Shown here: positions 1 to 64,000 of the stretch, in pieces | Layout: every line of letters starts with the position of its first letter | Position numbering within the stretch: position 1 is the stretch's first letter | Origin: a virus | Taxonomy: Duplodnaviria > Heunggongvirae > Uroviricota > Caudoviricetes | IMG/VR virus record: IMGVR_UViG_3300033463_000001 | Span: 1 to 64,000 of that record | DNA: 64,000 bases | Direction: 5' to 3' (one strand) | The notes under the pieces: generated by a model | What the model saw: the letters and a program-made list of their open reading frames with translations, nothing else | Told to the model about the DNA's origin: nothing | Databases searched by the model: none | Program-made: the position numbers and the translations under genes

Positions 1-80
1 GCGACTACTAATTCCGAGTGCCCTAATTACGGGACGTCTACTTCTTTCGAGGAGAGACAATCGCGAAAAGCGTCTGCACT

Positions 81-125
81 ATACTCCCTTCCTAGTCTCG
101 AATTAGGTGGGAGTATTTTTTTTTT
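81..125 (+). terminator. Intrinsic terminator-like hairpin
   Basis: ATACTCCC...GGGAGTAT stem with inner CCTAGT/ATTAGG, followed by a 10-T run. Confidence 0.7.
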
Positions 126-138
126 AACACATTACATT

Positions 139-981
139 ATGACAAACATAGAGAAACGAAATTTCTTTACAAAAGAGCTTAACAGTATTACCGAACCGAA
201 CGTACGTGAGTTCGTTGGTATTGTTCTTGACGGAACCGGCGAGTGGTTCTATCACGACCCTGCATCAACTAGTGGTAAATATCATCCGGCATATGCGCTT
301 GGAGATGGCGGCTTGATGCGCCATACCAGGGCTGTTGCCTATTGGGTCTGTGAGTTAGTTCGTTCTGAGTTGTTCAACGTTAATCCACACCAGACAAACC
401 TGTTGATTGCTGCGGCTATTATGCACGACATCCGTAAACACACTGCAGATGGTGGATACATTGCCAAGCACGCCCGTGCTTCCCACGACCTGATTCTCCA
501 GACACAACGTGAACACCCGGAACTTATTACAACAGAAGACGCAAAGTACATGGCTGATGCCGTATCTACCCACATGGGAATCTGGGGTGTGCGCGACGGG
601 GAGCGTAAACCTACTAGTGATTCTGAGAAGCTCTTGCACATTGCTGATTTAATGGCCAGCCGCAAAGAGGTATTTGTGAATATCTTCGGAACACCGAATG
701 TCGCTGAGTTAAATTTACCCAAGATGCCGTCACTAGACATTGTTGGAGCACCTAAGCCGAAAGAGGAACCGGTAGCTATTGTTGAAGAGACAAAACAGGA
801 GAAAGTAGACGATGGTGGTGATTACGTAATCACATTCGGCCGCAAATACCCGAACAAAACGCTTGCAGAAATCTATCAAATCGATAAAGATTACCTACAC
901 TGGATAGCCGGTGTTAATGATTTCTTCAACCAAGAGGCTCACGATAAAGTCGTAGCATTTCTTGCAACGAAAAAAGCATAA
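139..981 (+). CDS. HD-domain phosphohydrolase (YhaM-like) with C-terminal DUF3820/exoX-C-like domain
   Basis: PAS..YH...GGL..HT, MHD, H.G and LH.AD motifs; C-terminal FGRKY..KTL.EI...D..YL.W. Confidence 0.75.
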   Translation: MTNIEKRNFFTKELNSITEPNVREFVGIVLDGTGEWFYHDPASTSGKYHPAYALGDGGLMRHTRAVAYWVCELVRSELFNVNPHQTNLLIAAAIMHDIRKHTADGGYIAKHARASHDLILQTQREHPELITTEDAKYMADAVSTHMGIWGVRDGERKPTSDSEKLLHIADLMASRKEVFVNIFGTPNVAELNLPKMPSLDIVGAPKPKEEPVAIVEETKQEKVDDGGDYVITFGRKYPNKTLAEIYQIDKDYLHWIAGVNDFFNQEAHDKVVAFLATKKA

Positions 982-1049
982 CTTGACTTTTTAGTTGATG
1001 AAATTCGGGTTTTTCGGACTATATTAGTATTGAGAAAAACATTTGATAT

Positions 1050-1274
1050 ATGTACGAAAAGAGAAACTTAACACGTCTTACCTATGAATGTGGTGAGATG
1101 CGGTGGATTTGGGAAACTCCACATAACGACGCCAGCATTAATGACATTGTTGAGCAATTCTATACAATGCTCGTTGGCTCCACATGGATGCCTGAGACTG
1201 TGTGCCGCGCAATGCAAGAGTTTGCCGAAGAGCGTTTAGAATCTTTGGAAAATTCAGATAAAGATAATGAGTAA
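1050..1274 (+). CDS. Hypothetical protein
   Basis: ORF behind a GGACTATATTAG motif; overlaps the dnaK start. Confidence 0.6.
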   Translation: MYEKRNLTRLTYECGEMRWIWETPHNDASINDIVEQFYTMLVGSTWMPETVCRAMQEFAEERLESLENSDKDNE

Positions 1275-3180
1275 AGTTATTGGTATTGACCTCGGCAGCG
1301 TAAATAGCGCTGTCGCTGTAATGGAAGGTGGAAAACCCACCATTATTATTAACGATGAAGGCGCGCGTACGACCCCATCTGTAATCTCCTTTGCGGATAA
1401 TCAGAGGAAAGTTGGCGGTGCAGCAAAACGCCAAGCCATCACGAAACCGAAAGAGACAGTTGTTCTCATCAAGCGTTTCATGGGTGGTACATATGATGAG
1501 GTGCAAAAGAGTCTTAGTCATGTGAACTACGATGTTGTCAACGAAGCCGGCAAGCCGCGCGTAAAGATTAACGACCGTCTGTATACGCCTGAGGAGCTAT
1601 CCGCTATGATTCTCACTAAAATGAAATCTACTTCAGAGAACTTCCTTGGTACTGATGTAAAAGACGCTGTTATTACCGTTCCTGCATTCTTCGACAACGC
1701 CGCGAAAGAGGCAACGAAACGTGCTGGTGAACTTGCCGGCCTGAATGTGCTTCGATTGGTAGCAGAGCCTACCGCTGCAATTCTAGCATCCAATCTGGAC
1801 ATGGATAAAGGTGGTAAGTATATGGTAGCCGACTACGGTGGAGCTACATGTGATTTCTCTATCGCCGATATCTCTGATAAGGTTGTGGAGATTCTCGCAA
1901 GCAACGGTGACGTGTACCTTGGCGGTAGTGATATTGACAAACTCTTCTCTGACTACCTCATTGGTGAATTCAAAAACCAGACCGGTATTGACGTGTCTAA
2001 CGACCCCATCGCAATGTCACGTGTATTCGAGTCGGCCGAGAAGGCAAAGATTGAGTTGTCGACAACAACAGCTACTGAAATCAACCTCCCGTACCTTGGC
2101 GTTAAGGATGGACAGCCGCAGCACCTGATGTTGACTGTAACCCGTGCAAAGTTCGAGCAGATTATCGACCCGGAAATCCAGAAGGTTATGAAATGCGCTA
2201 AAGAAGCATTGGCACAATCCAAGCTGAGCGCGAGTGACCTTAACGGTATCGTTCTTGTTGGTGGTTCCACTCGTATCCCGAAAGTTCAGGAAGAGTTGAA
2301 AAATACGTTCGGTGCACCACTTATCAAGAACGTTAACCCTGACGAAGTTGTAGCACTTGGTGCAGCAGTTCAAGGGGATATCCTCAATGGTGGTAGCTCT
2401 GATTTGCTTCTGCTTGACGTAACTGCAATTCCTTACGGTATTGAGACGATGGGCGGTGTGATGACAACCTTGGTTGAGGCTAACACAACTATTCCTACCG
2501 GAAAAGAACAAGTGTTCACTACCGCAGTTGACAACCAACCGTCAGTAACCATCAATGTCTACCAGGGATTCCGTCCTATGGTGAAAGACAACAAAAAGAT
2601 TGGTGAGTTCAATCTCGATGGTATAATGCCTTCAGGACGCGGTGTCCCACAGATTCTGGTGAAGTTCGACATTGATGCAAATGGTATCTTGAAGGTTAGT
2701 GCTACTGATAAGGCTACCGGTAAAGAGCAACACATTTCAATCAGTGATGCATCCGGTCTTAGTCAGAACGACATTGAACGTATGAAAGCTGAAGCAGAGA
2801 AATTTGCCGAAGAGGACAAGAGAGCTAAACAAGATGCCGACTCGCTCAACAAGGCAGACGCGACCATCATTCAGATTGAGAAGCTATTGAAAGATAACGC
2901 GGATAAACTCCAGGAGTCTGACAAGAGCGCAATCGAAACTGAGTTGAATAAACTGAAGGATGCCTACAGTAAACGCGATGTTGCTGCATGTAACGAAAGC
3001 GTCGATAGGGTAATGAAAGCATTCCAGGATGTAAGCTCGCGACTGTACGGTCAACAGCAACAACAAGGTGCCGGACAACCGTTCGACTTTGTGAATGAAC
3101 TCAACAAAGCGCGCCAGAATCAACAACCTGGTAACACGAAACAAAACGTTGATGATGTTACCTTTGAAGAGGTTAAGTAA
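1267..3180 (+). CDS. dnaK: Hsp70 chaperone DnaK
   Basis: [57 protein letters not shown]; 637 aa. Confidence 0.98.
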
Positions 3181-3185
3181 GAATG

Positions 3186-3213
3186 GTGGAGGTTAACGCC
3201 TCCACTTTTTTTT
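3186..3213 (+). terminator. Intrinsic terminator after dnaK
   Basis: GTGGAGG/CCTCCAC stem followed by a T run. Confidence 0.85.
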
Positions 3214-3251
3214 ATTTGTTTCGGAAAAAAGGGACTATATTAGCTGTGGAT

Positions 3252-3860
3252 ATGAAAAAAATACTCGTTATATTAGCGTGCATCGCATCCATATCGTTGG
3301 CGAATGCGCATGAACTTGGTTTCGACATTGGTTGGAACCAGAGTATTAAACATAGCGGTGGCATCACCATAGGATTTGAGTACACCCATAATCACGCAAT
3401 CGTTGGTTTTGATGTATGCTCGGATATTACCGGCCGTATGCCTAACGCACAAAATCCAACGAGGACACAAGTCGACATTTCCGGACACGCTAGGCTTGGA
3501 TACCAATTCAACTGTGGTGTTGGATTCGGAGCGCTAATTGGTGGTTATCGCATGGCTGTAGAGTATCTTGGTGAGTATTATTACGACGAGGTGTACCGGT
3601 ATGGTTATTATTATCCAACATACACATACTATACCCCTTATTATAACGAAACGTTTGTAGTTAAACGCCGCAAAGGTGTGTCGTATGCCTACATGAATGG
3701 GTTTGATGGCGGACTATTTGTTTCGTATAAATTCGCACTATCACCAATGTCCTGCATGTATGTACTCGGAATGGTCACATGCCGGACAAAACTTGAATCA
3801 TTTATAGACGGCCTGTGTGCAGGTTTAACTTTAGGTTTTAGTTTCAACGTAGAACAATGA
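3252..3860 (+). CDS. Secreted outer-membrane beta-barrel-like protein
   Basis: Signal peptide MKKILVILACIASISLANA (start moved to ATG 3252, after the promoter motif); alternating beta strands; terminal LTLGFSF. Confidence 0.6.
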   Translation: MKKILVILACIASISLANAHELGFDIGWNQSIKHSGGITIGFEYTHNHAIVGFDVCSDITGRMPNAQNPTRTQVDISGHARLGYQFNCGVGFGALIGGYRMAVEYLGEYYYDEVYRYGYYYPTYTYYTPYYNETFVVKRRKGVSYAYMNGFDGGLFVSYKFALSPMSCMYVLGMVTCRTKLESFIDGLCAGLTLGFSFNVEQ

Positions 3861-5338
3861 GATTAGATAAAGAAAAAATATTAGCATTACAGAACGCGAC
3901 CGAGTTGCTCAAAGAGCGTCCGGACGATTTGCGCAGATTGAAGCTTGTTGGCTCCATTGCCGATGAGCTTGGTGTTGAATGTTATGTCGTTGGCGGTTAT
4001 GTTCGCGACTTGCTGCTTGACATTGACAACTGTGATTACGACTTCGTGGTTGTTGGACGCGGCATTGATGTAGCAAAACTACTAGCAGACAAAACTGGTG
4101 GGAAACTATCTATCTACGAAAGCTATGGAACGGCCAGTGTGATGGTAACTGAGAAAGAAACCGGAGAACAAGTTGAGTTTGAGTTCGTTGGAGCCAGGAA
4201 AGAGTTTTATCACCGTGAAAGTAGAAACCCCATTGTAGAGGATGGAACACTTGAAGATGATATCAACAGGCGCGACCTAACCATAAACGCAATGGCCATT
4301 ACTGTAACAGCCGTTGCATTTGGTGATATCATTGATGTGCACGGTGGTAAAAAAGACTTAATGAGTGGCATTATCCGGACTGTTGGTGTTCCGGAGGATA
4401 GGTTCAACGAAGACCCTCTGCGTATTATGCGCGCCGCACGTTTCGCTTCAAAGTTGGGGTTTGATATCGAACCGGCAACACTCAAAGCAATGAAGTCTCT
4501 TGCTCACCGCCTTGATATTATCACAAGGGAGCGTATCACGGAAGAGGTTAACAAAATCCTCCTTTCCAGGCGTCCGTCTATTGGATTCACTAAGCTGCAA
4601 GAGTGTGGCGTATTGGATTATGCAGTACCTGGCCTTGAGGCGTTGACTATTCAACATTACGCTGAGTTCACGTCGCACAAGAACATTTTCTATCACACAA
4701 TGGTTGTTCTTGACCATATGGCAGAGCACAACCCAACACTTGCTAACCTATGGGCTGCATTGCTGCACGACATTGCCAAACCTGCTTGTTGTGCATACGA
4801 TTATAACGAACATAAGTGGACGTTCTATATGCACGAACACTATGGCGCCGAGATGGCAGAGGATATCTGCACTCAATGCATGCTGTCAAAAGCCGATATA
4901 AAGCACATTAAGAAGCTGATTGAGTTCCATATGGTTCCGGCTCAATTAAGCGACGAGAACGTCTCCGATAAGGCAATACGGCGCTTTATGTATCTTGCCG
5001 GAGATGAAGTAGACGACATAATATTGCTTAGTGATTGCGATATGTCTACGGCGCACCCGGAAAAGATTGCACGTTACCTCGAAAACAACATGCGGCTGAG
5101 GCTTAGGATTCGTACTATTGAGATGCAGGATAGCCTCGCCAAGTTCAAACTCGCAATCGACGGTAATGACATCTCGGAACGTTGCCACATACCAATGGGT
5201 AGGATGATAGGTAAGATTAAATCATATCTTGAAGGTATCGTTGTGGATGGAGAAATACCAAACTCGCGAGATGTGCTTCTAGGGCTCCTGGATACATACC
5301 ACGATGGTTCCATTAACGGAGTACAGCTGGAACAATAA
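3857..5338 (+). CDS. cca: CCA-adding tRNA nucleotidyltransferase with HD domain
   Basis: VGGYVRD, DYD, RRDLTINAMA, EDPLRIMRAARF, ERI.EE.KIL, LLHDIAKP. Confidence 0.95.
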   Translation: MRLDKEKILALQNATELLKERPDDLRRLKLVGSIADELGVECYVVGGYVRDLLLDIDNCDYDFVVVGRGIDVAKLLADKTGGKLSIYESYGTASVMVTEKETGEQVEFEFVGARKEFYHRESRNPIVEDGTLEDDINRRDLTINAMAITVTAVAFGDIIDVHGGKKDLMSGIIRTVGVPEDRFNEDPLRIMRAARFASKLGFDIEPATLKAMKSLAHRLDIITRERITEEVNKILLSRRPSIGFTKLQECGVLDYAVPGLEALTIQHYAEFTSHKNIFYHTMVVLDHMAEHNPTLANLWAALLHDIAKPACCAYDYNEHKWTFYMHEHYGAEMAEDICTQCMLSKADIKHIKKLIEFHMVPAQLSDENVSDKAIRRFMYLAGDEVDDIILLSDCDMSTAHPEKIARYLENNMRLRLRIRTIEMQDSLAKFKLAIDGNDISERCHIPMGRMIGKIKSYLEGIVVDGEIPNSRDVLLGLLDTYHDGSINGVQLEQ

Positions 5339-5370
5339 AAAAAACTGGTGCTTTGCGGCATCAGTTTTTT
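5337..5370. terminator. Bidirectional terminator between convergent genes
   Basis: A run, CTGGTGC/GCATCAG stem, T run. Confidence 0.8.
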
Positions 5371-5374
5371 GTTG

Positions 5375-5857
5375 TTAATCATCCCATTCAGGATAATCCG
5401 GCTCGTAGTGGTCGTATAGGTAATCTAGTAAATTATCGTCGAAGAGAATCTCCTCAATAGCCTCTTTAATCCACTTCAACTCATCCGGAGTTAGTTCAAT
5501 AACACGGTCTCCTTGCTTGAGTTGTAGATTGTCAACGGAAGCGTGAGTAATTTCTATCTCACCACCTTCTGCAGGCTGCCAATACGTTGCCGGGTAGTAG
5601 CGTGTTTTGTGATAGCGCAAATCAGCGTCACCGGTTACAGTAATTTCAACATAATCATCATATCCTTCCGGCGCAACAGAAAGTGTTCCCTCAAAATCAC
5701 TTCCACCATGGTAATCAAAGTCCGGTTCGCTATCACCGCTTTGAATTGAATTGATGATATCCTGGCCGGTTACTTGCGGTTCCTCTATGCCTTCCTGGAG
5801 CTTCATGCGAACGCGTTCTGCCACTGCTTCGCAAAGCATGTTCAAATTATTATTCAT
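5375..5857 (-). CDS. Acidic hypothetical protein (late class)
   Basis: ATG 5857 lies 34 nt after a TATTTAT motif. Confidence 0.7.
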   Translation of the reverse strand: MNNNLNMLCEAVAERVRMKLQEGIEEPQVTGQDIINSIQSGDSEPDFDYHGGSDFEGTLSVAPEGYDDYVEITVTGDADLRYHKTRYYPATYWQPAEGGEIEITHASVDNLQLKQGDRVIELTPDELKWIKEAIEEILFDDNLLDYLYDHYEPDYPEWDD

Positions 5858-5974
5858 TGTTGTATGTATATTTCTTTCTTGTGCTATACAATAAATACCT
5901 TGACAAATGTATAACCTGATGTTATTGGTCAAAAATTAACGATGTGACTATTTATTGATAGTTAAGTTTGAATC

Positions 5975-6376
5975 ATGGATAACACGATTAGAATAAACCA
6001 GACAGCATTAAAGCATCTCGTCAGTGAGTCTCTTGTTCGTATTATAGAAGGCAACATCATTCGCCAGCTCGGCATCAATAAAGAAGAGGCCGAAAAGAAG
6101 CTACGCCAGGCAACCAGGAAACATTTCAACGGAGAGAAGAGTATGGACTTGGTTGAAATGGCAGAGCATGAAACGCACATCGTTGTAGACGCGTTCGGTG
6201 ACGAGTTCGATGATGAGTGGCTTGACGATGACAACTACCTGTGGTTCATGGGTATTATCCGCGATGAGTTTATCAAGATGGGAGGTACGTACGACACAAT
6301 GGACGATGACGACCATGTTAAGATGCTCAAGAAAAAAGTCCTTGAAGCATTAGGCCGTCTCACTAGTCCAGCGTGA
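5975..6376 (+). CDS. Hypothetical protein with N-terminal LxxLVxES helix (late class)
   Basis: TATTTAT at 5949-5955; N-terminus IRINQTALKHLVSESLVRIIE. Confidence 0.7.
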   Translation: MDNTIRINQTALKHLVSESLVRIIEGNIIRQLGINKEEAEKKLRQATRKHFNGEKSMDLVEMAEHETHIVVDAFGDEFDDEWLDDDNYLWFMGIIRDEFIKMGGTYDTMDDDDHVKMLKKKVLEALGRLTSPA

Positions 6377-6709
6377 TACACTATACATCCTTAGCTTTTG
6401 AAGCATGACGCATTCTGCAGCGGATAAGTGGTAGAACGCCACGACATCTCCATATTTCTCTTTATCGTACGGAGCATTATAAACCACATTCAACGGTGTT
6501 ACCAGCAAATCTAATACCAGCGACTGTTGGTTTTCTTTTTGATACGAGCCCATTGCGTAATAAAGGCCACGCGTGGTTTCCATTAAGAACATGCTCTTAT
6601 CGGTGAAAACTTTTGGCATAACCTTGCGCGTAACCAGAAAGTCCTGTTTCTTACTGCTGGTTCCAAAGTCGTCAAAATAATCTTTTAGAGCTAATTTCTC
6701 AATATCCAT
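6350..6709 (-). CDS. Hypothetical protein
   Basis: ORF directly behind GGGACTATATTAG (6732-6744). Confidence 0.7.
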   Translation of the reverse strand: MDIEKLALKDYFDDFGTSSKKQDFLVTRKVMPKVFTDKSMFLMETTRGLYYAMGSYQKENQQSLVLDLLVTPLNVVYNAPYDKEKYGDVVAFYHLSAAECVMLQKLRMYSVSRWTSETA

Positions 6710-6813
6710 AGTATAATTCGTTTATTCGATACTAATATAGTCCCAAATTGGCTAAAACAAGGCAAAAATAGCGTGGTATTTGGTATTTATTGTTGTAATA
6801 CTTTTCAATAGCA

Positions 6814-7716
6814 ATGAAGAATAACATTAATGAAGCTTTTCAAAGCAACATCATTAGGGACTTTTCAAATAGGTTTGGAGGTCTGTCCGCAAGCAATTGT
6901 GCTGCCGAAGTAACCGACGACATGATTCGTGATGACTCCATCACTGATAACTATCAGGATGTACCGAAATCGCAATCGGATGACAACATCCTCGTCCTCC
7001 GGAGTAATAACAACAACTGGTTGATTCTACAGTTAGACCCAACTAAGCTGCCGGATGGTATGCAAAAACGTCTTGGATGGGGTGGTTGGAGTTTCTCTAA
7101 AAACGAGCGCGACCATCAGCGCGACATGAGTGGCCAATACGACCTGTCGACGCATAGGTACCTCGACTACGACAAACAACCAAAATATCGTTATCATTCA
7201 AAACGTGGAGCACACGCACCGTTCGATTCGGAAGAATATCAGAATATGGCGTATTGGAGGCAGCAAGGCAATTTCCGCAAGGCTAAAGTTGCTGAGAATG
7301 TTGAGCGCGTGATGAACAGTATTGTAAAAGAGTCTATTGACAGTTACTGGACGGAAGTTAACACTGCCGAGAATGGTGGAGAACCGTATATGGTTGGTAT
7401 GTGGTGCGGTTCCGGATACCTCCTTGACACATTCAAGGTGTTCGCAAACAACGAAGAGGAGGCACTCTACTTGGTTGTATCATACCTTGACACACACAAC
7501 ATCAATTCACTGTTCCTAGACGACTGGGTAACACGCGAACATGCCGAGTATGAGCAAGAGCATCCGGAAGATGAAACGCTTGAAGGCTTCTGGGAGAGGT
7601 TGGATAATGACGATACGATAATGTACGTTGACGCAACTACAGACGGTGCTGAATCACCTCACTGGATTTACGCTGAGAACCTGAGAATCACACCGTGGCC
7701 GGAAGAACTTAACTAA
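6814..7716 (+). CDS. Hypothetical protein (late class)
   Basis: 300-aa ORF, TATTTAT at 6784-6790, terminator hairpin at about 7718-7755. Confidence 0.75.
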   Translation: MKNNINEAFQSNIIRDFSNRFGGLSASNCAAEVTDDMIRDDSITDNYQDVPKSQSDDNILVLRSNNNNWLILQLDPTKLPDGMQKRLGWGGWSFSKNERDHQRDMSGQYDLSTHRYLDYDKQPKYRYHSKRGAHAPFDSEEYQNMAYWRQQGNFRKAKVAENVERVMNSIVKESIDSYWTEVNTAENGGEPYMVGMWCGSGYLLDTFKVFANNEEEALYLVVSYLDTHNINSLFLDDWVTREHAEYEQEHPEDETLEGFWERLDNDDTIMYVDATTDGAESPHWIYAENLRITPWPEELN

Positions 7717-7737
7717 GAAAAAGAAAGAGAGATGGAA

Positions 7738-8196
7738 TCAACCACCTCTCTTTTTGTTTGCTATCATGCCAAGTAGCACATCTTTATCCTTACTCTGCAT
7801 AATGTATTCGTAACGCTCTTTGACGAGCTTAACGGCCTCATCATTTGTCACACCAAGATTCTTTGCAAGTTTCTCTGTCGCAATGCTTAGTGCCAATGCT
7901 TGCATAGCGACATGTTTGTCTGTTGGGTTCTTTGGCTGCCCAAGCGTCAGGAGTACGTCGTTTGTTATCTTGTGTTGCTCTAGGAATAGGAGTAGTGTTA
8001 CACACTTGTCCAGTAACTCACTGTTTTGTTTCAGGCGTTTGAAATACGTTTCATTCATGGTACATGTTGTTCCGTCTTTTGACAGTTTATACACCTTCTT
8101 GAATTCTGAATTTGGAACAAGTGTTTCTGCCCCATCGATGATGATTACATATCCTGATTTAGTCTTCTCTTTGACTTGGTAAATTGGGTTCTCCAT
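7738..8196 (-). CDS. Hypothetical protein
   Basis: 152-aa ORF. Confidence 0.7.
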   Translation of the reverse strand: MENPIYQVKEKTKSGYVIIIDGAETLVPNSEFKKVYKLSKDGTTCTMNETYFKRLKQNSELLDKCVTLLLFLEQHKITNDVLLTLGQPKNPTDKHVAMQALALSIATEKLAKNLGVTNDEAVKLVKERYEYIMQSKDKDVLLGMIANKKRGG

Positions 8197-8446
8197 GATG
8201 ATTTTTTTCCTTGTTTTTATATGTCTAAAACCTGTCTTTTTCGACTGTTTTCTGCAAATTATGCACGAAAAAATGTGTAATTTTGTGCATTTTTACGCGT
8301 TTTTCTTCACCAGCTTATAAAGTTAAAAGTGTCAATTTTGGTTTAAAATGCTGTATTTCAGGCATTTATTTCATTGAAAAATGCCGAAAATCGCATGTGA
8401 AGCACAACATCTTCGATAAAACTAGTTAATTTCGTTTATTTTTCAC

Positions 8447-9478
8447 TCATTTTGTGCTGCCGAAAGTGACGTTGCTTAACATATCAAGAGCACGTTTGGT
8501 GTAGTCCTCATCCATAGACACAACGTTATACAAGTCGCTACCCATAATGGCATTCGTAAGGATGAGTGGGTTGTGCGAAATGATGATGATTTGTACACCA
8601 GTTGTCTTGAACAATCCGGGTAAGAAATTCGTATATAGACCCCAAACGTTTGCAATGTCGAGTGACTTATCCAGCTCATCAAACAGCATAGTTATCGGAG
8701 CTACTTTGGTATAGTTGTCGAATTTGGAATAATACTGTTCCTGTACACGAAATGCTTTTTGCCATGAGTCGTTTGCGCTTAGGAAACGTTTCCCTTTCAC
8801 CTTTAATATATTCTCCATGGACGTCGGGTGTTGAGCTATCTCTTGCAGCTTCTTAATCATAAAAGCAGATTTCTGTCCGAGAGAGATTCTATCCTTCATC
8901 CAGACATAACTAACCTCCTCCATCGTATTGGATAACACTGAGCCGGTCAGGTCACCAATAGAGTGTCCACTCCTGCTTTCGAAGTTGTGATAGTAGATAG
9001 GTATTCCGTCCCAGGCAACCTTTACTGAATTCATCTGAGCCTTCGCCACTTTCTCTTTGACATTCGCAACAGACTCTCGCTTGTTGAAGAAGCCAAACAA
9101 CTCCACTGGCTCTAATATACTACTAAACCCATCTTTCACAAGCGCAGTGCCTGCAATGGCTTTGAGTATTGTCGTCTTTCCACTACCGTTAGGCCCGAAG
9201 ATGACGTTAATCTTATCCTGCACGAAATTGAATTTGCGGCCAACCATTAGCTTAGCGCAAGGAAGATTGAATTCTCCCTTGTGTTTGTTGTATACTTTCA
9301 ACTCTTCCTTATACTCAGCGAGGCTTTGATTATATTTTTCCTCATTGAAAATATATTTATGAGTATTGAAATCCCATGAGTTGAAATCACTGTCTCGCTT
9401 GTTTGGCTTTACCGGCTTCTCATACTCTTGATAGATGTAGCCATTACCAGTCTTCGGAAATTCTACGCTTGATACCAT
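8447..9478 (-). CDS. ABC/AAA-type P-loop ATPase
   Basis: Walker A GPNGSGKT, signature-like SLGQ, Walker B MLFDELD, H-loop IISH. Confidence 0.85.
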   Translation of the reverse strand: MVSSVEFPKTGNGYIYQEYEKPVKPNKRDSDFNSWDFNTHKYIFNEEKYNQSLAEYKEELKVYNKHKGEFNLPCAKLMVGRKFNFVQDKINVIFGPNGSGKTTILKAIAGTALVKDGFSSILEPVELFGFFNKRESVANVKEKVAKAQMNSVKVAWDGIPIYYHNFESRSGHSIGDLTGSVLSNTMEEVSYVWMKDRISLGQKSAFMIKKLQEIAQHPTSMENILKVKGKRFLSANDSWQKAFRVQEQYYSKFDNYTKVAPITMLFDELDKSLDIANVWGLYTNFLPGLFKTTGVQIIIISHNPLILTNAIMGSDLYNVVSMDEDYTKRALDMLSNVTFGSTK

Positions 9479-9780
9479 GTCAGAAGTTTTCCTTTATAAA
9501 TTTAACAATATCTTTTGGCTGATTTTCGTTTTTTGTATTCTTCCACTCATCGTATAGTTCAACGATGCGTGATATGCTTTTGTCACTTGGGTGACTGTCA
9601 GAGTATTTACCAACAAGTACTGGAATGCTAGTCCGATACTGTTCCGGTACACACCGCTGGAATACCGTGTATCCCCACTCTGTTGCTTGTAAGTCTGCTA
9701 CGTTATTCATAAGTTTATCTTTCTATGTTAATATAGTCCCTTTTTCGGAATAACAAACGCTTGTTTTCGTATTTATTGGT

Positions 9781-10272
9781 ATGATGAATGACATCCAAAT
9801 TGATAAGACTGTATCTGCTATTCTGCAGCAGGTCAATACATACATAAAGCAGTATCTCGGTGCTGACTATAGTGTTTCTATCGTTGACAGCGAATCAGAA
9901 ATGACAGATTCCTGGGTTGCCGAGTACCACTCCGGTTCCGTGTTTGATAGAGACATTGAGATATCATTTAACAAGAATACCTGGGTGAAGTGCGCCAACG
10001 AAGAGGAGTTTACATACCAGGAATGCTTAGAGGATTTGAGCGTGACGATTTGGCATGAGGTAGGCCACGCCATCTATGAACTTCTGATAGACTATGACGA
10101 TAACGGTGCTTTCGACGACGAGCAGGAAAGTAATATAGTTAACATCATCCAATCACTCGACAGTAACGAGGAGAACGTAGTAGAAGAATTTGGAATCTAC
10201 ATGGCCGGATATGGAGATGAAAGTTCATTGGCACGAGCTATCGACGAATACGACAGAATGTATAACAATTAA
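9781..10272 (+). CDS. Putative zinc metallopeptidase
   Basis: HEVGH motif with downstream EE..VEEF; TATTTAT at 9770-9776. Confidence 0.6.
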   Translation: MMNDIQIDKTVSAILQQVNTYIKQYLGADYSVSIVDSESEMTDSWVAEYHSGSVFDRDIEISFNKNTWVKCANEEEFTYQECLEDLSVTIWHEVGHAIYELLIDYDDNGAFDDEQESNIVNIIQSLDSNEENVVEEFGIYMAGYGDESSLARAIDEYDRMYNN

Positions 10273-11876
10273 AAATAGGGGCTATCTTAGTCCCTATTTT
10301 CTTTTTTCTTTATTGGAGTCATTGACCCATACTGGTCGCATTTTGGTAGTCCAACTAGTTCTCGAATCCTGTTAGCATCAACCATCGCTTCCTCTTTTGT
10401 TTTATAGAATTTAAAATGGTCGATATGTTTCCAGAAATCGCGTGATAATTTTCCGTTATACATACTACCGGATAGCTGACACGGAAGGAAGTCAAACTCC
10501 CTCAAATACCATAATGTGTAGTCTGGTTTCATACGAATCCTCCAATCATTGAATTTATTCTGAGTATTTTACTCGCCTCAGCATCATTCTGTATAGCACT
10601 AGCCAATCCTCTCAACACTGGATTGTGTGTGTCGGCATAAACCAGGCCGGCGGCATATGAATGCGAGCACAACTCTACAATCTCCTTCGTGGTATACTGC
10701 TTAGTTTCGTCGATGCGCTCGGCTATAGATTTCGAATGCTCAACAATCAGCTTAGCATACTCATCCTCGTCGCGTACGTAATTAAATGCCATTACTTCGT
10801 TTCCTCATTTCTTTTTCATATAGTCCCTTGATTTCCGTACCTGGTAGGTACTCAAGGTGGTCTCTAGCGTAGCCCATATCCATAAGGCGTAGCTCCATTT
10901 GGTGTTGTGTTAGTTCTCCTGATGCCATATTATGCGTTGTTAATCTCCCAGAAATTAATGAGTGTTATAGCCTCCGGCCAATACGCTTCGCCTCCGTATG
11001 TTTCGTACACCGATAGGCGTTCTTGCAGTTTAACCGGTATCTCTTTGTCTGTGATTAGTTCATCTAAAACAACCACATGGTTTTCGGGTTGCTGTCTTCC
11101 GGTAACCCAATACGATACTAGAAAGCTCCTGGACATATTATATAGGTAGTTAAAATATAATCAACAACAATATATGTAATAATGAATCCTATTGAATCAA
11201 TGATGGCGTCACGCAACGACTGATTAAACAGTCGCATCTTAGCCCAAACCCATGCAGATAACATTAACGCACACATCAGTGCGCCTAATACGTAGTGCAC
11301 CATATTACTCTCTGTCTTTGAATCGTTCTTTCAGACGAATGTATTGCTGATACTCGCGCTCTTCCTCTTCTTTCTCGTGGATATCTTTCCAAGCCTGCAA
11401 TTCTTCAGCTGTAACATTCCAAATACCTAAATCTGTTAAAACTTTTACAAAGCTTCCTTGACGAATTACGGGTTTACCATCATTATCAAAATAAACATAC
11501 TTATCTAAACTATGGTATTGGTTAGGATTGATAGTATAAAAATTTTCTAATGCTGGTTCATCTTTATAGAATTCTTCCCATTCACTTACACCGGCACCGA
11601 TAGCGATAAATGTTTTGTCAGTAAAGGTTATAACAAAAATATTTTCATCTGCATAACCTCTATTAACAAATCCTATTTTATCAACTACTTTACCTTTTAG
11701 TGCATCACGGTTGTCTTTAAAATCTACCGGATGAATTTGTTTATATTCTTTGTTGAGATGCATATCACTCGTATTTTTCAAATGTCATGTAATATCGCCA
11801 ATCCGGGTACACCCAATAATTGACTTTCATCTTAGTCTTCGAACATGTGTCTGTCCGGAATAATCTTGCTTCCATA

Positions 11877-12521
11877 TTATACTGGTTTTGGACAAAGTTG
11901 AACAAATTCACTCCTAAGAGCATTCATTTGTGGTTGATACATGGCCTTGTAGTCTTCCCACTTATGCGACGGTACAATGTCTTTCTCCCATAGGTCTTCC
12001 CAGTAGTGGTTGGCCTCTGAGTAATCAACTATCTTACCATACTTTGCAATCTGAATACCAAATTTCAACAGTCGCATGCAATGGAACAAAGACTTGATGG
12101 CACGGTAGTAATCATAGTCAGCCTCGACTGTTAGCTTCTTGTGACACTTAGCCCATGCATTACTTACGATACTCGATATGGTCTGGCGAAGCTTCCACTT
12201 ATCCAGGACGAAATACTTGGCGTAGTCATAGTTTCCTGTGTAGTATTCCTCCGGTAGCCACAGGCTCTCAAGCGCAATGATATGATGATTCTTCACCATC
12301 TCGATGAAATCGCTTTCTCGGATATACTGTACATCCTTCTCAACGGTTCCGATATTCGTCTTGGTTTCGTAGATGTTGTTTACGTATGCGGAGAAATCCA
12401 GCATATCGTCAACAATAGTTATGATGTCGATATCCGAATATGCAGTTGGTTTCGTACCATACACACGCGAACCGTGTGGAAAACTACAAATCGTATGTTC
12501 GTTTAAATCGTTTAGATTCAT
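11877..12521 (-). CDS. Pol-beta superfamily nucleotidyltransferase
   Basis: HGSRVYG...SDID; helical C-terminus KSLFHCMR; ATGA overlap with the upstream gene. Confidence 0.8.
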   Translation of the reverse strand: MNLNDLNEHTICSFPHGSRVYGTKPTAYSDIDIITIVDDMLDFSAYVNNIYETKTNIGTVEKDVQYIRESDFIEMVKNHHIIALESLWLPEEYYTGNYDYAKYFVLDKWKLRQTISSIVSNAWAKCHKKLTVEADYDYYRAIKSLFHCMRLLKFGIQIAKYGKIVDYSEANHYWEDLWEKDIVPSHKWEDYKAMYQPQMNALRSEFVQLCPKPV

Positions 12522-12808
12522 TGGTTTATTGTTTTTTTCCAAATCATTTCATAATAACCGCCATATTCGCCATGCAATACTTCAAAACCAAGATGTTTAT
12601 ACATTGGTATAAGCGTCGGCCAGCATTCCAGTAGTATTACAGCATATTCTTGTTTCAACTCGTTGATGAACTTATGAAACAAGCCTTTTCCCCTGTCAGC
12701 ATGTCGTACTGATATGGTATTAATGAAAAGTGTTTTACCATCAAATGCCGTTTTATCTTCTTCGTCAAAAGTGAAGTCGTCAATATAATCAGGTATTCTT
12801 GTTTCCAT
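12518..12808 (-). CDS. GNAT family acetyltransferase
   Basis: ISV...DRGKGLF (motif A) and MYKHLGF. Confidence 0.7.
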   Translation of the reverse strand: METRIPDYIDDFTFDEEDKTAFDGKTLFINTISVRHADRGKGLFHKFINELKQEYAVILLECWPTLIPMYKHLGFEVLHGEYGGYYEMIWKKTINQ

Positions 12809-12814
12809 AATTCG

Positions 12815-13144
12815 TTATGCCGCTAATTGATTATTTCGTTCTAACGCCCTGTAGTACATATCTAGCCTAAGACCGTCCACAATACTATCTAGTGGTTTGA
12901 ACTGTGATATGATTTCAGTGTTCACGTCAGCCGTCCAATCGTGTTTGTATAGTACCTTCCTTACGACGCCTTTCAAATCGGACAAACGTTTAGCGTTATA
13001 AACAGAAATCGTCTCGACTCGTTCAGTTATAAAATTGAAGACAATGTCAACACGGATAGACTCTCGATGTCCTTCGTTGTGCATGACAATAATTCTGATA
13101 CTGTGGCAGTCTTCGCCAATATACTCTCCAGATTTGATTATCAT
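12815..13144 (-). CDS. Hypothetical protein
   Basis: ATG 13144 downstream of a host-type promoter at 13174-13206. Confidence 0.6.
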   Translation of the reverse strand: MIIKSGEYIGEDCHSIRIIVMHNEGHRESIRVDIVFNFITERVETISVYNAKRLSDLKGVVRKVLYKHDWTADVNTEIISQFKPLDSIVDGLRLDMYYRALERNNQLAA

Positions 13145-13854
13145 AATATCACCAATCAATGTTAATTTCAGTCGCAAAGATAAGTAAAATATTTGATATA
13201 TACAAATCCGTTAGCGTTTTATGTAGGAAGCTTGATAATATTCCTCGTGTCGTAGTAGTCGAAATCCTGGCTATGGCCAGTGTCGCTTAACACAACGAGG
13301 CAGTTCCCATATAGTTTAGAAACAACACCGGTAGTCAACATGTTATTTGACACAAAGATGACTTTATCACCTTTGTGTAATTCGTTGTGGTGAAAATCGT
13401 AATACGTTTGCATAGTGTTAATAATCACCTGATTTTTCTCGCTCATACCAGGATAGTTCTTTATCCTTCTCTTCGTCGTACCCGAACGTCTCGTTTAGGC
13501 CTTCCATTCTATAGGTCTTCCGTTGATTCATGAAGTACAATGCCCGGTGAATGTGCTTGTTAACGAACTCTTTATGCGACTTGGTTTGACGATGTCCTTC
13601 TCTGTCTAGCAAATCTTCACAAATAATGGTGTCTGCCTCGGAGAGAAGCATATCCCTATCGTGTTTTTGTGTCTGCAGTGCATGGACATACATCTTTGAT
13701 GCATTTACGTAGTCTACTGTACCATCAACGAAAAGCCAGTACAATAGTATATCTCGCATGTCCTTTGGGAGATTCTTGATGTCGTCTTTTATTTTTGTTG
13801 CGGCATCAATTACATGAATGCTTTGTTGTATTGCTTCGTTATCCATAGTCAATT

Positions 13855-14994
13855 CTATTTGCGATAGGCAGCATCACCAGAGCCACCCAATATGATTACT
13901 TGTGCATTTTCCCTTAACTCTTTAATGGTATTAGAGTTGGTGTACGTCATGCAGCTCCGTAAATAGGACTGCATGTTGTCAATCCACTTCGCTACCGGGT
14001 ATTTGACCTCAACAGGTTTATCAATTCCTTCTGATGTCGTATTCCCGGAGCCGCCAGTTTGTCTCTGTGCGCGTTTAGTGCTCATCCCATAGTAATCCCT
14101 AAACGGTTTGAATCCTTCTCTTTCGAAACGTTTAGCGTCTCCTTCTTTTTGTGGGTGTAATTGTAATTTTCCACTCAATCCAAGTGTGCGTGAATAGTAA
14201 ATTTCTCCACAAGCCTCTTCACACTCAGCAAAGATTTTACCACACATCACCGCGTCGGCACCAAGGGCAAGCGATTTCTGTATGTCATCGAACCAACCAA
14301 TACCTCCGTCTACGACAATCTTTGTCGGTGCATTACCATTATGGGAGTGGGCGTATGCTTTTCTCTCCTCGTTGATTTGGTCAATAAGAGTTGCTACTGG
14401 GTAGTGAACCGCCACGTTGCAGCTGCTCGTACAGCGCGCCCCAGAACCCACGGAAAGTCGAAGATATGATATACCGGCGTCAGCGTAGAATGAGTAAGCA
14501 CTAGGATTGGCTACGTTGCCGGTCATTATGATAATATGCTGCCCGTATGCGGATTTAAGTTTTTTACAAATATCATATAATTCACTTAATGTTCCATGGG
14601 CAATATCAATACAAATATACCAAGTATATGCAAGTTGTCCATATTCGCTAACATCTAAATAATTATACAATTCAGTTTGTGCCTCCTTCAATGATACAGA
14701 TACAAACGTCTCTTTTGCAATCTCCATGCGTTCCTCGAATGTTAGACCGCTTGGATTGTCCTTGGATTTCTGTACGCTACGTGGTACAACAGGAGTTAGG
14801 CCATTCTCAATCCATACTTTGTAATTGTGTTGGTCTGTCACGGATGCCATAGGTGCAACGAATATTGGATACACCTCTCTACCGCATACGTTAATAAATG
14901 GATTTACATCACCTCTGTGATTACAGAACGATACCGGCGCTTGCATTACAGCAACGTCACGCAGTTCGTACCCTACCGTTTTAAGTTTTCCCAT
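13855..14994 (-). CDS. IMP dehydrogenase/GMP reductase family enzyme (CBS-less; GuaC-like)
   Basis: APM, CIDIAHG, GNVA, catalytic Cys loop GSGARCTS, DGGI...DI.KSLALGADAVM.G, YYGMS, SEG, LRS.MTY. Confidence 0.9.
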   Translation of the reverse strand: MGKLKTVGYELRDVAVMQAPVSFCNHRGDVNPFINVCGREVYPIFVAPMASVTDQHNYKVWIENGLTPVVPRSVQKSKDNPSGLTFEERMEIAKETFVSVSLKEAQTELYNYLDVSEYGQLAYTWYICIDIAHGTLSELYDICKKLKSAYGQHIIIMTGNVANPSAYSFYADAGISYLRLSVGSGARCTSSCNVAVHYPVATLIDQINEERKAYAHSHNGNAPTKIVVDGGIGWFDDIQKSLALGADAVMCGKIFAECEEACGEIYYSRTLGLSGKLQLHPQKEGDAKRFEREGFKPFRDYYGMSTKRAQRQTGGSGNTTSEGIDKPVEVKYPVAKWIDNMQSYLRSCMTYTNSNTIKELRENAQVIILGGSGDAAYRK

Positions 14995-15009
14995 TTTTTT
15001 TTTCTAATT

Positions 15010-15258
15010 TTATCGTTTGTTTTCGTTCTGTAGTTGATTTAACATCTCTTTTCTCACTTCCTCCTCAAATTTGCCATTCCATGAAATATCGAAAGATACA
15101 GTGTCTGGATGGTCAATACTCACATTGGAATCTTTGTGATTCTCAAGGAAGTCCTTGATTGCTTTCTCCATTGCCTCCTTGCTGTAGATACGTCCATTAC
15201 TATCAGGAGTATCCGCTTTCATGAATGTACTCTTGAGGAGTAGTTGCCTTTCACTCAT
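15010..15258 (-). CDS. Small protein resembling the N-terminal part of a T4 gp21-type prohead protease
   Basis: ADTPDSNGRIYSKE...IDHPD; only 82 aa. Confidence 0.55.
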   Translation of the reverse strand: MSERQLLLKSTFMKADTPDSNGRIYSKEAMEKAIKDFLENHKDSNVSIDHPDTVSFDISWNGKFEEEVRKEMLNQLQNENKR

Positions 15259-16847
15259 AACTCAACTATTTTTTGAATCCAATCTTTGTTATTCCTTAAT
15301 TCTTTCACAAGACTATCCGCATACGCAACAGCAACTCTTGCGTAGATATCTTTAACAGCCACTTCCTCTATAACCGAATGTTGTGTGGTCTCTAGGAGAG
15401 AGTTTAAGACACTAATAGATGCGTTGATGCGCACTTGCTCCCATTTCTCTTGTTCTTCTACCGGTAGTTTCTCTATGTATGGCTCAATATATTCTATAAC
15501 CGCTTCACCCATCACATCATTGTGCCGAGCATATACATGATACTTCTTTTCTTCCTCTATCTTATCCAATGGTACAAGTTTGGAGAAATACGTTTTAGTC
15601 TCAATCGGATGTTTTGACCGATAGATAATATCAGCACCGCTTGACAACACACGTATAGTGCATTTTGATAACACCTCCCCTGACGGTTCTCTCATTATTT
15701 TCTCTTCCATAGCACTAATCTCCTACCATATCTAAGAACCTACATGCCATGCCTTCCCCAAGAACATCTTCTGTATCACCTATTTTCCCTTTATTACGCA
15801 ATGCGCTTGCGCCTTCCAGAAATGTGTGTGCCATCTCAATGGCCAGGTCTAGTACCTCGTCGAGCGTGTGGCCATTAACATTAACTGACGTTATCGTTTT
15901 AACATCAGTCTCTATACTGATGCGTGCGTGTCCGTTTATATATATTTTTACTTTAAATCAATCTTCTAACATCTCATCATGCTCGCGGCATATGCGATTT
16001 AGTTCTGAGTTTGGGTTCCAGCAATCTTTCACATATTGTTCCGCTGCTTGCCGCAAATGTTCATTGTAATTCGGGTCACTATATGGAATGCAGTCCGCAA
16101 GTATATCCATAGCGTGTTCAACCTCCATATTGAAAGTAGCCTCAGCTTCTTCTATTGCGTTGGCTCGTTCTTTAGGACCGTTTTCAATCCATTTTTTGAA
16201 TTCTTCATGATTCATGCTTTTTTGCAATTCATTGATTTGTATTTTGAATCAACAAGTATCTCCCACTCGTTACGCATCTCGTTGATTACAGAGCTTCTTT
16301 CGTATGAGAGTGTTATTTCCTCCCAGAAGCTATAGTCCTGTTCTTGAAGAAAACTATCGAACTTCTTTTTCCACCTGATGAGTACACCACGGAACCACTT
16401 ATTAGTAACGTTTACCTGTACCTTAGTGTCGCAACTGTTTAATATTCTTTTACAGAATAGAAACTCATCGCGATACTTAGTATACAGGCCGAACCGCTTG
16501 GCTTTTTCTTTTGGTTTATCAATTCGTTGTGTCATATCACTTCTTTTTCTCGTCTTTGAGTGAATCGTAGACAATCTTTCCAACCTTATGTTTGAACTCC
16601 GGTATAACCTGGATGTGTAGTTTCCATAGTCTTAGGCAGTGCGCATATTTGTCATAACTAAGTCCAGCGTTCCAGTCTGAGTAGCGAACGATGAGACTGA
16701 ATCCACATTTAACCGGGTTCAGTTCAACAATTACATCACCGTTGTGACAGAAACGATAGCAATCGCCGAGTGATTCACTTTCGAATGAAATTCCATTAAG
16801 GTCTCTGCTTCGTACAGAGTAGCCATGTTGATGTCCTAATAGCATAG

Positions 16848-18569
16848 TTAATCCATTGAATGCTGTTTAATATCGTTAATTAATTGTTCAATATCTTCAT
16901 ATACATGATATGGGTAATCAATACCAAGGTTTGAATAGTAGAATACTTTGATACCATGCTCTTCTGATAATTTCTTTTTTAGTTTATCTTTTTCAATATT
17001 ATACACCAAAGCTTTTTCTCCACCAAAATATCCAACTTCTTTAAAATGCTGTATACCTTGACATTCAATTGCAACATTATATTCTGGTATGTAAAAATCA
17101 TAAAATAATGAACCAATGTTTTTTAACCAATCAAATGTGTGTTGGTAAGTATAACGAATCTTGTTTTCATCAAGATATTTCATTACATCTAATTCGGTTC
17201 TGGTTATCTTACATTTTTGACATCCTTTCCCTTTTAAATGATTCGCAGGAGTCTGCCAAAATTCACCATGCTTGCGGCAAATTATACATACTTTAGTTGA
17301 ATTAGTTTCATATTCAGTTTTCGAATAATCATATCTATCACCATGTACTTCACGTGCTTTTTTAATGAACTCTTCTATATTGCTTTTATATGAGCCAGAA
17401 CAAATCGGGCACCCAGCACCATGTAGATGCCCGTCTGGCGTTTGCCAAAATTCACCATGTTCTGGGCAAATTATACACACTTTAGTTGAGGTATTTATAT
17501 AGTTAACCTTACTGTATTCATATTTGTCACCATGTATCTTTTGTGAACGTTTAATAAACTCTTCGGTATTACATGGATATCTTCCGCCACATTTTGGACA
17601 TCCTTGACCACTCAGATGTTTACTAGGTGTTTGTAAAAAAACACCGTGTATTGGGCACACTATACGGACTTTCGTACAAGTGTCTTTATAATCTACTTTC
17701 GAATAATCATATTTATTCTTATGTACTTCATTACTTTTGGCTATAAATTCACTAAGAGTCAGATTGGAATTTGGCCTTGCGCATCTTGGGCAGCCTTTGC
17801 CTCGTAAGTGGCCAATTGGAAGTTGCCAAAATTCTCCATGTTCTGGGCAAATTATACACACTTTTGACTTGCCACTCTTATACTCTACCTTTGAATAATC
17901 GTATTTATTTCCATGCACTTTTCGTGCTTCTTCTATGAATTGTTCAGTGGTTTTACGCTGTTGTGTGTGTGTTTTCTCTACGCCACATTTTTTACACCCG
18001 TTTCCGCGCAAATGGACAGTTGGTCGTTGCCAAAATTCTCCATGTTCTGGGCAAATTATACAAACATCTGTACGGTTATTTACATACTCAACTTTTGAAT
18101 AATCATATCTGTTACCATGTATTTTGATTGCTTGTTTTATGAATTCTTCTTTTGTGCATGTGTGCTCACGTGTTCGTTTTTTTATGCCACATATGGGACA
18201 TCCTCCGCCACGTAAATGCGCATTCGGTGTTTTCCAAAATTCACCATGTTCTGGGCAAATTATACAAACCTTCGTCTTGGCATCAATATAATTGACTTTA
18301 GAGTAGTTATATCTGTTGTTATATATTTTATTGGCTTTAACAACAAACTCATTAGTATTACTTCTATGTTCTTCAGAACGTTTTTTAGTCCCACATTTTG
18401 GACAGCCTTGTCCAATTAAATGTGCATTTGGTGTTTGCCAAAATTCTCCATGTACTGGACATATAATACAAACTTTTGTGCTGGCATTTACATACACAAC
18501 TTTTGAATAGTCGTATTTACCACCATGTTTTTTACTGGCTTTTGCTATAAAAAGTTCCTCTTTCGTCAT
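16848..18569 (-). mobile_element. Free-standing homing endonuclease: 7 zinc-ribbon repeats plus a C-terminal PD-(D/E)xK (Vsr/DUF559-like) nuclease
   Basis: Seven repeats of YDYSKV.Y...KVCIICP.HGEFWQ.P..HL.G.GC..C; YDFYIP..NVAIECQG.QH; AT-richer than its neighbours. Confidence 0.85.
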
Positions 18570-18636
18570 AATAGTTTTTATTTATATTAATAAATATCTT
18601 TTAAACGCCAAAAAAGAGGTTCCTCTTAAACTTTTA

Positions 18637-19761
18637 TTAAAGATTTCTGTCAAAATACCCATGTAAATATACGATTGGTGTACAACGACTCCCGCTTCCT
18701 GAAATTAAATCGCAAAGTGAAGCTAGTAAATCAGTGTATCTACGAGGAGTTGTTCCTTGACTCACCATATTACCTTTTAAATCATTTTGGTTAGTTCTAA
18801 TTTCTTCGGCTATTGCATCTTCTAGTTCTTTGCCATTCAAATGTTTAAACTTTCCGTCAGCCAATGCTTTTACCTTAACTTCATTTGGTGTACCTTCGAG
18901 ACCATTTGTGTAGGCCGGGGTCGTGACAGGGTCCGCGAATTCCCATATGTGGCTACCGAGCACACCGGGAATATGCGGCGATGCGAAACATCCATCGCCA
19001 TAGATTAGGACTTCCACATGTTTGCCGGTCTCGTTGAATATCCTATCTTGGATTTCATCTACCACTTTCTGTGCAAGCTTCTTCTGCGGGAATAATTTAA
19101 GTGTTTCCTCGTCAGCCTTGTTCGAACCAAGCAATCCCCAGTCTTCGTTGTAACCAGACCACGAACCGTCAGCGTGCTTAACAGGGCGATTCATGATATG
19201 CTGTAACGTCATTACGTTCGCATTGAAATCAATGTTCTCCGGGTGGCACATACAGTTTATACCAGTCCACAGACTATCATCAAACGATGGGTAGTTACTT
19301 AGCAGGTCGAAACACGTAAACGTCAATTCACAACCTTCGCTTTGTGCAAGCTCTTTGTAGTAGTCTTGAATATTCACGCCAGTATATGGGTTTTCTCCGT
19401 ACACCGGATTGCCAACCTCATCGGTATCAATGTGGACATATATGTTGATATTCTCAGCGTACCGTGCAAATGCTTTCAATATCATCGAGAAACGGTTCCT
19501 AGACATAATCGGGAAATACAAGATAAGTTTCTTTTTGAAATTCCTTTCAGTCATGAACTGAACGATGTCATCAACCGTCACATAGTTTCCTTGAGAGCGA
19601 GCAACAACAGACTCGGTGATTCCAATCACATCGCAGTTGTCGAACGACATGTTATTCTCAGCTAGCGTTTTTTTGACGTTGTCGATAACAATATCCTCAA
19701 TGAAGTCTCCTTCTCGAATGATAGGGCAGCGTACGCCCATTGCTATTACTCCTGTATTCAT
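18637..19761 (-). CDS. CofE/F420-0:gamma-glutamyl ligase family protein
   Basis: G.R.PII..GD, ITESVVARSQG, D.VGN, YGDG, DLISGSG...TPIV...GYF. Confidence 0.8.
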   Translation of the reverse strand: MNTGVIAMGVRCPIIREGDFIEDIVIDNVKKTLAENNMSFDNCDVIGITESVVARSQGNYVTVDDIVQFMTERNFKKKLILYFPIMSRNRFSMILKAFARYAENINIYVHIDTDEVGNPVYGENPYTGVNIQDYYKELAQSEGCELTFTCFDLLSNYPSFDDSLWTGINCMCHPENIDFNANVMTLQHIMNRPVKHADGSWSGYNEDWGLLGSNKADEETLKLFPQKKLAQKVVDEIQDRIFNETGKHVEVLIYGDGCFASPHIPGVLGSHIWEFADPVTTPAYTNGLEGTPNEVKVKALADGKFKHLNGKELEDAIAEEIRTNQNDLKGNMVSQGTTPRRYTDLLASLCDLISGSGSRCTPIVYLHGYFDRNL

Positions 19762-19779
19762 TGTTTGTGTTTAATCTGT

Positions 19780-20124
19780 TTATTCGTAGTCTTCTACATA
19801 GCGATATCCCATAAATCCTTTCATTGGTACTGGATTCTTGAGATAGTGGAACTCTCCTGTTCGAGAAATATAACAGCCATCATCCCAATTCTTACCGGTT
19901 GTTGTGCAGACAAAACCGTTTTTATTACCAACCCTAGATATCTTCATCCAGCCTTTGATGTAACCGTCATGGCATACGTAGCACCTATCGCCTGCCTTGA
20001 CACCTTTTGGTACCGTTGGAAGTCGATAGTTCATTTCGTGTGATTCATCCGCAACTACTTTCAATTCTTTCTCGTAGTCACTCCACTTGGTTGTCTTTGG
20101 TAGTGTGATACAAATACTCGCCAT
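19780..20124 (-). CDS. Hypothetical protein, possibly PUA/ASCH-like
   Basis: GDRCYV..DG.IKG...PVPMKGFMG pattern. Confidence 0.35.
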   Translation of the reverse strand: MASICITLPKTTKWSDYEKELKVVADESHEMNYRLPTVPKGVKAGDRCYVCHDGYIKGWMKISRVGNKNGFVCTTTGKNWDDGCYISRTGEFHYLKNPVPMKGFMGYRYVEDYE

Positions 20125-20514
20125 ATTAGATTTCTTCTAGTTTTTTCTTGAAATCATTGTACGCCTTTCGATATCGGCGCTCATTCACCTTCTTGCGTAG
20201 TTTCTCAGCATGGAACGTTATATACATACGTCTTAACACAGGTATCACTTCTCTAGCCTTTTTCAGAGTGATATACTCGCTACAATATTGTCCACTCAAG
20301 AAGTCCGGGAAGAATACAACATCTTCAATCTTTGCATTCTCATCCGTGTCGTCTTTACAAAACGTTTTTAGTATGTAAATTCCCATGTTGTCAGGAATTA
20401 TATAAACGTCAGTGTCTTCGCTAAATCTCGATGCAAATGACTCCTCGAAGTCAATTGGATGAATTTTAACGTTATCGAATGCTTCTTTGCGAAGCTTTTT
20501 TAATAATCTGTTGT

Positions 20515-20958
20515 TCATAAAAGTCCACTTTTAGCCCATTCTGTACTGAAATAGATGTTATCCGGATACTCACCGTTAGATGCCGCTTTGAAACATGACA
20601 TTAGTTCTGCTCCACTATAGCCACACAACGTTCGCTCGTCCGGTCGATTCCTGTATGCTACTTTAAACTTCTTATCCGGGTTCGCCTTTGCACACTCATA
20701 CATCTTTCTAATGTGCTCGGTTATCTCAGACAGCGGCATCTTGCGCTTAAACGGAACCCATCCGAAACTGTTGTAGTCAAGAATCGTTGTGGGCAACCCG
20801 TATGAGTTGCCTTGCAGTCCTTCTCCCTGGCCGTACTTGGCACCGAAATAAATGCGCGCTACTTTTGCGCTGCCGGCACCATGTACGCCTTCTGGGTTAG
20901 AACCAAATACGAATATAGTCCCTTTTTCGGGAATTATGTTACCACTATATGTTTTCAT
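20515..20958 (-). CDS. Conserved phage protein (IFVFGSN family, macrodomain-like)
   Basis: IFVFGSN.EG.HGAG.A..A...FGA.YG.GEG.QGNSY.LPT. Confidence 0.75.
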   Translation of the reverse strand: MKTYSGNIIPEKGTIFVFGSNPEGVHGAGSAKVARIYFGAKYGQGEGLQGNSYGLPTTILDYNSFGWVPFKRKMPLSEITEHIRKMYECAKANPDKKFKVAYRNRPDERTLCGYSGAELMSCFKAASNGEYPDNIYFSTEWAKSGLL

Positions 20959-22718
20959 TGTTCGTCAAAACGTTTGTGTTGAAGTTTCTCTTTGATGATA
21001 TTGTAGTACATTTCGAAATACTTATCACGTATTCTCTCAAACTCTTCGCCGGCTTCACTGCAATGGTCTGTTGGTTTGATGGAGAACATGTGTTCAATCT
21101 CTTCGTTCGGCTCGATTTTGTAAATAACTTTATCGTCTTCACGAAACTCCATGCATTTCATTTTTTCAAATGGTTTACCATCGCTCAGCTCTATCATCCA
21201 CCCAGTCCAAAAGACAATTTTTTTCTTACCGTCTTTTTGTTCTAATATATTAACAACCTTGACGATACTATAACCATGGAATGTCCACAGGTAATCACCA
21301 ATATGGATTTCCTGCCCGTAATAATTTATTAAACCCGTCATAAAACAACTGTGTTTGGATACGCTTCAAGCCACTTGTCAATTTTATCCTCCTCGATGAC
21401 TCGTGCGTTTAATACACGTTTCTCTTCAATCATGATGTCGTATGCGCCCTCCACACCATATTCAGCCATCAGGTATTTCTTTACCTTATTCTTGGTTTCT
21501 TTACTGTGCAGAGTATGCTTTGTACATACTGACGTCCATATCTTATTTTCAAAACCGTTTACGCGAGTTAGGACAGCAACGGTTGTGATATATCTCCATT
21601 TACTCTTCATAACCAATTGTGTAGAATAGATTTGAGTTTCATTCTGCTGTTCATTACGTACTCCAAACGTTTCTGTAGTTGTGGGGCTGGTTTGGATTTC
21701 TGGTTTAAAACAACTTTGCCAGGTTCAATGTAAAGAATTTGCGGCACCTCAGATTCCCAGTCGTTCATATCAATTGTCTTTTACTAAATTACGAATCGTT
21801 CGTTGTATATCCTGGTCTGATAGTAACAGATATCGCAACATGTCCTTCGTCTTTTCAATTTCTGAGCCGGTAGCCACAGGCATCATACCAAAATTATCAG
21901 CCTCGTTCATGGTTACAACGTGGTTATATGCAAATTGGTCAGTAGGTCTGCGATGGTATGCTTATCCGGGTCAATGAACCAGGTCTTCCAACCGAAGTGT
22001 GGCGTAAACCACTTCAGTTCGACATAGCAACGTTTCTCGTTTGCAAAGTTCCATGCATCCCATATATCTTGTTCATTCGGATGTCTCTCTTCTGTGATAA
22101 CAACAGTTCTTAATTCTCGTATCATACTTATAGATTTTCTTTGAAAATTTGCATGTAGTCAATAGTTGGGTTGAAACTACTCTCGTAGAAAGCATCTATC
22201 ACTTTCTGACAGGCAGCAATGGCAACCTTCTTCTCGTGCTCCACACCTGCGTAATAGCTACCGCCAAGATATTCTTCTTTTCCAATTTCGGCAAGGGTCT
22301 TGACTTCTGTTTCCTCATCCCATGAAGATTGGAAGTCGCAGTCGTCTAGCATCGAGCGCATGATTGTTGGGACATCCATCTCGCTATAGTCAACGAACGC
22401 ATGTGCGACATCTTCGCCGGCCACCTCTATCCAACACCCGTCTTTCGAGTGTAGGTTGAAGCAATCTTTTGTCTTGTTATATGGGCGCTTATCAAAACGC
22501 CACTCCTGCTCCAGCTGTTCCCTGGTCAGTTCATAATGGAAATCATTTAGATATTTCCTAATATATTCTTCTTTCAGTTTCATGGTCTACCTTTATAATG
22601 TAATTGTATGACAGGTTTTTTAGCCTCAAGCAACTTGTTTAAAAATGCAACTTGACAGTCTCTTAATACAAGTGGTTGTTCTTTACCGTCATGTCCAATG
22701 ACTTTCAGTTTTGCTAAA

Positions 22719-23198
22719 TCATCCTTTGTTACCATTGTTACTAAATTCAATTTCTCTTAGGTTGTGCTTGCAGCACATAACTATGGCCTCGTCCAATGCG
22801 TCGTAGTACGAACTATGATAGTGGTCTGACGCATCTTTTTCAACAGAGACGTGTCGATTTGGCGCCTGCCCGATAACGTATGGACTCTCATAACGCTCAT
22901 CCATGTTATCCTTATCCAGGATGGTGCGCACGTAGTATATAGTACCACCCTCGAATCCGTCTATGCAAATGAAATCGATGACTATCTCATAGTTGAGTAC
23001 CTCGCGAAGCCATTGCCGAGCCATATCAGGAGTCGGAGCTGCATAGAAATCACCGAACGAGTTCCAATCAAGTTCGGTTCTACACTTCTCGTTAAAATTA
23101 CCATTCTGGTTATAGCCTTTGCAGCAATCCCAGTCAAACCCGGCATCCTTCAGAAGTTTAGCCGTTGAGAAGCTAACGTATTGTTCGTGATTATACAT
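22719..23198 (-). CDS. Hypothetical protein, YVS..A.LLK.AGF.W family
   Basis: Shares motifs with 25984-26382 and 51348-51740. Confidence 0.7.
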   Translation of the reverse strand: MYNHEQYVSFSTAKLLKDAGFDWDCCKGYNQNGNFNEKCRTELDWNSFGDFYAAPTPDMARQWLREVLNYEIVIDFICIDGFEGGTIYYVRTILDKDNMDERYESPYVIGQAPNRHVSVEKDASDHYHSSYYDALDEAIVMCCKHNLREIEFSNNGNKG

Positions 23199-23368
23199 AA
23201 TGTTATTACATTTTCGGTCGTTTCAAATATATAATAAACCTTTTATGCATGGTATCCTCAATTATCTGCACCAGTTGCCACCCGCTGTCACCGTAGGCGT
23301 TTAGTTCTACAATTTCAACTTTCCGGCGCTCAATAACTTTGTGTTCCCATCTTGTACCGTATTCCATA

Positions 23369-24496
23369 TTAACTTTGTTTGAATTCTACAATATCATATT
23401 CAGTCTGTATCAACTCGTTGCAGATGCATCCGGTGTCACGATACTTATAGTCACCGATAGCATATTGGTGATTCGGCATTCGTTCATTGTAGTAGTATTG
23501 CAACTCAGACGACGATATTCTAGTTCCGTTGCGTAGAACGAATGTTCCTGATGTTTCTCCTAACAGGCACTTCTTTGCAATGTTGTTGAAATCCTGAAGC
23601 ATCCTTGGCTTGCAATATCGGCCTTGTGTACTACCCTTGCAGTTTCTGCATGTACATGTGCCGTTAAGAACACTGTTTGGTATTGCATAGTATTCATATC
23701 CACACCTAACACATTTAAATGCCGTGTTTCCCCTTGCTGATGTGTAGTCACTGATAAGGCGCAATGCAATGTGGTTGTGTTTGAGCTTCTTTTGGAAACT
23801 TTTATTAACTTGCTTAGCCTCTTTTCTCATAAGCCTATTTTGTTCTTTTTGTCTGGAAGCTGCGCTAAGTTTTGTAAGACAATGTTTGCATCTTGTAGGC
23901 TTCAGGATGTTTTCTGCAATAACGTCGTATTCCTTACCACATATTTTACAGCGAACTCTTATCTCTTGCTTCATGCCAGCATATTCACCGATAACATCAA
24001 TGCTTTCATTTACATTTGCAACGCGCTCTTTAAATGTTTTAGAAACGTTAGAAATGCGTTGGGCAATACCTATTTGTTTAGAGCAGTGTGGGCACCCATA
24101 TTTCTGATGAAATAAGCTCATTGGAAGCACTTTGTGTTCTTGCCCACAATTTTTACATTTAATTCGTACATGTTTCGTTGTACAAGACTCATATCTACCT
24201 ACCAATTTGAGAGAAGGAAAACGCTCTTTAAGTTTTTGTACAAACTCCTCTTTTGGCATCCTGAGCTTTTTGCTTACTGCTTTGTGCATTTTCCTATAGT
24301 GACACGCTGGGCAACCTGTTTTTAAATATAAAACATTACCAGGAAACGCCATCCATTCATGGCCACACTCATTACATTTCATCTTAACTTTTGTAATAGA
24401 GTTGACATAGTTCCCTACTAGTTTAATATTTCTACCTATAGTAGCTATACGACGTTCGAACTCTTCCTTGGTTATTTTCGGTGTTCTTGCTTTCAT
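23369..24496 (-). CDS. Zinc-ribbon repeat protein (homing-endonuclease-type DNA-binding repeats)
   Basis: Four units of .G.Y......C..CG.E....P..L.....C..C; no clear nuclease motif. Confidence 0.7.
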   Translation of the reverse strand: MKARTPKITKEEFERRIATIGRNIKLVGNYVNSITKVKMKCNECGHEWMAFPGNVLYLKTGCPACHYRKMHKAVSKKLRMPKEEFVQKLKERFPSLKLVGRYESCTTKHVRIKCKNCGQEHKVLPMSLFHQKYGCPHCSKQIGIAQRISNVSKTFKERVANVNESIDVIGEYAGMKQEIRVRCKICGKEYDVIAENILKPTRCKHCLTKLSAASRQKEQNRLMRKEAKQVNKSFQKKLKHNHIALRLISDYTSARGNTAFKCVRCGYEYYAIPNSVLNGTCTCRNCKGSTQGRYCKPRMLQDFNNIAKKCLLGETSGTFVLRNGTRISSSELQYYYNERMPNHQYAIGDYKYRDTGCICNELIQTEYDIVEFKQS

Positions 24497-24676
24497 CGTG
24501 TTATCCAACTAGTTAGACTACCATTTTCAATGTGTCTCTTCTGCTCATTGAAATAATATTTTTGTGATTCGGTTAGGTTGGCAAACCACGGTTCAAAGTA
24601 CTGTTGGTACTTGGCATGGTTATCTCTACGCCAGCGCTCCTGCAACCAAGATTTCAAATCATTCATACTCACTATA

Positions 24677-25081
24677 TTAGTAGTTGCTGTTTATTACAAG
24701 CATGTAGCGTGTGATACTTGACGGAGTGCTCTTGAGTTGCTCGATGAATCTCATCTCAAAGTTACCCATACGTTGTCCTTCTCTGTTGAAGTTAAGTTTA
24801 TTAAGGATGTCGTCAGCTACCGAACCGCCCTTGCCAATCCAATACCCAGGACGTAACGTGTATATGTAGATGATGTCACCGACAACAAATATGTCGTTAA
24901 ACTGGAACTTCTCCCCATGATTGTATTCCAGGAAATAGTTCGCAAGAAGAATTGCTACGTTGTTTGTTTTATTCTCGTCTTTGATAAGTTCTGCCAGCAA
25001 ACGGGCAAAAAAGTAACGTTTCTCACTACGACGGCATCCCTTCAAAAGGCGATGGATAAGTTTTTCGATTAATTTCTTCAT
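24677..25081 (-). CDS. KH type II domain protein (uS3-like)
   Basis: IYIYTLRPGYWIGKGG resembles the uS3 motif I.TARPG.VIG..G; has its own host-type promoter at 25118-25150. Confidence 0.65.
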   Translation of the reverse strand: MKKLIEKLIHRLLKGCRRSEKRYFFARLLAELIKDENKTNNVAILLANYFLEYNHGEKFQFNDIFVVGDIIYIYTLRPGYWIGKGGSVADDILNKLNFNREGQRMGNFEMRFIEQLKSTPSSITRYMLVINSNY

Positions 25082-25448
25082 ATGACAACAATTTTAGCTA
25101 GTTTTTCAAAATCGGTTACAAAGATATGTAAAAATTTTGAAAAAAGCAAATCCTTTGGACGAATTATCACATAAACCAGTTAAGTCGGGTGGTGCTCACA
25201 CCACTCGACACCTGCCTCGAACGCATCAATTGGATTGGCGTTCGGGTGTGAATAGTAATACTCACTAGAGGCTTTGCCGATTTGGTATCCTCTATTCTTC
25301 AGAAGCTCCTCCCTTGTCATTTTTACCTTCAAGTTTGCTGATACGTTCGTCTAAACCACTGTATGCTATAATAGCGTATATGAGCGCAGTAATACCAAAT
25401 GATAATGCGACTGATGCTGTGATGCCAATCGCTGCTATTCCTGAACTA

Positions 25449-25835
25449 CTAATCATTACCATCGAAATCAATTTTTGTGAAGTCTACTCCAATGAGTTTG
25501 CATAGACCTTCGAGTGATACAATTACGCGTTCGATAAGCGTCGCCGGATGCTTAGCCGGTTCGCGATAGTCTTGCCATGGACATGGCGTGATTAGACTCA
25601 TAATCTCAATAAGCCTACCGGCAGTCCAGCATGGCTCGTATGAATATACCTCGGTTTTCATGCTAGCCACGTCTGTGTACTTACACCCTGGGAAAACGAA
25701 CTGCGGTATACTCGCCGTTTCCATGATAGCCGGTATCCACGTATAGTAGCAGTCTGCAGTGTCCTTCGGAATCCCTAACGCAAGAAGCCTTCTTGACTGC
25801 TCGATAGTTGTGTATGTATTTGTTAGTTTGCTCAT
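25449..25835 (-). CDS. Hypothetical protein, TT.EQS..L...G.P...ADCYY family
   Basis: Paralog of 28242-28589. Confidence 0.7.
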   Translation of the reverse strand: MSKLTNTYTTIEQSRRLLALGIPKDTADCYYTWIPAIMETASIPQFVFPGCKYTDVASMKTEVYSYEPCWTAGRLIEIMSLITPCPWQDYREPAKHPATLIERVIVSLEGLCKLIGVDFTKIDFDGND

Positions 25836-25983
25836 ACTACTGTGCACATTTTACAATCATCGAAATTGAATTCATGCCATTTATTATACCATCCACCATT
25901 ACAGTCGGCATGCTGGCTGTCGCAGAAGTTGAAGAATGGGCATTCCTCTTTACGCTGAGGCCTATAATCTAATAATACTCGGC

Positions 25984-26382
25984 TCATTGTTCAGTTTGAT
26001 TTAATATTGTTAATACACAATGTTTTATACCATCCTCAAGTGCCTGCTCGTACGTCTCATACTCAGTATCATCAGATTTGAAACGTTCAAACAGTTCTAC
26101 AAACTCATCGTATGAGACATCTAAACGCGTCGGATGTATCTCACACTTCCAGCACATCGAGAATTTATTGTCCTGGTTCCTGTTGTAGAAACGTAGTGAA
26201 GAAGCTTCAACAGAAAGCTGTTTCTCATCACGTAGCCATTTTTGGGCTATGTGCAATGGAATCTCCCAGTGAAAAGACTCATTGAGGCTATGGCTAACCA
26301 AATGCTCTCTCCAGTTAAACCCAGCTTTTGTTAATTGGTTAACAAGCTCTTTGTTTGCGTATGTTTCGTGTATTAAGTCCAT
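25984..26382 (-). CDS. Hypothetical protein, AGF.W family
   Basis: L.KAGFNW, AQKWLRD, YE.AL..GI..C. Confidence 0.7.
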   Translation of the reverse strand: MDLIHETYANKELVNQLTKAGFNWREHLVSHSLNESFHWEIPLHIAQKWLRDEKQLSVEASSLRFYNRNQDNKFSMCWKCEIHPTRLDVSYDEFVELFERFKSDDTEYETYEQALEDGIKHCVLTILNQTEQ

Positions 26383-26563
26383 CGTTGTTTCATATGTTTA
26401 CGCCACTCTCGTCTATTTGGATATAGTCTACGAAGATGTGCCTTGTATGCGTTGTATGTTTCAAGATTGATTACCAAAGTCGTTTGTGGTAATTCTCCTC
26501 GGAACTCAGCTTCTGCAATCTTCCTACCAACCTCTTCGCTTATTTCATTGCGTTCGACGTCTG

Positions 26564-27337
26564 TCATATCTTTACGCCTGTATTTAGAAGGCATTCGTTG
26601 ATGCGATGCGTGAGAACAAGACGCAAATCATAACTATCATCATAACTATCATATCGTCCAAATTTTCCGTTAAGAGGATATACCAGTACTGTTTGTTCTG
26701 AGTTTTCGATAACAACTACCAATGGATTCGGTAATGAGACACACCTGAATGCTACGATATTGGCTTTGAATCCACACTTTGTTTCAATACGCCCGTCAAT
26801 TTTGCCTTCCATAATTGCTTTCGCGACTATCCAGTTAAATGGCTCGTTATAATACATTATTTTATCGACGTCACTGTGGTAGTTTACTTTGGTTGCCTCA
26901 TCTTTTACTTTTGGAATTGGCATCCAATGGGTTACGTTCTCAATTGCATGGTCTCGTTTCCATGCAATAAGGCTCCCACAAAGTTCGATTGGACAGAATA
27001 AACCATCTTCGCCATCATTTTTAACTTTTAAGAACATAGCAGACAGATGCGTTATGTTGTCCTTGCCAAATTTAATGAACACATATTGATTGTCTTCCGG
27101 CAACCTATCTTTTACGCTTATCCACTGATTACGTGATTGTTCTATGAGATATTCCATCTCACTATTGGCACTATCACGTTCACACATGAGTTTAACAATG
27201 CGTGCATTTAGTTCGCTTATTTCCTCATCGCGACTATGGGCACCTGCTATGAATGCTTTCTCTGTGATGTGTGTACTACTTGCCTTTGCGCTGTTAGCAT
27301 ATTTGCTAGCTAACTCTTTTATCTCTTCGTCTTTCAT
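26564..27337 (-). CDS. DUF551-domain protein
   Basis: WISVKDRLP...VTHWMPIP. Confidence 0.8.
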   Translation of the reverse strand: MKDEEIKELASKYANSAKASSTHITEKAFIAGAHSRDEEISELNARIVKLMCERDSANSEMEYLIEQSRNQWISVKDRLPEDNQYVFIKFGKDNITHLSAMFLKVKNDGEDGLFCPIELCGSLIAWKRDHAIENVTHWMPIPKVKDEATKVNYHSDVDKIMYYNEPFNWIVAKAIMEGKIDGRIETKCGFKANIVAFRCVSLPNPLVVVIENSEQTVLVYPLNGKFGRYDSYDDSYDLRLVLTHRINECLLNTGVKI

Positions 27338-27596
27338 GCTGTTATAGTTTTTTAAACCAAGATATAAACGTTATCGGGAGGCATATAAGGCCAGCTACCA
27401 CTACCACTGCAACAAATACTGGTGCAAATATTACACAAAGTTTACAGATTATACTTCCATGTTTGGATATCTCATAAATTATATCCCGGATTCCGCAATC
27501 ATATAAAAATAAACTAGCGAAGAAAACGCTAATACACCATATAAACACTGATGCTATTATAATCGAAACTATATTCATGTTATTGCGTTAATTTGG

Positions 27597-28028
27597 TTAG
27601 ATTACTACTGTTATCAATTCCGGGTTGTCATGCGCGTTTCCAATAACCTCACAGTCTGATGCCTCAAACGCTTCGCCGAAATAATGCTTGAACATATTCT
27701 TCTTGTTTATCAGTACAAATGATGCAAACCGAGTGTCATCGTATGCTACCCTGCATACGTCACTTCCGCATTGAACAATATCATCCTCGTAAATCTCTCG
27801 GCCGTTCTTGTCGTGTAGCCCTGTGAATTGACCAACCGTTTCAAACATGACAAGGTTGTCCTTGCAGTCTGCGCTCACTAAGTCCATGTCGTCCGGAAGG
27901 ATGAGCATGGCGTTCTTATCGTTTTCTTTATCAATGAGGTGCCATAGGTCTCCATAGAGCCAATCACCACCGGCCTCGCAATATGCAGGAGTCTTTCCCC
28001 TGAATTTTATTCTACGTACTTTTCCCAT
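27597..28028 (-). CDS. YopX family protein
   Basis: IKFRG..W.YG.L..VGQFTGLHDKNG.EIYE.DI..EVIGN.HDNPEL. Confidence 0.9.
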   Translation of the reverse strand: MGKVRRIKFRGKTPAYCEAGGDWLYGDLWHLIDKENDKNAMLILPDDMDLVSADCKDNLVMFETVGQFTGLHDKNGREIYEDDIVQCGSDVCRVAYDDTRFASFVLINKKNMFKHYFGEAFEASDCEVIGNAHDNPELITVVI

Positions 28029-28241
28029 AGTGTTAATCTAATTTGATGTTATACTTATGCATCCAAATGAATCTGCGTATTCTCCATGCAATACGCTGGA
28101 ACAGATTCGGTTTCTTCAGATTCTTACACACTAAACCGCCATTCAATACACTGATTTCGTATCTATCGCACGCGGCGTAGTTCGGCCGTAACCCCTTGAG
28201 CAGGTATTTGGCATATATACATTCTCTACATTCAATCATGG

Positions 28242-28589
28242 TTAATCATCTAGTTTTGAAAAGTCAATTCCACCGAACTCAGAACGTGACTCTATTACTT
28301 CTATAAGAGTATCAACATACCCATCAAAGTATTCAGGCGTGTTCCTGTATGTACATAGCGCGATAATATTAAGGAGTCTGCCGACAGACCAACATGGTAT
28401 GTAAAAATCTTTCGTATACTCCGTGAATACCTTACCATCCGGAATGACGTATACGTATGGACGTTCATCGATGTCTACTTCGTCTTTATCGTAATAGCAG
28501 TCAGCGCTATCTACCGGTACACCAATCTTCACCAGTATCCTGGACTGTTCCGGTGTAGTGAAACTATTCTGAAACTTACTCATATTCAA
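28242..28589 (-). CDS. Hypothetical protein, TT.EQS family
   Basis: TTPEQS..L..IGVP.DSADCYY, PCWS.GRL, DFSKL. Confidence 0.7.
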   Translation of the reverse strand: MNMSKFQNSFTTPEQSRILVKIGVPVDSADCYYDKDEVDIDERPYVYVIPDGKVFTEYTKDFYIPCWSVGRLLNIIALCTYRNTPEYFDGYVDTLIEVIESRSEFGGIDFSKLDD

Positions 28590-28922
28590 TCATTTGGTTC
28601 TATGTATTCCAGTTTATCGTGTTTACACATCTCTTCGAAGTACTCGTCTAGTGTCATATCCTCCGCACCTTTAACCAATTTGAGTTGGTAGTTCATCGCA
28701 TCAAAAAAAATGTGGCCTCGGCAACTAACAATGAATCCACAGAATTTCTGGTCTTCCTCACAGTGTCTGTATTTGATTTCACAGACATCCGTAACCTCTT
28801 CTTTAAATGTTTCAAATTTCCATTTGTATGTCACGAATCCGACAATGACTTTGCCGGAGCGAGCAAGCTCAGCAAGGTGTTTGTAGTCGGTTGATGTTTT
28901 GTAACACGTTTTATCCATAGCA

Positions 28923-29369
28923 TTATTGTCTTAGTAAATCCTTGTTGTCGAAGATATTACCAACAACCTCAACCTCATCGAAGTCGATATCCCAGAACTC
29001 GTTACTATTACCGTTGCTAATACCGCTCACTTCTGCATCAGCAGCAACACGTGTTTCCATCCAGAACATACCATCCTCCTCGGAGTATCTAGCTACCATG
29101 TAGTAGTTCTTCTTGTCGTCATGCGTAAACGGATATGCCGGGCTGGTAAGGATGTCTCCTTCATAGATGTCGGTACCATTTTTATCCTTCTTGCCTATGA
29201 ACTGGCCAAGCGTATCATATTGCTCTTCGCGTAACGGAAGCCATAGCTCTTTATCTGATAGGATGTATACGACATACTCCTTACCATCTTCATCAACACC
29301 TTTGCGAGTTATAAGATTACCGTACTCCCAGCGGTTGAAGTATTTTGCTCGAAATTTAATATCTCTCAT
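28923..29369 (-). CDS. YopX family protein
   Basis: IKFRA, GQF.G.KDKNG.DIYEGDI, EVVGNIFDN. Confidence 0.9.
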   Translation of the reverse strand: MRDIKFRAKYFNRWEYGNLITRKGVDEDGKEYVVYILSDKELWLPLREEQYDTLGQFIGKKDKNGTDIYEGDILTSPAYPFTHDDKKNYYMVARYSEEDGMFWMETRVAADAEVSGISNGNSNEFWDIDFDEVEVVGNIFDNKDLLRQ

Positions 29370-29372
29370 AGA

Positions 29373-30077
29373 TTATTCTCTTGATTTAATAACAGACTCA
29401 TACTCCGAGTACACAGGGATTGCCATCCAGTGTGTTAAACCGACATCGGTAATGTCATCTCTCCAACGCCACGTACCGTACATGTCAACAACACGACAGT
29501 TAACACTTATTCTACCCTTGTAATCTCTAACAAGTATCTCACCGGTGTGGCCTTCAGAAAATTCATGAGTTAGTGGCGGAATTATGATATGCAACTTATC
29601 CTCAGGCATACAATCTTCCAGATTCTCCCATGTGTTCTGATGGACAGGAGACGGTTTGGGTAATTGATTGCGTTCTTTCCAAAGCAGCGCTGCTACAAAC
29701 CCCATTCGGAAATCAGTATTATCATCTCTGACGCTGTGTTCGTGCATATACCGGCCTGCATCATCATAGCATTTACCTATGAGTTTAACCTCGGCGGAGC
29801 GCTCTTCTTCTGCCTTCTTGTTGATATACTCCTGACACTCATATTCCGTATCGAACCAAAGCTCACATTCGGAAATTGTGTCGTACAAGCCAAACATGGT
29901 TGGATTTCCAAAATTTCCGTTTTCCCTATACTCAACGTCAATCTTCCTGACTGGCATGAGATACTCGCTGGCAACTTGTTCACCAACTATTACTTTAAGA
30001 GGTTTGTTCTTGTGGAGAAATGGAATGTACATCCATACAGCATCTCCTGGTTTTGCGTCGTAAAGTGTGTGTCTCAT
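29373..30077 (-). CDS. Hypothetical protein with C-terminal DUF551-like domain
   Basis: W....DCMP...THWMAIP. Confidence 0.65.
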   Translation of the reverse strand: MRHTLYDAKPGDAVWMYIPFLHKNKPLKVIVGEQVASEYLMPVRKIDVEYRENGNFGNPTMFGLYDTISECELWFDTEYECQEYINKKAEEERSAEVKLIGKCYDDAGRYMHEHSVRDDNTDFRMGFVAALLWKERNQLPKPSPVHQNTWENLEDCMPEDKLHIIIPPLTHEFSEGHTGEILVRDYKGRISVNCRVVDMYGTWRWRDDITDVGLTHWMAIPVYSEYESVIKSRE

Positions 30078-31487
30078 AATTTGTTTATTCCTTGTTTATC
30101 ATAGATGTACATATCCTGCGTCTTCTTGCAGAAATGGTAGCATGCCTTTGTTCCACGTATTATTCCAACTTCTCCGTTGCGGAAGAACGGACATCTCAGT
30201 GTTATCGGTTTGTGTTCGATGAAGTCAAGGTTCCAGTAGATATTATTCCACTTACCGTTCCCACAATCGTCACAAATTTCATTCTTCCATGATTCTATAC
30301 GTGCAGGTGCTTTATATACAGTGCTTTTCCTTGCCACGTTTCCTTTGATTCTTGCTTAATAAAAAAGAATACCTTTCTGAGGTAATCCCTGACGAAACAA
30401 ACATACTGCTATCGGTCACGGATACGGAGTTCTACCGCGTTACACAAGGGTTGGTATGTTCTCCCTTGCCTGCTCAGTTACCACCTGAGTCCTCCTATCT
30501 GTATATCTTTATGTCAATAGTTCTCGTAGACTTTCTCACGGCGTTTATCTAGCCCAAACGGCTGAAAGTAAATTCTACCTGTGCCCTTCGGCCGGTACCA
30601 ATCATCACACTCTTTGAGGGCTTCCTTCGCCTCTGCTTCGGTTTTGAAATAGCCGCTAATATATGAGCTGAACTCGTTGTATGTGTTCTCTATGTAATAA
30701 ACACCTTCCATATTAGAAATGAGTTAAATTAGGACCATAAATTATCGATTTGAGAATTGCGATGGCTATGAATATTCCGAAAAATATTTTTCCCATACTA
30801 ATATAGTCCCTTTGCTTCGATTAGTAAACCTTTAAAGCAATTAAGGAATTCTGCAGCCATAGCTGAGTTCGGGAATGACAGAGTAGGGCGCAGTACGAAT
30901 TCCGGGTCTTGCCAAAGGATAATTTTATCGTCTGTTGTTGATATGATGGAAACCGATTTCCTATCAGGAACCCACTCGCCAACCCATGCCTCACGGAGCG
31001 ATATTAACTGCATGTATGCGATAAACTTTTTCACGTGCCCCTCTGTTGGTAACATGTCTCTCCAATATGATGTAAACTTTTTGTCTGATGAGTCTTCAAT
31101 GAAATCCTCCCAATCAATTTCCTCTATTGTACAGTCTGTACCAATGTAGTATCCGACTTTTTTATTGAGTTTGCATTGACAACAGTATTCGTACCACGTT
31201 TTTGGTGGTGTTATAACTGTTTGAGATTTCTTTTTGAAGATAATCTTCTCGAACGTCGATTTCTCTTTATCAACCTCGTAACCTTCCGGTACTTGTATCT
31301 TTATCTCTTTTGTTTCCATATGTTTTTCAATAATGTCAATGGCACAATGTTGTTTCTATGTCTTCTCATAGGGCATCAATGATTGCACATACTATTGCAC
31401 CAAGCAGCGCTCCAATCTCAGCGCAACCGATAAACCACAGGATGTATACAATCCAGTCCGGTATATTCAATTCGATTTTCATAGGTC

Positions 31488-31904
31488 TTACTTCTTCTCC
31501 TTCAACAGCTCCGGATTATCGTGAATGTTACCCATTACTGTAGACTGCTCATGGTCTGCGTGGTGAATGTAGTAGATATCACCTAGGTAATGGCCATCTT
31601 CATCAGCGAGGCAGAATGCTCCGTCTAGGAATCTTACCTGCATGTAGTAGGGAGACCATGCGTCAAGGTGCAAGATATCGCCTTCGTATATTTCCGTACC
31701 ATTTTTGTCGTGCATGCCGGTCGACTGGCCGACTGTGTTCGTGATTACAGTACGTTCCTCTTTAATGGTTCCATTACCGAATGGTACTGACTCGAAAATA
31801 CTTGATTTGTCCTCGTCTCGTTGAACCAAGTCGCCATAGACCCACCTCTGCGAGCCATCTTGTTCCGGCCATGCGAATTTTCCTCTGAATTTAATTGTTC
31901 TCAT
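31488..31904 (-). CDS. YopX family protein
   Basis: IKFRG, VGQSTG.HDKNG.EIYEGDI, GNIHDNPELL. Confidence 0.9.
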   Translation of the reverse strand: MRTIKFRGKFAWPEQDGSQRWVYGDLVQRDEDKSSIFESVPFGNGTIKEERTVITNTVGQSTGMHDKNGTEIYEGDILHLDAWSPYYMQVRFLDGAFCLADEDGHYLGDIYYIHHADHEQSTVMGNIHDNPELLKEKK

Positions 31905-31905
31905 A

Positions 31906-32361
31906 TTATTTCTTTTTGAGTTTAAGCAACTTCGGGTTATCGTGAATGTTGCCGATTATTTCAAATCCTATTTCGTTAATCCACCTCTGCGTCAAATCAC
32001 CTTCGCCGAGCATGTCGTAGCCGACGAGTTTTGTTGCAAAGCGTGCCTCAGATTCTAGGTAGTATACTTGGTGCCTCATTGGTTCGCCTTGGCTGTCAAG
32101 TGCTTGAATGATATCACCTTCGTAGATTTCCTCTCCGTTCTTATCCAGAACGCCAGTGAATTGTCCTACTGTCTCCGGGATGACGTGATACTCACATTGG
32201 CAATTACCACCGAGGTTGGTCACTATAAGACCTTCATTTTTATATTTTTCAGGGCATTCCTCATCTGGTTCACAATACCCGCCTGTTGCCCATTGTCCTG
32301 CGTACTTACTATCGGCTACGCATTTGCCGCGAAATCGAATTGGTCTCATGTCAATCGTCAT
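31906..32361 (-). CDS. YopX family protein
   Basis: IRFRG, VGQFTG.LDKNG.EIYEGDI, EIIGNIHDNP. Confidence 0.9.
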   Translation of the reverse strand: MTIDMRPIRFRGKCVADSKYAGQWATGGYCEPDEECPEKYKNEGLIVTNLGGNCQCEYHVIPETVGQFTGVLDKNGEEIYEGDIIQALDSQGEPMRHQVYYLESEARFATKLVGYDMLGEGDLTQRWINEIGFEIIGNIHDNPKLLKLKKK

Positions 32362-35300
32362 CGGTTATGTTTAACTTTCTGAGGTCAATCCCATCCACAC
32401 TACCGTTCTCTACGGCGCGCCGGGCTTGCTTACTTAGATAGTGTTGTTTCTTCGTCCTACCGTGTTTACTTGGGCAGTAGATGCGTTCCTCTAGTGTATA
32501 ACTCTCACTGGGTACGGCGTATATATTTGTTCGTTTGGACTTTTTCATAGCGTATGAACTTTACTTATGTAGCATGTAACAGATTCGTCGTTATTGAACA
32601 ATCTTTTCTCAATCTTATATACCAAGCCATCATTGAAGGTTGGTCTCACGTAGTCGCCGACGTTCGGTATAGTGCACAGGTTGTTTGTACTATAGATGAC
32701 ATTGCTACCGTTAACCGGTTCAATTCTCATGTCTTGTTTGTACAAGACAAAATCTATTCTTGTTTTCATTTGTTACTACATTTTTGTCCACCACATACTT
32801 TCGCCCGACGAAGTAACTCGTTTCGCATTTCTTCATGCATTTTACTCATAGCCGTCATGCCGTAAGTGTTTGCACCGTAGAATGAATGCATTTGCATTCT
32901 CAAAACCCACGAAGGAATTTTCGTTAAATCCACACCTTCTTCGAGGATTTGTTTCTCAAGCGCTTTAACGTCTTTTTCTTGTTTTGCCATTGTCTTAAAA
33001 ATTTAAAAATGGTGAAACACTAAATTGGTTACTATTATTATATTGGTAGTCGTAGTTAACGCACCAGAAGTTCTGACTTGGCCACGTACATTGATTCTCT
33101 AAAAGACCTTTTACTCTACCTTTGCGTAGGCTTTCCTGGTATTCTAAGAACTCATGTATGTAGTTTTGCGAGACATCGCCTTTCTTTTTGAATGCAAAGC
33201 ATCCGTATTTATTCCATGTTGCTACCGTTGGAATTATACCGGAATTGAACACATATGTATCATCTTCACACTTTGTATATCCGAAATAGTAGTAGTCATA
33301 GTCATCCGGATGTTCACTAAAGTATTGTTTGGCTCTACGACCAGCTTCTTCTACTAACTCTTCATATGATGCTGCTATGAAATTATCGTTCATACGTTGT
33401 TATTGTTCAACAATTTTGTATTTCCAATCATCCTCGTGCTCGGTGTAGTACGGCTGTTCATACTCAATACCGGTTGGACTGATACAGCTTAGCCTGAAAT
33501 ACAGGTGCCACAGACACGGGTATTCGGAGTTATAGTCAGATAACACTCTCCTGATGTGTGATATGTGCACCTCACCTTCCTTGAAATTCTTGAACAAGTC
33601 ACTGAAGGCAGGTATTGTCTTAGCACAGATATCTATGAATTTTGCGCATAGCACTTTCACAGTGGTAATGTCGTGTCGCACCGCATACACATCCTTTGCC
33701 TTTTTACCTAACTGTTTGTGGATATCCTCGCACTGATTATACAGTCGCTCGTATTTCTCAGCTTCCCGCTTAGAGTTGAATCGGGTGCCATCTGATGCTT
33801 CGTATATTTTTACTTCTCGTATCATATGCCTTCTTTTAGAATTAAGTTACCTTCTGAGTCAATTCCTGCGTAGCATTTTAGGCTGTGGCAGGATTCCTTC
33901 CAAGCATCGTGCTCGCTGTTCAACTTTGTTATCTGTTCTTCGGTTAGTTCACCATTCTTCTTCTTGATGGCCATATCCATGAAGTATTTCCATCTGTTCC
34001 TGTTTTGTCTATCGAGCTCTCGTGCTTTTCGAATGGCGTTGGTTAGTGATATTAAACGTTCTTGTATATTGCGCGTCTTCTCCTCAACCGGCATTGCGTC
34101 AACAACGTCCTGCGGTATATGTAAATCTTCTACCAGGCACTTATTCACTCCGATATTGAACATATCACTGTCAATACCGTCACTCATATCGTACCCGAAG
34201 TACTCCCAGCGCTCTACAATGAACAACTCAATTGCGTCACATGCCAGGCATACAATTGCCGAACTTACCTTTCCATCCTCGGAAAAATCAGTACGTGAAT
34301 ATTGTTCGCCGCGCCGTATTGTCTTGCCGCAATACATGCACTCATATTCCTTGCGTGCAAACGGCTTGCTTGTATTTATTAATGCTACTCCCATGTTTTA
34401 ATTTCCTTTAAAGAAAACAATTACGCGGTACGGAATCTCACAGTATGGTGTTGAGTAATACCGCACGATATCTTTTACTTCTCTGATTTCGTTATCCATG
34501 TCGCGCCACTTGCTGAAACGAATATTGAAATCCGACAATCCAATCGTTCCGTAGCGCCCGCACTCAGCAAAGTCATCCTTCACAGCCTGCATCAGCGAGA
34601 CATTGTACCAATAGAATGTTCGGCCTTTGTGCAGCAGGACTTCCTCTTTATTGAGAATCTTCTCTCTCAACTCCTTAGACAACTCATACTCATCCACTTC
34701 ATCCAGGTCAGGGCACGCCTTCTTCATTGTTGCAGAACACTCGTAGGCGTACTTCCCACCAATCTCAGCCAGTTTCCATCGTTGTTCTTCACTGTCGTAT
34801 ACTTCGACAATCTTGTATAGTTTTACTTCCATGATGTCAGTTATTCTTCTTTGGTTTGAAGACGAAATATGCATCAAAGGGTTCATCGCCGTACGATGGC
34901 TTCTCGTACTCAACATCCCAACCCTGTTCGCTATATGTATTTTCAATATCCAACCAGTGTTTCTTAAACACCTCTCCACGCGTTGGCATGCCGTCGTCCG
35001 GGTCGCTACTGCATATCCTTGCGAGAATCTCATCTTGCTTGATATGCGATTGTGTGCCATCCCACTTCTCTTGAATGAGTTTATTCACTGCCTCGATAAC
35101 AAAATCGGGGATAATCAGTTTAACGTCACAGGGACGAATAGGTGTTACCATATATTATTCTTTATTAACAAGTAATTTGGTTAGTCCACTTTGTTTGAGT
35201 CGACCTATCTTAACCAATTCACGTTCCTTTCTCAACACCTCTGCAATCTTCTTGCAATCCAAAGGCTGGAACGGGCGCTTTCCTGCATCTACATACAATG

Positions 35301-35469
35301 CTTTGTAATCAAAATCTTTCATACGTCAATCCGTGCGTTTTTCAATTTCGGTTGCAAAGATATGTAAAATTTTCCATATATGCAAATCCTTTGGCGTTTT
35401 TATCAACACAATCACCCAATTTGTGCATTTTGCCACACAGGACATTCACCTTTGCTAATATAGTCCCAA

Positions 35470-36430
35470 CGAAGCGAATTGTGTCACACCTGGACTAAAA
35501 AAATATGAAATGTTCACCCATCATACACCGTTCCACGCAACCGAACACCACAACAACACCGAACACCTTAATGGAAAAAATTCCTGTGTAACACTACCCT
35601 TACTCTAAAAAATTCCGTGACACCTGGACTCAAATACCCCAGACATAGAAAATATTCCTTCCCAAATCCACCACAGCCAACACTGATTTGGGAAACTATA
35701 ACCACTACACAATACCGATACCTATCCACCATCCAACATACACACACCATACTTAGACAATTCCAGTAACTACCTGCACAACACATACCACTACACAACA
35801 GATAACGTGGATACTCCAGTGCAATGAGGTCTGAACACTAGAATACGGAAGACGACAATACTGTAGACTAGAACATAGCAAACTAGAACACAGTAGACTA
35901 GAATACGGCTGCGTAGCGGGCTGTGATGGCGCAGCGTAAGAGACGTAACGTAGTGAACGTGGCGTAGTGAATAGAATGTATTGTGAAGAAACGCAATATG
36001 CAGAAATACTACTATGGAATTTGTTTGGGTGTGGTATAGTGATTAGCGATAAGGACACAGCGTAATACTACTACGTGGACGGACGAAAATACAGCCGTGG
36101 AAATACTGCTGTAAAAATGGACTTGGAGGCGCCCGTAAAACAGTGAAAATCAGCCAAAATATTGTTCGCCGAGAATTTTTTCCAATTTTTTCCAAAATTT
36201 TCAAAAAATTTTCCCCACTTTTTAAGTCACCTAATGGGACCACCCTTTTGTTGACATTTTGTCACAAAAACACCGGATTTTCGTGCAAAGTGTAAGTTTT
36301 GCCTATAGGGAAATTTTGAAAAATCTGGCATTTTGTCACATTTCTTGGTTTTGGCATGGAAATTAACCCAACGGACGTCTCCTGGCCTATAGAGACAAAA
36401 AAAATGGGAGATGTTCTCTCCCATTCATAA
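35470..36430. other. Long non-coding region with strand-composition switch and short repeats
   Basis: C/A-rich 35500-35810, then G/A-rich; ACTAGAA x4; CACCTGGACT x2; A/T tracts. Confidence 0.7.
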
Positions 36431-36441
36431 TCTCTGTGTTA

Positions 36442-36807
36442 TTAGTCCGGTTCGTTCATGAAGTAACCCTTACCGGTCTTCTGGTAGTTTTGGTATCTCA
36501 AGTTCATTGGGGTTCCAGTAGCGAAGCCTCCGTAGTTGGGGCGTGAGTTCTTAGTTGTCTGGATTGCCTGTTTGATTCGTTGTAGCACGTCCTGTGGTAT
36601 TTCATTCTGTGGAACCTTAGCCACATTGAGTATTTCCTTTGCGTGTTTGATAATCCATTGAGAGCTTGTTTCGTGACGGATGTTATCGTAGAGGTTATTG
36701 ATAGTGTACTCGTTATGGCCTCCTTGGTATTTGCGGTAGGTATCGATTTCGTTGACTACCTTACTGATGCTTTCGTCGATGATGGTGTTAAGTTTATCTT
36801 CTGTCAT
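36442..36807 (-). CDS. Hypothetical protein with N-terminal LxxIIxES helix (late class)
   Basis: ATG 36807 after TATTTAT (36831-36837); MTEDKLNTIIDESISKVVNE. Confidence 0.75.
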   Translation of the reverse strand: MTEDKLNTIIDESISKVVNEIDTYRKYQGGHNEYTINNLYDNIRHETSSQWIIKHAKEILNVAKVPQNEIPQDVLQRIKQAIQTTKNSRPNYGGFATGTPMNLRYQNYQKTGKGYFMNEPD

Positions 36808-36955
36808 AGTTGTGTTATGTGTATCTAGTAATAAATACTCTGTATGGTAGGATTGTGCATATAAAGAGAAAAAGAACACCCGTGCTTCACAGCATGAGAT
36901 GTTCAATGAAAATTAAAAAATACAAAACACTAAATGCCTTTCGACAAGTTTGATA

Positions 36956-37032
36956 TGGTCGGGATAGCGGGATTCGAACCCACGTGCTCTTGATTCCAAT
37001 TCAAGCGAGATAAACCACTCCTCTACATCCCG
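36956..37032 (-). tRNA. tRNA-Pro(TGG), CCA encoded
   Basis: Cloverleaf; CTTGA-ATTGGAA-TCAAG. Confidence 0.9.
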
Positions 37033-37097
37033 TTGATACTGATAATATCATTTCTTTTTTGTTGCGGAACGAGCCGCTACTCGTTTCGCTTCTTGTG

Positions 37098-37171
37098 CGG
37101 TTCGGGCAAGACTTGAACTTGCGACCCTCTGCTTAACAGGCAGACGCTCTAACCAACTGAGCTACCGAACC
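37098..37171 (-). tRNA. tRNA-Asn(GTT)
   Basis: TCTGC-CTGTTAA-GCAGA. Confidence 0.95.
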
Positions 37172-37176
37172 GAATG

Positions 37177-37250
37177 TACCCCGAATGGGATTCGAACCCA
37201 CACTGTCAGGATTCTAAGTCCTGTGCCTCTACCAATTGGACTACCGAGGT
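37177..37250 (-). tRNA. tRNA-Leu(TAG), short variable loop
   Basis: CAGGA-CTTAGAA-TCCTG. Confidence 0.9.
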
Positions 37251-37265
37251 GTTGAGAGCAGGTTG

Positions 37266-37676
37266 TTACGCCTGCTTTACCTCAATGGTCGGATTCCTTT
37301 CCTCAGGTTTGAACGTGGCGAATTGCCAGTCGATAACCCTCTGGATGAATCTGTCTACAGTGCTATCTGACAGTTCTCCGTCGCACAGGTCATTGCCGCG
37401 AGTCCAGTCCTCGAAGGGTCGCTCACAGCGATTATTCACGCCCGCGATTAAGTTCCAATACTGAGTGCCGTCTTGCCTGTAGACGAGTCCCATAACCGCA
37501 GAGAAACGATATCTGTCATTGGCTTCAATGTACATGCGGTATAAACATTCGTCCTCGGTGCTTTTCTCTAAGTAGACTTTCCCGGCGAAGTAATAAGCAA
37601 AGCGTTTGAGTTCCGGATGTTCCAGTACGAAAGCAGTCCAATCTGCTTGTTCAAATCCATCGTGGTTGTTAAACAT
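37266..37676 (-). CDS. Hypothetical protein
   Basis: 136-aa ORF filling the gap between tRNAs. Confidence 0.7.
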   Translation of the reverse strand: MFNNHDGFEQADWTAFVLEHPELKRFAYYFAGKVYLEKSTEDECLYRMYIEANDRYRFSAVMGLVYRQDGTQYWNLIAGVNNRCERPFEDWTRGNDLCDGELSDSTVDRFIQRVIDWQFATFKPEERNPTIEVKQA

Positions 37677-37709
37677 ATCTGTTGTTGTTTGTTAGCGTGT
37701 GTATTCCGG

Positions 37710-37783
37710 AGACAACGGCCAGATTCGGACTGGCGAATACTAGTTTTGCAGACTAGCCCCTTAGACCACTTGGGTACGTTGTC
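37710..37783 (-). tRNA. tRNA-Cys(GCA)
   Basis: CTAGT-CTGCAAA-ACTAG; U73; variant T-loop TCCGAAT. Confidence 0.9.
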
Positions 37784-37845
37784 AGCTCTATAAATTTCAT
37801 TTTTTTTCTTGTTGCGGAACGAACCGCTATTCGTTTCGCTTTTTC

Positions 37846-37973
37846 GTGGCAGCGTAGCAAGGATTGGTTATGACGCCTACCAATCAGCTGTTACTCGTCT
37901 ATATGCGAATTCCGCAATCGTTGATGTTATCTCAGCGGCGTGCGCCAGTGACGTAGACTTTCACATGCTCCAC
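37846..37973 (-). ncRNA. Candidate 128-nt structured RNA
   Basis: Closing GTGG-AGC/GCT-G-CCAC; GTCTA/TAGAC, TGCG/CGCA and GATTGGT/ACCAATC helices. Confidence 0.45.
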
Positions 37974-37979
37974 TCTGTG

Positions 37980-38053
37980 TACCCCGAATTGGATTCGAAC
38001 CAACACTGTATACGCTCTGAACGTATTGCCTCTTCCAGTTGGACTACCGGGGC
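37980..38053 (-). tRNA. tRNA-Leu(CAG), short variable loop
   Basis: ATACG-TTCAGAG-CGTAT. Confidence 0.9.
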
Positions 38054-38074
38054 ATTGTTGCTTACTCAGCATTG

Positions 38075-38148
38075 TACCCCTGGAAGGATTCGAACCTTCA
38101 CTGGCCAGATTTTGAATCTGGTGCCTCTACCGATTGGACTACAGGGGC
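38075..38148 (-). tRNA. tRNA-Leu(CAA), short variable loop
   Basis: CCAGA-TTCAAAA-TCTGG. Confidence 0.9.
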
Positions 38149-38156
38149 ATTTTGTG

Positions 38157-38230
38157 TACCCCGCCTGGGATTCGAACCCAGACTGAACAGGGTTTAAGCC
38201 TGATACCTCTACCTATTGGGTTAGCGGGGT
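38157..38230 (-). tRNA. tRNA-Leu(TAA), short variable loop
   Basis: CAGG-CTTAAAC-CCTG. Confidence 0.88.
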
Positions 38231-38317
38231 GTGTTACAGCACCTCGCATAATCGATTGCACACAGAAAGCTCTGCTGTGGCAACCGTCCTAATATGGTAG
38301 AATTTATATTCCATCGA

Positions 38318-38983
38318 TTATATTAAATTCGTTTCTAGGTATTTGTTTTCTTCTTCATATCCACCCGCGATGAGTATGTCCGTTACCTCTATATCATCCA
38401 GGCCTTGTGTGTGACTAACGCCATCTCTATTGTCCAGGTACCACACCTCTTTGAAGTAACATGCCAGCACCGGTATAATGGGAATCATCTGTGAGTCCCC
38501 GGAGATAACTAGTGTGCGGCCGTTATGTACTCCATTATTGATAATCCTGCTACACTTATGAGGGAATGCGTAGAGGTTATGGTATTGTGTCAATGATTCA
38601 TCTTTGTTCTTCCCATTCCTGATAAAGTCAAAGGACATGTTGCGGAAAAACATATCGTCTGTCAGGTTATACACATCAAACCGTCGTCTTTTGTTTGGTT
38701 CTAGGTAAGATACATCATGTCCTTCGTGGCGCCTCTCGACCAGCTTGAAATCATTAACATTATAACCAAAGTGCAAGAGCTTTTCAATAGTCGGCAACAC
38801 ATAATCGATGTGGTAAAACGGCTTGAAGTGATGCTCGTTGAGTGCATACGTCTTATACATCGAGTTCCTGACAATGGGAAGCTTGGTTGCGTCCGGTGGG
38901 AATAAGTCACAGTTGCGAATCTTATTCTTGCTTGGATAAACGATGTATTTCGTTATGTCGCGGTGTTTGGTTATGTCGTACAT
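38318..38983 (-). CDS. Hypothetical protein, C-terminus DHHW/AlgJ(SGNH)-like
   Basis: TLVISGDSQ..P..P.L..YF.EV..LD.R; TATTTAT at 39005-39011. Confidence 0.5.
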   Translation of the reverse strand: MYDITKHRDITKYIVYPSKNKIRNCDLFPPDATKLPIVRNSMYKTYALNEHHFKPFYHIDYVLPTIEKLLHFGYNVNDFKLVERRHEGHDVSYLEPNKRRRFDVYNLTDDMFFRNMSFDFIRNGKNKDESLTQYHNLYAFPHKCSRIINNGVHNGRTLVISGDSQMIPIIPVLACYFKEVWYLDNRDGVSHTQGLDDIEVTDILIAGGYEEENKYLETNLI

Positions 38984-39030
38984 AGTGTGTGTTTTACTTC
39001 TACAATAAATAGAGATTCAACACAATTCTT

Positions 39031-39106
39031 TGGTAGTCAAAACGGGATTCGAACCCGTGTTTCCTCCGTGAAAGAGAGATGTCCTAGGCCACTAGACGAT
39101 ATGACT
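39031..39106 (-). tRNA. tRNA-Glu(TTC), CCA encoded
   Basis: Anticodon loop CTTTCAC; canonical D and T arms. Confidence 0.9.
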
Positions 39107-39110
39107 GTTG

Positions 39111-39182
39111 CGGACCGGGATGGAATTGAACCACCGACGCGAGGCTCTTCAGGCCTCCGCTCTACCACTGAGCTACCAGTCC
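39111..39182 (-). tRNA. tRNA-Phe(GAA)
   Basis: GAGGC-CTGAAGA-GCCTC. Confidence 0.92.
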
Positions 39183-39185
39183 AAA

Positions 39186-39261
39186 TAGTCCCGTGTGGGC
39201 TTTCACCACAGACCTCCGCCTTATCGGTGCGGCGCTCTATTTTACTCTGAGCTACGAGACT
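39186..39261 (-). tRNA. Atypical tRNA-Ile(GAT)
   Basis: Four stems present; loop CCGATAA; D-loop lacks GG; T-loop TGAAAGC. Confidence 0.7.
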
Positions 39262-39856
39262 ATTGTATTGATTGTGCTGCGGCTCTCCTGGATTTATACC
39301 ATTGATATAGCACATAGCACATTGCGCAAATGAACATCACATATAGACCATCACCGACAGGAGTTGGGTTTTCTGGGTAAACAGTAACAGCACCACTTCC
39401 TGGTTTCTTACCATCTAACGTCCACCAATGATACCATAATCCCAGATAAGTGTTCCATCTGTCCCAAGTATTACCACCGTCGTTTGTACGCCACCAATAG
39501 GTTCCGTCCCACCTATATTCGTACCCATCTTCCCACATCCCGTTTGTCGGATTGCCTTGCGTGGAGTTGCCGGTGTCGTATTCGCTGCCATCTCCCCCAT
39601 ACACTACAACCCGTCTGGACTGCGGCCTTCCACCTCCTGAACCTTGGCCTTGACCATTATCCTGGGGTGTCCCACCGTTGCGCCCGGAACCGTTCATGTA
39701 GTACTGCCGTGATGTCTGACCATACCCATCCATTGTGTGGCCGTATCTATATGTATTCTGTTCTGGTATGCGTTGTTGTTGGTTGTGGATGGGAGTATAG
39801 GATGGAAGTAAAAGTGCCACCAACAACAGGAAAAGTATTTTGTATATTTGTTTCAT
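39260..39856 (-). CDS. Secreted protein with C-terminal PVGDG-TM-basic sorting-like tail
   Basis: N-terminal hydrophobic signal; G/Q-rich linker; W-rich domain; PTPVGDGLYVMFICAMCYVLYQWYKSRR. Confidence 0.7.
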   Translation of the reverse strand: MKQIYKILFLLLVALLLPSYTPIHNQQQRIPEQNTYRYGHTMDGYGQTSRQYYMNGSGRNGGTPQDNGQGQGSGGGRPQSRRVVVYGGDGSEYDTGNSTQGNPTNGMWEDGYEYRWDGTYWWRTNDGGNTWDRWNTYLGLWYHWWTLDGKKPGSGAVTVYPENPTPVGDGLYVMFICAMCYVLYQWYKSRRAAAQSIQ

Positions 39857-39860
39857 AATG

Positions 39861-39947
39861 CGGAGGCGGTAGGATTCGAACCTACGGAGCCTTTTACAGC
39901 TCGCCGGTTTAGCATACCGGTGGTTTCAACCACTCACCCACGCCTCC
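39861..39947 (-). tRNA. tRNA-Ser(GCT)
   Basis: CCGGT-ATGCTAA-ACCGG; long variable arm. Confidence 0.95.
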
Positions 39948-39978
39948 TCGTTAGGAGTGCATCCTCATTATAAATATG

Positions 39979-40063
39979 CGGAAGGAGAGGGATTCGAACC
40001 CCCGGACCTTTGCAGGCCTCCGGTTTTCAAGACCGGCGCGATAGACCACTCCGCCATCCTTCC
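39979..40063 (-). tRNA. tRNA-Ser(TGA)
   Basis: CCGGT-CTTGAAA-ACCGG; long variable arm. Confidence 0.95.
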
Positions 40064-40071
40064 AATATGTG

Positions 40072-40145
40072 TACCCCCTGTCAGATTCGAACTGACACTG
40101 TATAGGTTCTTAGCCTATTGCCTCTACCGATTGGACTAAAGGGGT
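40072..40145 (-). tRNA. tRNA-Leu(AAG), short variable loop
   Basis: ATAGG-CTAAGAA-CCTAT. Confidence 0.9.
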
Positions 40146-40182
40146 GTGTACAGCACTTTCTGATACGTAATCTCCAGCTGTC

Positions 40183-40259
40183 TGGCGGCCACAACGGGAC
40201 TCGAACCCGTAACCCCCGGCGTGACAGGCCGGAATTCTAGCCAGTTGAACTATGTGACC
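40183..40259 (-). tRNA. tRNA-Asp(GTC), CCA encoded
   Basis: CCGGC-CTGTCAC-GCCGG. Confidence 0.95.
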
Positions 40260-40265
40260 AATTTG

Positions 40266-40361
40266 TGGGAGGAGAGAGACTCGAACTCCCCTACTGCTAG
40301 AGTCCACTACGACGATTTGATGAAGCAGACGAGTTTTACAGACTCGTGCCGTTATCCTCCC
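40266..40361 (-). tRNA. tRNA-Tyr(GTA)-like RNA lacking a D-stem, with expanded variable arm
   Basis: GGGAGGA/TCCTCCC acceptor; CGAGT-CTGTAAA-ACTCG; T-arm GGGAG-TTCGAGT-CTCTC. Confidence 0.75.
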
Positions 40362-40633
40362 AAAATATCTATTATGTCAGCGTGCTCAGGATGGTGCTTC
40401 AGGTAAGCCTCAGCAAGCGATTTGTCGATGTAGTATCTTTTAAAGAAGTCCGGTGCTGCGGCTTCCCATTCCTCTTTATGCGATGTGACGTTACCCTCAA
40501 AAGGCTCCGGCTCATGCTTCTTACAATCCTCAATTGCATCAGGGAGAGTTACCTGCCACACAGTTGGATGTAGGCATACAGGGTCGCCATCCCATACATT
40601 AAAGAACTTACACTCTAAGCATCTTGTTTCCAT
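40352..40633 (-). CDS. Hypothetical Cys-containing protein
   Basis: ATG 40633 downstream of tRNA-Trp; CxxC...C...C. Confidence 0.65.
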   Translation of the reverse strand: METRCLECKFFNVWDGDPVCLHPTVWQVTLPDAIEDCKKHEPEPFEGNVTSHKEEWEAAAPDFFKRYYIDKSLAEAYLKHHPEHADIIDILGG

Positions 40634-40650
40634 TGTACGCTGTATTTTTG

Positions 40651-40723
40651 CAGGAGTGGTAGGGCTCGAACCCACGACCAACGGTTTTGGAGACCGCTAC
40701 TCTACCAACTGAGCTACACTCCT
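40651..40723 (-). tRNA. tRNA-Trp(CCA)
   Basis: GCGGT-CTCCAAA-ACCGT. Confidence 0.95.
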
Positions 40724-40727
40724 GTGT

Positions 40728-41015
40728 AATATAAAATAAGGGTGTGCTGTTACGCCAAAGCCCTCCCGTAAGTCCTACCAGAAGTGGGTTCATAACCCCG
40801 CCGTACTGCCAACGTACCATTCTCTTGAGGGTGGACTGATTACCCCATTATGGACGGCAGACCATTGAATTACCAATGTCATGTTGTGGATGTCTCCCTT
40901 ACAGTCAATAACACTCTGGGCTATTAACTCCCAGTTGCCTAAGGCTCATAGGGCACTTTCTGCACACTCCTTAGAAGATGGCTGCTTCCAGGCCAACTTT
41001 CCCTTATTTTATATT
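40728..41015 (-). ncRNA. Structured RNA containing a split copy of the 23S rRNA uL11-binding domain (H43-H44)
   Basis: Perfect 15-bp terminal stem; GTTGGCCTGGAAGCAGCCATCTTCTAAGGAGT ... GCGTAACAGCACAC. Confidence 0.8.
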
Positions 41016-41017
41016 TG

Positions 41018-41088
41018 TTGCCCCACTCCGATTCGAACGGGGATTCCATGAACCAAAATCATGTGTCCTGCCATTGGACGATAGGGCA
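41018..41088 (-). tRNA. tRNA-Gln(TTG)
   Basis: CATGA-TTTTGGT-TCATG; U1-A72. Confidence 0.9.
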
Positions 41089-50355: not shown

Positions 50356-51347
50356 AATTAAAAATCGGTTGATATGCCGCCACCGAAAGGCTTTAAGTGA
50401 AATACGCTGCAAAGGTAAGTAAAAAAAATTGGAATATGCAAATTTTTCGAGGAAAAAGTGCAGAAAATCTCAATTTTGCCAACTCTACTTTACAATTACA
50501 CCCCTATATGGTCAAGGAAATCATTGATTTCGTACAATGCCGCACCAAGTGTAGAGTGCGTGTGTATCTCCAGAGCAATCACGAAGTTTGCCTGCTCGTG
50601 GCTCATATCAAATGTTTCTATAAGACGATTATAAGTATCGTCGCGAAATTTTGCTAATTCTAACTCACTCATAGGTTGAAGTTATTGGCGGTTGTGTTTC
50701 TTGCGAGCCTTGCGTGCTTTTGCCCGCTTAAATTCTTCACTCATCGCTGTACGCGAACGCATTTTGTCTGGAGTGTTCACAACGAGTGTCTCACTCTTCT
50801 TCTCACCAACTCGATTGATGAGGTCATTGAAAGCATGTAATAACTGCATATCGTTTACTTTTGTTGGTTCTTAACTTGCTTGGGCTTGATAATTCTGTAT
50901 GCCCACGCATATCCGTTGTCTATCATAAAGCGAGCGTGCTCCAGAGCCTGACGCTTGCTTGGGAATGTCTCCGGTGCATAGACGTGACCCCACTGGTTAT
51001 TGAGGACTATTGTTGTCTCGATTGCTTTTGCCATAGTTATTCCTCCGATTTTAGAAGTGGAACAGGAAACCAATAATCATCACCGGTCATTCGCTCCAAG
51101 TCTGTTTTTGAAACATATCTGTGGTCGCGATAGTTATTACCACCGGTTCTGCACCAATAGAAGATTTCATCACCCTCTTCCGGCATGCGCTTGGAACACT
51201 TAATCCATACGTCACTACATTGACTGAATGCGAAGTCTGCCATGCGCAGAAGTGCGTCCATTAGATTGGTGTTATTATTGTGGCGGAAATCCCATGCGAT
51301 GAGTGCTGCATGTTGCACAAACACGTTGCGTTGTTCTTCTGTCATAA

Positions 51348-51740
51348 TCAGTCCTCCAAAATATAGGTTAAACATTTCTTGATACCTACGAGCAATGCTG
51401 CGTCATGCTCTTTTTGCAATGTGAAACTATCTGCTACAAGGCGGACGTTTCCCTTTTCATCGGTGCGCCAAAGGCCAGGAATATATCCATGCGGCAGTTG
51501 AACCACGTTAATGGAAATATCGTACCCATGTACATCACGTAGCCACTTGTGCGCTACTGCGAGTGTGGGAGCGGAAACCTCATTAGTTGCATTCCAATTC
51601 GACATCAGTAGGCGATTGCAGAGTTCGTCATTACCATTGATACGACAAAAACTATACTGACACTCCCAATTAAAACCAGCCTGCTTTAGCATTTGAGCCA
51701 CTTCAAGGCTTACATACATTTCGTGAAAAATCTCTTTCAT
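51348..51740 (-). CDS. Hypothetical protein, YVS.E.A..LK.AGF.W family
   Basis: Paralog of 22719-23198. Confidence 0.75.
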   Translation of the reverse strand: MKEIFHEMYVSLEVAQMLKQAGFNWECQYSFCRINGNDELCNRLLMSNWNATNEVSAPTLAVAHKWLRDVHGYDISINVVQLPHGYIPGLWRTDEKGNVRLVADSFTLQKEHDAALLVGIKKCLTYILED

Positions 51741-52663
51741 AATCGTGTGTTGGTAAATTCGACTGCAAAGATAAGTAAAATTTTTGAATTATACAAATTT
51801 TTCACGAAAAATCGTGCAAAAAAGTTTATTTTGCAAAGTCCACTTTACAAAACGTACCCATTTGTGTCGTGATATGCGAGTTTCTCACCAGCTGCGATGG
51901 TGCGAGCATAGAGACGTTGGTAGTCCAGAACACACTCAATAGCGGGGATAGAAGCGTCCTTAACACCGGTGAGTAGTAACTTCACAGAGTTCTCTTCATA
52001 GGTGACACCGGTCAGTTCAACGGCACAACCGGCATGCAGGACAATCATCGGCTCAATGGCGAGTTGCTTGATGTTGTTCTTCCGGAGTACCTGAACCAAG
52101 TGCTCTGTATAAATCTGTAACGGACGAAGAGACGCTTGCTCTATCTCGCGTTGGTATGCTTGTTCTTGTTTCGTCATAGTGTTTCTTCAAGTTTTTTAAT
52201 CTCATCTGTCAACTTATTGGCAATGTCACGAATACCGGTGATGCGCCGGTTGGCTGCGGCTAAATCGTACAACTCATCCACGATGGACTTCACCGGCGCG
52301 AACTGCCTATCCCTCTTGGACTTATTATATCGCTTACCATCAGCGTTCCGATAGCACCGGCGCGTTGGGTCTCCAAACTCTTCAAAGTAGAGACATGTTT
52401 GACCCTTGTATGGTATTCTGTTTCTATTGCCCTGCATGTACACCTCCGATGTAATTACGTTCTGTCTTGCGTACGTCACTATACTTGGCTTGTGCTGCTG
52501 TCTGGATAACGCGCGGCTTTTCGCCGGTATCGGCAACGTGCCATTTCTTTGTCTCGTCTGTGACACCATCGTTCATTGCGTCACAAATAATCTGTCCTAA
52601 CAATCCCATATCTGTGAGTGTTTTAGTTATTACTAATATAGGGTTTTACCCCCTCTTTTTCAA

Positions 52664-53110
52664 CTAATAGAGGAAGTAAAACGCACCTGCCGCAATACCT
52701 TTTCCGATATTGGTATAGTTCTCGTCCATGAGTTGCTCTTCGGTGAGTATTTGCTCGGTATCGTCAATCTCGTTAATGACGAAGAATGTGTTGTCCACCG
52801 AGAAGTAGGTCATTACCTTGTCGGAGCGCATGCAACCGCCTACGATAAGGAAGAACTCATGGTTCTCATCATCACCGGATAAGATGTCTTTGAGAAGTTG
52901 AATACTATCCACCTTGAATGGGGTCTTCACTTCCTCAATCTCAAATGACTGAACACACCAGCCGTACTTGTTGGAGAGGTAGTCTGCTCCGTCCATCTGC
53001 ACGTCCTCAATGCGTGCGTTATCATCTACCGGCATGATTGCGCTCTCCGGCAGGTTTGCATTCTCACCATCAGTGTCCCATACGATGTTGACTAATTTGA
53101 AAAGTTTCAT
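52664..53110 (-). CDS. Hypothetical early protein
   Basis: ATG follows the leader hairpin. Confidence 0.75.
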   Translation of the reverse strand: MKLFKLVNIVWDTDGENANLPESAIMPVDDNARIEDVQMDGADYLSNKYGWCVQSFEIEEVKTPFKVDSIQLLKDILSGDDENHEFFLIVGGCMRSDKVMTYFSVDNTFFVINEIDDTEQILTEEQLMDENYTNIGKGIAAGAFYFLY

Positions 53111-53361
53111 AATTAAAAATCGGTTTGCCTATACACCGAAAGGTTTTAGAAAATTACTTAAAACTCATCTTTGCCACACTATCCAGCGCGTTCAGGACGT
53201 TCATGTGGTAGTCGTAGTCTGTGATGTAAAACTTGTGTATTGGAAGTTTGCTTGTGGAAGTCTTGTAAACCTCACACAATACTCGGTCTTCCTCAACGTA
53301 CTTCAACTCGATATACACGACCTTGCGTGTCTTATCGTAAGCGTGTATGCGTGCCATATCC

Positions 53362-53781
53362 TTATTTGTTATTCTCGGATAAACGTGTATAGATGTCAGT
53401 CATAATGCGCTCATACGCAAAGAGGTCAGCGAACGCATGTGGGTGAGCCATAGCACTTTCAAAGATTTCGTCTTTGAGACCCATGAACATTTTCTCGATG
53501 TTATCCACCTCTTGCGGATATTCGAAATTGTTTCCGCCAAGCACATAGCGCGTGCCATTGCACAAGTAGCGGTTATGGAAATCAACTGCGGTAGAGATAC
53601 CATAGCGGTCAACGAGAGCCTTGAAGTCATCTTTGTCGGTGATGTCCAAGACTTGTTCTCCGTCCTGCGCACCTCTATCCAACTCCCAGCGGTTGATGAT
53701 TGCTTTCTTATCTGCACCAAAGAATTGGTTTCCGAAGAAGATACGCTTGAAGTCTTCCATAGTTATTTTTACGTCTTTCAT
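53362..53781 (-). CDS. Hypothetical early protein
   Basis: ATG 53781 follows the leader hairpin. Confidence 0.75.
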   Translation of the reverse strand: MKDVKITMEDFKRIFFGNQFFGADKKAIINRWELDRGAQDGEQVLDITDKDDFKALVDRYGISTAVDFHNRYLCNGTRYVLGGNNFEYPQEVDNIEKMFMGLKDEIFESAMAHPHAFADLFAYERIMTDIYTRLSENNK

Positions 53782-54415
53782 AACACAAATCCATTGCCTA
53801 TACATGGAGAGGTTTTTAGTGGGTTTTCAAATTCGGCTGCAAAGGTAAGTAAAATTTTTGAATTATGCAAATTTTTTGAAAGAAAAATGCAAAATATCTT
53901 CATTTTGTAAACTCTACTTTGCAAAATAGGGGCGTTTATGACCTACACACCTCCAGATTCACCTCATACTGCTCCGGTGATGATGTAGCCCATTGACGGA
54001 CTGCAATCTCTTGTTTCCTTGCGCTGGCTACGTATTTGAACCGGTTTGCGTCCTCTATTTTGTCAACGGCATGGATGTGTCCATGATGGTCGATTGAGAC
54101 GTATTTCTTGGTCTGGTCAGCACCGGTGAGTGACAGAACATACGATAGTGTCTTCATAAGCGTTGTGTGTTTTCTGTTCGCGAACGGAGAACGTTTTATT
54201 GTTATTACCTTATTTTCAGTTAGTCATACAATCTGGATTACATATCCAGACCATCCAATTTCAAATCTGACTACAAAGATAAGTAAAATTTTTGAATTAT
54301 GCAAATCTTTTGGCGGAAAAATTTATTTTGCTAAGTGGACTTTACAAAAAAAGCACCTACTCTCACGAGCCGGTGCAATTAAATTTTATTAAACTTTAAA
54401 TATGTAAAATAACAT

Positions 54416-54922
54416 TTACCGCTGCTCAACGAGCATACGGATTTTTCTTGTGTACGATTTATCGGCAGCGTACGGCAGTTCCTCCAAGAACTTGATGTAG
54501 TCTCCGCCGGTGTACTTATACTGCACTTTGTTCTTATACCCTCGCAGACAATCAACCCAGTTACTGAATGAATAATAGGTCTTATTGTACGAATCATATA
54601 ACCCAAGCATGTTGTTCTTCTGTTTGAACACAGAACTTGTGAAGTTACCACTTTCAAGGCGAGCCTGTGCATAGACAATCTCTGGGTGTTCAATATCCAA
54701 CTGCTTGCAGACATAGTGGAAGTTGTCCTTGTTCAACGCAAGCGTGTCCAAGATTGTGTCGGGGTAAGCCGGCGGCACGATGTAGATTGTTGTCGTGTCT
54801 GTGGTCTGTTGAACCTCCCAAGCCGGTCGGGTGGTCATGGAATAAGCAGAAATAAATGTTACTGCCATTGCTACGAGTAGAATTACCTCTACCACGCGAA
54901 ATGTGAATTTCTCTTTTGCCAT
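54416..54922 (-). CDS. Membrane-anchored GH73 glucosaminidase (peptidoglycan hydrolase)
   Basis: N-terminal TM; AQARLESG, NN.LG, Y..F..W, YA.D..Y..K. Confidence 0.85.
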   Translation of the reverse strand: MAKEKFTFRVVEVILLVAMAVTFISAYSMTTRPAWEVQQTTDTTTIYIVPPAYPDTILDTLALNKDNFHYVCKQLDIEHPEIVYAQARLESGNFTSSVFKQKNNMLGLYDSYNKTYYSFSNWVDCLRGYKNKVQYKYTGGDYIKFLEELPYAADKSYTRKIRMLVEQR

Positions 54923-54929
54923 AGGTGTA

Positions 54930-55574
54930 CTACATTTGAGTTTTACTATATTCGATGAGTAGTTCCTCGACTTCCCTCATCATCACGCTCTCGTCCTCGT
55001 TGTCGTTAACAGAACCGATGAGCAAGTCGTAGCGTTCTACTTTCTCGTTTGATTTAACATATACGTCAAAGTAGCCTCCGTACCCCTCATCGCGATATAC
55101 GATACTAACTTTGCCGTATTGGGTCTCAACGATGTTATCGTCTGTTTCGTTATAGTCCTCAACAGCCTCCTTTGCCTCTTCAGCGGACATGACGTGCAGG
55201 ACGTAGCCGTTATCCTCCATGTGCTTTTTGAGTTTGGCATACTCGTCCGGAGTTGCCTCCCTGCTCTTATCGTAGATGTCAGCGAAGTCGCAGTTGAACT
55301 GACCCTTTGCCAATGTGTAAGCCGGATATTGGTCGTTCTCATCTGGTAGGTAGCCAGAGAAAAGGGCGATAACCTCACCAGAACCGGTGACGCGGAATGC
55401 AACGTCTTCTGCTGCGATGTCAGCCTCAGCGTGCTCACCCAGCATTACCATGCTCTCCAGACCAATTTTCTTAGACTGCTGCATTACCTGCTGGACGGCT
55501 GTGGCTTTGGTGTCTGCCTCAACGATGGTGAGGAATGCCATATCTCTATGGAGTGTAACTTTGTATTTTGCCAT
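54930..55574 (-). CDS. Hypothetical protein
   Basis: 214-aa ORF. Confidence 0.7.
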   Translation of the reverse strand: MAKYKVTLHRDMAFLTIVEADTKATAVQQVMQQSKKIGLESMVMLGEHAEADIAAEDVAFRVTGSGEVIALFSGYLPDENDQYPAYTLAKGQFNCDFADIYDKSREATPDEYAKLKKHMEDNGYVLHVMSAEEAKEAVEDYNETDDNIVETQYGKVSIVYRDEGYGGYFDVYVKSNEKVERYDLLIGSVNDNEDESVMMREVEELLIEYSKTQM

Positions 55575-55592
55575 TGCTATGTTAATTTCTAT

Positions 55593-56225
55593 TTACTTGT
55601 CAACCACGTACAGGTCACGACAGGCGGAATATGCCATGTACAGAAGTGCCCAGTCGAGGTCAGCCTCAATACTTTCAACATAGAATGTGTGCTCGCCATT
55701 TTCACCAACTTTACGCACAATAAATTCTGCGTCATAGATGTTGAAGTGGAAACGCGGTCGCATGCTGCTATTTTCTGGACGTCTCTTGATTTGAGCAAGG
55801 TGATACTCAAAGTCCGTTCCGTTATCCTCAAAGCACTTGCACCATCCGGTGTCTTCTTTTGGGGTGAAGACTTTCATGTGCTTATTGGCGGTGCTTATCT
55901 CACCATACTTATCGCAGACGTACATGATGATGGTGAGCATTGTACCCTCATCGTAGGCACAGATGTTGATTGCCTGCTGCCCCATAGGGTCAACAAAGAC
56001 AACTCCGTTTCCATATACCTCGCGACCATCAATGATGTCCACGTACTTGCGAGCGTCACAGCCACCAAAGAGGTTATATCGCTCTATCTCTTCCTCGACA
56101 CGGCGAGCATGTTCCTCAATGGTCTGCGCCAGCAATTCCGGATTATTGTCTATCACCGCAACAACCTTGAAGTGGTCAGCCTGCGTGTGGGTGTGATAGT
56201 CTATGGCTACAATACACTTTTTCAT
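55593..56225 (-). CDS. Hypothetical protein
   Basis: 210-aa ORF. Confidence 0.7.
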   Translation of the reverse strand: MKKCIVAIDYHTHTQADHFKVVAVIDNNPELLAQTIEEHARRVEEEIERYNLFGGCDARKYVDIIDGREVYGNGVVFVDPMGQQAINICAYDEGTMLTIIMYVCDKYGEISTANKHMKVFTPKEDTGWCKCFEDNGTDFEYHLAQIKRRPENSSMRPRFHFNIYDAEFIVRKVGENGEHTFYVESIEADLDWALLYMAYSACRDLYVVDK

Positions 56226-56529
56226 GCCGATAATTCAGTTGTATCGTCATAACCCTCTACCTGAACGTTCTCTCCGGTGTACGGGTCGAACATTTCGTTT
56301 CCGAGACTTCCTAAAGCCTCGCTCTCTACTGCGAACAAGCCTCTGTCTTTGGAGTAAGCCACTTCAAGGACGAACGGAGTGGTTGAGATAACACGGCGAG
56401 CGTAGTCCTCATCCACGCCACTTAACATAAGGCTTTCAACTGCACGCTTGAATGCAAACGGATGTTTTACCTCATCGAGGAATACCTCTATTATCTCCGC
56501 TGGTTCGTGGAAAATGGTGATGTCTTCGT

Positions 56530-57096
56530 TCATAGCAAACCTCCCTCTTTTAAGCGTTTCTCCAGTACCTCATCGCTATCCGTTTGGATATTGCCGTAGA
56601 TAGTGCCGATGTAATCATCGTAGTTGTCACCAATATACGCGTCAATCGTTCCCGAATTGGTGTCGCAGTCGTACGTTTGCCGCAGCATGATTTCACCATC
56701 GCAGGTATCAAGAATGCGGTGCTCGTCTTTGGTGTCGTGATTGCGCAGGAGCGCAGTCTCTATTGCGTAGCAGTTCTCATCGAACGCAGGGCAATAGTAT
56801 GGGTAGTCGATGTCGGTGTGGTGCTCATAGCATACGTCCTCACCCTGAAAATAGCGGTCGCGAGCAATTTTATAGATGTCTTGGTTGTTGAAGTTACAAA
56901 CCTCACCAGCCACACCTACGTCCTCGCAGTCACGTTCAAGGGCAACGGCAACATTCACGTTGAGTTCATCCCCGGAGAAGTGTACCATGCCGGACTTCTT
57001 ATCACCGATAGAAACGATTTTACCTACCGCTTGTTGGTAGTCTTCGGTAGCGACATATACGCGCTCACCAATGGAAAGATTTCGTGCTGACAACAT
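56530..57096 (-). CDS. Hypothetical early protein
   Basis: ATG 57096 follows the leader hairpin. Confidence 0.75.
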   Translation of the reverse strand: MLSARNLSIGERVYVATEDYQQAVGKIVSIGDKKSGMVHFSGDELNVNVAVALERDCEDVGVAGEVCNFNNQDIYKIARDRYFQGEDVCYEHHTDIDYPYYCPAFDENCYAIETALLRNHDTKDEHRILDTCDGEIMLRQTYDCDTNSGTIDAYIGDNYDDYIGTIYGNIQTDSDEVLEKRLKEGGLL

Positions 57097-57632
57097 AGTC
57101 AAAAATCGGTTGACCTATACCCCGAAAGGTTCTAATTGTTAAAACTGGGTGCAAAGGTAAGTAAAATTTCTGACATTTCCAAATTTTTTGAAAGAAAAAT
57201 GTCAAAAATCTCGTTTTTGTAAACTCTACTTTGCAAAATTGCTCTTTGGGTGGCGCATGATGATGTGCAGGACTTGGTTTTGGTGCTTGCGGCTATGCAG
57301 CATTCGACTGAACTTCACGTAGTCCATGCTGGATAGCGAATACTCTTTGTTGTTGTACACAAGCACAGCCCCTTTGTCGCGATGCGTATGGAAGATGATG
57401 TTGTCCAGCATGTGAACAATCTTACCATCGTTATAGAGCGATACACATACATTCTCAACTTCCGGCTTGCCAACCCCACACTCGCGCAGTTTGGTTAGGA
57501 TTTCCTCTTTGGTAAGCCTGCCGCCATTCCTGACGAAGAACTTCTCGTCGAGTGCGTCTTCCATAGCCAAGAACTGCTGACGAGTGTATTTGACCGGAGT
57601 GGTCGTGTGGTTGTTTCCCATAGCCGTAGAAG

Positions 57633-58139
57633 TTAGAGCGGGTGCGTTGCGAGGTACTTATCCAACACCATGAACTTCTCATCGGAGAACAAGTCCAGCC
57701 GGATTTGGTTAAGCGGATTGTCCTTGCGCAATAGAATGAGGTCTCCAATCCAATGACCACCATCGGTGTTGGTTGCGCAAGTGTGACGTTTCGCGTTGCC
57801 GTTCTCGTCCAGCACTACCAGCCAATTACAACGCTCTATGTGGCTCATTCTGCGCAGTATATTGCGCTGGTCGGAAGAGAACTCAAAGTCCTTATCCGTT
57901 ATGAGCGTGCCGACCGGAGACGCTTCTTGGATAAACCAACCCATTTGGTTTCCGTTGAACGATACTGCTGCGCTCTTCTCGTCCATGTGGAATATGGACT
58001 TGTGCATGAGCGCGTTGTAACGCACTTCCTCTTCCATGATACGTTGAAGTGTCTGCAAGCAGGTTGCGGTCTTAACGTGTTTGATACGTCCGTTGATTGT
58101 AACGACCATTGTGTAGGTCTCTGCGAGAATTGCTCCCAT
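57633..58139 (-). CDS. Hypothetical early protein
   Basis: ATG follows the leader hairpin. Confidence 0.7.
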   Translation of the reverse strand: MGAILAETYTMVVTINGRIKHVKTATCLQTLQRIMEEEVRYNALMHKSIFHMDEKSAAVSFNGNQMGWFIQEASPVGTLITDKDFEFSSDQRNILRRMSHIERCNWLVVLDENGNAKRHTCATNTDGGHWIGDLILLRKDNPLNQIRLDLFSDEKFMVLDKYLATHPL

Positions 58140-58324
58140 TGTGACAAATCGGTTATGCGTCCTACCAACCGAAAAGGGTAAAATTGGTTACTTGCTGCGG
58201 CTTAGGTTCACTCCCAATCCGAAAGCGAGTGCAAAGGTAAGTAAAAATTTTGAATTATGCAAGTTTTTTGAGAAAAAAATGCGAAAAAAGTGCATTTTGC
58301 AAAGTTGACTTAGCAAAACCGGAG

Positions 58325-59092
58325 TTAATCCTCCGGCTCGCTCATGTCATACCACGCCTCGTCCGGCTCAAACAGCCCATTCTCAATTTGAGCAAGGATT
58401 GCCTCTGCGAGGTCTTCGTCCGCTTGGTTGTACACGTAGTCCGCACTCGTAGTGTACTCTTCCTCCTTATATGGCGAGTAGAGACGCATGTACATGCTCG
58501 TTCCATCTCCGAACTCGATTGAACGAACTGCGCAGTCGATATTGTCCTCATCAGGCACGCTGTACGCAACGTACGGCTCTTCGTCCTTTGGGAAATAAAT
58601 TGTGTTCGTGCCGAACGTCTCCTTGAACAAAGAGATTGTGTGCGCGAGCAGTTTCTTTGCCAAGATACCAGCGTTGGTGCGCAGGCGGTTGATACGTACT
58701 ACCTCTGCTTTGAGGTCATCCAGCGAATGAGGGTCAGTAGGAACGTCATCGTCCCAACGGAAGAACTCAACTACGCGCAGTATGCAGAAATCCTCTTTGG
58801 TTGAGTAGAACCCAGCCTTGTCTCCCTCTTCGAAATCGTAGAGTTGAGATACATCAGGAACGTGCGCGAGCAGTTGCAGGAACTCTCCCAAGCCGTTGCA
58901 GTAGAACATTACCTCATCATCGAATGGGTTGTTTTCGTTGCCGTCCGGATTGGAATTGAGAGCAATCACGTCTTCGTAGTAGCGAACTTCGTTGTGGAAA
59001 CGAACCTCGCAGCGTGCGTAGTTGGGCACAATGCCATTGCGTTGAACGAACTCCGTGAACTGATTGAGTACTTGTTTTTCCAATGTAGTCAT
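58325..59092 (-). CDS. Hypothetical acidic early protein
   Basis: ATG 59092 follows the leader hairpin. Confidence 0.75.
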   Translation of the reverse strand: MTTLEKQVLNQFTEFVQRNGIVPNYARCEVRFHNEVRYYEDVIALNSNPDGNENNPFDDEVMFYCNGLGEFLQLLAHVPDVSQLYDFEEGDKAGFYSTKEDFCILRVVEFFRWDDDVPTDPHSLDDLKAEVVRINRLRTNAGILAKKLLAHTISLFKETFGTNTIYFPKDEEPYVAYSVPDEDNIDCAVRSIEFGDGTSMYMRLYSPYKEEEYTTSADYVYNQADEDLAEAILAQIENGLFEPDEAWYDMSEPED

Positions 59093-59443
59093 AGTCAAAA
59101 ATCGGTTGAGTAGCCACCACCGAAAGGCTTTACTTGTGAAACTCGGTACAAAGGTAAGTAAAAATTTTGGAATATGCAAATTTTTTTAAAGAAAAATACT
59201 AAAAAACTTCATTTTGCCAAGTGGACTTTGCAAAATCCACCCAAATCCAGATTGGTTTCTTTCTTTTATATTTTCTTTCTTTGAATAATATATCTTATTC
59301 TATTAAATTTATATTATTATTTTTTTTCTTTTTTATTTATATTTTTTTTCTTTGTGAACCTACTCTGAATGGACCCTGTGTGGTTAAGGACTAACACGTG
59401 TGTGCGTGCGTGTGCGCGCGAGGAAAGAGAAAGAGGGAGAGAG

Positions 59444-60079
59444 TTACTCATCCCCCTTGTCTGTCTTCAAACCAACGAAGTAGTACAGAGCGCAGTCAGC
59501 CTCCAGAACCTCCAGACAGAGGTCGTAGGACATGTCAGCCCAATCCTTGTGGTTTTCCTCTTCAATCATGTAACCAAGCACAATTCCGAAGTAGCGGTCA
59601 TCGTCCAAGAGGCGGTCGAACCAATCATCGTAATTGCTTGATATATAGGACATAAAGCCATCCCTACTCGTCCAATCTTTCCGAATGCGTTCGCGCATGG
59701 TCTGCTCATGGTCTTTCATCCATTGAGACATGACTTCGTACCAACCATCCATAAGGGTAGCCTTTGCGAAGACCTTATCCGTGCTGAAATTGTACATAGC
59801 CGGACTGGATAGGTGGTCAAATTCCAAATTCGAAACTATGTTCTTTGGAATAATTCCAAAGAAAATCTCCACGAACTTCCGGCTCACCGCGTCCTCATAG
59901 TCGCGTACACGAACCTCGATGTCATCGTACTCAACATTCTGTCCGTCATCCTTATAGGACTGAACCGTCTCTTCGATGGTGTCATCAATGTATGACGAAG
60001 ACTCTAAAATGCTTTCGTAAAAGCCTGGGAAAAACAGCACTTCAAAGGTTGCCGCAACCTTAATCTCATCTACTTTCAT
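59444..60079 (-). CDS. Hypothetical acidic protein
   Basis: 211-aa ORF. Confidence 0.7.
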   Translation of the reverse strand: MKVDEIKVAATFEVLFFPGFYESILESSSYIDDTIEETVQSYKDDGQNVEYDDIEVRVRDYEDAVSRKFVEIFFGIIPKNIVSNLEFDHLSSPAMYNFSTDKVFAKATLMDGWYEVMSQWMKDHEQTMRERIRKDWTSRDGFMSYISSNYDDWFDRLLDDDRYFGIVLGYMIEEENHKDWADMSYDLCLEVLEADCALYYFVGLKTDKGDE

Positions 60080-60904
60080 AACAAACGATTATTAGGGGTT
60101 AATCTTGTGCGCGGTAATTTGCGCTATACTCATCATCATATATCCACCAATACGGATAACGCTCTTGCGGTTTCGCCTCCTTGATTGACTTGTAGTCGAT
60201 AGGGAAGAGTGATATTGCCTCCACGAAACCATTCGGTTGGTTGTAACTATCCAAAGGCAACCACCAATAGGTTCGTCTTGTTTCAATCCGGTCAACAACC
60301 TTGCCCTGCGCGGTGAGGATGGTGATGATTTCTTTGTATTCCTCTTCGATGTTGTCGCTATCAAGGGTGAACCCAACAACGTCACCGGAGGTACATATTG
60401 CGATATGTGTCGCGTCCGGCATGGATGTGCCGTAAAGTTCCATCTGTAACATAGCCATTAGATTTGAAAGCCCAGCGCAGCGCGAGCCTTGTCATACAAT
60501 TCAATCAGTCTGTCCTCGCTCAATGTGGAGAGTTCCACCGACCTGATGTCAAGACTATTCTCGTTGCAGACCCACAAGAGAACGCGTCTGTTGCTCGGCT
60601 CGCCAATCAGTTGAAGACCATCTACCCAGCGGTAGCCACATATACCAACTTCAATCTCTGTCAGGCGGAGACTTCCAACCTCTTCGAAAGATAAGTAACC
60701 ATCCGAATTGAGCCTATCGGAATACCAATGTAACAAAGTTACCAATTCACTTCTGTTCATACTATTTTCCCTCCTTAATTAAAACTGGATGCAAAGGTAT
60801 GTAAAATTTTTGAATTATGCAAACTTTTCGATGAAAAAATGTAAAATTTCTTAATTTTGCAAACTCAACTTTACAAAATACCCCTATTTGCTATACCATA
60901 GTAC

Positions 60905-61528
60905 TTAATTTAGTACAACAACCTCCCGCTCATCGCCCAGAAACCTCCGTACGACCGCCGTGCGAATGCTGGCAAGTTCATCTGGTTTCATTGCCGCGTA
61001 GTAACGCATACCAACGATGTTTGCGGATGCCTCCAGAGTGTCGAGGAACTCCTTGTATCGTTTCCGGAAGACCACTTCGTAGTTAGGGAATATCTTGATG
61101 TCGGATAGCAAGTCCTTGATGTCCTCATCATTATAACCACGTGATATGCGCAGGCGCAGTTCGATGTCATCAACCAAGTCCTCCATCTGGTCATCGCTGA
61201 ACTCATAGGCACACATGGGTATCGGCAGTTTGTCGAAGAGACTTCTGGTTATCACCAAACCAGCGTTGGACTTGAACTCTTTATCCCTATTCCGGTACAC
61301 CTTTACCGGCTGGTCATCCTCCTGATTGAAGAGCACCTCCGGACGTGCCGTACGTATGGTATAGACTGCATAGAAACATGCAAGGCTTGCGGACGCGAAG
61401 ACGAAGAGATAATCTGCTCCGGTCTCTGCTCCTGCAAAGAGTGCTCCGGAGACCGAACACATTAAGAGTGTGATTGCGAATAACCAAATTGCCAAACCAA
61501 GTTGAAGAATATTAATGCTATGTTTCAT
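60905..61528 (-). CDS. Hypothetical membrane protein
   Basis: Two N-terminal hydrophobic segments. Confidence 0.7.
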   Translation of the reverse strand: MKHSINILQLGLAIWLFAITLLMCSVSGALFAGAETGADYLFVFASASLACFYAVYTIRTARPEVLFNQEDDQPVKVYRNRDKEFKSNAGLVITRSLFDKLPIPMCAYEFSDDQMEDLVDDIELRLRISRGYNDEDIKDLLSDIKIFPNYEVVFRKRYKEFLDTLEASANIVGMRYYAAMKPDELASIRTAVVRRFLGDEREVVVLN

Positions 61529-61586
61529 TGTTGTTGATGTTTATGGGTTATACATGATGTGGATTGTTGTCTTTCCAATACCCCAC

Positions 61587-62300
61587 TTAACGCAGGGTAA
61601 AGGAATAACGTGATGTGCTCTCCGCCTTAATCTTACCTTTAGGGGTCTTGATTACGAAGTGCGGGAACGTGTATTGCGTGCCGTAACGCTCACTCTCATA
61701 GTTGCCACGATTACAATCTTCGAACTCGTCCGTCTTCTCCATCTCCATTGAGATAGTGTCTCGTCCGGTTTTGTTAGCGCGCAGCCACTCCAAGATATTC
61801 GTGCAGTAGGTCTCGTTCTCCGCCATGTAGTTGACATTAGAGAGACTATCGTCCGAACGCTTGCGGCAGTTGTCTGCTATGTACATGTCCGTCAAGCCAA
61901 TGGTGGGCAGACCTTGCTTAATGAGCCACTTGTTCAACTTCGTGAATGCCTTACTCTCTTGCAGGCGGACGATAGAAGTGATTATCTCTACTTCATTGTA
62001 GATAGGGCAACGGAATATGTCGGTGCGTCCGCTATCAAGGAACGCTTTGCGCTTGCTCACCACAAGTCCCAACGCTTTGGCTGCTTTCTCAACGTGTTCA
62101 CTCGCCCTATCGTAGCCTAACACCTTGTCTTCGAAAGTCACGTTGCCGACCTTGTTCACGTAGTGGTGCAACTTCGCATCTTTCCATACTGCCCCGATAC
62201 GGCATTCCGAGAAATCTACGTCAACACGCTTTGAAGTCTTGAGAGCGGCATTGATAGCCTGCTTGATATTCTCAATCGTGAAAGTCAGTTTCTTATCCAT
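61587..62300 (-). CDS. Hypothetical early protein
   Basis: ATG 62300 follows the leader hairpin. Confidence 0.75.
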   Translation of the reverse strand: MDKKLTFTIENIKQAINAALKTSKRVDVDFSECRIGAVWKDAKLHHYVNKVGNVTFEDKVLGYDRASEHVEKAAKALGLVVSKRKAFLDSGRTDIFRCPIYNEVEIITSIVRLQESKAFTKLNKWLIKQGLPTIGLTDMYIADNCRKRSDDSLSNVNYMAENETYCTNILEWLRANKTGRDTISMEMEKTDEFEDCNRGNYESERYGTQYTFPHFVIKTPKGKIKAESTSRYSFTLR

Positions 62301-62546
62301 AATTTCAGTCGGTTTGAGTACCACCACCGAAAGGCTCTAAAGGGTTGTTTTCAAAAATCTGTGCAAAGATAAGTAAAATTTTTGAAATATGCAAATATTT
62401 TGGAAAAAATCGTGCAAAAAAGTTTATTTTGCTAAGTTCACTTTGCAAAATGGGGGCTTTCGACCCCCATTCGCTCCGGACACTCATTGTATGAAATATT
62501 ATTCAAAATGAGCAAAAACACGGCTTTTTGCGTAATATTTTATACA

Positions 62547-63545
62547 TTAGTACGTACCGGCTGTGTTGTTTTCCCACTTATCAACCAACTCGTCCCAATC
62601 GGTCAGGGAGAAATCCTTGTTTCGGTAGCAATAGCAGCCGAGATAGTTGGAGATTTTGCCCCAAAGGTCATCATCGTCCTCATAAGTAGTGGGGTCTCCG
62701 TCCTTTGCCAAACGCTCTTTGACGAAAGCGATGAACTTCTCTTCCAAGAAGTACGATAGGTCTTCTGCGAAGTCTATCTCATGCAGGAGCGTACTGAAAC
62801 ATTGCCAATCAACCTCTTCCAGCACGAAGTTAGTTACACGCTCAACGAACTCATCAAACCATTGACTATCAGCAAAAGCGGGAAACGTCCACTTAACCAA
62901 CTCTATGGTCTCTTTCAATGCGCTTTGATAGGTGCAGACACCACCCCACTCAATCAGACGTGCGAGGTTGCTATCGTTGATAATTATCTCATCATCGTTG
63001 AAGTCGCATTCGGCTATATAGCAGACGTTGTTCGTCTTGTTCTTAACTTCGTTCATGTCCTTGAACACATAGCCGTTATCGGTATGTCCGGCAGTATAGC
63101 GGACACCGCCCTCTACTTCCTCTCTTGTGCCAACCATAGGCTCGTATTCGTAATCGTACATGAACGATATGAAGTTCACGTCAAGAATGGAGAAACCAAA
63201 GCGTGTGGGACGGAAATAGTAGTCTTTGTCTTCCTGCGTCTCCGTATAGGCTGTAATCTCATTGAGATAGTCAACGCGAGACGTGAAGTCGGCAGGCAGG
63301 AAGTCCACTTGCGAGCAGAGACTAACCACTTCGCCAATGTACTTGACACATTGTGTGCCACCCTCAAATGACTTTCCGTCACGTGTGATGAAGACGCAAT
63401 CGTCCTCAACCGCACCATTATCGTGGCGAACCAGCACGTTGATTGCTATCGGCATGGGGAGATTTCCGTGTAAAACGTGACCCATATCATTCTCAACCAA
63501 AAAGTCCTCAAAAGTCTGCATTAACTTGCGTTCTACTGCATTCAT
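62547..63545 (-). CDS. Hypothetical acidic protein
   Basis: 332-aa ORF. Confidence 0.75.
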   Translation of the reverse strand: MNAVERKLMQTFEDFLVENDMGHVLHGNLPMPIAINVLVRHDNGAVEDDCVFITRDGKSFEGGTQCVKYIGEVVSLCSQVDFLPADFTSRVDYLNEITAYTETQEDKDYYFRPTRFGFSILDVNFISFMYDYEYEPMVGTREEVEGGVRYTAGHTDNGYVFKDMNEVKNKTNNVCYIAECDFNDDEIIINDSNLARLIEWGGVCTYQSALKETIELVKWTFPAFADSQWFDEFVERVTNFVLEEVDWQCFSTLLHEIDFAEDLSYFLEEKFIAFVKERLAKDGDPTTYEDDDDLWGKISNYLGCYCYRNKDFSLTDWDELVDKWENNTAGTY

Positions 63546-63576
63546 AATCGTATGATTTTAAAAGATGAAACATTGT

Positions 63577-63981
63577 TTAGAAGATAGGTGCGAACTTCCT
63601 ATCTTCCACCTTGTACATTGTGAAGACCACGTTCGCTTGGTCGTAGTTATCGTAGCCGAATATGTCTTGGTAGTTCTCCAAGTTCTGCTCTTCGCGAATG
63701 CTGCGCATGTCCTCTTTGACCAATGCTGCATAATCGTCCCCATAAATCTCATCAGGAATGTATGCGAGCCGGCTCAAAACTCCGTACGTGTTCAAGACAC
63801 CTCTCTTCACGTAGTTCTTCAAGGAACGCATAGCCGCGCGCTTATTCGTGAAAAACGCTACACCCTCGTCATAGTACGCATGCTGCTTATCATATACCCC
63901 AGCATAACTATCATACTCATCATTGTCCTTGCGGAGCAGAACTCCAACCTCCACCTTGTAGATATTGATTACTCTCTTCAT
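63577..63981 (-). CDS. Hypothetical protein
   Basis: 134-aa ORF. Confidence 0.7.
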   Translation of the reverse strand: MKRVINIYKVEVGVLLRKDNDEYDSYAGVYDKQHAYYDEGVAFFTNKRAAMRSLKNYVKRGVLNTYGVLSRLAYIPDEIYGDDYAALVKEDMRSIREEQNLENYQDIFGYDNYDQANVVFTMYKVEDRKFAPIF

Positions 63982-64000
63982 AGCCGTACGTGTGTTTAGT

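Follow-up and report, generated by a model that had tools for sequence, protein, structure and literature searches.

The stretch of DNA analysed here (the window; 64 kb) forms the start of a 327-kb linear viral record, 93% complete, of a rumen jumbo-phage; its sequence was matched in bovine and other ruminant gut metagenomes. Homologs of the gene described below occur in Bacteroides phages and in one Bacteroidetes MAG, which suggests that the host of the phage belongs to the Bacteroidota. The gene, which specifies a tRNA-Tyr, lies on the minus strand (40361-40266) inside a co-oriented cluster of ~21 tRNA genes, and tRNA-Asp starts 6 nt downstream of it. With the RNA numbered so that nt 1 corresponds to window position 40361, the locus and the predicted parts of the gene are:

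40352..40633, minus strand: upstream 93-aa ORF, family unassigned, outside the conserved element; ends inside tRNA nt 1-10, with nt 8-10 as its stop codon
40266..40361, minus strand: entire gene of the pseudoknotted tRNA-Tyr(GUA), 96 nt counted to the discriminator, without an encoded CCA (sequence and family model)
40355..40361, minus strand: acceptor stem 5′ strand, nt 1-7, with G1 (two-sided changes at all 7 pairs in the family)
40352..40354, minus strand: invariant T8-A9-A10 connector, which doubles incidentally as the stop codon of the upstream ORF (family alignment)
40348..40351, minus strand: D helix 3′ strand, nt 11-14, likely equivalent of canonical 22-25; left strand of the pseudoknot (covariation)
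40330..40346, minus strand: anticodon arm, with the anticodon GUA at 40339-40337 (covariation)
40347 and 40329, minus strand: nt 15 and nt 33, which covary in the manner of the canonical 26:44 pair
40324..40328, minus strand: variable stem 5′ strand, nt 34-38, four pairs conserved in the family (covariation)
40314..40323, minus strand: A-rich pseudoknot linker, nt 39-48, with a conserved CAAAT (family alignment)
40309..40313, minus strand: relocated D helix 5′ strand, nt 49-52 plus T53, likely equivalent of canonical 10-13/14; right strand of the pseudoknot (covariation)
40299..40308, minus strand: relocated D loop, with a conserved GG at 40305-40304 (putative G18/G19 equivalents; G57 invariant, G58 nearly invariant)
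40294..40298, minus strand: variable stem 3′ strand, nt 64-68 (covariation)
40293-40291, minus strand: conserved T-A-R connector, 3′ of the variable stem (family alignment)
40274..40290, minus strand: canonical T arm, 5 bp plus a TTCRA loop (covariation)
40266..40273, minus strand: acceptor stem 3′ strand and discriminator A73 (covariation)

The first-pass annotation had read a tRNA-Tyr at 40266-40361, and this was borne out. The acceptor stem has 7 bp, all Watson-Crick, with G1-C72 and A73; the anticodon arm has a 5-bp stem and a 7-nt loop bearing GUA; and the T arm has a 5-bp stem, one G.U included, and the loop TTCGA. An 8-nt linker (nt 8-15) joins the acceptor to the anticodon arm, and the variable region of 39 nt (nt 33-71) contains a 5-bp stem (34-38/64-68) enclosing a 25-nt loop, within which the relocated 5′ D strand and GG loop are placed (nt 49-61). 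The same annotation had noticed that the upstream ORF ends within the first 10 nt of the tRNA, and its stop codon does occupy nt 8-10; this overlap was present in one of 59 family members (among the matches listed), is incidental, and was rejected as a conserved feature. No relatives of the 93-aa ORF were found in a tblastn-confirmed search, and the Pfam search was also blank. The tRNA gene is the only one for Tyr in the 327-kb genome (93% complete), in which Tyr accounts for 5.1% of the codons of long ORFs, with TAC and TAT in equal shares. A covariance model of the family gave a single match in that genome, the window gene itself, at 104 bits, the window gene being part of the training set.

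Other features of the region were recorded. Five ~75-nt tRNA-Leu genes on the minus strand (37176-37250, 37979-38053, 38074-38148, 38156-38230 and 40071-40145) have short variable loops and, in one case, an AAG anticodon, which is unusual for bacterial class II tRNA-Leu. Two deviant tRNAs (39185-39262 and 43220-43290, minus strand) are found by Rfam and missed by default ARAGORN, namely an Ile GAT tRNA with an altered T loop and without the D-loop GG, and an Ala TGC tRNA with a shortened variable/T region. Between tRNA-Gln and tRNA-Trp there is a 288-nt structured RNA (40728-41015, minus strand) with a 15-bp closing stem (z -3.26), the 5′ part of which we take to resemble the uL11-binding GTPase centre of 23S rRNA. 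This RNA has no Rfam match, is found on deep, diverged contigs in RNA libraries, has a homolog in contig L109 and gives short unannotated matches in Aeromonas and Acinetobacter phages. Finally, a 129-aa ORF (44744-45133, minus strand) matches Pfam DUF3574 and, just below the cut-off, an S-adenosylmethionine lyase family; it is a possible anti-restriction gene.

A contig from an independent study, spanning 40064-40553, showed 10 differences from the window, none of them within 40266-40361 and nine in the adjacent ORF, where they fall in ~190 nt (four synonymous, five nonsynonymous). At the ORF rate, the chance of observing no change in 96 nt is ~0.01 by our own estimate. Since this contig carries an identical gene, an assembly artefact is excluded and the gene is, as these comparisons indicate, real DNA under constraint. 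One RNA-library contig of low depth was colinear over 40152-40340; contigs reveal neither strand nor ends, and this one could stem from DNA or from a precursor. ARAGORN called none of the 59 family members (among the matches listed), the window gene included, and the RF00005 tRNA model gave no call at the window gene, whose best Rfam match was tRNA-Sec (RF01852) at a sub-threshold 25.6 bits (cut-off, 47). When the tRNA segment was moved back in silico, ARAGORN called a tRNA-Tyr in 59 of 59 cases, but shuffled inserts were called too (74-77%), and the result was therefore discarded as evidence.

A BLASTN search returned an unannotated match in crAss001, 78% identical, together with 29 related phage records. 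The crAss001 copy has the same layout, sits between tRNA-Lys and tRNA-Phe, and is the only Tyr gene of that phage, none of whose 25 annotated tRNAs is for Tyr. Pattern scans of IMG/VR then provided a first set of 31 distinct sequences; a second set, comprising at least 29 more, was obtained using a looser pattern that left both D strands largely free and a covariance-model filter built without the pseudoknot pairs. The family thus comprises at least 59 distinct intact sequences of 89-96 nt, all on phage contigs, some of them >400 kb. The first-pass annotation had suggested a maintained novel tRNA architecture and proposed a homolog search; the same architecture was indeed recovered in crAss001 and in at least 59 diverged phage sequences, and its close relatives bear no normal tRNA-Tyr at this place, the copy in the independent strain being identical and that of crAss001 of the same design.

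Among the matches listed, the anticodon is GUA in all 59 members, other tRNAs lie within 1.5 kb of 56 of them, and a cloverleaf tRNA-Tyr(GUA) is absent from the fetched (partial) locus in 47. Twelve of the 59 (among the matches listed) lie near a cloverleaf tRNA-Tyr, so the pseudoknotted gene is not always the sole Tyr decoder; cloverleaf copies are present in, for example, L030, L037, L044 and L135. When another first anticodon base was sought, suppressors included, none of 79 pattern matches fitted the family model. A narrow search of cellular genomes gave 14 GTDB pattern matches, only one of which, on a Bacteroidetes MAG contig, fits the family, and a narrow pattern search of plasmids yielded no member. 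The MAG copy (L082:3166-3251) retains the 3′ two-thirds of the element, its 5′ part being degenerate, and is maybe a decayed copy or an integration remnant. Two metagenome matches were rejected, L001 as an ordinary cloverleaf tRNA-Tyr and L002 as a chance match. One phage (L144) contains two different pseudoknotted tRNA-Tyr copies, at 1388-1482 and 2291-2385. In the PhiCrAssBcn14 lineage the copy (L004:995-1089) is broken at its 3′ end, with the acceptor 3′ strand replaced, apparently through a deletion fusing tRNA-Tyr to the tail of another tRNA gene.

According to the first-pass annotation the tRNA had no D-stem. Comparison of the family members indicates instead that the D stem is relocated and rebuilt as a covarying long-range pseudoknot helix (nt 11-14/49-52), the linker and variable-loop tetramers changing together (CGGC/GTCG in the window gene, CATC/GATG in crAss001). 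Pairing in this helix is complete (100%) across the 59 sequences (among the matches listed), and each of its four pairs shows compensatory changes. In the first set (31 sequences) it was paired in 124 of 124 cells, a value reached in 0 of 500 shuffles, while slid registers gave 24-63%; the search patterns had fixed one of the four pairs in this set, but in the second set that pair, too, varies in a compensatory way, from C-G to T-A. Among the matches listed in the held-out set, 112 of 112 cells were paired (28 parsed members; the one left over pairs too), and all 16 distinct strand combinations were fully paired, whereas 20,000 shuffles averaged 3.2 such combinations and never exceeded 9. On a weakly resolved tree built without these columns, pair 12:51 required eight changes on the left, eight on the right and eight jointly, which indicates that the two D strands change together. 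Independent-pair sign tests (3/3, 1/1 and 4/4) were underpowered and below significance alone. Unsupervised mutual information placed the three variable pseudoknot pairs at ranks 19, 20 and 27 of 4,278 column pairs, amid the standard stems, and the 26:44-like pair at rank 26.

With all helices pooled, 97.9% of pairs were formed and two-sided changes were found at 21 of 26 (59 sequences, among the matches listed). The variable stem that encloses the moved segment also covaries; since both crossing helices do so, the data point to a true pseudoknot rather than to alternative folds of one sequence. The minimum-energy fold of the single sequence, computed with pseudoknots excluded, differs from the one proposed (-30.8 versus -26.0 kcal/mol, the latter for the nested part alone). 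Taken over the alignment, covariation supports five helices, the pseudoknot among them, and a 26:44-like contact, and the pseudoknotted secondary structure can be regarded as very well supported. It also settles three details of the earlier reading. The AGTGG of the variable loop, which had been thought to be a displaced D loop, is upheld as such by an invariant G57 and a nearly invariant G58; the GG of the linker, seen as the kept D-loop GG, falls in a segment that varies (CATC, CACC, CAAC, TCGC and others); and the GTC/GAC hairpin proposed within the variable loop shows no two-sided change, one of its pairs being broken in 14 of 31 sequences.

In the fold that we propose, the chain would run from the acceptor 5′ strand through U8-A9-A10, the 3′ D strand, the anticodon arm, the 5′ strand of the variable stem and the A-rich linker to the 5′ D strand and D loop, and on through the 3′ strand of the variable stem and the T arm to the acceptor 3′ strand. 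The D strands would pair at long range over 4 bp (probably 5 with A10-U53), crossing the variable stem to form an H-type pseudoknot; A10-T53, which may add that fifth pair, is invariant and shows no covariation. The D helix is expected to stack on the anticodon stem and the relocated GG to dock on the T loop, so that the molecule would adopt the usual L shape, its variable stem resembling that of class II. In canonical terms nt 11-14 would correspond to 22-25, nt 15 to 26, nt 49-52 to 10-13, and the GG at 57-58 to G18-G19. Canonical L-shaped tRNAs bring U8, A14 and A21 together in a triple and place the class II variable arm next to the D loop; a direct link from 9 to 21 and an exit of the D loop into the variable stem are, for this reason, plausible in space. 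The A-rich linker, which is conserved, could fold back beside the variable stem, a common habit of pseudoknot loops.

The identity set of bacterial TyrRS consists of A73, G34, U35 and G1-C72, the variable arm being read by the C-terminal domain of the enzyme, while C1-G72 is the archaeal/eukaryal Tyr identity pair (PMC9976931, PMC1934993). The window gene has the complete set (GUA, A73, G1-C72 and a variable stem). Among the matches listed, A73 was found in 57 of 58 parsed members, G1-C72 in 47 of 59 and C1-G72 in 11 of 59. Members with C1-G72 include L007, L008, L025, L027, L044, L091 and L109; in L044 the neighbouring cloverleaf tRNA-Tyr likewise has C1-G72, and the genome encodes a TyrRS. 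An A5.G68 acceptor mismatch was seen in ~11 of the 31 members of the first set. The complete phage genome behind L007 has no TyrRS of its own, and two of five other carrier phages examined encode one; in carrier phage G003 (L159/L160, 244272-245176) the TyrRS appears as two adjacent open frames. No match to a phage TyrRS was obtained in the window's genome (93% complete). Given a complete identity set and a genome without a TyrRS match, charging by the host TyrRS would be the simplest route.

From its sequence, the gene is predicted to specify a functional, host-charged, decoding tRNA-Tyr(GUA) with a rewired core, a reading to which we assign a probability of about 0.7. Host RNases would excise the tRNA from a polycistronic tRNA transcript, CCA would be added, and the host TyrRS would charge the pseudoknotted molecule, which would decode UAC and UAU. 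The likely selective reason would be the resupply, while infection proceeds, of tRNA-Tyr in a shape that is poorly recognised by host defences that deplete it: a rewired core combined with an unchanged anticodon loop could keep recognition by the synthetase and the ribosome and alter the view offered to a nuclease or modifying enzyme. Escape via changes in the anticodon loop does not apply here, since that loop is canonical. Retron-Eco7 depletes the host of tRNA-Tyr, and T5-like phages are rescued from it by phage-encoded tRNA-Tyr; anticodon or stem mutations in the phage tRNA abolish rescue, and translation function seemed to be needed (PMC11555353). In the case of PtuAB, direct cleavage was not seen in vitro (PMC12819146). 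An anti-defence purpose for the rewired shape is speculative, and the broader proposal of a ribosome-active class of non-cloverleaf tRNAs, whose D and variable arms have swapped strands and which evolved to escape tRNA-Tyr-targeting immunity, is made tentatively, at slightly less than even odds.

Second choice behind a working tRNA-Tyr is a decoy or competitive inhibitor with the same pseudoknotted fold, absorbing either a tRNA-Tyr-targeting defence effector or TyrRS and doing little or no decoding. Such a role would suit a strictly canonical anticodon loop and a design that, among the matches listed, is seen for Tyr only and in 12 of 59 cases coexists with a cloverleaf tRNA-Tyr; C1-G72 (11 members) and the A5.G68 mismatch (11/31) could impair charging, and defences that deplete tRNA-Tyr do exist (PMC11555353, PMC12819146). 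We nevertheless consider it unlikely, since the family conserves what use by the ribosome and EF-Tu would require (a 7/5 acceptor-T geometry, A73, the T loop and the 26:44-like contact), the gene fills a Tyr gap in otherwise broad tRNA sets, and the rescue of T5-like phages seemed to depend on translation function (PMC11555353). A tRNA charged with tyrosine and used off the ribosome, for example as the aminoacyl donor of a phage or host enzyme, with a core that steers it from EF-Tu, is improbable: its neighbours are tRNAs, no conserved neighbouring protein was seen, and the T stem and acceptor look canonical, even though the odd core is limited to one amino acid and the strongly conserved bases of the linkers (CAAAT, T-A-R) could offer a surface for protein binding.

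Still less probable is a permuted precursor from which cutting and religation would yield a usual cloverleaf. Like the permuted tRNA genes known from algae and archaea, such as those of Cyanidioschyzon merolae and Thermofilum pendens, the gene does contain the canonical parts in a changed order, all of them being present (PMC4033280). Those genes, however, swap halves, the 3′ half lying upstream of the 5′ half, and mature via a circle at BHB motifs to be spliced into a cloverleaf, whereas the phage gene has its acceptor strands at the normal ends and moves an internal segment, the rearranged order probably being the mature form. To restore the usual order, this segment would have to be moved by three cuts and three ligations; moreover, the variable stem around it covaries, and the RNA-library contig is colinear over 40152-40340, though possibly DNA or precursor. 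Least credible of all, and already largely refuted by the covariation, is a tRNA that really lacks a D arm and has a nested hairpin inside a giant variable loop, or else a pseudogene in decay or an error of assembly, for despite the lack of a local D hairpin, the failure of ARAGORN and the Rfam tRNA model, and the 3′-broken copy of one phage lineage (PhiCrAssBcn14), the nested hairpin shows no two-sided change and has a pair broken in 14/31 sequences while the long-range helix is never broken, and the gene is identical in the independent strain and conserved in 59 diverged sequences (among the matches listed).

The tRNA predicted here, a working tRNA-Tyr, shares with the canonical class II tRNA-Tyr(GUA) of bacteria and phages (RF00005; E. 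coli tyrT/tyrU, T5/SP15) the lengths of the acceptor stem (7 bp) and of the T and anticodon stems (5 bp each), GUA, A73 and, in most members, G1-C72, as well as a variable stem, a GG of the D type and a position in a tRNA array. It differs in that its D arm is no hairpin, the 5′ strand and loop being 3′ of the anticodon arm, in the variable loop; where a cloverleaf has a local D hairpin between the acceptor and anticodon stems, there is an 8-nt linker whose partner is nt 49-52. The first-pass annotation had likened it to D-armless mitochondrial tRNAs and to the tRNA-like domain of tmRNA. With mitochondrial tRNA-Ser and the tmRNA domain it does share the absence of a local D hairpin and a short linker from the acceptor to the next helix, but the likeness is superficial: those RNAs lose the D helix, whereas the phage tRNA keeps it by covarying long-range pairing, in which the linker strand is always (100%) matched by a distant one and the two show compensatory changes. 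Unlike tmRNA, it has a real anticodon arm and no tag ORF. The tRNA-Sec and allo-tRNAs of the (8/4) and (9/3) types remain cloverleaves with an altered acceptor/T split (PMC5389517, PMC7609411); their 8/5, 8/4 or 9/3 branch and long hairpin D stem contrast with the 7/5 branch and pseudoknot of the phage tRNA, and with its tRNA-Sec score of 25.6 bits against 47.

Neither a YrlA Rfam match on the gene nor a TROVE/Ro60 match in the genome (93% complete) was found that would suggest a Y RNA. In crAss001 (L161), a 144-nt match to the tRNA model (96453-96596) adjoins a TROVE/Ro60 gene (96870-98288), and is a possible unannotated Y RNA. The tRNA-like structures (TLS) of plant viruses, located at the genome 3′ end, use a pseudoknot to form the acceptor arm and are not known to decode. 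Those of TYMV (TLS-Val) and BMV (TLS-Tyr, which is charged with tyrosine) likewise build a tRNA shape with a pseudoknot (PMC9976931), but in the phage RNA, the product of a stand-alone tRNA gene, it is the D/variable core that contains the pseudoknot. No published description of this design was found in the literature searched, beyond whose reach lie many subscription papers, and the reviews of non-canonical tRNAs that were searched mention pseudoknots for viral tRNA-like structures only, or nowhere. A candidate RNA, DNAVirus_1423, which "sometimes" overlaps tRNA-Tyr calls (PMC10690425), may be an unlabelled earlier detection of the same class.

Bacterial tRNA genes have been described as structurally uniform (PMC4033280), and known odd tRNAs lose arms, change stem lengths or are spliced into a cloverleaf. 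We regard the pseudoknotted tRNA-Tyr as a new structural variant of tRNA. If it decodes as predicted, the rule that a cloverleaf underlies the L shape would be broken, and the shape that TyrRS, EF-Tu and the ribosome require would be attainable with a different chain connectivity. Since ARAGORN finds none of the 59 members and the crAss001 copy is unannotated, many Bacteroidota phages have been given wrong tRNA counts and wrong calls of a "missing Tyr". With crAss001 and Bacteroides intestinalis in culture, the class is directly testable; it offers a test of how phages may evade tRNA-depleting defences while the anticodon loop stays unchanged, and the fold is a possible new scaffold for the engineering of orthogonal tRNAs.

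Follow-up and report, generated by a model that had tools for sequence, protein, structure and literature searches.

A tRNA-flanked phage RNA predicted to rebuild the GTPase-associated center of 23S rRNA around a lineage-specific insert

An ORF-poor stretch of 288 nt on the minus strand of the window analyzed here (64,000 nt, the initial 64 kb of a virus record that is 327 kb long and estimated to be 93% complete) was shown to be a stand-alone phage non-coding RNA and not an rRNA gene. Comparative analysis shows selection on a structure that is predicted to rebuild the uL11-binding domain of 23S rRNA, i.e., the top of helix H42 with H43 and H44, tertiary contacts included. A lineage-specific domain leaves H44 between positions 1090 and 1091 via a three-way junction whose UUUR linker is conserved. 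The element is a member of a large family of phage RNAs that mimic the GTPase-associated center (GAC), and a virus-encoded stand-alone copy of an rRNA functional center is undescribed as far as Rfam 15 and full-text literature searches show. The RNA runs from 41015 to 40728, with the following parts and neighbors (E. coli 23S numbering).

40728..41015, minus strand: whole element, 288 nt, with tRNA-Gln upstream and tRNA-Trp downstream
41017..41088, minus strand: tRNA-Gln(UUG), directly upstream of the element
41001..41015, minus strand: 5′ strand of the closing stem (H42-like), a perfect 15-bp complement of 40742-40728
41003-41001, minus strand: GGG within the 5′ stem strand, equivalent to 23S 1053-1055
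40977..40997, minus strand: H43 equivalent (23S 1059-1079), 19/21 identical to E. coli, with C1065 and G1067
40966..40976, minus strand: equivalent of 23S 1080-1090, UUCUAAGGAGU, in which U1080 pairs with A1058 (40998)
40756..40965, minus strand: insert between 1090 and 1091, 210 nt, a structured domain
40756..40759, minus strand: UUUG linker from the insert to G1091, a family-wide signature
40740..40755, minus strand: equivalent of 23S 1091-1106, comprising the H44 upper stem, the thiostrepton loop, A1101, C1102, A1103, and CCC
40728..40742, minus strand: 3′ strand of the closing stem, complement of 41015-41001
40650..40723, minus strand: tRNA-Trp(CCA), 4 nt downstream of the element

The outline proposed in an earlier reading of the sequence alone was reproduced: the arms of the inverted repeat (40728-40742/41001-41015) are perfectly complementary over 15 bp, and the element lies between tRNA-Gln and tRNA-Trp with measured gaps of 1 to 2 nt on its 5′ side and 4 nt on its 3′ side. 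The segment at 40966-40976 holds the C1082-G1086 pair, the A-minor adenines A1084/A1085, A1088, and U1090, which pairs with A1101. The motif occurs once in the 327-kb record.

Alignment was made to the real E. coli K-12 rrlH, with which the 23S sequence quoted in the sequence-only reading agreed. The joined halves (40997-40966 and 40755-40742) align with 23S 1059-1104 without gaps and with 37/46 identities, as had been proposed for two halves surrounding a 210-nt insertion. Five paired differences had also been put forward as compensatory. Watson-Crick pairing is indeed kept at all of them (1053-1106, 1054-1105, 1058-1080, 1082-1086, and 1090-1101), but the compensation at 1090-1101 holds relative to E. 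coli only. In the window, 1058-1080 is A-U, 1082-1086 is C-G, and the triple 1072/1092-1099 is C/C-G.

Compared with the 23S GAC (the top of H42, H43, and H44; E. coli 1051-1108, the 58-nt uL11/thiostrepton fragment), the element is alike in H43 (19/21), in the pairs 1058-1080, 1082-1086, 1087-1102, 1091-1100, and 1092-1099, in the conservation of A1084, A1085, A1088, and A1095, and in the covariation of the 1072/1092/1099 triple. Unlike the 23S GAC, it lies outside any rRNA gene, is encoded among phage tRNA genes, and has a plain variable stem in place of H42; the phage elements also insert a domain of 45 to 445 nt with a UUUR linker at 1090/1091, carry A1101 in place of U/C, and often have G at 1067. 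Identity as a 23S rRNA gene was rejected on the tRNA flanks, on the absence of any match to the LSU rRNA model (RF02541) in the 327-kb genome at an E value of ≤10, and on the insert, whose similarity to E. coli 16S, 23S, and 5S rRNAs is not above that of shuffled sequences. A search of 40600-41150 against Rfam 15 at an E value of ≤10 returned the two flanking tRNAs and three other matches outside the element; at the gathering thresholds, too, tRNAs were the only matches in or next to it. With the LSU model and all other families thus run, as the sequence-only reading had recommended, the element has no match to any Rfam 15 family.

Three scans of IMG/VR define the family. A query of H43 in which three loop positions were left free found at least 117 loci; among the matches listed, two of 117 look like uninterrupted rRNA, and 103 loci with 79 distinct inserts have one architecture in common. 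The 3′ signature alone, with H43 not preselected, added at least 71 further distinct members, and at least about 50 more came from a query of H43 with U1072, so that the family comprises at least about 200 distinct members. The order of parts is a variable closing stem, GGRAN, H43, N-U-Y-U-A-A-R-G-A-G-U, the insert, the linker, GCGUARNAGC, A, CAC, and the stem complement. Insert length ranges from 45 to 445 nt across the family, the linker is UUUG in 65/79 and UUUA in 9/79, and no insert-free phage member occurs among the approximately 200 members listed. The window element carries every family feature (closing stem, H43, ..GAGU, insert, UUUR, GCGUARNAGC, A1101, and CAC), and chance similarity is excluded because of this family evidence. 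Homologues had been expected to keep both halves with covariation, and the complete members examined do so. A same-strand tRNA lies within 500 nt of 90/151 distinct members, abutting upstream in 43 of the 90, downstream in 34, and on both sides in 13, the last being the arrangement of the window element.

Named and cultured phages were found by blastn with a short 5′-half query against GenBank phages; long queries from the element gave tRNA matches only in blastn searches of E. coli genomes and INPHARED. Complete elements were read in two cultured jumbo phages, in both cases in unannotated gaps.

NC_019401, about 289.5-289.8 kb: complete member of Cronobacter phage GAP32 (L470)
AP018399, about 150.2-150.6 kb: complete member of Xanthomonas phage XacN1 (L471)

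Beyond these two, about 20 named GenBank phages have matches to the 5′ half only. They include phages of enterobacterial hosts (Pectobacterium phage CBB, Serratia phage BF, several Erwinia pEa_SNUABM phages, and Yersinia phage fHe-Yen9-04), of Xanthomonas (XbC2 and XaC1), and of Pseudomonas (pf16, Astolliot, Milchi, and UNO-G1W1), as well as Aeromonas phage 4_4572, Paenibacillus phage Pd_22F, and Vibrio phage 2.275.O. With the 5′ half alone matched, CBB of Pectobacterium, pf16 of Pseudomonas putida, and Serratia phage BF probably also carry the element. GenBank annotation at all matched places is either nothing or a hypothetical protein. The XacN1 element directly follows a gene annotated as 2′-5′ RNA ligase, is followed by a terminator-like hairpin of its own, and reads GAAU, not GAGU, at 1087-1090.

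Selection on the fold was assessed in 72 distinct members selected by H43, 71 selected by the 3′ half, and 48 selected by U1072. Position 1058 is paired with 1080 in 72/72 members (U-A in 31, G-C in 21, A-U in 17, and three others), and 1082 with 1086 in 67/72 (U-A in 34 and C-G in 28). The H42-like stem (1051-1055/1104-1108) is paired in 65 to 72 of 72 members, compared to 28 to 65 in shuffled controls, and all four Watson-Crick types occur at most of its positions. Among the matches listed for the 71 members chosen by the 3′ half, full compensatory swaps are found at 1062-1076 and 1064-1074. In the rRNA, a base triple joins C1072 (H43 loop) to the H44 pair C1092-G1099, and this triple reportedly covaries with U1072/U1092-A1099 (Conn, Gutell, and Draper are said to have described this in 1998). 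The same covariation is seen in the phage copies: those with C1072 have C1092-G1099 in 72/72 cases, and those with U1072 have U1092 in 48/48, with A1099 in 42 and G1099 in 6. Because the covarying partners of the triple flank the insert, the two halves must meet as they do in the ribosome. Selection on structure, as opposed to a decaying captured fragment, had been argued from the window alone; the compensatory stems and the covariation of the 1072/1092/1099 triple bear this out across the family. Near-invariant positions are A1084 (71/72), A1085 (72/72), A1088 (72/72), and U1060 (71/71). The corresponding rRNA contacts have been described, namely, the A-minor contacts of A1084/A1085 on 1054-1105/1055-1104 and that of A1088 with U1060, together with the triple G1055=C1104/A1085 and a neighboring triple (PMC1919483).

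Which features set the phage copies apart from cellular rRNA was read from a scan of bacterial genomes with H43 followed by ..UAANGAGU, a GAGU-containing pattern that is uninformative on phage-type copies in bacterial genomes. All 120 loci listed (of at least 120) are uninterrupted 23S rRNA; among the 121 matches listed, 115 continue with GCGUAAnAGC and 6 have a variant loop. Many cellular 23S rRNAs read GAGU at 1087-1090, which is therefore ordinary in bacteria, and U1090 is not phage specific. Position 1101 is A in 72/72 phage copies, whereas in the 115 canonical cellular copies listed it is U in 110 and C in 5; A1101 and an insert were found in none of the at least 120 cellular 23S loci listed. 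The family-specific features are thus A1101, the insert, and the UUUR linker. The reading is GAGU...A1101 in GAP32 and GAAA...U1101 in E. coli 23S rRNA, which we take as a stand-in for the rRNA of the enterobacterial host of GAP32. In view of this difference at 1089-1090 and 1101, the family is not a set of recent host captures.

When viral and metagenome contigs were searched with motifs of the window insert, ten more distinct relatives emerged, including one on a contig of 387 kb, which makes a subtype of 11 distinct sequences. A curated structure of the GAC core and the insert helices pairs 91.5% of cells in the subtype alignment, compared to 78% in column shuffles and at most 49% with slid partners, and 30 of 58 pairs are altered on both sides. 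The insert helices are as follows.

40965-40963/40762-40760, minus strand: 3-bp insert closure, supported by the subtype alignment
40953-40950/40899-40896, minus strand: CCCU/AGGG, supported by the subtype alignment
40934-40930/40920-40916, minus strand: CUGGG/CCCAG hairpin, compensated at 4/5 positions in relatives
40878-40874/40867-40863, minus strand: CAUUG/CAAUG, supported by the subtype alignment
40860-40856/40810-40806, minus strand: CUGCC/GGCAG, invariant and thus carrying no covariation information
40798-40794/40790-40786, minus strand: GGGUU/AACCC, likewise invariant and carrying no covariation information
40783-40779/40768-40764, minus strand: UUCUG/CGGGA with an invariant ten-nt loop, supported by the subtype alignment

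Several unpaired blocks are also invariant across the subtype. Of the insert helices suggested earlier, CUGGG/CCCAG was retained, but GCCCU/AGGGC and GACUG/CAGUC are lost in relatives. An apparent compensatory change of L350 in the GGGUU/AACCC hairpin is really A.C plus G.U and was not counted as support. The minimum free energy (MFE) fold of the window RNA is rod-like (−97.6 kcal/mol, versus −60.9 kcal/mol for the comparative fold), which counts against the reading favored below. It was rejected, as relatives preserve its long-range helices poorly and compensatory changes in them are few. The UUUG linker (40756-40759) is complementary to GAAG of the H43 loop (G1068-G1071, 40985-40988), and this pairing is present in the MFE fold; the complementarity may be a coincidence, or it may reflect a tertiary contact or a switch to another conformer.

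A sarcin-ricin-like hairpin (AGUA-N-GNRA-N-GAA) is absent from the window insert and its subtype. The motif was found in 3/79 inserts, of which L028 and L087 are convincing and L009 was recovered by a looser search only. The inserts of L028, L087, and L009 are 313, 445, and 314 nt long, and the sarcin-ricin-like sequences AGUACGGGAGGAA and AGUACGAAAGGAAC lie in closed stems. Mimicry in some members may thus extend to both halves of the factor-binding site. A 14-mer at 43987-44000 (minus strand), two mismatches from the sarcin-ricin loop, lies inside a 229-amino-acid ORF (43814-44503) and was set aside as coincidence. Many inserts, e.g., those of L080, L002, L018, and L045, have a recurrent module in their last ~50 nt that consists of AGUA, 4 nt, and a stem enclosing A-CC-[CCN-tetraloop-N'GG]-UAAGG. 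This UAA-bulge hairpin stands ~22 nt before the UUUG linker, and its inner 3-bp stem covaries; the window insert has a loose variant only.

The reading favored here, in which we place about even confidence on the basis of the comparisons above, is that a tRNA-released GAC mimic acts as an off-ribosome decoy or sponge for a GAC-directed ligand. Judging from its position, the element would be part of the tRNA array transcript, from which RNase P and tRNA 3′-end processing would free it, with 3′ processing of tRNA-Gln setting its 5′ end and the RNase P cut at the 5′ end of tRNA-Trp setting its 3′ end. A siting suited to such release had been noted at the outset and agrees with the tRNA that abuts the element on each side. 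The free RNA would then bind ligands of the rRNA site, with host uL11 as the first candidate, and the copied uL11-RNA platform would be recognized by translation GTPases, thiopeptides, and GAC-directed toxins. Genes for uL11, uL10, and bL12 are absent from the phage genome, and any protein partner would for this reason be that of the host. Either ribosomes needed by the phage would be shielded from a GAC-directed effector of the host or a competitor, or free uL11 would be drained; the two outcomes rank about equally. Binding of the uL10-bL12 stalk, which had been entertained as a further option, is disfavored, as sequence conservation in the H42-like stem does not extend below 1053/1106.

Conservation is much higher in the GAC core than in the insert. 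A1095 and the base at 1067 are exposed in crystal structures and dispensable for folding, and A1095 is nevertheless kept in 71/72 copies, while 1067 stays a purine. Because these exposed, fold-dispensable bases are kept, the factor- and drug-facing surface probably matters too. A toxin directed at this surface is known: Tre23 ADP-ribosylates H44 at 1095-1098 (PMC8661411). Two features, the G1067 of the subtype and the obligatory insert, are accounted for by neither a decoy nor a uL11 sponge. Position 1067 is G in 10/11 subtype members and A in E. coli 23S rRNA, and A1067 is, to our knowledge, near-universal in bacterial rRNA. With G1067, the factor-contact face of the subtype is therefore not a perfect copy, which counts against a decoy. 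Invariance of the UUUR linker and of the place of insertion suggests a requirement for the insert, which a pure decoy leaves unexplained, and uL11 in assembled ribosomes would be out of reach of a sponge, which also counts against the favored reading.

The occurrence of a GAC copy in large phages of many hosts could, with slightly less than even confidence, represent a counter-measure, i.e., an effector sink or a means of stripping uL11 that silences RelA. Candidate GAC-directed effectors would be a Tre23-like ADP-ribosyltransferase, a nuclease, or a thiopeptide. If true, the family would be to rRNA what phage tRNA arrays are to tRNA, and it would be a sign of an unrecognized class of ribosome-directed anti-phage defenses.

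A pure uL11 sponge is unlikely, although it retains more weight than the other alternatives. Such an RNA would capture new or exchanging host uL11 and leave ribosomes without uL11, with RelA inactive and the stringent response blunted, as RelA activation depends on uL11. Conservation is indeed strongest at positions that build the uL11-binding tertiary fold, and the phage has no uL11 gene of its own. However, A1095 and the H44 loop are conserved as much as the fold-forming positions, and binding of the uL11 C-terminal domain alone does not require them; the inaccessibility of uL11 in assembled ribosomes weighs here as well.

Somewhat less probable still is that the GAC copy is a handle, serving as a folding nucleus or protein-recruiting module, and that the variable insert has the real, lineage-specific activity. 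This would fit the invariance of the insertion site and UUUR linker in a family of ~200 listed members that includes none without an insert, the strongly conserved unpaired blocks and covarying helices of the window insert, and the sarcin-ricin-like hairpins of some long inserts. It is countered by inserts of 45 to 445 nt that share little sequence between subtypes and by a GAC core that hardly varies among phages whose hosts are very different.

There is little probability that the RNA traps or activates RelA or translation GTPases (EF-G, EF-Tu, IF2, and RF3), acting through a free factor-docking copy together with insert modules. The conserved A1095 and purine 1067 would be expected of such a trap, as would the sarcin-ricin-like hairpins in the few long-insert relatives (L028, L087, and L009). 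However, the window element and its subtype have no such hairpin, the sole sarcin-ricin match elsewhere in the tRNA region of the genome is within an ORF, and translation factors bind the isolated GAC weakly.

The possibility, raised in the sequence-only reading, that the insert is a self-splicing group I-like intron in a split gene whose product is a GAC mimic of ~80 nt is very improbable. In its favor, a U stands at the end of the 5′ junction, the insert has a terminal G both here and in 70/79 members, and a length of 210 nt would be close to the minimum for group I introns. Nevertheless, the group I model (RF00028) has no match at an E value of ≤10, family inserts can measure only 45 nt, 9/79 inserts end in A, the subtype alignment shows no conserved internal guide that pairs with the 5′ junction, and the insert closes on itself beside the conserved linker, as in a three-way junction. 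Virtually no weight attaches to a functionless, decaying host 23S fragment picked up by a phage, which the similarity to rRNA might suggest but which is refuted by compensatory and triple covariation in hundreds of copies in unrelated phages and contradicted by the family-specific A1101, insert, and linker and by the departure of GAP32 from E. coli-type rRNA at 1089-1090 and 1101.

Leaders of ribosomal protein operons also mimic rRNA, as in the L10(L12)4-binding rplJL leader and the L1, S8, and S15 sites. The phage element resembles them as an off-ribosome RNA that imitates an rRNA protein-binding site. Such leaders are cis-acting mRNA leaders of cellular operons that copy a minimal binding motif, whereas the element is free-standing, tRNA flanked, and a near-complete domain copy in a genome without uL11, uL10, or bL12. 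For this last reason, and as the neighboring ORFs are orphans (no family was found for them in Pfam or PHROG), identity as an r-protein operon leader was rejected. Phage tRNA arrays and RNA decoys, such as the pseudo-ToxI RNA of phage PhiTE (PMC3475682), share with the favored reading a phage copy of a host RNA that would be cotranscribed with tRNAs and plausibly offered in place of the targeted host molecule; here, the imitated molecule is an rRNA domain. Like the large ornate phage RNAs GOLLD and ROOL (PMC12286853), the element is a structured non-coding RNA without an assigned function near phage tRNA genes. Unlike them, it is much smaller and built around an rRNA-domain copy, and it has no Rfam match to either. 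The sequence-only reading knew of no phage RNA of this type; none was found in Rfam 15 or in full-text literature searches, which returned no phage decoy of an rRNA domain either, and the GenBank loci are unannotated.

The family is widespread, is conserved to the level of a tertiary base triple, and occurs in the culturable phage-host pairs GAP32/Cronobacter and XacN1/Xanthomonas. The culturable carriers and widespread conservation make the benefit of imitating uL11 or the GAC directly testable, and the answer could expose a new route of host takeover (via uL11, RelA, or translation factors) or ribosome-directed defenses and decoys. For structural biology, the family also provides a natural three-way-junction variant of the GAC.

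The remainder of the tRNA array has further ORF-poor parts. More spacers without long ORFs lie between co-oriented tRNAs on the minus strand (41745-41925, 42010-43195, 43295-43640, and 37784-37978). A search of 41700-43750 against Rfam at an E value of ≤1 returned tRNAs only, and rRNA-like pieces elsewhere in the array amount to 12-mers at chance level; one 12-mer common to 16S 942-953 and the spacer 37784-37978 (at 37973-37962) is at shuffle level. Two more tRNA-like genes on the minus strand (39186-39261 and 43221-43291) were reported by Rfam (41.7 and 32.8 bits) but not by ARAGORN. Directly upstream of tRNA-Gln, after a 154-amino-acid ORF (41162-41626), a strong hairpin with a U run is found at 41092-41145 (minus strand). 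It is terminator-like, yet it ends only ~4 nt before tRNA-Gln and was not returned by a simple terminator scan. The unit of tRNA-Gln, the GAC mimic, and tRNA-Trp may be transcribed by read-through or from an unrecognized promoter.
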